A stretch of DNA of 31,938 nucleotides, taken from NCBI GenBank assembly GCA_964545135.1, contig CAZJEY010000001.1, positions 1-31,938 of the forward strand. The letters run 5' to 3'. Source of the DNA: an uncultured Mycoplasma sp. (GTDB lineage: Bacteria; Bacillota_I; Bacilli_A; RF39; UBA660). The notes under the pieces were generated by a model, which ran no database searches, was not told where the DNA came from, and saw nothing but the letters and a program-made list of their open reading frames with translations. Numbering within the stretch: position 1 is the stretch's first letter; every line of letters starts with the position of its first letter. Made by a program: the position numbers and the translations under genes. Positions 1 through 31,938 of the stretch are shown piece after piece.

Positions 1-789
1 GTTTTCTAAGGTATCATCCAATTCTTTATTTGGTTTTATTTCTTCTTCAACTTCTTTATAATTATTTAATTCTTCATTTATAGCATCTAAATTATTACCA
101 CTAGAAATTTCTAATTCATCTTCTAAAGTTATTTCTTCGTCACTTGCACTTTCAAGTAGTTCATCAATTGACTTCATATCTTCAAAATTAGTTATTTTTT
201 CTTCTTTTTCTTCAAAGAAAGTAACTACTGGTTCATCTATAACTTCACTTTTCGATTCCGTAATTAATACTTCTGGTTCAAAAGCTTTTTTTCTTACTTC
301 ATCTACATTTAATATAGGCGTTTCTTCTCCTCTGTTTTTAACATCCTCTGGACGATAATCTTGATTTAAAACGCCATAAACTGGAGAAATAATTGGTGAT
401 GGTTTAAATTTTTTCTTTTCTACCAATTCTTTAGTTTCATTTCTATCATATCTAATATAATCTCTATCTCTTTTTTCAGAAACTTTTTTTCTTTCATAAT
501 CTAATACATTATTAGTAGTTTGCCTTTTAGGAATAGAACTTTTAAATTCTTCTTCATCAAAGTCTGGAAATCTAAATGAATTATCTGTAAATAATTCTTT
601 TTCTTTAGGAAATTCTACCTCTTCCTTAGTATAATTATTTCCATTAAAATCATTATTAGATTGAATTGGGCTTTCTATTTTTCTTTCAATAGGTTCTTTT
701 CTAATTGGCTCTTCTTTAATAGTTTTTATTGCTTCTGTTTGTTCTTCCTCTTCGAATAATATGTCTTTAATTTTATTAAATAAACTCAT
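1..789 (-). CDS. Acidic, low-complexity hypothetical protein; 3' end runs off the window; contains the motif FKPSPIISPVYG
   Basis: Not in the ORF track. Manual translation from ATG at 789 (RBS GGAAAGGAAAG upstream) is open to base 1: MSLFNKIKDILFEEEE...KKKFKPSPIISPVYGVLNQDY...ELDDTLEN. Confidence 0.85.
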   Translation of the reverse strand, partial: MSLFNKIKDILFEEEEQTEAIKTIKEEPIRKEPIERKIESPIQSNNDFNGNNYTKEEVEFPKEKELFTDNSFRFPDFDEEEFKSSIPKRQTTNNVLDYERKKVSEKRDRDYIRYDRNETKELVEKKKFKPSPIISPVYGVLNQDYRPEDVKNRGEETPILNVDEVRKKAFEPEVLITESKSEVIDEPVVTFFEEKEEKITNFEDMKSIDELLESASDEEITLEDELEISSGNNLDAINEELNNYKEVEEEIKPNKELDDTLEN

Positions 790-803
790 AATACTTTCCT
801 TTC

Positions 804-1451
804 CTAGCTAACATAATCCGTATCAGTTAATGTATTGTCTTCTTCTATTTCTTCTATTTGCTCAATGTATTCTAATTTATTTGAATTATCTACTCCTGTT
901 TCGAAAAGGTTAAATTCCTCTTCAGTATAATTTAGGGTATCATCACTCAATAAACTATTAATTACACTATTATTATACTCGATACTATTTAATATGTTAA
1001 CTGAGTAGCATAAAGCTTCATTTATACTATCTTCATTTACCATTACTTCTATTTTAGCATAATTATACATAATTTCAATCAAATATTTTTCATTTTCTAA
1101 TAAATTAATTTCTAAATAACCATATTTATCCCCAATTGTTATTAATTCTGAATATTTTGCTTTACTATTAATTTCATATTGATTTTCTAGTTTATTAATA
1201 TAACTTATCATATCAACATATAAATAATAATAACTTTTTTTCAATTTTAATATTTCGTAATAATCTCCCCTATTGATACTTTCCATACTATTTGGAAGAT
1301 AATACTTATAACCTCTTCTTGAAATATTTGCTCTTTTAGGATTACTATTAAATATATTAATAATATCTTTATAACTCATATCTTCTACCATAGTACATCC
1401 CACTAAGAATAGTGAAAAAAACATTATAATAAAAATTTTTTTTAATTTCAT
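804..1451 (-). CDS. Putative lipoprotein of unknown function
   Basis: Basic N-terminus, hydrophobic stretch and lipobox LVG-C (MKLKKIFIIMFFSLFLVGC). GGAG RBS at 1458-1461 favours ATG 1451 over the track GTG 1463. Confidence 0.75.
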   Translation of the reverse strand: MKLKKIFIIMFFSLFLVGCTMVEDMSYKDIINIFNSNPKRANISRRGYKYYLPNSMESINRGDYYEILKLKKSYYYLYVDMISYINKLENQYEINSKAKYSELITIGDKYGYLEINLLENEKYLIEIMYNYAKIEVMVNEDSINEALCYSVNILNSIEYNNSVINSLLSDDTLNYTEEEFNLFETGVDNSNKLEYIEQIEEIEEDNTLTDTDYVS

Positions 1452-1463
1452 ATCTATCTCCAC

Positions 1464-2105
1464 TTATATTATAACATGTATTCTTTTTTTATGTAAATTT
1501 TTCTTACGAGCTTTCAAGTATTTGATTTTTATTCCTTGATTACTAAATTTTTCTTCATATTCAGTTTTTATATTATCTATTTTTTCACTATGTAAATCAT
1601 AACTTAATTCTTCTATTTTATATCCATAATTTTTTAAAGAATCTAAACTATAAGAAAATAAATCATCATTATCAGTTTTTTGATAAATTAAGCAATCATT
1701 TTTAAAAAACTTATCATATAGTTTTAAAAATTTTTCATGAGTTAATCTTCTTTTAGCATGACGATCCTTTGGCCAAGGATCAGAAAAATTCAAATATATC
1801 ACGTCAACTTTATTAAAAAGTAAATCTTCTAAATAACTTACGTCATTAATAATTACTTTTAAATTATCTAAATCATATTCTTGAATTTTCTTAATTGCTA
1901 TACTTGCAACACTGGAATATTTTTCTATGCCAATAAAGTTTATATTAGGATTGCTAAGAGCTTTATTTAAAATAAAATTACCTTTACCCATACCTATTTC
2001 AATATGTAATGGTTTTTCATTATCTTTAAAGTTAATTGTATCGGTAATAAGAAATTTACAATTTTCTATTACTTCATCTTTATCTTTAGGATTTCTCATC
2101 CGCAT
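1464..2105 (-). CDS. trmB: tRNA (guanine-N7)-methyltransferase
   Basis: Motifs HIEIGMGKG, IGIEK, YLNFSDPWPKDRHAKRRLT, KTDN, TEYEEKF. AAGGAAG RBS favours ATG 2105 (MRMR). Confidence 0.96.
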   Translation of the reverse strand: MRMRNPKDKDEVIENCKFLITDTINFKDNEKPLHIEIGMGKGNFILNKALSNPNINFIGIEKYSSVASIAIKKIQEYDLDNLKVIINDVSYLEDLLFNKVDVIYLNFSDPWPKDRHAKRRLTHEKFLKLYDKFFKNDCLIYQKTDNDDLFSYSLDSLKNYGYKIEELSYDLHSEKIDNIKTEYEEKFSNQGIKIKYLKARKKNLHKKRIHVII

Positions 2106-2107
2106 AA

Positions 2108-2136
2108 ATAACACTTCCTTTTAAATTACATATATT
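2108..2136 (+). promoter_or_regulatory. Possible mother-cell sigma (sigmaE/sigmaK-like) promoter
   Basis: ATA (2108-2110), 18 nt, then CATATATT (2129-2136), upstream of the coat-like ORF; resembles the B. subtilis sigmaE/K -10 element CATAnnnT. Confidence 0.35.
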
Positions 2137-2155
2137 GTTTGTAGGGGGAATCATT

Positions 2156-2446
2156 ATGAAAAAAAATAGAAATTCATTTTTCACAGAAACTAACATCCAA
2201 GCAGGCATGATGCCTTATCCTAATCAACAACCTATGCCATATCAACAAGCTAATAGTTATTTTTATCAAGGACCTACAAACCCATATAATTATAACACAC
2301 AAAATAACGACTTAGAAAGTAGATTAGCTAAAATAGAAAGGCAAATTAATCGTCTCGAACATCGAATAAGTGCATTAGAAAAAAATACTAATATTTTATC
2401 AACTGAGGACTATGAGTCAACAAATACTAATATGTATATGGTTTAG
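2156..2446 (+). CDS. Small P/Q/Y/N-rich protein with a coiled coil; spore-coat-like
   Basis: AGGGGGA RBS then ATG 2156; low-complexity N-half (MPYPNQQPMPYQQ); heptad segment LESRLAKIERQINRLEHRISALEK. Confidence 0.6.
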   Translation: MKKNRNSFFTETNIQAGMMPYPNQQPMPYQQANSYFYQGPTNPYNYNTQNNDLESRLAKIERQINRLEHRISALEKNTNILSTEDYESTNTNMYMV

Positions 2447-2613
2447 TAGTAAATAATCATAGCTGTAAAACAATAAACTTGTTCTTCACCACCTAAAGCA
2501 AGCGCTACTTGAAATTTAATGTCTACTAAATTAATATCATTTTCACTTAGAAATGTATTAACACTATTTTCTAAGTCTTTTTCATGTGATTCATCTATTA
2601 TTTTAACTTTCAA
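2443..2613 (-). CDS. cse60: Sporulation protein Cse60 (YteV/DUF2758 family), 56 aa
   Basis: Missed by the ORF track. AGGTGA RBS and TTG start; MKVKIIDESHEKDLENSVNTFLSENDINLVDIKFQVALALGGEEQVYCFTAMIIYY matches the family pattern KV..DESHEKDLE..VN.FL...DIK.QV....YCF.AMI.Y. Confidence 0.85.
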   Translation of the reverse strand: MKVKIIDESHEKDLENSVNTFLSENDINLVDIKFQVALALGGEEQVYCFTAMIIYY

Positions 2614-2682
2614 ATTATCACCTACTATATTGTAACAAAAAAAGAATAGTTAATTTGTCATTTTTTGTTAAATTGAAAACTT

Positions 2683-5079
2683 CTATTTAACAACAATATT
2701 AACTATTCTATTTTTAATAACTATTATTTTAACTATTTCTTTATCCTTAATATTCCTTATAACATTTTCTTCATTAAGAGCTTTTTCTTTAACTAGATCT
2801 TCTGAATCATTAATGTTTATTTTAATTTCACCACGAAGTTTACCATTTACTTGAACACCAATTACTTTTTCTTCATCAATAGTTTTACTTTCATCGTATT
2901 TTGGCCAAGTACTTAGGCAAATTGGATCATAACCTAATTCTTCATTTAATTCTTCCGTAATATGTGGCGCAATAGGATTGAGTAAAGTCAATAATACATG
3001 GTAATCACCCTTAGTAATTTTTTCTTTATCATCAAAACTATTTGCTAAAATCATTAATGTTGATACCGCTGTGTTATACCCCATATGAGTCAAATCGTAT
3101 TCAACCTTTTTAATACTCTTATGAATAATATTTTCTAAATCTTCACTATAATCAAGTGCATTATCTTTAACTTTTTCTTTTAATCTTATTACTTTTTCAA
3201 TAAACCTTTTACATCCTTTTAAAGAATCTGTACTCCAAGGTGCATCTTGTTCATAGTCACCCATAAACATTTCATATACTCTTAAAGTATCAGCACCATA
3301 TTCATTAACAATATCATCTGGATTTATAACATTACCTTTACTTTTACTCATTTTTTCATTGTTTGAACCTAGTACCATACCATGACTAACTCTTGTCCAA
3401 ATCATCTCTTTATTAGGAACTAAACCAATATTATATAAAAATTGTACCCAGAACCTTGCATATAATAAATGTCTTGCTGTATGTTCCATACCACCATTAT
3501 ACCAATCAACTCTTTGCCAATACTTCATTTTATCCATTGAAGCAAATTCATGATTATTATGTGGATCCATAAATCTTAAGAAATACCAACTTGATCCTGC
3601 CCAGTTTGGCATAGTATCTGTTTCTCTTTTAGCAGGTCCACCACACTTAGGACATGTAGTATTAACCCACTCTGTTATATTAGCAAGTGGACTTTCACCA
3701 TTTTCGGTTGGTTCATAGTTTGCTACATCGGGAAGTAATAAAGGTAGTTCTGCTTCAGGTACTTTTTGCCAGCCACATTTTGGACAATCAATCATTGGAA
3801 TTGGTTCACCCCAAAATCTTTGCCTTGAGAAAATCCAATCACGCATTTTATAATTGACTTTTTTCTTTCCTAATTTATTTGCTTCTAAGAATTCTAACAT
3901 TTTATTAATCGCATCTTCTTTATTCAAACCATCTAAGAAATCAGAATTAATATGCATTCCATCACTGGTAATAGGACCATTTTCAATACTTTCATTTTCA
4001 CTATTTAAAACTTGAACTATTGGTATATTAAATTTCTTAGCAAATTCATAATCTCTTTCATCATGAGCAGGTACGGCCATAATTGCACCAGTTCCATAAC
4101 TTGCTAAAACATAATCACTAATATAAATAGGTATTTCTTTATTATTAACAGGATTTACTGCATAAGCCCCAGTAAACACACCTGTTTTTTCTTTATTTAA
4201 ATCGGTTCTTTCTAATTCATTTTTTTGTAAACATAACTCTTGATATTCTTTAACCTTATTCATTTGTTCTTTAGTTGTAATTTTAGCAACTAGTTCATGC
4301 TCGGGTGCTAAAACACAATATGTTGCACCAAATAGAGTATCACATCTTGTTGTAAATACAGTAAAGCCATAATCAGTATTTGCTACTTTAAAAATTACTT
4401 CCGCACCAATACTTTTTCCAATCCAATTAATTTGACCTAATTTTACTTTATCAGCAAAGTTAGTATCATCAAGACCTTTTAATAAATCCTCTGAATAGTT
4501 ACTCATTCTAAGCATCCATTGTGACTTTTCTTTTTGTGTAACAATACTTTTACAACGTTCACAAACTCCCCCAGCAGCATCTTCATTAGATAATACAGTC
4601 TTACAAGTTGGACACCAATTAACTGGAACCTTTTCTTTATAAGCCATTTTATGTTCATAAAATTTCAAAAATTGCCATTGTGTCCATTTATAATATTCTG
4701 GATCAGTTGTTGAAAATTCTCTATCCCAATCAAATGAAAAACCTAAAGACTTCATTTGTCTCTTAAAATTAGCAATATTTTCTTTTACAGCGTCTTTGGG
4801 ATGAATATGATTTTTTATAGCGTATTGTTCAGCTGGCGCTCCAAAAGCATCCCATCCCATAGGAAATAATACATTAAAGCCTTGCAATCTTTTCATCCTC
4901 GCAATGGCATCTTGGGCTGTATAACTTCGAACATGGCCAACATGAAGTCCTGTACCACTAGGATAAGGAAATTCCACTAAAATATAATATGGCTTTTTAT
5001 CGCTATTATCTATAGCTTTAAATACGTCCTTTTCTTCCCAATATTTTTGCCATTTACTCTCTATTTCTTTATAATTCAT
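2683..5079 (-). CDS. leuS: Leucine--tRNA ligase
   Basis: FPYPSG..LHVGH (HIGH), KMSKS, editing domain, QVNGKLRG C-terminus. The likely start ATG 5079 overlaps the upstream stop (TAATG). Confidence 0.98.
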   Translation of the reverse strand: MNYKEIESKWQKYWEEKDVFKAIDNSDKKPYYILVEFPYPSGTGLHVGHVRSYTAQDAIARMKRLQGFNVLFPMGWDAFGAPAEQYAIKNHIHPKDAVKENIANFKRQMKSLGFSFDWDREFSTTDPEYYKWTQWQFLKFYEHKMAYKEKVPVNWCPTCKTVLSNEDAAGGVCERCKSIVTQKEKSQWMLRMSNYSEDLLKGLDDTNFADKVKLGQINWIGKSIGAEVIFKVANTDYGFTVFTTRCDTLFGATYCVLAPEHELVAKITTKEQMNKVKEYQELCLQKNELERTDLNKEKTGVFTGAYAVNPVNNKEIPIYISDYVLASYGTGAIMAVPAHDERDYEFAKKFNIPIVQVLNSENESIENGPITSDGMHINSDFLDGLNKEDAINKMLEFLEANKLGKKKVNYKMRDWIFSRQRFWGEPIPMIDCPKCGWQKVPEAELPLLLPDVANYEPTENGESPLANITEWVNTTCPKCGGPAKRETDTMPNWAGSSWYFLRFMDPHNNHEFASMDKMKYWQRVDWYNGGMEHTARHLLYARFWVQFLYNIGLVPNKEMIWTRVSHGMVLGSNNEKMSKSKGNVINPDDIVNEYGADTLRVYEMFMGDYEQDAPWSTDSLKGCKRFIEKVIRLKEKVKDNALDYSEDLENIIHKSIKKVEYDLTHMGYNTAVSTLMILANSFDDKEKITKGDYHVLLTLLNPIAPHITEELNEELGYDPICLSTWPKYDESKTIDEEKVIGVQVNGKLRGEIKININDSEDLVKEKALNEENVIRNIKDKEIVKIIVIKNRIVNIVVK

Positions 5080-5474
5080 TATTTTTTCCAACCTTTCTTT
5101 ATACACATTTTGCCATATAATTCATATATTGCATAAATAAGTCCAAATAGTAAAATAAAACCAATTAAAAATTTCCAGCCTACAAATATATCTAACATGC
5201 TAAGTATAGTAACTGTTAGTGATATGATTAAAGCATTTATTAAAGTAAAATGCAGTAAACATTTTTTTATTGGCATTTTTTTCTTATCTAAGTTAAACTT
5301 AGTAATAATATAGTTAAGTTCAAATATATCTCTTAGTTTATCTTTCTTTTTATTTCTCTTTTGCTTATTATTTAAACTATCATATATAGGTTTTTTAATT
5401 ATAAGATAATCTCCTAAAAATACAATAATATATACTAATAAGAAATAAATTATATATTCTAAAATATTTTCCAT
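5079..5474 (-). CDS. Small membrane protein of unknown function (about 3 TM segments), first gene of the T-box/leuS operon
   Basis: AAGGAGG RBS; hydrophobic segments separated by a Lys-rich loop; stop overlaps the leuS start. Confidence 0.8.
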   Translation of the reverse strand: MENILEYIIYFLLVYIIVFLGDYLIIKKPIYDSLNNKQKRNKKKDKLRDIFELNYIITKFNLDKKKMPIKKCLLHFTLINALIISLTVTILSMLDIFVGWKFLIGFILLFGLIYAIYELYGKMCIKKGWKK

Positions 5475-5477
5475 AAA

Positions 5478-5672
5478 GCCTCCTTATAATACAAAAAAGA
5501 TGTTACCAAAGGGCGAAAATTCCGCGGTACCACCTTTTATTTTTACTTAATAATTTATATAGGAATTACCCTTTTACATCCAAAAGCAAGTTCATAACCA
5601 TTTAATATTAGTTTTCACCTTCCACTAACTCTCTTTAATTAAATAAATTACTACTACTCTTTTTTCAACTGC
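5478..5672 (-). ncRNA. T-box riboswitch, Leu specifier (CUU)
   Basis: Minus strand: stem I with AGAGAG and GGTGAAA, specifier loop GAA-CTT-GC (CTT at 5588-5590), T-box AAAGGTGGTACCGCG (5523-5538), antiterminator 3' arm CGCCCTTT (5508-5515). The specifier matches the downstream leuS. Confidence 0.92.
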
Positions 5673-5678
5673 ACCATT

Positions 5679-5707
5679 ATTATATTAAATTTCATTAATA
5701 TATTCAA
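5679..5707 (-). promoter_or_regulatory. SigmaA promoter of the T-box/leuS operon
   Basis: TTGAAT (5702-5707), 17 bp, TATAAT (5679-5684), immediately upstream of stem I. Confidence 0.75.
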
Positions 5708-8099
5708 GAAGTTTTAAAAACATTTTAATGAATAATTCATTTAAGCCTTTTTTCTTTAGTTTCCTAATTTCAATTCTCTTTTTCTTAACATCTAAATTAC
5801 TAAAGATAATATCAGCAATTTTTTCTTTTAAAATTGTTTCAATGTCTAAATCATTAATGATAGAATTAATATCCTCATTTAAAATTCTAACAGCGTCAAT
5901 TTCGATATCTTTACCACGACAATTTAAGGTTAATGTACTACTTGGAGAAATATCTTCAACATAAACAATTAAATCGTTATCTATAAGTTTAGTTTCAAAG
6001 TGATCTATTGGTATATTATTTATTGCAATTTCAATTTTTTCTGGCATTCTAGTATTTTTAAATCTTATTTGATAATTTCTTTTTTCCGGAACTATGCCTG
6101 TTTTTCCCTCTTTGGGTGAAATAATTACGGTATAATCATTAGCCATATATTTAAATTCAATATTTGTCTTTAGATAATAACCCTCTTTATAAAGAGTGGT
6201 AACACCATCATCTTCATATAGTTCATAAGTATTACTTTTACCAGGGAAAATATGAAATTCTAAATCCCGAGGACTACTAGTGTCATTTAAATTTTCATTT
6301 AAAATTGCTAGAGGAATAATACTTCCTGCTTTAGCAAACACAGGATAATCCTCAGTATTGTAAAATGTTACATATCTTTTACCACCTATAAATTTTTTCC
6401 CTGTTCTAAAATCATACCAAATTCCTTTAGGTAAGAATATTCTTTCAACAGAACGATTCATTATATTATCTTTTTTCTTAGTAATTGGTTTTACTAATAG
6501 TTCTGTACCAAAAAAATATTCATCTTTATATAATGGTTCATCATAAATTTCTGGAGCAAGATAATAAAGAGGTTGAATAATAGGTATTCCGGTTTCATGA
6601 TAAATAGCTGCTAAAGTATACAAATAAGGTATTAATTTTTGTCTTAAATTACAATAATCCTTAACAATAGTATAAGTAAGCATATCCCATTTCCATGGTT
6701 CTCTTTTATAAAAAGCACCTCTTTTAGCACTAAATCTAAATATTGGACTGAAAGTTAAGGCTTCTACGTACCTAATATATAATTCACTATTTTCAATACC
6801 ATCTTTAAATCCACCAACATCATGACTCCACCAAGAAAGCCCAATATTGGCTGAAGTTAAATCAAAAAATGGTAAATATTTTAAGGTATCCCAACTAACT
6901 TTAGTCTCGCCAGAGTAACATATCGGATAATTATGCGCAGCAATCCCAGCGTTTCTTGTTAAAAGAAGTGGCCTTTTTTCTTTAAATCTATTGAAATCTT
7001 GGTAATGATAATAATCCAAAATAGCTAATTCTTCTTTATTTTTAGAGTAATCTAACCAAAAGAAATCAACTCCTTCATCGTATAATGGAGAAATTAAATT
7101 CTTAAAATAACTTTTTATAAAATTTGGATCATATACATTTAACTTGATTGTTTCGCCTTTTTCAATTCCTAATTCATGAGCCATGATTGGATAGTTATTT
7201 TCATATGTAGATATTCCCTCAACTGGATCAATATTCACTCCAACTCTTACACCATGATCATGCATATATTTTGTAAAATCTTGTGGATTTTTAAATAATT
7301 CTTTATTAAAAGTAAAACCAGTTTTATGCTTATTATAATCATCTTTATCTTTTTTATGCCAAAATTCATTTAAGAGTAAAACCGATATTGGTATTTCATG
7401 TTTATTAAAAGATTTAATGAGATTTTTAGTATCTTCGTAAGAATATATCATATCTCTATTCCACCAAATACCTAAGGAATAACGCGGTATTAATGGAGGA
7501 AAACCAGTTAAAGAAAAGTAATCTTTTAAACAAAGACCAAAGTCTCTACGATACATAAATAAATATAAATCAATTTTATTGTTAGAATTCCTTTTTATAA
7601 AACCATCTTCACTTACTAATGGATTAAAACTATCATCTAAAGTTGCAAAACCATCAGTAGAATATAAACCATTATCTAATTTTACTTTATCATTATCTGT
7701 TTCAATACTAAAGGCACTTCCTTTATAATTTCTAGCTTCAGGATGACCTAAATACCATATTTTATCAGTATTTATAAGTTTTACTTTTAAATTAGAATCA
7801 GGCGCAAAATTAGGACCTTTAAAAGGTTTTTCTTTAGAATATTGCATTATAAAATATTTAGTAGTTATTACTAAGTATTTTTCATCTTGATTTACTTTAA
7901 AATTAGGAAGATTAAAATTTCTATTTTTTACTAAAAGGGTTAAATCATCATTGAATTCACCAGTTATATCATATTCTAATCTTATTAATCGCTCACTCAA
8001 AATAGTAATCCTGTAATTTACGCCTTTAAATATCGCTTTGGGATTACTTTTTCTTGGATCAATATTCATAGTTTCAACATTTCTTTGCAAACTAGCCAT
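5685..8099 (-). CDS. Glycoside hydrolase family 31 protein (TIM barrel plus C-terminal DUF5110-like domain) with a divergent active site
   Basis: PPLIPRYSLGIWWNR, DFFWLD, SWWSHDVGGF, LRQKLIPYLYT, YFFGTELLVKP, YELYEDDGVT. Start probably ATG 8099 after AAGGG. Confidence 0.85.
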   Translation of the reverse strand: MASLQRNVETMNIDPRKSNPKAIFKGVNYRITILSERLIRLEYDITGEFNDDLTLLVKNRNFNLPNFKVNQDEKYLVITTKYFIMQYSKEKPFKGPNFAPDSNLKVKLINTDKIWYLGHPEARNYKGSAFSIETDNDKVKLDNGLYSTDGFATLDDSFNPLVSEDGFIKRNSNNKIDLYLFMYRRDFGLCLKDYFSLTGFPPLIPRYSLGIWWNRDMIYSYEDTKNLIKSFNKHEIPISVLLLNEFWHKKDKDDYNKHKTGFTFNKELFKNPQDFTKYMHDHGVRVGVNIDPVEGISTYENNYPIMAHELGIEKGETIKLNVYDPNFIKSYFKNLISPLYDEGVDFFWLDYSKNKEELAILDYYHYQDFNRFKEKRPLLLTRNAGIAAHNYPICYSGETKVSWDTLKYLPFFDLTSANIGLSWWSHDVGGFKDGIENSELYIRYVEALTFSPIFRFSAKRGAFYKREPWKWDMLTYTIVKDYCNLRQKLIPYLYTLAAIYHETGIPIIQPLYYLAPEIYDEPLYKDEYFFGTELLVKPITKKKDNIMNRSVERIFLPKGIWYDFRTGKKFIGGKRYVTFYNTEDYPVFAKAGSIIPLAILNENLNDTSSPRDLEFHIFPGKSNTYELYEDDGVTTLYKEGYYLKTNIEFKYMANDYTVIISPKEGKTGIVPEKRNYQIRFKNTRMPEKIEIAINNIPIDHFETKLIDNDLIVYVEDISPSSTLTLNCRGKDIEIDAVRILNEDINSIINDLDIETILKEKIADIIFSNLDVKKKRIEIRKLKKKGLNELFIKMFLKLLEYINEI

Positions 8100-8199
8100 A
8101 AACATACCCTTTTCTACTATTAAAATAATATCATTTTTAATTCTATTTTTCAACTACTCTCTTTTAATAAAAAATAGCAATTTAATTATTAAAAGAATA

Positions 8200-8208
8200 T
8201 GCTATAAT
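8200..8208 (+). promoter_or_regulatory. Extended -10 promoter of murE
   Basis: TGcTATAAT followed closely by the GGAGG RBS (8215-8219). Confidence 0.6.
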
Positions 8209-8227
8209 AATGATGGAGGTACTAATT

Positions 8228-9583
8228 ATGATAAAATATGAGACTAATTCAAAATTAGTTAAACCTGGGCAAATATTTGTTGCTATTTGTGGTCATACTG
8301 TCGATGGACATGATTATATTGATGAAGCAATTAAAAATGGTGCAGAAAGTTTAGTAGTAATGCATGAGGTTAATAGTAGTATACCTTATAAAATAGTAGA
8401 TGATACAGAAAAATTCTTAATAGAAGAAATACCAAAATTATATAAGGAAGAGTTAAAAAAATTGAAAATAATTGGTATAACTGGTACTAATGGTAAAACT
8501 ACTAGTGCGTATTTAACTTATCAAATGTTATTAAAATTAGGTAAAAAAGCAAGTTATTTAGGCACAATTGGTTATTTTACTAAAGATAAAGAAATTACTT
8601 TAAATAATACAACTCCTGATATTATAACACTTTATAAGTTATTACTAGACGCAATTAATGACAATATTGAATATTTCGTTATGGAAGTTAGCAGTCATTC
8701 TATTTCTTTAAAAAGAATCGAAGGATTAAAATTTGAGGTTTGTGCCTTTACAAATTTAACACAAGATCATCTCGATTTTTATAAAACAATAGATAATTAT
8801 TTAAAAGCTAAACTTAAAATATTAGATTATCTTGATGAGGATAAATATATTTTATTAAATAGTGATGATGAAAATAGTAAATTTTTTATGAATCATTTAT
8901 GCAAAACTTACGGAATAAATGGTGACTACAAAATAATTAATTATATAAGTCATCCTGATAAAACTGAAATCACATTTAGTTATGATAATAAAACTTATAA
9001 TGTTATAACTAATTTGACAAGTAAATTTAATGTTTATAATTACTTAACAATGTTAAGTATACTTAACTCAATAGGCTTTAGCATAGATAATATCTTGGAA
9101 AATACAAAGGATATATATCCTCCAAAAGGTAGATGTGAAACTTATAAAGTAAAAAATGGGTATGCTGTTATCGATTATGCTCATACTCCTGATGCTGTGT
9201 TAAAAGTAATATCTGCTTATAACGAACTTAAGAAAAACCGAGTAATTACTATAGTTGGCTGTGGAGGAGATAGAGATCCTAAAAAAAGGCCAATTATGGG
9301 GAATATTGCAACAAATAATAGTGATTTTGTAATATTTACAAGTGATAATCCCCGTACTGAAGATCCTTTAGCAATTTTAAATGACATTACTAAAGACAAC
9401 CACGCCAAAAATTATATAGTAATTCCCGATCGCAAAGAAGCAATATTAAAAGGAATTGAGTTAATGGAAAAAGACGATATATTGCTAATTCTGGGTAAAG
9501 GCCATGAAAATTATCAAATCATTGGCCATGAAAAAATACATTTTGATGATGCTGAAATAGTAAAAAGTGTTGAAAACAATTAA
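8228..9583 (+). CDS. murE: UDP-N-acetylmuramoyl-tripeptide synthetase, meso-DAP type
   Basis: GITGTNGKTT, MEVSSH, FTNLTQDHLDF, DYAHTPDA, GCGGDRD, DNPR specificity motif, GKGHE. GGAGG RBS favours ATG 8228. Confidence 0.95.
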   Translation: MIKYETNSKLVKPGQIFVAICGHTVDGHDYIDEAIKNGAESLVVMHEVNSSIPYKIVDDTEKFLIEEIPKLYKEELKKLKIIGITGTNGKTTSAYLTYQMLLKLGKKASYLGTIGYFTKDKEITLNNTTPDIITLYKLLLDAINDNIEYFVMEVSSHSISLKRIEGLKFEVCAFTNLTQDHLDFYKTIDNYLKAKLKILDYLDEDKYILLNSDDENSKFFMNHLCKTYGINGDYKIINYISHPDKTEITFSYDNKTYNVITNLTSKFNVYNYLTMLSILNSIGFSIDNILENTKDIYPPKGRCETYKVKNGYAVIDYAHTPDAVLKVISAYNELKKNRVITIVGCGGDRDPKKRPIMGNIATNNSDFVIFTSDNPRTEDPLAILNDITKDNHAKNYIVIPDRKEAILKGIELMEKDDILLILGKGHENYQIIGHEKIHFDDAEIVKSVENN

Positions 9584-9600
9584 GTTATCAACACTTTTTT
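9562..9600. terminator. Bidirectional intrinsic terminator spanning the murE stop
   Basis: aaaaagtgttga...tcaacacttttt stem with an A-run and a T-run, between convergent murE and plsC. Confidence 0.8.
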
Positions 9601-9608
9601 AAACATAA

Positions 9609-9688
9609 GTGATAAAGCGATAAAAAGAAAACAATAACATAATATAGATCAGTATATCTTAATAGTAAAATGAAAATCGCTTTATCAC
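9609..9688. repeat. Perfect 13-bp inverted repeat flanking a 54-bp spacer
   Basis: gtgataaagcgat (9609-9621) and atcgctttatcac (9676-9688). Confidence 0.9.
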
Positions 9689-9718
9689 AATTATTATATA
9701 AAATTTTATTATAAATTA

Positions 9719-10324
9719 CTAGTTTTTTTGAAGATTATTTACAATCATTTGTCGAACAATATCTTCTAAATATTTATTTGCTGTAATTAAATCCATATTA
9801 GAAACATCAATTGGTTTACCAATAATTAATTTAGGATTACTTCTAAATTTATATTCACCTATTATGGCAAAAGGAATGATTTTTTTATGAGATTTGATAG
9901 CAAAATCTACTGCGCCTTTTTTAAATGGTAAAAGAATGTCATCTTTATGATACGTTCCTTCTGGAAAAATACATACTATTTTATCTTCTTTTAATAGTTT
10001 AATTGCTTCTTTTTTAGCCTCAGGATTCTTTTTACTACGATCTACTGGTATTAAGTGCATAGTGCTAAAAAACCATCTAGTAATAAAATTAGAAAACAAT
10101 TCTTTTTTAGCAATAAAATGAAGTGGCCTTTTAGTTGCATTACACAATAAATACGGATCGTAATTACCTACATGATTACCAGCAAAAACAAAACCTTCTT
10201 TTTCTAAAATATTATCTTTACCTATTATTTTACCACCAAATATTAGATAACCTATAGGAATAATAATAGATAGAAAAAAATGATAACCGAAATAACTACT
10301 TTTCTTTCTTTTTTCTTTTTTCAT
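9719..10324 (-). CDS. plsC: 1-acyl-sn-glycerol-3-phosphate acyltransferase (PlsC family)
   Basis: NHVGNYD (NHxxxxD), FIAKKELF, PVDR, IFPEGT, FKKGA; N-terminal hydrophobic segment. Confidence 0.88.
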   Translation of the reverse strand: MKKEKRKKSSYFGYHFFLSIIIPIGYLIFGGKIIGKDNILEKEGFVFAGNHVGNYDPYLLCNATKRPLHFIAKKELFSNFITRWFFSTMHLIPVDRSKKNPEAKKEAIKLLKEDKIVCIFPEGTYHKDDILLPFKKGAVDFAIKSHKKIIPFAIIGEYKFRSNPKLIIGKPIDVSNMDLITANKYLEDIVRQMIVNNLQKN

Positions 10325-12035
10325 TCTCTTCTTCTTCTAATTTTTTAAATGCGACTTTTCCTACTAAAGTGGTTGGCAATTTTTCCTTATATTCATATTC
10401 TTGTGGAATAGCATAGTAACTTATATTTTTATTACATAGTTCTTGTATCTCTTTTTTTATGTCTCCATTTAATTCAATGCCATCTTCAAGAACTATAAAA
10501 GCTTTAGCAACTTGTCCTTTGTAAGGATGGGGAATACCAATTACGGTACATGCAGATACTTTTGGATGACTCATTATAACGTTTTCAATATGCGATGGAT
10601 AAATATTATAACCACTGGAAATAATAATTCTTTTTAATCTTTGTTTAAAATAAATTAAACCATTTTTATCCATACAACCGACGTCACCTGTATGTAACCA
10701 AACTTTACCATCTTCATGAAATCTTAAAGCTTGATTTGTTTCAACTGGATCATTTAAATATTTTAACATTACTGTTGGTCCACTAATACAAATTTCGCCA
10801 TCTTTACCAATTGGCACTTCTTTATGAGTACCATTTTCTACAAGCTTGAAATACATATCGGGAAGAGGATAACCTATACTTCCTTCCTTATAACCATCTA
10901 TTGGGGATAGACATGTTGCTCCAGTTGCCTCTGTTAAACCATAACCTGGTCTTACTTTGGCTCTAGAACCATGTTCTCGTAAATAATTATCTATTTCTTT
11001 TTTTTGATTTTCAGATAGGAAATCTCCGCCACTTATAACAGCTTCTACACATTCGAGCTCATTTGTTTTTAATTTCTGCTTTAATAGCGCTTCAAATAGC
11101 GTTGGAACCCCAACAATAAAGTTTGGCTTATATCGTCTAATTAAGTCTCCAAATTCTTTAGCTTTAAATTGCGGTATTAAAGTACATTTCATCCCAAAAG
11201 TTAAAGGTGTATGAATACATACTGCTAAGCCAAAACCATGAAATATTGGCAAAATTGATAAAACACTATTCCCAGGCACTACTTCTTTTATCATTTCTTT
11301 AGCTTGATAAGCAAGAGCATTAAAATTTAAATTTGATAAAAGTATCGCTTTAGGTTTTCCAGTTGTTCCACCACTATATAAAATAACTGCTGGATCGTAA
11401 GCATTTCTTGGTTCATGACATACTCCTACAAAGTTTTTAGCACTATTAATAAAAGTAGTCCATAAAACGATGTCATCATCATCTTTAGGTATAGCAAATT
11501 TACGCATGTTTCCAATTTTGTATAATGTCTTTTTAACATATGGTAATGATTCACCTGCAGAAGCCACTAAAATTTTTTGCAACTTTGTATTTCTTTTAAT
11601 ATTAATTATTTTTTCTAAGGCAACATCAATTACTAAAATAAATTTCGCATCTGCTTGATTTATATAATTTTCAATTTCTTTTTCGCCTGACATAGGATGA
11701 ATCATTGTTGCTATAGCACCAATTAAGTTTGTAGCATAAACCATAATTACTCCTTCAGGAGTATTAGGCATACAAATACATACTTTATCATCCTTAGAAA
11801 CGCCATAATTTTTTAAAGCTTTAGCTGCATTTTCAATTTCTTTTACAAAATTTCGATATGTAACTTTATTACCAAAATATTCATAAGCATAATACTCAGG
11901 ATATTTTCTTGCTGTTTCCATTATTACATCAGAAATACTATTATTTGGATATTCTAAATTAGCTCTCGCATCTTGATAATTTTTTAACCATGGTCTTAAT
12001 TCGTTATCTTTTTTAATCATTTTTGATTTTTTCAT
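10296..12035 (-). CDS. Long-chain acyl-CoA synthetase-like AMP-binding enzyme
   Basis: YSGGTTGKPK, PIFHGFG, GYGLTE, WLHTGD, R.KRIIISSGYNIYP, LPTTLVGKV; GGAGG RBS. Confidence 0.9.
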   Translation of the reverse strand: MKKSKMIKKDNELRPWLKNYQDARANLEYPNNSISDVIMETARKYPEYYAYEYFGNKVTYRNFVKEIENAAKALKNYGVSKDDKVCICMPNTPEGVIMVYATNLIGAIATMIHPMSGEKEIENYINQADAKFILVIDVALEKIINIKRNTKLQKILVASAGESLPYVKKTLYKIGNMRKFAIPKDDDDIVLWTTFINSAKNFVGVCHEPRNAYDPAVILYSGGTTGKPKAILLSNLNFNALAYQAKEMIKEVVPGNSVLSILPIFHGFGLAVCIHTPLTFGMKCTLIPQFKAKEFGDLIRRYKPNFIVGVPTLFEALLKQKLKTNELECVEAVISGGDFLSENQKKEIDNYLREHGSRAKVRPGYGLTEATGATCLSPIDGYKEGSIGYPLPDMYFKLVENGTHKEVPIGKDGEICISGPTVMLKYLNDPVETNQALRFHEDGKVWLHTGDVGCMDKNGLIYFKQRLKRIIISSGYNIYPSHIENVIMSHPKVSACTVIGIPHPYKGQVAKAFIVLEDGIELNGDIKKEIQELCNKNISYYAIPQEYEYKEKLPTTLVGKVAFKKLEEEENEKRKKKEK

Positions 12036-12888
12036 TTACTCTTTCCTCCAATAATTTTGGATCATTCAAGATTTTTTCAATCAAATGGACAGATTTAATC
12101 AAGTAAAAACCATCAGCTATTCTTTCATCAATTGTAATTCCAAATTCACAGAAATATTTTTCAGTTTTCTTACCATTTTCATCAAAGACGTATTCTTTTT
12201 TTACCTCTCCCATTGTAACAAGACCAGAGCAAGTTCCAAAATCAGTTATATTATGATAAATTCCCCCAACTTTCAAAACGCCAAGATTAGATACAATTAT
12301 ACTACTATAATAAATATTATCTTTAACTAAACCAGCTGGTAAAATTCCTTTTTTATCACACCATTTAAATATTCCAACTATAGGAACCCTCAAAATATTT
12401 GGCAGTTTTCCTAGAATATCAATAGCGCTATTCGCTCCTTCTTTAACATTTTTCTTATTTCTAATTTCTTCAACTTTGTTTTTTATTTTATTTGAAACAT
12501 CCTTTAAAGTATCACTTTCTTTAATTGGAACAATTACCATAACTTCTTCTGAAGAATCAATAAATTCTACTTTAGCCACAAAAGAAATAATAATTTCATT
12601 ATGTTCATAAACATGTCTATTTGCCACAAATCTATTTAATAATGGTCGATTATAAATAGTTTTGGCAATAGCCATCACAAACATATGAAATAGTGTAATA
12701 TTATCATTTGGATTTTTCTTCTTATAATTTTCATAATATTCCATCAAATTGGTAACATCAATTTTTTGATTTACATATACTTCTCCCAAATTTCTGTTGG
12801 GTTTTAAATCAATCATAATTTGATTCATACTTTGAACATCTCGTACTCTTTTGGCATCTTTACGATCGCCGAATTTTCTTTTTTCCAT
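12013..12888 (-). CDS. Stand-alone 2-oxo-acid dehydrogenase E2-like (CAT-fold) acyltransferase catalytic domain, without a lipoyl domain
   Basis: KIDVTNL, AIAKTIYNRPLLN, IVSNLG, TMG, and TIDERIADG in place of the canonical DHRxxDG; only 291 aa. Confidence 0.8.
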   Translation of the reverse strand: MEKRKFGDRKDAKRVRDVQSMNQIMIDLKPNRNLGEVYVNQKIDVTNLMEYYENYKKKNPNDNITLFHMFVMAIAKTIYNRPLLNRFVANRHVYEHNEIIISFVAKVEFIDSSEEVMVIVPIKESDTLKDVSNKIKNKVEEIRNKKNVKEGANSAIDILGKLPNILRVPIVGIFKWCDKKGILPAGLVKDNIYYSSIIVSNLGVLKVGGIYHNITDFGTCSGLVTMGEVKKEYVFDENGKKTEKYFCEFGITIDERIADGFYLIKSVHLIEKILNDPKLLEERVNEKIKND

Positions 12889-12906
12889 ATTTAACCTCTT
12901 AGATAA

Positions 12907-12935
12907 ATTTTATCATAATTAACAATAATCTACAA
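12907..12935 (-). promoter_or_regulatory. SigmaA-type promoter of the acyltransferase operon
   Basis: TTGTAG (12930-12935), 17 bp, TGa-TAAAAT (12907-12912); AGAGG RBS at 12895-12899. Confidence 0.5.
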
Positions 12936-12985
12936 TATTATAGCAATTATGCGTATATTTTTTTCAAAAAATTAATATAAAATTA

Positions 12986-13013
12986 TTGAAAACAGAAAAA
13001 AATATGTTATAAT
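12986..13013 (+). promoter_or_regulatory. SigmaA promoter of tRNA-Gly
   Basis: TTGAAA (12986-12991), 16 bp, TGt-TATAAT (13008-13013). Confidence 0.7.
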
Positions 13014-13033
13014 TAAATACGTAGCAGGAAATT

Positions 13034-13107
13034 GCAGGTGTAGTTTAATGGTAGAATAAGAGCCTTCCAAGCTCCTGACGTGAGTTCGATTCTCATCACC
13101 TGCTCCA
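13034..13107 (+). tRNA. tRNA-Gly(TCC) with encoded CCA
   Basis: Cloverleaf: acceptor GCAGGTG/CACCTGC, D-arm GTTT-AATGGTA-GAAT, anticodon loop CT-TCC-AA, T-arm GTGAG-TTCGATT-CTCAT, 3' T-CCA. Confidence 0.97.
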
Positions 13108-13118
13108 ATGAGGTTAAT

Positions 13119-13152
13119 ACTCGCACACTTATATAGTGATTGCGAGTTTTTC
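13119..13152 (+). terminator. Intrinsic terminator after tRNA-Gly
   Basis: actcgca-cact-tatat-agtg-at-tgcgagt followed by a T-run. Confidence 0.8.
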
Positions 13153-13188
13153 ATTTGTATAAAAAAGTTCGTATATTTAATATGATAG

Positions 13189-13617
13189 GTTCTTCTGCAG
13201 GAGCAATTATTGACAATAGCAATTCGCAAGAAAAGCAGAAAATAATATAAAAGAATTACTTATTTCTTTGTTAATGTTTATATTTATTACAAAGGCACTA
13301 ATACAACAATGCATGAATATTTAACATATTTAGTTGCTTTAGTTGCATTTTAGTCTATTAGCTCTGCAATATATGGAATAGTTAAATATAAAAGAAATCA
13401 TACTCCAATATTAAAAGCAGTAAAATTAACAAATTTTGCCAATGCTTTAACTTCAATAATGTTCACACAAATAGTATTATTAGATGCTTATGCGAATACA
13501 GAAATTTATAATTCAAATTTAATAAATGGTTTAACAAGTATGGGTATAGGAATAATAATTATTATATTAGGTTTGTATATGATAATTGGTATAAATAAAA
13601 TACGAAAGATAGATTAA
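13189..13617 (+). pseudogene. Degraded multi-pass membrane protein gene
   Basis: One frame reads ...KGTNTTMHEYLTYLVALVAF*SISSAIYGIVKYKRNHTPILKAVKLTNFANALTSIMFTQIVLL...IGIIIIILGLYMIIGINKIRKID* with in-frame stops at 13243-13245 (TAA) and 13351-13353 (TAG) and no usable 5' start; a terminator hairpin follows. Confidence 0.7.
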
Positions 13618-13761
13618 TTTTAAGTCTATCTTTTTTACAAATTACAATTTATACAATAAATCATATTGCGTAAATTAAGACAAATGGTGTGATAAATACA
13701 TCAAAGACAAATGAATTTGTTTATCAAAAATGTGCATTACCTTAAGTAATGGCTAAAATTG

Positions 13762-13801
13762 AAAATAACTTACAAACTTTATATAGCTTGTAAGTTATTT
13801 T
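13762..13801. terminator. Perfect 14-bp hairpin (bidirectional terminator-like)
   Basis: aaaataacttacaa / ttgtaagttatttt with a 12-nt loop. Confidence 0.6.
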
Positions 13802-14060
13802 TGGTATTTATTTCAAAGAAAAAGATATATTTACATTTGTCAGATGCTGATGGAATATTTGGATAAAATTATCTTCATCTAAAGTTAATCTTTCTTATAT
13901 CAATGAATATCTTTGTCTTTGTAGTTTTCTAACACTCTATTTAGAATTAATTGTTTCTTCTTGAGTCTAGGTTTACTATAAAACCTTAAAAATTGATATA
14001 CTCCCATTATTTTTTAATTAAAAACGTGAATCTTATTGTTGAATATTCTGCAATATATTC

Positions 14061-14083
14061 CAAAAATACGAAATCGTTCGTAC
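14061..14083 (-). terminator. Terminator after the small acidic ORF
   Basis: Minus strand GTACGAA-CGAT-TTCGTAT-TTTT directly at the stop codon. Confidence 0.7.
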
Positions 14084-14349
14084 TATAGTTTTTTGCCATT
14101 ACCCTTAATATTAATAAAATCTTCGATTTCATCCCTTGTAATTGCACCATTATAATCTGAAATACTTTGAGCTAAATCTAGAGCTTTATCAGATATGTAT
14201 GGAATTGTTTTTAATTCACGACTTATATCAATGCCTAATGCTAATTGTTCTTCTACAGTAAAAACTCTTATAAAGTTTTCACTTTCTATGCTTTCGACTA
14301 TTGCCCCAATAACAGCTTGCAAATCTTCTTCACTTATTCTATTTTCCAT
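14083..14349 (-). CDS. Small acidic helical hypothetical protein, candidate antitoxin or partner
   Basis: AGGGTGA RBS then ATG 14349 (88 aa), just downstream of the previous stop; D/E-rich. Confidence 0.7.
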   Translation of the reverse strand: MENRISEEDLQAVIGAIVESIESENFIRVFTVEEQLALGIDISRELKTIPYISDKALDLAQSISDYNGAITRDEIEDFINIKGNGKKL

Positions 14350-14363
14350 CTTTATCACCCTTA

Positions 14364-15833
14364 TTATATTTTTCTTCCATTTATAGTTGAAATTTCTGTA
14401 CTAATACCGACTGAATTAATATCAAACAAATCTCTCCATTTTTGTAGAGATCTTAACAACTCATTATTTTTTCCAACTCTAATATTTTCCGATTTTGCTG
14501 TAAAAATTGAATTAGGCACAATATTTCCATTATTATCATATATAAATTTTCTAAAAATAAAATCCTTTTTTTGTTTTTGCGTTTTTAATAAATCATTTAA
14601 TACAGAACTTGCTGTATTCCTAGAATTTAATCCAGCTTTATAATTTGTTGATGCTACTGTCATATAATTCCCATCTGAAAGCATAGCTAAACAAAAACAT
14701 GTTTTAAAGAAATCTCCTCGCATAAAAGAAGAAGTTTTAATGACTATTTTTTCCCATGGTAATATTTCATAAAATTTACCATTTTCTTCATACAAACCAC
14801 CTAAATTTATAATTCTATCTCTATTAACCATTATTGCCTCAAATACTTCTAATGCAGAAGCATTAGGTTTTAAAGGAACTAAATTACCATTCATATCAAC
14901 TGTTCCCAAAATTTTTCTTGCTGTTTCATTTGTTATAATATTAGCTGGTTGAATTCCAAGTAAATGAGGAATATTATATTTTGTTAAATAATACTTAAAA
15001 GAAAAAGTACTTCCATCGGATAAGCGTGCGGTGTTGTCAATAACTTTGGAACCATCAGTATATATTTTTCTGTAAGTATCCCAACACAATGATAGGTTTT
15101 CATATAAAATTTCCATTAATTTTTTCATAATCTTATGTTTATCAGAATCCGAACTAAAATTAACTCCTAAAGGAAAGTCTTGCAATTCGATATCTTTTAA
15201 TTCGCGTGTTTTACCAGAATGAACATCTACTATTTGTTTACTATTATGTGTATGTTTATCTATGTCTGTTGTTGCAGTAAACGTATATTGACCATTATTT
15301 TCTCTTAAATATAGGTTATTTCCTTTAACATCTTTTCTATAAAATCCCTCTTCTCTTTGAATGTTTTTTCCACTTGATGCCTCAATCAAATTAATTAAAG
15401 ATATATCATCAAAATAAAATCTTTTATTCAATCTATTACTTAAATATTCTAAATACTCAAATATTTCAATTTGAAAATTCCTTGGTATCCCATTACTTAA
15501 ACAGTATTTTTCTAATTGAAGCAATATTTTTTCTTGTTCGAAATGAGTTAATGCCATATCTATTGAACAATTAAATAAATCACTAGAAAAATTTATAATA
15601 AATTGCTTTTTTAAATTTTCATAACAATCAATAAATTCTTTATATGCCAACTTAATATATCTTAATTTTTCTAAATCATCTGCAAATATAGAACTCATAA
15701 TATTAAAATTATTATTAAATTCATCAAAATTACTCATTATTATTCTTTTTGAACTTTCAGATTGGATCTCATCTAAACCAATAACTTCTAAAAATATACT
15801 TTTTTTCATTTCATCTACTATATTTTCACTCAT
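14364..15833 (-). CDS. Hypothetical protein with a C-terminal PBECR4-like (barnase/EndoU/colicin/RelE-fold) nuclease domain
   Basis: GGTGG RBS then ATG 15833 and an extended -10 upstream; motifs W.TY..IY, YNIPHLLGI, WEKIVIK and IVPNSIF resemble PBECR4 (Y...F...NF.HLLG...K...P.S). The ORF is confident, the domain call is moderate. Confidence 0.55.
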   Translation of the reverse strand: MSENIVDEMKKSIFLEVIGLDEIQSESSKRIIMSNFDEFNNNFNIMSSIFADDLEKLRYIKLAYKEFIDCYENLKKQFIINFSSDLFNCSIDMALTHFEQEKILLQLEKYCLSNGIPRNFQIEIFEYLEYLSNRLNKRFYFDDISLINLIEASSGKNIQREEGFYRKDVKGNNLYLRENNGQYTFTATTDIDKHTHNSKQIVDVHSGKTRELKDIELQDFPLGVNFSSDSDKHKIMKKLMEILYENLSLCWDTYRKIYTDGSKVIDNTARLSDGSTFSFKYYLTKYNIPHLLGIQPANIITNETARKILGTVDMNGNLVPLKPNASALEVFEAIMVNRDRIINLGGLYEENGKFYEILPWEKIVIKTSSFMRGDFFKTCFCLAMLSDGNYMTVASTNYKAGLNSRNTASSVLNDLLKTQKQKKDFIFRKFIYDNNGNIVPNSIFTAKSENIRVGKNNELLRSLQKWRDLFDINSVGISTEISTINGRKI

Positions 15834-16170
15834 CAGTACCACCATCTTTTATATTTACTTTCTAATAAAATTATACCAAATTTCTAACAAAAAGTCTTAA
15901 ATATTATAAAAAATTCCTCTTATAAATATTTCATCAAAAAATAGGTATAATAGTTTTCTTTTTTATACGAAAAATATGGTATAAATACTATATCACTATA
16001 TCATGATTTTCAGTATTATTATAGCTAAATAACTTTTAACAAAACAGAAATAATTGCTCTAAATACTTGTAAAAAAAATTGAATTATTGTCTTCTCAACT
16101 AATATATTTTTTTATCTAAAAGCACTAATATAATAAATTAAAAGAAAAACATGCTTGCTTTGAAAACAAA

Positions 16171-17319
16171 TTAATTCTTTAGCTTTATATTTGTTCTTTT
16201 AAACATTAATATTTTACTAATTAAGAAATAGAATAACCCAAATATTAAAACTACTATAAAGCTTAAAATAATTGGTTTTATTGTTTCAAAATTAAATATT
16301 GATAATTTTACTATTTCATAGTTTCCATGAATAAACCAATAAGAAGGAAATAATTTAGAAAATTTGACTATATTGGGAGCTAAAAACTCTATTGGAACAA
16401 AGCAACCAGAAATAAAACTAAGTCCAAGTGCTAGCACATTTTGTACTCCAGATATAACATTTTGGTTCTTAATTAAACAACCTACCAAATAAGCTAAACT
16501 TGTAATAGTAAACGCAAATAGTAAAGAATTAATTATTAATAACAGTCCATTAATACTAAACATTAAATCTTTATAAAGAATAATACTAATTAAAACAAAT
16601 ATTAGCCAAATACTAATTGTTAAAACAAAATGTCCTAAAAATAATTGAGTTGCAAAACTTTTGGTGTTTAAACTGCTGACAGCGTTTCTCTTTTTTATTG
16701 TTTCTTTATTAAAAATACACATAATAGTACCAATTATAAATATAAATATTGATAAAAATGCATAATTTTCAAAACTATAATATACTGCTAACTTATCTAA
16801 TTCTGATTTATTAGTACTTGCAACCTTAACTTTTACTTCATTTTGAGTAATACTTTTAATATTTTCAATTATTTCACTTTCTGCCATACCAGATTTTCTA
16901 CATGTTTCAGCTATTTTAATATATCTATTAATTAAAAGTTCAGTATATTCGGACATATTTCGAGTAGATTTCTTAATACTTATGGAAATCTTCTTACCAT
17001 CTAAAAAATCTTTACCAAAATTATTTGGAATAATTAATAAAGTATCAATTTTATTTAAATATAGGGCATCTTGTATTGATTTATCATTATTATCTATCTC
17101 AATAATTTCTGCTTTATCACTGATATAATCAACAAAGTTTTTAGATAAATTTGATTCATCATAATTAATTATTGATATATTTGGATTTACATTTACATAA
17201 TCTTCTTTACTAGTATAATTTGTATTAATAACTGAAATGCCTATTGAAATAGCTGCAAACATAATTATTAGTCCTAAATGTTTTTTTACTATTTTAAAAT
17301 AATTCTTAAATACTATCAT
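16171..17319 (-). CDS. ABC-2 type exporter permease
   Basis: One N-terminal TM, a large extracytoplasmic loop and about 5 C-terminal TMs; FISGCFVP, FPSYW. Confidence 0.9.
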   Translation of the reverse strand: MIVFKNYFKIVKKHLGLIIMFAAISIGISVINTNYTSKEDYVNVNPNISIINYDESNLSKNFVDYISDKAEIIEIDNNDKSIQDALYLNKIDTLLIIPNNFGKDFLDGKKISISIKKSTRNMSEYTELLINRYIKIAETCRKSGMAESEIIENIKSITQNEVKVKVASTNKSELDKLAVYYSFENYAFLSIFIFIIGTIMCIFNKETIKKRNAVSSLNTKSFATQLFLGHFVLTISIWLIFVLISIILYKDLMFSINGLLLIINSLLFAFTITSLAYLVGCLIKNQNVISGVQNVLALGLSFISGCFVPIEFLAPNIVKFSKLFPSYWFIHGNYEIVKLSIFNFETIKPIILSFIVVLIFGLFYFLISKILMFKRTNIKLKN

Positions 17320-18451
17320 ACTTTTTCCTCCTTATAAATATAAAAGATAATACTATAAATATCAAAGAGAAAATAGAAATACGTTGTAAACAATTATAAT
17401 AAACATCTAGGTTATCATAGGCAAATAAAGAGTATAATCCATCTGTAATAATATTTACAGGGTTTATTTTAGCTAATAATGGGAAAGTTTCATCAAAATA
17501 GACTTTTATATCTATTACTCCCATCATTCCTGAAAAGAAACAACACATCATAATTACAGAAATTAAAACTCCTATTTTAAATCCTTCTGACTTTTTATTT
17601 GATACACCAATAAAAGTTCCTAACGAAGTTCCTGCTAAACAACCCACCATTGCTAAAATAATTGTTGGTAAAATTTGATCACCAAAATTAATATTAAAGA
17701 CAAATATTAAGTATAAAAATAATAATGCTAACGCTACTAATTGAATTACATAACCGGCTAATAAGCTTGAGATAATCATTTTAAATTTATTGACTGGAGC
17801 CATACAGATTCTTGCTCCTTTTTTGCTTAAATTAGCTATGCAATCTTTTATAACTTCTAAACCTATTAAACTACCATACATACAAGTCATAGCAATCAAT
17901 GTAAAAAAATAATTAATACTAAAATCAATTTTTTCATTTGAATTATCTACTACATAATTTGTATCACTATGTAAGGATTCTAAAACACCATTATAAAGCG
18001 TTTCAGAATTATAATTAATTATCGTTAAAGAAGCGTTTGATAATTGTAAATATTCATCTAAAACACTTTTAATAATTGTTTGATTTATTCCACTATTTTT
18101 TACAACCATTTGAGGATCATTATTTTCACTTAATAAAATATATCCATCGATTTCTTCATTGTTAAGTAACTTTTCTGCTTCAGCCTCATCAACATAAATA
18201 GTATCGAAAAGTTGATTATCATTTTTTTCTGATAAGCTAGCTATTACATTTTTGAAAATATTATTATTTTGATAGTAATGATTATTTACTACCGCAATAG
18301 GTATTACATCCATTTCAAAGTTCTTATCAATATTCCCTAAAGCGAGTTGAAAAAAAGTGCCTAGAACAAACGGAAAAATTAATGACCAAAAAAGCATTGC
18401 TTTATTATTTAAAAGTATTTTTAATTTATTAATAAATAAATGATAAAACAT
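17306..18451 (-). CDS. ABC-2 type exporter permease
   Basis: FWSLIFP, FFSGMMG, INPVNII; same topology; overlaps the next gene. Confidence 0.9.
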   Translation of the reverse strand: MFYHLFINKLKILLNNKAMLFWSLIFPFVLGTFFQLALGNIDKNFEMDVIPIAVVNNHYYQNNNIFKNVIASLSEKNDNQLFDTIYVDEAEAEKLLNNEEIDGYILLSENNDPQMVVKNSGINQTIIKSVLDEYLQLSNASLTIINYNSETLYNGVLESLHSDTNYVVDNSNEKIDFSINYFFTLIAMTCMYGSLIGLEVIKDCIANLSKKGARICMAPVNKFKMIISSLLAGYVIQLVALALLFLYLIFVFNINFGDQILPTIILAMVGCLAGTSLGTFIGVSNKKSEGFKIGVLISVIMMCCFFSGMMGVIDIKVYFDETFPLLAKINPVNIITDGLYSLFAYDNLDVYYNCLQRISIFSLIFIVLSFIFIRRKKYDSI

Positions 18452-18461
18452 AACATCACCT

Positions 18462-19400
18462 TTAATCTCTAAGTTCTTTTCCTGTTAATTCTAAAAAAAC
18501 ATCATTTAGTGTTGGAAGTTCAGAAAAAATCTTATTATATTTAATATCATTTTGTTTTAAGAAAGCCATTATTTTTTCTAAATTATTTTCGCCTTTTTTG
18601 AAAATAACATATAAGGTATTATCTTCATTCTTAATATCTAAAACATTTTCAATACTTTTTAATTCTATTAGCATTTTTTTAGTTACATTATCTAATTCAA
18701 TTGTAATTTTTTCACCAATAGTTGTAAGTTCTTTTAAGTCTTCTTTAGTTCCAACTGCAATAACTTTTCCTCTATCTAAAATAGCTATTCTATTACATAA
18801 TTGTTCAACTTCTTCCATATAGTGAGTAGTATAAACAATAGTTGCACCATTCTTATTTAATTTCTTAATTCCATTTAAAATACTATTTCTACTTTGAGGA
18901 TCTACGGCAACAGTTGGTTCATCTAAAAATATCAATTCAGGTTTATGAGCAATTCCACAAGCGATATTTAATCTTCTTAGAAGTCCTCCAGATAATTGTT
19001 TTGGTCTAAATTTTTTGAATTCCTCAAGTCCCGTTAATTTAATTGCATCTTCTACATATCGTAATCTTTTCTTTTTGTCTTTAATATATAATCCACAAAA
19101 ATAATTTATATTTTCATATACTGTTAATTCCTCAAATACTGCGACATCTTGAAATACAACACCAATTTTTGATTTTAAATCATAACTATCAGGTTTCATA
19201 TCTTGCCCAAATATTTTAATATTACCTTTTTCATAACTTAATAGTGATAATATACAATTTATTGTTGTTGATTTACCACTTCCGTTTGGGCCAAGAAGTC
19301 CAAATATTTTTCCTTTTTCTACATATAATGATAACTCGTCAACTGCTTTAAATTTCCCATAATATTTTGTTAGTTTTTCTACTTCAATAATTTTTTCCAT
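18462..19400 (-). CDS. ABC exporter ATP-binding protein (DrrA/NatA-like)
   Basis: GPNGSGKST, LSGG, FLDEPT, TTHYMEE, PTLNDVFLELTG. Confidence 0.95.
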   Translation of the reverse strand: MEKIIEVEKLTKYYGKFKAVDELSLYVEKGKIFGLLGPNGSGKSTTINCILSLLSYEKGNIKIFGQDMKPDSYDLKSKIGVVFQDVAVFEELTVYENINYFCGLYIKDKKKRLRYVEDAIKLTGLEEFKKFRPKQLSGGLLRRLNIACGIAHKPELIFLDEPTVAVDPQSRNSILNGIKKLNKNGATIVYTTHYMEEVEQLCNRIAILDRGKVIAVGTKEDLKELTTIGEKITIELDNVTKKMLIELKSIENVLDIKNEDNTLYVIFKKGENNLEKIMAFLKQNDIKYNKIFSELPTLNDVFLELTGKELRD

Positions 19401-19413
19401 AATGTATCCCTTT

Positions 19414-19620
19414 CTACTTTTCGTTAATTTTAGGAATTATTGTTTCAGTCAAATCTTCAATTACGTCTGCTTTTAGAAGCGCTATTCCTCTTTCTTTGTC
19501 ACATAGCACAATAATTGAATCACCAGACTTTATATTAAACATTTTTCTTGCTTCTGCAGGAATTACTATTTGTCCTTTTTCTCCTACTTTGCTAATTCCT
19601 ACAAATTTTTCTTTTTCCAT
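19414..19620 (-). CDS. AbrB/MazE/SpoVT-family DNA-binding protein
   Basis: KVGEKGQIVIPAEARKMFNIKSGD; AAGGAG RBS. Confidence 0.9.
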   Translation of the reverse strand: MEKEKFVGISKVGEKGQIVIPAEARKMFNIKSGDSIIVLCDKERGIALLKADVIEDLTETIIPKINEK

Positions 19621-19636
19621 AATATAGTCTCCTTTG

Positions 19637-19682
19637 TTATACTTTTCATACTTATTATACTTTCAGTTATAAAGAAATGCAA
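19637..19682 (-). promoter_or_regulatory. SigmaA promoter overlapped by three tandem 9-bp repeats (putative operator)
   Basis: TTGCAT (19677-19682), 17 bp, TATAAT (19654-19659); plus-strand repeats ttatacttt/tcatactta/ttatacttt at 19637-19663. Confidence 0.7.
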
Positions 19683-19749
19683 CAAAAATTTTATCATTTA
19701 AATAATTATTATCCTAATGATTTGTTAAATACATGATATAATTAGAAAT

Positions 19750-20244
19750 ATGAGTAAGATTATGAACAATGATATTCAATTCGAAAAAAATGATTATGTT
19801 TTTAATTATCGTGTAGCTATTGTTATTAGAAAAGATAACAAAATATTAATTCAAAAAGATATAAGAGCTAAACACATTACATTACCAGGTGGTAGATGTG
19901 AACTTGGCGAATCAACTGCTGATACGGCAATTCGAGAATTTAAAGAAGAAACAGGAATTGATATAGAAAGTGTTAAAGGATTAGGAATGATAGAAAATTT
20001 CTTCACATCTAGCTTTAATGGTAAAAAATATCATGAAATACTTATGATTCAAGAATCAAAAATAATTAACAAGGAATTATACGATAAAAATATTTTTGAT
20101 AATATTGAAGAAAAGAAAAAAGATTTTTTAACATATGAATGGTTAGAAATCGATAAATTAAAAGATAACAACTTTAAACCAGAAATTATTGTTGATTTTC
20201 TAAAAAGTGCTACATTTATTCACTTTATAAATAAAGATTATTAA
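19750..20244 (+). CDS. Nudix hydrolase
   Basis: Nudix box GGRCELGESTADTAIREFKEETGI; N-terminal FNYRVAIVI. Confidence 0.92.
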   Translation: MSKIMNNDIQFEKNDYVFNYRVAIVIRKDNKILIQKDIRAKHITLPGGRCELGESTADTAIREFKEETGIDIESVKGLGMIENFFTSSFNGKKYHEILMIQESKIINKELYDKNIFDNIEEKKKDFLTYEWLEIDKLKDNNFKPEIIVDFLKSATFIHFINKDY

Positions 20245-20276
20245 AAAAATTGGCACTAAGATCAGCCAATTTTTTT
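20243..20276. terminator. Bidirectional terminator between Nudix and SDR
   Basis: aaaaaaattggc / gccaattttttt. Confidence 0.85.
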
Positions 20277-20304
20277 GTGTTTTTTAGTGAATAAAAATTA
20301 TTTA

Positions 20305-21063
20305 TTATCTTTTGTTAGTTTTGCGCCATTGAATATGATAAGCAATCATTAATTGTAAACGATAAGGAGTAAATCTTAATAAAAAGATTCCTAATTTCAT
20401 TTTTAAAGTAGGTATTATAATCATTTTACCTTTTAATAATTTATCAATACCATATTTAGCTACATATTCACTTGTAGCTTCTTTAATACTAAATTCACCA
20501 TGGGCAACTTTCATAAATTCAGTGCTAGTAGGTCCAGGGCATAATGCACTTACCCTTACGTTACTTTTAATTTGTCTTAATTCTTCATTTATTGCCATAG
20601 TAAACTTTGTTAAATAATTTTTCGTTGCATAATAAGTATTTAATCTTGGACCAGCCATAAAGCCTGCACTACTACAAACATTTAAAATATATCCTCTATC
20701 TTTTTTGACAAAATCTTTTAAAAATAATTTAGTTAAAATATGCGGTGCAACTATGTTTAAATCGATCATTTCTAATTCTCGATCTAAATCAGTTTCATAA
20801 GTCATACCAAATAAACCAAAACCAGCATTATTTATTAATATATCTATACTTTTATCTTTAGTTTGTTCATAAAGCTTATAAACGTTCTCTTTTTTTGTTA
20901 AATCCAAGGAAATAATTTCAACATTTGTTTTTAATTCTTTTTTTAACTCTTCTAATTTATCTTTTCTTCTTGCAACTAAAATCAAATCATATCCAAGTTC
21001 ACTTAAATAGTGTGCCATATCTCTTCCTATACCACTAGAGGCACCTGTTATTAAACATTTCAT
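20305..21063 (-). CDS. Short-chain dehydrogenase/reductase (DltE-like classical SDR)
   Basis: TGASSGIG, ARR, NNAGFG, YYATK, CPGPT. Confidence 0.92.
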   Translation of the reverse strand: MKCLITGASSGIGRDMAHYLSELGYDLILVARRKDKLEELKKELKTNVEIISLDLTKKENVYKLYEQTKDKSIDILINNAGFGLFGMTYETDLDRELEMIDLNIVAPHILTKLFLKDFVKKDRGYILNVCSSAGFMAGPRLNTYYATKNYLTKFTMAINEELRQIKSNVRVSALCPGPTSTEFMKVAHGEFSIKEATSEYVAKYGIDKLLKGKMIIIPTLKMKLGIFLLRFTPYRLQLMIAYHIQWRKTNKR

Positions 21064-21064
21064 C

Positions 21065-23008
21065 TTACTTTGCTCCTTTCAATTCAAATAAAACATCTCT
21101 TAATTCCATAGCTCTTTCAAAATCTAATTCTTTAGCAGCTTTTTTCATTTCTTCTTCTACTTTATTAATCATTGTCATTTGATCTTTCTTACTTATTTTT
21201 TCTTTCTTTTTAGTTTCAACTTTATTAGTTATTACATCTTTAATTTCTTTTTCTATAGTTTTTGGTTCAACATTATGTACTCTATTATATTCAATTTGAA
21301 TATTTCTCCTACGTTCTGTTTCCTTAATAGCTATTTGCATTGCTTCACTATAAGTATCAGCATACATAATTACCTTACCATTTTTATTTCTAGCACATCT
21401 ACCAATTGTTTGAATTAAACTACGGCTACTTCTTAAGAATCCTTGCTTATCAGCATCCAAAATACATATTAAACTTACTTCTGGTATATCTATTCCTTCT
21501 CTTAATAAATTAATTCCTACTACGACATCATAAACGCCGGTTCTTAAATCGTGAATTATTTTTAAACGTTCAAGTGTTGTTACTTCATTATGTAAATAAG
21601 CAACTTTGATATTCATTTCTTTTAAATAATTGGTAAGTTCTTCACTCATTCTTATCGTTAATGTAGTAATTAATACTCTTTCATTTTTCTTAGTTCTTTC
21701 ATTAATTTCGGCAATTATATCATCGATTTGTCCTTCGGTTTTTCTAACTTCAATTATTGGATCTAAAAGATAAGTTGGTCTTATTAATTGTTCAGCAATA
21801 TCATCTGTTAAACCTAGTTCATAATCTCCTGGTGTAGCACTTACATAAATAGCAGTATTTATATGATTAGTAAATTCTTCAAACTTAAGAGGTCTATTAT
21901 CTAATGCACTTGGTAATCTAAAACCATAATCCACTAAAGTTTGTTTTCGCATTCTATCGCCATTATACATGCCTCTTACTTGAGGAAGAGTAACATGGGA
22001 TTCATCGACAACTAACAAAAAATCTTTTGGAAAGAAATCTATTAAACAAGTTGGTGTTTCGCCAGCTTCTCTTAATGCTAGATGTCTTGAATAATTTTCA
22101 ACACCATTACAAAAACCAGTTTCACTTAGCATTTCTAAATCATAATTTGTACGTTCTTTTATTCTTTGCTCTTCAATATATTTACCATTTTCATGAAAAA
22201 ATTCGATTTGACCTTCTAATTCTTCTTTAATTCTTCTAATAGCTTCAGCCATTTTTTCTGGACTTGTTACAAAGTGTGACGCTGGTGATATTATAATAGT
22301 ATTTTTTCCTTCAATAACTGCGCCAGTTAAGGGATCAAATGTTATTAAACTTTCAATTTTATCCCCAAATAATTCGATTCTTATACCATGTTCTCTTTCA
22401 TTAATTGGTATAACATCAATTTGATTGCCTCTTACCCTAAATGTTCCACGATGAAAATCTAAATCATTTCTTTCATATGTCATATCGACTAACTTAGTAA
22501 TAATATCATTTCTTTTAATGGTATCTCCAACATTTAAAACAAACATGTTCTTTTCATATTCTTCTTTTTCACCAATACCATAAATGCATGAAACACTCGC
22601 AACTACAATAACATCACGATAATTTATTAATGCACTTGTTGCTTTATGTCTAAGTTCATCAATTTCATCATTGATTGAAGAATCTTTTTCAATATAAGTA
22701 TCGCTACTAGGAACATAGGCTTCTGGTTGATAATAATCATAATAAGATACAAAGTATTCAACATGATTATTTGGAAATAATTCTTTTAACTCTGAATAAA
22801 GTTGGCCTGCTAAAGTTTTATTATGAGCTAGTACTAAAGTTGGTTTATTTACTTCTTTTATTACATTTGCAATTGTGAAAGTTTTACCTGTACCTGTTGC
22901 TCCTAATAAAACTTGATGTTTCTTTCCTTCTTGAATACCTTGCACTAACTTTTCTATAGCTTCCGGTTGATCACCACTTGGTTTATATTTACTTACTAAA
23001 TCAAACAT
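21065..23008 (-). CDS. uvrB: Excinuclease ABC subunit B
   Basis: [46 protein letters not shown]-terminal UVR coil. Confidence 0.98.
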
Positions 23009-23070
23009 AGTTGCCTCCTTATCATTTTCTAATATTATTATGGTTCTTTAATTTTATTTTACTAAATATT

Positions 23071-23099
23071 ATTATAATATAAAATACTTGGTAAAGCAA
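23071..23099 (-). promoter_or_regulatory. SigmaA promoter of uvrB
   Basis: TTGCTT (23094-23099), 17 bp, TATAAT (23071-23076). Confidence 0.7.
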
Positions 23100-23151
23100 A
23101 ATAATTACTTAGGAGTTTTTTTACATTTTTTAATCTACTTATATATTTGAA

Positions 23152-23180
23152 TTGACATTTACGAACAAATGTGTTAGGAT
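23152..23180 (+). promoter_or_regulatory. SigmaA promoter of the Fic gene with a degenerate LexA-like box in the spacer
   Basis: TTGACA (23152-23157), 17 bp, TGt-TAGGAT (23175-23180); CGAACAAATGTGTT at 23162-23175. Confidence 0.6.
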
Positions 23181-23210
23181 ATTTCAAAATTATTAAAGGG
23201 GGACTATAAT

Positions 23211-24119
23211 ATGGGTGGAAAAATGACTTCACTAGAACTCGTTAATGAAGCAAGGCAATCAGGATTATATCCAATTGCTGACTTAAAACTATTTGAAACT
23301 CTTGAAAATATTAAGATTTGTAATAACGTAAAAGATAATTTGTTATATGTCACTGATGAATTATACGAATATTTAGATAAAATTAATGAATTTGCTAATA
23401 CTAAACCAGGTTTAAAAGAACTATTAAGTGCTTTTAAAACAGATGATACGTTCGAAAATCAAAAATTAGAAAAAGAAAATCCCTTTTTAGTAGGTCTATT
23501 CTTACAAACTAAAAAGGAAAAAGCAATTGATAAATTAATAAAAATAGCTAAAACAGATAAGGAGTTAACTAGACAAGAATTACTAAGCATTCATAATGCT
23601 CTTTTATACGGTACATCTTCAGAAAATAATGAATTAATTAGAAAAAATAATAATACTTTTGTTGGCTATTTTATGTCTGAAGATATTCATTTTGATTTTT
23701 TTCCTATCGACTATCATGAAATAAATAACGCTATAAAAAAGTTATTGGATTTATATAATAATCGTCTCGATGGTGCTTTTGATAATGTTTTTATTCAACC
23801 ATTTGCTATTCATGGTTTATTAGGCGCTTTGCAATTATTTAATGATGGTAACACCCGATTAGGCAGATTAATGCAACATGTTTTACTTTGGAAACTAATA
23901 AACGAAAAAACAGAATATACCTATGATAATCCACCTATTTATGCAACTAAAACTTATATTCCATTAAGAGAAAAGTATCGTAACCTAATAATAGACATTG
24001 TAAAATACAATGATAATGATATATGGAACGAATGGTTTAATTTTAACTTATTTAGAATTGAAGATCAAATATATAAAAATAATGAAAATATAGAAGTATT
24101 AAAAAGAAGGATCAAATAA
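23211..24119 (+). CDS. Fic/Doc-family protein with a non-canonical motif
   Basis: LLSIHNALL, P.DYHEI, AIHGLLGALQLFNDGNTRLGRL corresponding to HxFxDGNGRxxR. Confidence 0.8.
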   Translation: MGGKMTSLELVNEARQSGLYPIADLKLFETLENIKICNNVKDNLLYVTDELYEYLDKINEFANTKPGLKELLSAFKTDDTFENQKLEKENPFLVGLFLQTKKEKAIDKLIKIAKTDKELTRQELLSIHNALLYGTSSENNELIRKNNNTFVGYFMSEDIHFDFFPIDYHEINNAIKKLLDLYNNRLDGAFDNVFIQPFAIHGLLGALQLFNDGNTRLGRLMQHVLLWKLINEKTEYTYDNPPIYATKTYIPLREKYRNLIIDIVKYNDNDIWNEWFNFNLFRIEDQIYKNNENIEVLKRRIK

Positions 24120-24139
24120 TTGTTAGTTATTTGATCCTT
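24107..24139. terminator. Hairpin formed by the 3' ends of convergent fic and tdk
   Basis: aaggatcaaataa (24107-24119) / ttatttgatcctt (24127-24139), 7-nt loop. Confidence 0.8.
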
Positions 24140-24765
24140 TCTACTAGTTGGGCTAACTTTTTAGCTTCTTCACTATTAATTTTTAAGTATTTTAAATAAC
24201 AATCCGAACAAAGAGGAACATAGGTTACATCCTCTTTACCATCTTCAATTAAAATCGTTGGACCTGATTCTGTAAATTTATCATCGATTTTTCTAGCATT
24301 AAATATTGCTTTTTTACCACATAGGCATAAACTGCTACTACCAATTTCTTCTATATGATCGGCCATGGCTATTATTTGACTTATTCCTTCACTAAAAATT
24401 TCACCTTTAAAGTTACTTTTAAGTCCATAACATATTACAGGAATATTTATTAGATGCGCTATCATCCATAGTTCCTTAATTTGCTCTTTATTCAATAATT
24501 CAACTTCGTCCACTAATATAACTTTCTTATTATAATATATTTTATAATTTTTATCAGTTAATAAAGATTCATTATCCTCCAATAAAATATCAACTTTCCT
24601 ATTCATTCCATTTCGCGAAAGTATTGTATCGTTTCCTTTAGTATCTTTTATACTTTTAATAACTATTGGGGTAAAATTATTTTGTTCATAACTATAACAA
24701 GTCTGTAATATATTAATTGTTTTACCACCATTCATTGCACTATATTTAAAAATAATCTCCGCCAT
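24127..24765 (-). CDS. tdk: Thymidine kinase (TK1/type II)
   Basis: YSAMNGGKT, I.SRNG, DEVE, YGL..F, Zn-site CLCG...CSDC. Confidence 0.9.
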   Translation of the reverse strand: MAEIIFKYSAMNGGKTINILQTCYSYEQNNFTPIVIKSIKDTKGNDTILSRNGMNRKVDILLEDNESLLTDKNYKIYYNKKVILVDEVELLNKEQIKELWMIAHLINIPVICYGLKSNFKGEIFSEGISQIIAMADHIEEIGSSSLCLCGKKAIFNARKIDDKFTESGPTILIEDGKEDVTYVPLCSDCYLKYLKINSEEAKKLAQLVERIK

Positions 24766-24774
24766 TTTTACCTC

Positions 24775-25992
24775 CTAAACATTAAATTTTCCATCTTTAA
24801 ATATATTAATTATACCATCTTTAGTTTCAGCATCAACATTTAAATCATTGGTACCTATCATAAAATCAACATGGACTTTTGATTGATTTAATCCCATAGC
24901 AAATAATTCTTCTTTAGTTTGTTTTTGATACTCTTCTAAAACAGTAACAAAACTATCGCCAAGTGCTAAATGACAAGAGGCATTCTCGTCAAACAAAGTT
25001 TCATAAAAAGTAAGATTCATATTAGCTATTGGACTATCTTTTGGTACTAATGCAATCTCGCCAAGATAACAAGAATTTTCATCACTTTCTATAATACCTT
25101 GTAAAGCTTTTTTGCCTCTTTTTGCGTCATAGTTAATTATTTTACCATCCTTAAATTCTAAAAAGAAATCTTCAATTAAGGTTCCATTATAATTTAGCGG
25201 CTTAGAACTATAAACTATCCCTTCAGTCATATGATAATCTGGAGATGTAAATATTTCATAACTGGGCATATTAACTAACATATCTTTTTCTTTGTCTGTT
25301 CCAACACCTAACCACTTGGTATTAGGAATAAGACTTACATATAAATCTGTTCCTAATGAATTTGTATAATGTAATCTTTTTATTTCTAAATCATTTAATA
25401 ACTTAACTTTCTCTTTTGCTTTTTCAATATAATTATTCCAATTAACAATTGGATCATTTTGATCAATCATACATGCCTTTAAAATACTGAAGTATAATTT
25501 TTCATAAGCGTTTTTATTATTTGGAAAAATTAAATTTGCCCATAATTCATTTGGTAAGCAAAAAATACACCAAGGTATTTCATAATTTGCTTGTTTTTTT
25601 CTATAAATAGGTTTTGTACTCCTTTTTTGAAAATTTGCAACTGCAACTTTTTCTCCCGCAATATCATCCATTAAATGTGGTATATAAGACTCTGCCATTA
25701 AAAATGAAGCGTCTTTTTTTGCATATTCATCCCATATATCACTTTGAAAGTATTGATGTGTTTTAATTTCATCGATAGTTAATTTGCTTAGTATTTCATC
25801 CTGATAATTTAAGTCTATTTCTTCTAGATAAATATCATTTATTCCTTTTTCGCGAGCTTTTTTTACTAAAATATCTATAATTTGTTTATTTTCTTTTATA
25901 TAGCTAATAAATAATGATTTTGATTTATTAAAATTGATACATCTATTCAAAATAAAATCTAAATATTTATCTTCTAAATATTTAATTTGCAT
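24775..25992 (-). CDS. Aminopeptidase, M29 family (AmpS/PepS-like)
   Basis: NMPSYEIFTSP, LGEIALV, TLFDENASCHLALG, S.VHVDFMIG. Confidence 0.93.
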   Translation of the reverse strand: MQIKYLEDKYLDFILNRCINFNKSKSLFISYIKENKQIIDILVKKAREKGINDIYLEEIDLNYQDEILSKLTIDEIKTHQYFQSDIWDEYAKKDASFLMAESYIPHLMDDIAGEKVAVANFQKRSTKPIYRKKQANYEIPWCIFCLPNELWANLIFPNNKNAYEKLYFSILKACMIDQNDPIVNWNNYIEKAKEKVKLLNDLEIKRLHYTNSLGTDLYVSLIPNTKWLGVGTDKEKDMLVNMPSYEIFTSPDYHMTEGIVYSSKPLNYNGTLIEDFFLEFKDGKIINYDAKRGKKALQGIIESDENSCYLGEIALVPKDSPIANMNLTFYETLFDENASCHLALGDSFVTVLEEYQKQTKEELFAMGLNQSKVHVDFMIGTNDLNVDAETKDGIINIFKDGKFNV

Positions 25993-26042
25993 TCTATCAC
26001 CTTCTAATTATATTTTAGCATTATTCTTATTATTAAACAAAT

Positions 26043-26067
26043 AAAAAGACACGACATTTATCGTGTA
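26043..26067 (-). terminator. Intrinsic terminator after the DUF5684-like gene
   Basis: Minus strand acacga-taaatg-tcgtgt-c followed by a T-run. Confidence 0.65.
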
Positions 26068-26499
26068 CTAATTAGAAGCTGGGGCTTCATAAGTTGAATC
26101 ATCAAAAGCCAAAATTGGTAAGAATATAATATTTAGTAATACTAATCCTACTGCAAAGCCATCACTTTTGCCAAAACATTTAGCAAGTTTTACATTAGCG
26201 ATAATATTCATTACTGCTAATATAATGCTTCCAACAAATGGAATAAATGCTAAAAATACATACCAGCCTTTCATGCCAACTAACTCAAATAATACATAAG
26301 TATTATAAAATGGAATTATTGCTGCCCATCCTGGTTTACCAGCTTTAACAAAAATTTTCCATGTTGCTATAACTGATATTACACAAATTATAAGTATAAA
26401 TATAAAATATGTAGTAAAAAAGCCCATAAAAGCCGCCATCATTCCAGTATTAGATAATGAATCAGCTGTTGCTGTATAATCATAACCATAATTGTACAT
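26068..26499 (-). CDS. DUF5684-like membrane protein
   Basis: WKIFVKAGKPGWAAIIPFYN, LAKCFGKS.GF.VGL, LAF. Confidence 0.8.
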   Translation of the reverse strand: MYNYGYDYTATADSLSNTGMMAAFMGFFTTYFIFILIICVISVIATWKIFVKAGKPGWAAIIPFYNTYVLFELVGMKGWYVFLAFIPFVGSIILAVMNIIANVKLAKCFGKSDGFAVGLVLLNIIFLPILAFDDSTYEAPASN

Positions 26500-26558
26500 A
26501 AAAGTTACTCCCTTCTACTTTAATATTACCACATTAAAGTATATTAAAGCAATAGATT

Positions 26559-27242
26559 TTAATCTCGATCATTAAAAATATATAACAATCTTAATATTTG
26601 GAGAATACTAGTTAATACCCCTGCTACGTAAGTCATAGCAGCTGCACCTAATACCTTTTTTACACCTGAATTTTCTTCTTCACTAGCAATATTTAATTTA
26701 TATAATTCTTGTTTAGCTCTTTTGCTAGCATCAAATTCAACAGGTAAGGTTACCAATTGAAATATTAATCCACAACCAGTTAATGCAATACCTACCATTA
26801 TTAATTTAAACATAGCAGTAATAATACCAATAAGTATTATAAAATAAGAGAACTGTGTTGCTACATTAACAATTGGATAAATAAAAGAACGTATTCTCAT
26901 AAAAGTATAACCATCTTTATCTTGAATAGCATGACCACATTCATGTGCTGCAATACTCATACTAGATATACTTGTACCATGAAAGACATTATGACTTAGT
27001 CTTAATACTTTTCTTGATGGGTCATAATGATCGGACAAAGTACCGGGAGTTTCAACTATATGGATATTATTTAATCCATTACTATCTAATATTTTTCTTG
27101 CCACTTCAAAACCGGTTAAACTAGATTTTGATTCATATGTTAAATATTTATTATAGTTTAACGACACCCTTAATTGTGCAATTAATGGTATAGCAAAAAT
27201 TATTAATATTAAAAAATTATCAACTATATAATTATATTCCAT
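26559..27242 (-). CDS. Membrane zinc metallopeptidase, YugP family
   Basis: LTGFEVAR, LSDHYDP, AAHECGHAIQD, TLPVEFDASKRA, AAMTYVA. Confidence 0.9.
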   Translation of the reverse strand: MEYNYIVDNFLILIIFAIPLIAQLRVSLNYNKYLTYESKSSLTGFEVARKILDSNGLNNIHIVETPGTLSDHYDPSRKVLRLSHNVFHGTSISSMSIAAHECGHAIQDKDGYTFMRIRSFIYPIVNVATQFSYFIILIGIITAMFKLIMVGIALTGCGLIFQLVTLPVEFDASKRAKQELYKLNIASEEENSGVKKVLGAAAMTYVAGVLTSILQILRLLYIFNDRD

Positions 27243-28628
27243 TTATTCAACCTCGTATGTTGTACCTTCCCTAGTATCTTTCAAGATAATACCTATATTC
27301 TTTAATTCATCTCTTATTTGGTCAGCTTTTTGATAGTCTTTATTCTTTTTAGCGATATTTCTTTCTTTAATCTTTTCTAAGACATAGTCTTCATCAACTA
27401 TTTGTTCTTCTTTTTTTAATAAATCTAATGATAATACTTCATCAAAGCTTTTTATTAATTCATATTTTGTAATATCATTTATATCACATTTTAATACATC
27501 ATATAATAAAGTAATTGCATTGGCTGTGTTTAAATCATCTTCTAAACAACTTTTAAATTTATTATTAAATTCATTATATTTTATTTCATCAATTTCGCCT
27601 TCAATATTTAGAAGAGCTATTTTCTTCTTTAGTTTTTTATAAGCATTTTCTACTCCCCTAAGAGACTCAAAACTAAAAGTAAGTTGTTTACGATAATGAC
27701 TTTGTAAACACATTAAACGATAGCTTAACGGGTTAAATCCTTGTTCTATTAAAGTGTCAATAGTAAGTGTTTTTCCTTTACTCTTACTCATTTTGCCACT
27801 CTCATCATTTAAATGCTCGCCATGAACCCAGTATTTACACCATTTATGACCTAAATAACCTTCTGATTGAGCAATTTCGTTAGTATGGTGTGGAAAAATA
27901 TTATCAACTCCACCACAATGAATATCTAAATATTCTCCTAAATATTTTAATGAAATCCCACTGCATTCAATATGCCATCCTGGATAACCTTCGCCAAAAG
28001 GACTAGGCCATTTTAATTCTTGAGCATCAAATTTTGATTTAGTAAACCATAAAACAAAATCGTTTTTATTCTTTTTATTTTCATCAACTTCTACTGTATC
28101 TCTTACACCTTCTAATAAATCATCTTCTGTATTGTTAGTTAATACATGATATTTTGCTAATTTAGATGTATCAAAATAAACATTACCCCCACATTTATAA
28201 GCATAACCATTAGATAATAATTTTTCTATTATCTTAATATATTCATCAATATTCTCTGTAGCTGGACTGATAATATCTGGCTTTTTAATATTCAATTTTT
28301 CCATATCTTGAAAAAATGCTTCAGTATAAAATTGGGCAATTTCTAAGACACTTTTATGAGCTTTTTTAGCACTACTAACCATCTTATCTTCACCTGTATC
28401 ACTATCGCTTTGTAAATGGCCAACATCCGTAATGTTCATACATCTTTTTACCTTATAACCTAAATAATTTAAAGATTTTTCTAAAATATCTTCTGCAATA
28501 TATGTTCTTAAATTACCTATATGTGCATAATGATATACTGTTGGTCCACAAGTATACATGGTTACATAATCTTTATTCCAAGGAATAAACTCTTCAACTT
28601 GATGAGTTAATGTATTATATATACGCAT
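27243..28628 (-). CDS. cysS: Cysteine--tRNA ligase
   Basis: YTCGPTVY..AHIGN, GYPGWHIECS, DIHCGG.D..FPHH.NE, KMSKS. Confidence 0.97.
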   Translation of the reverse strand: MRIYNTLTHQVEEFIPWNKDYVTMYTCGPTVYHYAHIGNLRTYIAEDILEKSLNYLGYKVKRCMNITDVGHLQSDSDTGEDKMVSSAKKAHKSVLEIAQFYTEAFFQDMEKLNIKKPDIISPATENIDEYIKIIEKLLSNGYAYKCGGNVYFDTSKLAKYHVLTNNTEDDLLEGVRDTVEVDENKKNKNDFVLWFTKSKFDAQELKWPSPFGEGYPGWHIECSGISLKYLGEYLDIHCGGVDNIFPHHTNEIAQSEGYLGHKWCKYWVHGEHLNDESGKMSKSKGKTLTIDTLIEQGFNPLSYRLMCLQSHYRKQLTFSFESLRGVENAYKKLKKKIALLNIEGEIDEIKYNEFNNKFKSCLEDDLNTANAITLLYDVLKCDINDITKYELIKSFDEVLSLDLLKKEEQIVDEDYVLEKIKERNIAKKNKDYQKADQIRDELKNIGIILKDTREGTTYEVE

Positions 28629-28639
28629 AAATTTTCCTC

Positions 28640-30058
28640 CTAACTTAATCTATCAATTACTTTTTCCTTACCAATAAGATAGATTTCATCTGGCAATTCT
28701 GGACCATGTTCTACACCACTAATTTTTATTCTTATTGGCATATATAACAATTTTCCTTTAACACCAGTTTTTTCTTTAACAATATTAATAACATTAGCAA
28801 TATCTTCTACATGCCATTCTTTTAAGTTAGCAAGTTCTTCCTTATAACAATTAATAACCTCATTAATCATAGGATCACTTTCTAAAAATTCTTGGTTCTC
28901 TTTACTTATATTTATCTCATCATTAAAGAAAATATTTACAACATCATTAATTTCTTTTCCATAAGAAATATGATCTTTATAAATTAATAATAATTTATTT
29001 ATCCATTCTTCACTTTTATTAGTAACATCATGATTTAAGAATGGTTTTATATAATTAATATATTCTTCATCACTTAAAGATTTAATATATTTTTGATTAA
29101 ACCATTGTAATTTTTTTATATCATATGTAGCTGGTGATTTACTAATTCTTTTAGGATTAAATACTTTTATTAATTCTTCCATACTATATATTTCTTGATT
29201 AGTTTCTGGACTCCAGCCAAGTAATACTAAGTAATTAATTATAGCTTCTGGTAAATAACCTTCATTATATAAATCCATAAATGATGCATCACCATTTCTT
29301 TTGGATAACTTATTGCCATCACTACCTAAAACCATTGGAACGTGAATATAGGTTGGCATTTCCCAACCAAATGCTTCATAAAGCAAATTATATTTAGGAG
29401 TTTGACTTAAATATTCATTTCCTCTTATTACATGAGTAATATTCATTAAATGATCATCTATAACATTAGCAAAATTATAGGTAGGATAGCCATCACTTTT
29501 AATAAGTATTTGATCTTCTAATACTTTATTTTCAACTTTTATTTCACCATATACTAAGTCATTTACTATACTTATTCCTTCTTTAGGCATTTTTTGCCTG
29601 ATTACATAAGGTGTATTATTTTTTAATTTTTCAGCTATTTCTTCTTGAGATAATTTGCTACATCTTCCATCATACAAAAAAGCAACTTTATCTTCTTCAG
29701 CTTTCTTACGCATTTTAATTAAATCATCTTCAGTACAAAAGCAATAATAAGCCTTACCATTTTCGACTAATTTATTAGCATAATCTTGATATATTTTTAA
29801 TCTTTCACTTTGGATATAAGGACCATATTCACCAGGATTATTTGGGCCTTCACTAATATCAATATTACATATTTTTAAAGTATCATATATAAAATCAATT
29901 GCACCATCAACTTTTCTAGTTAAATCAGTATCTTCAATTCTCAAAATAAAATCACCATTTTCATGTTTAGCGGTTAAATATTCAAAAATTGCTGTTCTTA
30001 AATTCCCTATATGCATATACCCTGTTGGACTAGGCGCAAATCTTGTTCTAACTTTCAT
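28640..30058 (-). CDS. gltX: Glutamate--tRNA ligase
   Basis: RTRFAPSPTG.MHIGN, LRIEDTD, PTYNFA, THVIRG, KLSKR. Confidence 0.97.
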   Translation of the reverse strand: MKVRTRFAPSPTGYMHIGNLRTAIFEYLTAKHENGDFILRIEDTDLTRKVDGAIDFIYDTLKICNIDISEGPNNPGEYGPYIQSERLKIYQDYANKLVENGKAYYCFCTEDDLIKMRKKAEEDKVAFLYDGRCSKLSQEEIAEKLKNNTPYVIRQKMPKEGISIVNDLVYGEIKVENKVLEDQILIKSDGYPTYNFANVIDDHLMNITHVIRGNEYLSQTPKYNLLYEAFGWEMPTYIHVPMVLGSDGNKLSKRNGDASFMDLYNEGYLPEAIINYLVLLGWSPETNQEIYSMEELIKVFNPKRISKSPATYDIKKLQWFNQKYIKSLSDEEYINYIKPFLNHDVTNKSEEWINKLLLIYKDHISYGKEINDVVNIFFNDEINISKENQEFLESDPMINEVINCYKEELANLKEWHVEDIANVINIVKEKTGVKGKLLYMPIRIKISGVEHGPELPDEIYLIGKEKVIDRLS

Positions 30059-30132
30059 AAAATCACTTCCTTTACTTATTTTAGCATAAATTACTAAATA
30101 AAAAAAGATAGCATAAAACTACCATTTTTTTA

Positions 30133-31899
30133 TTAATCTTTTATCATAGATAAAGAAACCTTACCTTTTTCTAAATTAATATCATCTACATAAACAGTAA
30201 TAATATCACCTACGCTTAGTAATTCAGAAGGATGCTTAATAAAATCCTTAGTCATTTTAGAAATATGTACTAAGCCATCATTCTTTATACCAATGTCAAT
30301 AAAACATCCAAAATCAACAACATTTCGAACCGTTCCTTCTAATTTCATACCAACTTTTAAATCTTCAAGATGCAATACATCACTTCTTAAAAGTGGCTTA
30401 GGTAGCATATCTCTTGGATCTCGATTAGGTTTTTTTAATGATTCTATTATATCATTTAACGTATAAGAATCAATTTTTAAATTGTTGATAACTGCCTCTT
30501 TATCAACATTATCTAAGATATTAATAATTTCAGGTTTACCAATTATTTCTTTTGATATATTTAAATATTTTAAAAATTTATTTGTATCATTATAACTTTC
30601 TGGATGAATACTAGTTTCGTCTAAAATGTTTTTTGCATCTTGAATTCTTAAAAACCCTATTGCTTGTTCATATACTTTACTACTTAAGACTTTTTCTTTT
30701 AATAATTCTTCCCTAGTTTCAATTCTTTTCTTACTGCTACGATACTTTAATAATTTATCTATGCTACTTTTAGTAAGACCAGAAACATACTTTAATATAG
30801 AAGGACTAGCAGTATTTAAATTAACGCCTACTTGATTTACTACTTTTAATACCGTAAAATTTAATGACTCTTTTAAACTTTTTTCTGTAACATCATGTTG
30901 ATAAAGTCCAACACCAATACTTTCAGGATCTATTTTTACAAGTTCTGATAACGGATCGGAAAGTCTTCTCCCAATAGAAATAGCACTTCTTTCTTCAACA
31001 TGAAGATTGGGAAATTCACTTATAGCAAGTTTACTAGCTGAATATACAGACGCTCCAGCTTCATTTACAATTATATACTCAACTGGTCTTTTAGAACTTT
31101 TTATAACATCAGCAATAAAACTTTCGCTTTCTCTTGATGCTGTTCCATTACCAATAGCAATAACATCAATGTTAAACTTTTCAATTAAATTTAACACTTT
31201 TTCTTTAGCTTTTTCATATTCGTTTTTGGGCTCATGAGGATAAATAACATCGATTTTAAGAGGTTCGCCAATTTTATTTAAAACTGCTAATTTACAACCC
31301 GTTCTATATGCTGGATCAAAACCTAAAATATTTTTTTCTTTAATAGGTGGTGCCATCAATAATTTTTCTAAATTAGTACTAAAGTTGTTTATTGCTACTT
31401 CTTCAGCTTTTTCTTTTAAATCAGCACGTATTTCTCTTTCAATACTAGGACTAATTAATCTTTTATATGAGTCATTTATAGCATCACAAACAATCTCTTT
31501 TATTTCAAGATTTGATTTATCTTTAACAAATCGATTTTCAAGATTAAGAATAATATTACTACTATCTATATCTATACTAACTTTTAATATATCTTCTTTT
31601 TCACCACGATTAATTGCTAAAACACGATAAAGTTTAATATGTTTAACTTGTTCCTTAAAATCATAATACATTTCATAAACTTTGGTTTCATCTGCACTAC
31701 TTTTTTTCTTTTTGCTCACTAAATAACCATTATTATAAGTATAATTTCTAATATACTTTCTAATATTAGCATTATCACTAACCCATTCAGCAATTATATA
31801 TTTAGCTCCTTCTATTGCCATATCCACAGTTTTAACATTATCATTTAAAAATTTCTTTGCTGTTTCATTTACATCATTTATTTTGAAATACATAATCAT
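30133..31899 (-). CDS. tex: Tex/YhgF transcription accessory protein (RuvC-like, HhH and S1 domains); 5' part beyond the window and interrupted by an in-frame TAA at 31912-31914
   Basis: GFDPAYRTGCK, GNGTASRESE, EAGASVYSAS, IGVGLYQHDV, S1 domain VRNVVDFGCFIDIG. Confidence 0.9.
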   Translation of the reverse strand: MIMYFKINDVNETAKKFLNDNVKTVDMAIEGAKYIIAEWVSDNANIRKYIRNYTYNNGYLVSKKKKSSADETKVYEMYYDFKEQVKHIKLYRVLAINRGEKEDILKVSIDIDSSNIILNLENRFVKDKSNLEIKEIVCDAINDSYKRLISPSIEREIRADLKEKAEEVAINNFSTNLEKLLMAPPIKEKNILGFDPAYRTGCKLAVLNKIGEPLKIDVIYPHEPKNEYEKAKEKVLNLIEKFNIDVIAIGNGTASRESESFIADVIKSSKRPVEYIIVNEAGASVYSASKLAISEFPNLHVEERSAISIGRRLSDPLSELVKIDPESIGVGLYQHDVTEKSLKESLNFTVLKVVNQVGVNLNTASPSILKYVSGLTKSSIDKLLKYRSSKKRIETREELLKEKVLSSKVYEQAIGFLRIQDAKNILDETSIHPESYNDTNKFLKYLNISKEIIGKPEIINILDNVDKEAVINNLKIDSYTLNDIIESLKKPNRDPRDMLPKPLLRSDVLHLEDLKVGMKLEGTVRNVVDFGCFIDIGIKNDGLVHISKMTKDFIKHPSELLSVGDIITVYVDDINLEKGKVSLSMIKD

Positions 31900-31938
31900 T
31901 TTAGAAAATGGTTAAAGTCCATTATTAATTTCTTTTGT

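Follow-up and report, generated by a model that had tools for sequence, protein, structure and literature searches.

An E2-like gene in a three-gene cluster

The window, which is the whole stretch of 31,938 nucleotides that was analysed (contig CAZJEY010000001.1 of assembly GCA_964545135.1, from an uncultured Mycoplasma sp.), carries on its minus strand three overlapping genes (Table 1), which encode a stand-alone E2-like protein, here called E2L, an AMP-forming acyl-CoA synthetase, and an acyltransferase of the PlsC type. The reading frame of E2L is intact, with an AAGAGG ribosome-binding site lying 7 nt 5' of its start. The best NCBIfam matches of the synthetase are long-chain fatty-acid-CoA ligases, all of them below the cut-offs of the models, and the PlsC-type protein has both its NHVGNYD (HX4D) and its FPEGT motifs intact.

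Table 1. Features of the E2L locus, in positions of the window
Feature	Position	Strand	Evidence
PlsC-type (LPLAT) acyltransferase, 201 aa, 29-nt overlap with the synthetase	9719..10324	minus	PF01553, E=4.7e-28
AMP-forming acyl-CoA synthetase, 579 aa, 23-nt overlap with E2L	10296..12035	minus	PF00501, E=2.4e-75, and PF13193
E2L, stand-alone E2/CAT-fold acyltransferase-like protein, 291 aa	12013..12888	minus	PF00198, AlphaFold2, Foldseek, dN/dS
DERIADG, residues 254-260, counterpart of E2 DHRxxDG	12109..12129	minus	aligns to DHR of 3mae and 1b5s
GGIYHN loop, residues 208-213, carrying His212	12250..12267	minus	conservation and alignment to the 'FTP' loop
SNLG, residues 200-203, with Ser200 the counterpart of the E2 oxyanion Ser/Thr	12280..12291	minus	aligns to T-N-I-G of 1b5s
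Family-specific helical insertion, ~40 residues (~145-191), at the site of the E2 lipoyl-domain docking loop	12316..12456	minus	alignment gap and model

By sequence and by fold, E2L is a member of PF00198, which is its sole Pfam match (E=1.8e-14; 54.2 bits against a Pfam cut-off of 23, i.e., above the gathering threshold), and the E2 domain begins near residue 27 of 291. It nevertheless fails the hallmarks of a functional E2, as it has neither the histidine of DHR nor a lipoyl or binding domain and, as far as a search of the genome for E2 can show, it stands outside the context of a dehydrogenase complex. The loss of the catalytic histidine (DHR to DER), which had been proposed in the preliminary description from the letters of the sequence, is borne out by the Pfam assignment, by the predicted fold, and by phmmer and family-profile alignments, which place the DER of E2L exactly on the DHR of the solved E2 cores 3mae and 1b5s. 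The codon of Glu255, which stands in the place of the catalytic histidine, had been located exactly at 12124-12126 (ttc on the plus strand, GAA on the coding strand), and the retained SNLG strand and the histidine that follows shortly after it (His212, codon 12253-12255) are also present as described. The same holds for the claim that the protein has no lipoyl or E3-binding (peripheral subunit-binding) domain, neither of which was matched in the Pfam scan.

None of the NCBIfam models matches E2L, and its relatives are annotated publicly either as "2-oxo acid dehydrogenase subunit E2" or as "hypothetical", while a full-text search of the literature found no description of the family. No transmembrane segment was found in the E2L of the window; several members of the family have an N-terminal multi-pass membrane extension, which is GtrA-like in one of them.

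Fold and active site in comparison with E2

The AlphaFold2 model of E2L, a monomer built on 103 relatives, has a pLDDT of 96 and a pTM of 0.92, and its best 50 Foldseek matches in the PDB, with a probability of 1.0 and a target-normalised TM of 0.65-0.80, consist entirely of E2 cores and of E3BP, a paralogue of E2. The fold is thus held in common with the E2 cores of PF00198 (1b5s, Listeria 3mae, and Escherichia coli E2p), and E2L also shares with them the P-x-L-N motif, the S/T-N-L-G strand, the salt-bridge pair of D-x-R, and the xxDG turn. By contrast with E2, E2L is devoid of lipoyl and subunit-binding domains, its catalytic histidine is replaced by glutamate, a new invariant histidine occupies the "FTP" loop, an insertion of ~40 residues stands at the lipoyl-docking loop, its gene is accompanied by those of a fatty-acid ligase and of PlsC, and a hydrophilic C-terminal tail runs past the end of the E2 alignment, which in E2 is the contact between trimers.

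The HHxxxDG/DHRxxDG motif with its catalytic histidine is the signature of the whole superfamily of CAT, E2, and condensation domains. In E2, the active-site channel lies between two subunits, with the serine and the acceptor entrance on one chain and the histidine on its neighbour, and this histidine, which is conserved in the D-H-R-x-x-D-G motif of all E2 sequences, is positioned by an Asp-Arg salt bridge and has a helper Asp or Asn on its own chain (PMC8421416). The profile alignment sets His212 on the threonine of the "FTP" loop of the Bacillus stearothermophilus E2p (1b5s), 12 residues past the oxyanion Ser/Thr; the latter stands 52 residues ahead of the position of the DHR histidine, a spacing which agrees with that of Ser551 and His603 in the Escherichia coli E2p and of Ser558 and His610 in the Azotobacter E2p. 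Given that His212 belongs to the loop after the serine, it would be found, in a trimer of the E2 type, on the side of the channel opposite the position of the neighbour's old histidine.

The other change of the active site concerns the entrance of the channel. In the Escherichia coli E2p, the lipoyl domain binds at this entrance to a docking loop, residues 536-544, which shortly precedes Ser551 (PMC8421416). The E2 alignment skips at this site from residue 143/148 of E2L to residue 192 across only ~11 residues of E2, and the model places three helices in the segment that is skipped (152-161, 164-179, and 185-189), where P163, D178, and P184 are conserved in the alignment of the 103 relatives. 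As this insertion replaces the lipoyl-docking loop, the channel has been remodelled on its acceptor side, and this speaks for an acceptor different from the lipoyl arm.

Conservation, gene linkage, and occurrence of the family

A word-indexed search with E2L returned 2901 relatives at E<=1e-3, and all of the 120 that were listed (61-100% identity) have D-E-R-[IVL]-[AS]-D-G, His212, Asn213, and Glu255. More distant sequences were reached through an exhaustive search of the representatives of clusters at 50% identity, with 1366 matches at E<=1e-3 and 141 at E<=1e-30, from which 103 full-length representatives (24-55% identity) make up the alignment of the diverse family. Only four of its columns are invariant, namely His212, Gly218, Asp254, and Gly260, and Arg256 (102/103), Asn85 (102/103), and Asp259 (96/103) come close. 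Position 255, on the other hand, is occupied by Glu in 87 of these relatives, by Asp in 11, by Asn in two, by Ser in two, and by Gln in one, and it is a histidine in none. The five relatives that have no carboxylate there were counted against the idea of a His-carboxylate pair.

Around the new histidine, the family has the consensus Y-H-H-L-x-x-x-G-T, in which the second histidine (position 213) is present in 94 of the 103 diverse relatives and is replaced by Asn in the clade to which the E2L of the window belongs. The change of Arg96 to His is largely confined to this clade and is also found in four of the seven Asn213 sequences. In a wider set of 118 sequences, His212 is kept in all except one, and position 200 is shared among Ser (46), Thr (44), and Ala (27), a Ser or Thr being found there in 77 of the 103 diverse relatives; in the same strand, N201 is kept in 91 and G203 in 97 of the 103. 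The Ala that about a quarter of the family has at this oxyanion position was counted against an active enzyme. Complementarity of hydroxyl groups between positions 200 and 204 was not significant, one sequence lacking both where one was expected by chance.

The conservation of YH and DER throughout the family had been suggested as a check in the preliminary description, on the grounds that an unconserved histidine, or close homologues that mostly keep DHR, would speak for a private mutation. No homologue examined has DHR, and the DER and relocated-histidine pattern is a trait of the family and not of one sequence, given that DER and YHN are found in 120 of the 120 listed relatives and that the 103 diverse relatives always have His212 and never His255. 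The gene is also under strong purifying selection, as its dN/dS against two strains is 0.065, which is comparable with that of the neighbouring ligase (0.049) and of PlsC (0.117). A private mutation or a decaying gene, which is refuted by the 120 DER sequences, the intact frame, and this dN/dS, is therefore almost certainly the wrong explanation, and no point in its support was found.

The linkage of E2L to its neighbours recurs outside the window. Among 80 genome loci of gut and rumen RF39-like Bacilli and Clostridia, E2L is adjoined by the synthetase in ~31 and by PlsC in ~14, and these two are its only recurrent neighbours, no other gene family going beyond eight of the 80 loci. Within the genus, the genes are arranged as E2L-ligase-PlsC or as E2L-PlsC, the latter pair being directly adjacent in several genomes, and one genome has two full copies of the arrangement. 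In about half of the 80 loci, neither of the two genes lies nearby, which was counted against a role in lipid acylation, and the more distant homologues (28-30% identity) are solitary, amid housekeeping genes.

The host, from an uncultured lineage of gut Bacilli, has a genome of 782 kb at 85% completeness with 25.7% G+C, which encodes CdsA, two CDP-alcohol phosphatidyltransferases, three or four paralogues of the ligase, and a second PlsC. A profile search that covered E2 finds E2L and no canonical E2 in this 85% complete genome, and the same profile scores canonical E2s elsewhere at ~1e-10. PlsX, PlsY, and FakB were likewise not found in the host genome at this completeness. In 26 sampled genomes of the host order, PlsY, PlsX, and FakB/DegV are present in none, as compared with 15, 13, and 15, respectively, of 15 other Bacilli families sampled, and a larger survey found PlsY in none of 151 genomes of the order. 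E2L itself is present in 41 of 150 high-quality genomes of the order (27%), belonging to 25 of 86 genera, and in 36 of 399 genomes sampled throughout the phylum.

Given the contrast between these 41 genomes and the order-wide lack of PlsY, E2L is an accessory module in the host order. The possibility that it might be the universal replacement of PlsY in the order was rejected for the same reason, that is, PlsY is missing from all 151 genomes and E2L is found in only 27%.

Possible functions of E2L

In the reading that we favour, and whose chances of being correct we consider evenly balanced, E2L would be an active enzyme of the E2/CAT fold that transfers acyl groups from acyl-CoA and whose general base has been relocated, and it would act together with the ligase and with PlsC in the incorporation of scavenged fatty acids into membrane lipids. 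The neighbouring synthetase would make the acyl-CoA, from which E2L would take the fatty acyl group and pass it to a membrane-lipid acceptor, alongside the PlsC-type enzyme. It is the operon context, with a synthetase and a PlsC, that points to such a role in lipid acylation, and the helical insertion in the place of the lipoyl-docking loop would suit a new acceptor of another kind than the lipoyl arm.

In the active site, which would be that of a trimer with His212 in the channel, the general base would have moved, i.e., the ancestral histidine of D-H-R would now be the carboxylate of Glu255, and its function would have passed to His212, in the loop past the oxyanion serine. The His212 of one subunit and the Glu255 of the next may then form a His-carboxylate dyad across the trimer interface, while the Asp254-Arg256 pair and the xxDG turn would hold the old D-H-R strand in shape. 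We infer this dyad, with which the conservation agrees, His212 being invariant and a carboxylate being preferred at position 255 but replaceable there, which is the pattern to be expected of an essential histidine and a helper carboxylate.

Such an arrangement can be compared with several known systems. Chloramphenicol acetyltransferase (CAT) belongs to the same superfamily and is a stand-alone, single-domain protein like E2L; it is a trimer with acyl-CoA as its substrate, and its active site is formed between subunits, the serine and the histidine coming from different chains (see also PMC8421416). CAT, however, retains HHxxxDG at the canonical strand, which E2L does not, and no direct sequence match between the two was found. 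The lipid acyltransferases of the WS/DGAT and PapA5 types, also of the CAT superfamily, have an acyl-CoA donor and a lipid hydroxyl as the acceptor, but they are monomeric, consist of two lobes, and have the canonical HHxxxDG, and no sequence match to E2L was found for them. The logic of the genes is shared with Aas of Escherichia coli, in which an AMP-forming ligase and a PF01553 acyltransferase serve the re-use of exogenous fatty acids, and the model PRK08633 (acyl-[ACP]-phospholipid O-acyltransferase, NCBIfam) matches the ligase of the window at 1e-58, which is below its cut-off. Aas is an acyl-ACP synthetase fused to a lysophospholipid acyltransferase and, unlike the E2L cassette, has no E2-fold partner.

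The preliminary description had left three options side by side, that is, a relocated histidine, a glutamate base, and a non-catalytic oligomer that binds acyl-CoA, of which the first is now favoured by the 103 out of 103 conservation of His212 and by the tolerance of position 255 for Asp, Asn, Ser, and Gln. If Glu255 itself served as the general base, in the place of the ancestral histidine, the part left to His212 would be to bind the phosphate of CoA or of the acceptor, or to stabilise the oxyanion, and this option can call on the Glu or Asp found at 255 in 98 of the 103 relatives and on the full retention of the D-x-R-x-x-D-G scaffold, which in E2 positions the residue in question. It appears unlikely, nonetheless, given that five otherwise intact relatives have Asn, Ser, or Gln there and that His212 never varies among the 103, and we know of no carboxylate general base in the CAT/E2 superfamily. 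The loss of the canonical catalytic histidine, together with a Ser200 that is not conserved throughout the family, might also be taken as the mark of a non-catalytic oligomer, which would bind acyl-CoA or serve as a scaffold for the synthetase and PlsC. There is a precedent for this in E3BP, or protein X (6h60), an E2 paralogue among the Foldseek matches that has no catalytic histidine either; it keeps its lipoyl and binding domains and is a structural component of the E2 core. E2L, by comparison with E3BP, has invariant active-site loops and a replacement histidine, the invariant or nearly invariant residues (H212, G218, D254, R256, D259, and G260) being clustered in two such loops, and both this and the low dN/dS of 0.065 disfavour the oligomer, as does the frequent presence of E2L without either partner gene, so that the option seems decidedly unlikely.

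Another alternative retains the thioester exchange with a carrier-bound thiol arm that is the chemistry of E2, and would make E2L an acyl-CoA:ACP transacylase, working from thiol to thiol, which feeds acyl-ACP to PlsC; the PlsC enzymes of Firmicutes are generally users of acyl-ACP, which was counted in its favour. The carrier, however, appears to be missing, as ACP (PF00550) was undetected in the host genome and in three further E2L-positive genomes, two of which are 94% and 92% complete, and the strong ACP matches of the genus lie in a different accessory cluster. The transacylase is therefore disfavoured in the E2L clade, and, with the docking loop for carrier domains also replaced by the insertion, we hold it to be highly improbable.

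The favoured acyltransferase reading has, finally, a more specific extension, which is in our view improbable, in which the three genes would together suffice, as a transferable unit, to convert free fatty acid into phosphatidic acid, the first step being the work of E2L as an acyltransferase of a new kind. The ligase would make acyl-CoA, E2L would acylate glycerol-3-phosphate or another deacylated backbone, such as glycerophosphocholine, and PlsC would add the second chain after this step. Such a cassette could exist because the host order is without fatty-acid kinase, PlsX, and PlsY; the role of E2L as a glycerol-3-phosphate acyltransferase would be assigned by analogy only, given that the Pfam scan finds in it no homology to PlsY (PF02660) or to PlsB/PlsC (PF01553).

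The annotation of this family as an "E2 subunit" misleads. Its members are common among the uncultured Bacillota of the gut and the rumen, and their link to a fatty-acid ligase recurs in lineages which rely on scavenging for their fatty acids. If the histidine was truly exchanged for a carboxylate, and a new one fixed in the facing loop, E2L would show how an active site may be rebuilt across a subunit interface. If the cassette reading were also true, E2L would join PlsB and PlsY as a third kind of bacterial acyltransferase for the first step of lipid acylation, and no CAT-superfamily enzyme before it would have had its general base relocated.

Variation within the E2L family

The clade to which the window's E2/CAT-fold acyltransferase-like protein (E2L) belongs carries His92, His96 and Asn213, whereas the wider family has Arg, Arg and His at these positions, with R96 found in 93 of the 103 aligned members and H213 in 94. 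Given that the substitutions at the three positions occur together, the residue pattern suggests that the recognition of an anionic group has been altered in this clade.

Five other family proteins (P0142, P0228, P0242, P0258 and P0265) reach 470-500 aa because they are extended at the N terminus by 190-215 residues, among which several hydrophobic helices are located; in P0142 this extension weakly matches the GtrA/DPMS transmembrane domain. Weaker E2L matches (E 1e-54 to 1e-64) were also obtained in three genomes of a single Bacilli family, f5 (G315, G370 and G390). These matches contain one or two in-frame TGA codons each, and could represent either lineages in which TGA encodes Trp or decaying copies.

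Genomic surroundings and related operons

The start of a strain-variable island coincides precisely with the 3' end of a tRNA-Gly gene, and the flanks that bound this island are separated by only ~370 bp in the strain of locus L112, which is 93% identical to the window across the E2L operon. A GH31 glycosidase gene and a 493-aa orphan protein also found near E2L are listed in the table.

Locations of the features discussed
Feature	Location	Size	Remarks
tRNA-Gly	window 13034-13107		
Strain-variable island	window 13108-16262	~3.15 kb	from comparison with L112
Two orphan genes	window 14083-15845		inside island; no Pfam match
Orphan protein near E2L	window 14364-15845	493 aa	no Pfam match
GH31 glycosidase gene	window 5685-8153		near E2L
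E2L codon 213	window 12250-12252		
E2L codon 96	window 12601-12603		
E2L codon 92	window 12613-12615		
Accessory cluster	G008:C28:10379-14263		ACP and two PF01553 genes
Accessory cluster	G001:C53:296-4184		ACP and two PF01553 genes

One genome of the same genus (G019, contig C5) has two complete E2L-ligase-PlsC operons ~47 kb apart (L015 and L016), and each of its E2L copies is 60-62% identical to that of the window. Several members of the genus also possess an accessory cluster, in which an ACP gene is accompanied, at a distance of ~3 kb, by two additional PF01553 acyltransferases of ~290 aa and ~250 aa; this cluster was not found in G000, the genome containing the window.

Phospholipid synthesis in the host order

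PlsY was found in none of the 151 genomes of the host order, and neither PlsX nor FakB/DegV in any of the 26 sampled from it, whereas all three are present in nearly all the other Bacilli families of the sampled set. Despite these absences, G000 encodes CdsA (contig C44), as well as two CDP-alcohol phosphatidyltransferases (contigs C4 and C48). Where the first acylation of glycerol-3-phosphate is concerned, the single PF01553 gene shown by some genomes of the order suggests either the salvage of lysolipids or an acyl-CoA-dependent GPAT of the PlsC family.

Follow-up and report, generated by a model that had tools for sequence, protein, structure and literature searches.

Does the two-gene unit on the minus strand of this locus encode a nuclease toxin guarded by an independent immunity gene, or something else? 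The window, by which we mean the whole stretch of 31,938 nucleotides that was analysed, had received a first-pass annotation in which these genes appeared as a PBECR4-like nuclease with a novel N-terminal region, followed by a small acidic partner, and in which a toxin-immunity pair or a defence module was proposed. Both co-oriented open reading frames lie exactly where that annotation had placed them (ORF listing). Comparison of sequences shows that they are one rare three-part protein, known from uncultured gut bacteria, cut into two cistrons in this lineage; since one ancestral protein was split, the small acidic gene is the protein's own detached tail and not an independent immunity gene. 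The features are given below, with residues numbered in the 493-aa frame that opens at ATG 15845, in which the likely true start is residue 5.

13034-13107, plus strand: tRNA-Gly(UCC), at which synteny with congeners ends
13108-14061, no strand assigned: stretch of about 950 nt without a credible gene, between the unit and tRNA-Gly(UCC)
14062-14084, minus strand: hairpin (8-bp stem, loop CGAU) followed by U5, overlapping the stop codon; a weak candidate for an intrinsic terminator
14083-14349, minus strand: small cistron, 88 aa plus stop, pI 4.3; by alignment the family's C-terminal domain, detached
14350-14363, minus strand: intercistronic junction TAAGGGTGATAAAG, comprising a second TAA, the Shine-Dalgarno sequence GGGTGA and a 5-nt spacer, after which comes ATG 14349
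14364-15833, minus strand: large cistron, 489 aa plus stop; the N-terminal part, about 85 %, of the ancestral protein
14415-15140, minus strand: basic alpha/beta domain, residues 236-477, pI 9.4; divergent PBECR4-like, putative BECR RNase
14508-14510, minus strand: codon TCA of Ser446, in the P-x-[ST] of the final core strand; 100 % of the family has Ser or Thr here
14964-14966, minus strand: codon CAT of His294, invariant; candidate catalytic His of x-P-H-L-L-G
15141-15347, minus strand: beta-hairpin (residues 177-191) and mostly unstructured linker (residues 192-235, pLDDT 79-87)
15348-15833, minus strand: all-helical N-terminal domain, residues 5-166, acidic, pI 4.7 (AF2 secondary structure)
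15839-15846, minus strand: Shine-Dalgarno-like GATGGTGG, 5 nt ahead of ATG 15833
15870-15878, minus strand: TGgTATAAT, an extended -10-like element some 37 nt ahead of the large-ORF start codon

For the large ORF the most likely start is ATG 15833 (MSENI..., 489 aa), behind GATGGTGG; its relatives start at the equivalent methionine (MSEN, MEN or MKEN), preceded by GGTGATA. Its TAA stop (14364-14366) lies immediately 5' of the junction, so that 14 nt including a Shine-Dalgarno sequence separate it from the adjacent small ORF, which starts at ATG 14349 (MENRIS...) with GGGTGA upstream. The unit had also been credited with a promoter and a terminator of its own, and each claim stands in part. The extended -10 element can be read at 15878-15870, but promoter-like sites were not enriched in a generic sigma-70 scan of the region (22 against 28.6 in shuffles), and the element is therefore regarded as a consensus match only. 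Similarly, a hairpin with a U-run covers the stop codon at 14084-14062 (-7 kcal/mol, z = -2.4), but under a stricter rule no terminator was called at the unit.

The nature of the small gene emerges from its relatives. The family comprises 186 homologues, most of them 550-600 aa long, and nearly all full-length members other than the split ones are single chains of 550-770 aa. The 88-aa ORF (IVESIEsENFIRvFTvEEQ..., with a basic tail GNGKKL) aligns with the C-termini of these fused homologues at identities from 80 % down to 21 %, and the tail is acidic in seven other fused homologues as well. The partner described at first pass is thus as small and as acidic as it was said to be, but it is no separate partner, aligning as the family's own C-terminal domain. 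The split form is confined to one small clade with 75-88 % identity, of which four loci were examined. At all four a large ORF of 489-491 aa is followed by the 88-aa ORF, and in all others the parts are fused, which bears out the co-occurrence of the two genes.

The stop-GGTGA-ATG layout of the window is also seen at L003, L047 and L048. The split clade carries an insert of about 40 nt, the source of the stop, the Shine-Dalgarno sequence and the ATG, that is missing from the fused relative P0004; the Shine-Dalgarno sequence and the ATG are present at the junction of every split locus, the reading-frame offset varying from one locus to another. In the phylogenetic tree the split forms and P0004 make up one clade with a support of 100/100, within which the branching order among P0004, P0005 and the rest is without resolution. 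Across the four split loci both halves evolve under purifying selection, with dN/dS of 0.10-0.39 (small ORF) and 0.10-0.23 (large ORF). A 27-nt tandem duplication, considered as a source of the junction, was judged a chance occurrence because TRF detects it in the window and not at the three other split loci. A supposed tandem paralogue at L001, an upstream gene of 570 aa, turned out to be an unrelated low-complexity protein.

The large protein was modelled by AF2 with a pLDDT of 83 and a pTM of 0.80. Its helical N-terminal domain ends in a highly conserved block, KRFxFDDxxLINLIEASxGxNI, in which Glu155 and Asn161 are invariant. The N-terminal residues, about 230 in number, are as unrecognisable as had been stated, with no match in Pfam, NCBIfam, PHROGs or PADLOC. 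The suggestion that this region is a novel fusion did not hold, since it is not lineage-specific but shared in conserved form by most of the family; the most distant members, at 21-25 % identity, match mainly over residues ~120-475. Searches of the same four collections with both ORFs, 30 family members and the tail domains gave no match to any part, and a PDB sequence-profile search with the whole family and with the tail gave nothing.

The alpha/beta domain (pLDDT 83 when modelled in isolation) consists, in order, of a long helix, a beta-hairpin, NIPHLLGI, an insert of about 65 residues, the helix WEKIVIKTSSFMRGDFFK and four strands, the last of which carries VPNSIF; in the AF2 model the core is a helix at 364-375 and strands at 385-388, 394-400, 428-436 and 442-450. 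The PHLLGI and P.S motifs noticed at first pass are real, and the positions His294 and Ser446 in them are family-invariant, as are Leu296 and Gly297 of NIPHLLGI. Moreover, Glu365, Lys370, Thr371, Arg376, Asp378, Thr400 and Asp428 are conserved in 93-100 % of 30 aligned members.

The proposed nuclease activity depends on the likeness of this domain to PBECR4, one of the phage-BECR predicted RNase families (Iyer, Burroughs, Anand, de Souza & Aravind 2017, PMC5512222). PBECR families have a core of a helix plus 4-5 strands, and in five of six the active site consists of a His and a C-terminal Thr or Ser (PMC5512222). When compared by hhalign with a 60-sequence PBECR4 profile, residues 247-303 match over 54 columns (score 32.7, P = 5e-4, probability 32 %). 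The match spans the helix, the hairpin and xPHLLGx, that is, the N-terminal half of PBECR4, and NIPHLLGI aligns to PBECR4 F43-x-H45-L46-x-G48 (98 % conservation of His and Leu), the helix and the two strands before it being part of the same alignment. Column-shuffled controls scored 12.3 +/- 2.8 with a maximum of 21.9, about 7 SD below the observed score, and unrelated profiles scored 10-15. The C-terminal half of the domain is colinear with PBECR4 at a score that is not significant (13.1 against 10.0 +/- 2.4 in shuffles); in this non-significant alignment Asp428 falls on PBECR4 Asp122 and the P-x-S of Ser446 on the P-x-S of PBECR4. All of 30 diverse members (100 %) have Ser or Thr at position 446, which is equated with the PBECR residue by colinearity and not by a significant alignment.

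Other searches were negative at their thresholds. The window protein and 29 relatives gave no match to PF18813 (PBECR4; gathering score 27 bits) even at E <= 1, and a six-frame PF18813 search found nothing in the window's genome, whereas six other genomes and a Lactococcus control scored. Foldseek gave no match at E <= 1e-3 with the whole model against PDB and BFVD or with the isolated domain against PDB. The top PDB matches of both searches are nevertheless BECR tRNase toxins, 6cp8_A (E = 0.093), 6vek_A (0.15) and 6cp9 (1.2), all non-significant and with TM-scores of 0.16-0.24; the best BFVD match, a "large polyvalent protein-associated domain" protein, is likewise not significant (E = 0.024). 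The first-pass claim, and the profile and fold comparison suggested for it, were therefore borne out in a weak form, by the local profile match, the invariant His294 and Ser/Thr446 and the BECR toxins at the head of the list, and not by the PBECR4 HMM or by any Foldseek match at the threshold. That the core resembles a very divergent phage-type RNase is plausible, not proven. NTF2-like Foldseek matches (TM 0.25-0.30) were judged non-specific. The HLxG motif drives the profile score, and it is the same motif from which the original PBECR4 hypothesis came.

The reading that we favour, with a probability of roughly one half, is that of a single ancestral protein after fission, with a putative divergent BECR-type RNase at its centre and an acidic tail that may bind and regulate it. 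In its ancestral form, which still predominates, the protein is a single chain of about 550-770 aa. Its four parts are, in order, a helical and acidic N-terminal domain, a basic alpha/beta domain that is probably a very divergent relative of PBECR4 (candidate catalytic residues His294 and Ser/Thr446), a linker rich in Gly and Ser, and an acidic C-terminal domain of about 75 residues that terminates in a basic tail. In the window's clade the insert of about 40 nt in the linker brought the stop, the Shine-Dalgarno sequence and the ATG, so that the C-terminal domain is now a separate, translationally coupled subunit of 88 aa. Up to this point the account is backed by the sequence comparisons; what follows is inferred. 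The large subunit would be a metal-independent endoribonuclease. The acidic tail would bind it, acting in cis in most relatives but in trans in the window's clade, and would regulate it or mask its putative basic RNA-binding face; the charges of the two are complementary (pI 9.4 for the alpha/beta domain vs 4.3 for the tail), and the tail may regulate the large subunit. Such regulation would make the protein a single-chain, here two-chain, effector-plus-inhibitor, by analogy akin to fused toxin-antitoxin or abortive-infection proteins.

The best surviving alternative, which we consider rather unlikely, is that the likeness in HLxG and P-x-S is convergent or too remote to be informative, and that the domain represents a new fold, an enzyme other than an RNase or a binding module without catalysis, the protein working with neighbouring genes in a regulatory or metabolic task. 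It is favoured by the failure of any HMM or fold match to reach significance, and by the invariant acidic residues Glu365, Asp378 and Asp428, which are atypical of metal-independent BECR sites. In addition, at 32 of 33 loci the gene adjoins a strictly conserved downstream block of a LysR regulator (c1), an unknown protein (c2), a sigma-70-family protein (c3) and a second unknown protein (c4), the upstream genes being variable; with such regulators the block could point to a regulatory and not a conflict role. Against this, the profile-profile signal is specific and spans three consecutive secondary-structure elements, beyond the motif itself; the invariant His and Ser/Thr are located as in PBECR families, and BECR toxins recur as the top structural matches.

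The block itself also argues against a fixed partnership. The one exception among the 33 loci is the window, where it is missing altogether; c1, c2 and c4 are absent from the window's 85 %-complete genome, and no LysR remnant was found in the 950-nt gap downstream of the unit. Among 101 genomes, c2 occurs in 15, c4 in 11 and the protein in 3. An obligate five-gene system with LysR, c2, the sigma-like protein and c4 is weakened, because c2 and c4 have the wider distribution and also occur where the protein is missing.

A classical toxin-immunity or type II toxin-antitoxin pair, with an RNase toxin and an independently evolved small acidic antidote gene, is improbable. Two tightly coupled cistrons with promoter-like and terminator-like signals, and a basic enzyme-like domain beside an acidic small protein, are what such a pair would look like, and BECR RNases are common as toxins (PMC5512222, PMC9086364). 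But the small protein is a C-terminal domain that belongs to the family itself and that nearly all relatives carry fused, and its free-standing copies (five clusters only, 81-99 % identical) belong to one recent clade. The small ORF matches no known antitoxin, immunity or DNA-binding family in Pfam, NCBIfam, PADLOC or PDB, and PADLOC-DB 2.0 has no component match for either ORF or for fused or distant relatives; on these grounds two genes of independent origin, forming the pair proposed at first pass, are not supported. As for a secreted toxin, it would make no sense to have its immunity domain on the same chain; the N-terminus is hydrophilic, neither an LXG or other Pfam domain nor a trafficking domain was found, and the window's genome and three of the five other carriers lack WXG100. 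Finally, that the split is the first step of gene decay towards a pseudogene in a shrinking genome is very improbable: the genome is small (0.78 Mb at 85 % completeness) and the unit lies in a variable, gene-poor stretch beside tRNA-Gly, but at least four divergent assemblies have both ORFs uninterrupted, intact free-standing 88-aa copies are found in five further database clusters, dN/dS is well below 1 for both ORFs, and a proper Shine-Dalgarno sequence and ATG stand at the junction in every case.

Set against known systems, the presumed effector with its tail shares with PBECR4 (PF18813; PMC5512222) the N-terminal helix, the beta-hairpin, the aromatic-x-H-L-x-G motif, the helices and a beta-meander with P-x-S/T on its last strand, as well as an occurrence in low-GC gut Firmicutes. 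It differs in falling below the Pfam model, in the size of the domain (about 240 residues vs ~175-215 aa for a whole stand-alone PBECR4 and 188 positions in the Pfam model), in the long insert that follows the His motif and a helix placed within the sheet, in the C-terminal half, which is not significantly similar, and in its embedding between two unique domains. The family is chromosomal and was not found in phage, viral-contig or plasmid collections, and at the window locus there is no RNA partner upstream (no Rfam motif, no RNA repeats).

The top structural matches, CdiA-CT EC3006 (6CP8, 6VEK) and Kp342 (6CP9), are BECR-fold, colicin D-like tRNases (Gucinski et al. 2019, as summarised in PMC9086364); such CDI tRNases are alpha/beta nucleases with a His + Lys/Arg + Thr constellation (PMC9086364). 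They head the PDB lists for the whole protein and the isolated domain and are neutralised by small, often helical, partner proteins, but the matches are non-significant (E 0.09-1.2), and these toxins are tips that giant proteobacterial CdiA proteins deliver, immunity being encoded by separate genes, whereas the window protein looks cytoplasmic and has no delivery domain. The polyvalent proteins of phages and conjugative elements (PMC5512222) are similarly multidomain, combining PBECR-type with uncharacterised helical domains, and provide the non-significant BFVD match; the window protein has three domains only, no peptidase and no recognisable phage or conjugative element around it.

The split tail suggests one more parallel. 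In CapRel(SJ46) a C-terminal antitoxin-like domain reportedly autoinhibits the N-terminal toxin domain, and relatives are said to exist as two-gene pairs. In the family described here, too, a putative enzyme domain and a small C-terminal one share a chain, a sub-clade has them naturally split between two genes, and the gene is accessory and patchily distributed. The putative enzyme is RNase-like here and a RelA/SpoT pyrophosphokinase there; the likeness is one of analogy only.

Going further, the protein could represent a new single-chain RNase effector family of reduced-genome gut Bacilli, with a helical sensor, an elaborated BECR RNase and a built-in acidic inhibitor, which would act like a fused toxin-antitoxin or Abi protein, the window's clade being caught as it becomes a two-gene toxin-antitoxin pair by fission; we regard this as possible but doubtful. 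If the favoured reading holds, the family would add a very divergent BECR RNase branch that is invisible to current HMMs, and a natural fused-versus-split pair of the same effector-plus-tail protein, and hence a clean system in which to study the passage from a cis-inhibited toxin to a two-gene toxin-antitoxin module, or the opposite passage. Should the RNase link fail, there is still a rare orphan family whose gene fission is well documented, of modest interest. A tempting misannotation is corrected as well: a small acidic ORF behind a nuclease-like gene need not encode an immunity protein.

Little is known of accessory conflict genes in the hosts, which are uncultured Bacilli of the gut with genomes of about 1 Mb. 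The family forms 35 clusters at 50 % identity among 1.84 billion proteins, and is carried by 3 of 151 genomes of the order and 3 of 101 of the family (about 3 % of host-family species), both samples including the window's own genome or the centre genome; of the seven congeners among those listed in one of these samples none carries it. No relatives were found in IMG/VR, GenBank phages or PLSDB plasmids. The unit sits at a synteny break beside tRNA-Gly, with no att-like repeat of the tRNA-Gly 3' end; its neighbours in the window are housekeeping genes, and no mobile-element or defence genes surround it there. This patchy, fast-diverging, accessory distribution fits a conflict-type role. Alone among the relatives, L047 has TnpV and relaxase fragments upstream.

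The observation of the first-pass annotation is partly confirmed: the two-gene unit described there comprises two ORFs in the same orientation on the minus strand. The features discussed here are as follows.

15878-15870, minus strand: TGgTATAAT, by direct reading
from ATG 15845, minus strand: large ORF as listed by the ORF call, 493 aa
14366-14364, minus strand: TAA stop of the large ORF
minus strand: junction TAAGGGTGATAAAG, 14 bases between the large-ORF stop and the small-ORF ATG
ATG 14349 to 14083, minus strand: small ORF, 88 aa
14364-14381 and 14083-14100: N-G-(K/R)-K-x-stop ends of both cistrons, found also in the split loci L003, L047 and L048
overlapping the small-ORF stop codon, minus strand: 8-bp hairpin followed by U5, -7 kcal/mol, z = -2.4
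16171-19400, upstream of the unit: ABC-2 transporter operon (ATPase and two permeases)

Comparison with homologues places the starts of the relatives at the fifth codon of the listed large ORF, and the ATG at 15833-15831 is preceded by GATGGTGG with a 5-nt spacing; therefore, the product is likely to be 489 aa long, starting exactly at the upper coordinate of the first-pass annotation. The promoter and terminator assigned there to the unit would correspond to the TGgTATAAT element and the hairpin; generic scans gave statistical support to neither.

Our data indicate that the unit is the result of a single recent gene fission, maintained by selection. The large protein has 186 database homologues, none with a Pfam annotation, mostly of 550-600 aa, and alignment traces their additional residues to a C-terminal domain whose homologue here is the 88-aa ORF: IVESIENENFRRTFTKEEQLSLGVDISRELKTTPYIS in the fused 570-aa relative P0004 corresponds to IVESIESENFIRVFTVEEQLALGIDISRELKTIPYIS in the window. 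This domain, with the signature IVxSIENE...F[ST]xxEQ and a basic stretch over the final four residues, occurs in nearly all full-length members examined, even at 21-25 % identity; the distant outlier P0132 lacks the signature. Short forms are confined to the nearest relatives of the window protein (P0002, P0003, and P0005; 75-88 % identical), each trailed by an 88-aa ORF, so that the two parts do co-occur. Among 5.8 billion proteins searched, no more than five clusters of free-standing 88-aa homologues turned up, at 81-99 % identity. In the tree, the split forms and P0004 make one clade with support 100/100, within which the branching is not resolved. Together with the junction layout shared by all four split loci and the low dN/dS, these observations lead to one selected fission. 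A toxin gene that recruited an antidote, as in the earlier suggestion of a toxin with an independent immunity gene, is contradicted, the small ORF being the same protein's own C-terminal domain; of that interpretation, which is partly supported, the RNase-like core remains plausible. A decaying pseudogene is very unlikely, dN/dS being 0.10-0.39 for the small and 0.10-0.23 for the large ORF.

Each of the four split junctions consists of a stop, a GGTGA-type SD and an ATG, and lies inside an insert of ~40 nt absent from P0004; the two cistrons are offset in frame by an amount that varies from locus to locus. All four large ORFs end in N-G-(K/R)-K-x(1-2)-stop, resembling the natural G-N-G-K-K-L-stop, and a basic tail terminates proteins across the whole family. 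Three of the four small ORFs are preceded by GGTGATA and a spacer, as GGTGATA-n(2-3)-ATG, and the fourth by GGGTGAC. The same GGTGATA stands before the large ORF in three of the five loci compared (L003, L047 and the fused L001); it precedes only about 2 % of ORFs in the window's genome. In addition, small ORFs open with M-E-N, M-E-K or M-S-K-E, which resembles the M-(S/K)-E-N of large ORFs. By these shared ends and starts, the insert looks like the gene's own 3' end fused to its own SD and 5' start. It would fit fission by duplication followed by deletion, or selection favouring basic C-termini in both chains; the resemblance may be a footprint of the origin of the split or a functional C-terminal tag. 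A tandem repeat of 27 nt found at the junction in the window only was dismissed as a clue.

The large protein had been called a PBECR4-like nuclease. HMM library searches gave no match for either ORF, 30 family members, or the genome in six frames, and by the Pfam criterion the large protein is not a PBECR4 member. A PBECR4 profile, built from eight genome-derived proteins and 52 database proteins of which 51 carry PF18813, was compared by hhalign with residues 228-480 of the family (residue numbers here and below follow the 493-aa frame). It aligned over 54 columns with a score of 32.7 (P = 5e-4, probability 32 %), against 12.3 +/- 2.8 (maximum 21.9 in 100) for column-shuffled PBECR4 profiles, 12.8 for the reversed profile, and 10-15 for eight unrelated pairs. 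The long helix 233-261, hairpin 267-287, and NIPHLLGI are matched in PBECR4 by its N-terminal helix, its hairpin, and F-x-H-L-x-G, respectively. The C-terminal halves alone were not significant (13.1 vs 10.0 +/- 2.4); that alignment is still colinear, with invariant Asp428 opposite PBECR4 Asp122 (80 % conserved) and P-x-Ser446 opposite the P-x-S of some PBECR4 members. Among 30 diverse members, His294 and Ser/Thr446 are 100 % conserved, and Glu365, Lys370, Thr371, Arg376, Asp378, Thr400, Asp428, and Glu453 93-100 %. We consider it somewhat better than an even chance (roughly 0.6-0.65) that the basic domain is a divergent PBECR4 homologue, a BECR-type RNase.

AF2 models (pLDDT 83 and pTM 0.80 for the whole protein, pLDDT 83 for the isolated domain) have helix 364-375 followed by four strands, an insert of ~65 residues after the His motif, and an extra helix within the sheet. 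In the Foldseek check for a BECR fold, two BECR tRNase toxins head the PDB list in both searches, CdiA-CT EC3006 (6cp8, 6vek; E 0.09-0.15) and Kp342 (6cp9; E 1.2-3.9), but no match in PDB or BFVD reached E <= 1e-3. Both of these colicin D-like toxins rely on Lys, Tyr, His, Arg, and Thr (PMC9086364). At E = 0.024, a polyvalent-protein LPD protein is among the best BFVD matches, as is an unnamed phage protein of 202 aa (TM 0.46, probability 0.96).

As first described, the N-terminal region is unrecognisable: neither residues 5-166 nor hairpin 177-191, nor the RNase-like domain or the tail, matched a known family in family profile libraries or PDB profiles. Residues 5-166 form an acidic, entirely helical domain (pI 4.7) that closes with the strongly conserved block KRFxFDDxxLINLIEASxGxNI. 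The pI is 9.4 for the basic RNase-like domain and 4.3 for the detached tail, which is acidic as previously noted and as in seven further fused homologues. The ancestor was one multidomain protein, of which fission under selection turned the tail into a separate, translationally coupled subunit. The basic domain is probably a BECR-type metal-independent endoRNase, with His294 and Ser446 as candidate catalytic residues. By analogy with fused toxin-antitoxin proteins, the acidic tail might dock on the RNase and regulate it in cis or in trans. The N-terminal domain might be a sensor or targeting module.

The gene is accessory and fast-diverging. With just 35 clusters at 50 % identity in 1.84 billion proteins, the family is rare; it is also patchy, occurring in 3 of 151 genomes of the order, 3 of 101 of the host family (counts in which the window's own genome, or the centre genome, is included), and none of the seven congeners among those listed. 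Relatives with names are MAGs from uncultured gut Bacilli (1.1-1.5 Mb), e.g., Clostridium sp. CAG:628 and CAG:594 and Firmicutes bacterium CAG:321; the assembly of the window's genome measures 0.78 Mb and is 85 % complete. No relatives were found in IMG/VR, GenBank phages, or PLSDB plasmids. The family's only mobile-element hint comes from TnpV and a relaxase fragment immediately upstream of a split-form relative (L047:825-1887).

The unit's neighbours in the window are ordinary genes. Congeners share the order Mur ligase, PlsC-like acyltransferase, E2-like gene, and tRNA-Gly(UCC), and diverge beyond it; species-specific DNA therefore lies beside the tRNA, made up of the unit, the gene-free gap of 950 nt, and the ABC-2 operon. 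The operon, unmatched at E <= 1e-20 in a further 12 species of the genus, is likewise accessory DNA in this tRNA-Gly-linked variable region, where the window has no att repeat or integrase. The gap (13108-14061, about 950 nt, 24 % GC) holds no credible gene, its longest frame being a 52-aa hydrophobic ORF (13459-13617, plus strand), no similarity to LysR or the c2-c4 genes described below, and no Rfam motif. An AMP-binding (acyl ligase) gene at 10296-12035, overlapping both adjacent genes, is absent between the PlsC-like and E2-like genes in congener loci L036-L038, which otherwise keep synteny.

Of the 33 loci examined, 32 (L001, L003, L004, L007-L033, L047, L048; e.g., L003:6230-9922) have variable upstream genes but a constant block downstream of the gene: a convergent LysR gene (c1), c2 (~205 aa; invariant Cys11, Thr117, Asn119, and His133), c3 (~314 aa, a divergent sigma-70-family protein), and c4 (~369 aa). 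Neither c2 nor c4 has a match in Pfam, NCBIfam, or PADLOC. The sole locus without the block is the window, and c1, c2, and c4 were found nowhere in its assembly. Since c2 and c4 reach 15 and 11 of 101 genomes, more than the protein does, and also occur in its absence, we treat the block as a preferred neighbourhood and not as an obligate partner. In two complete-chromosome MAGs, L027 (CP091726.1) and L033 (CP091739.1), the protein and all four genes downstream of it are fragmented into numerous short frames, which look like long-read assembly indel errors and not biology. Finally, one or two TAA codons lie in frame in several c2 homologues, among them a pair of adjacent copies from a single genome (G551:C7:36508-37759, G541:C16:1839-2480, G546:C2:159186-159827, by genome and contig); these may be pseudogenes or reflect something else affecting TAA.
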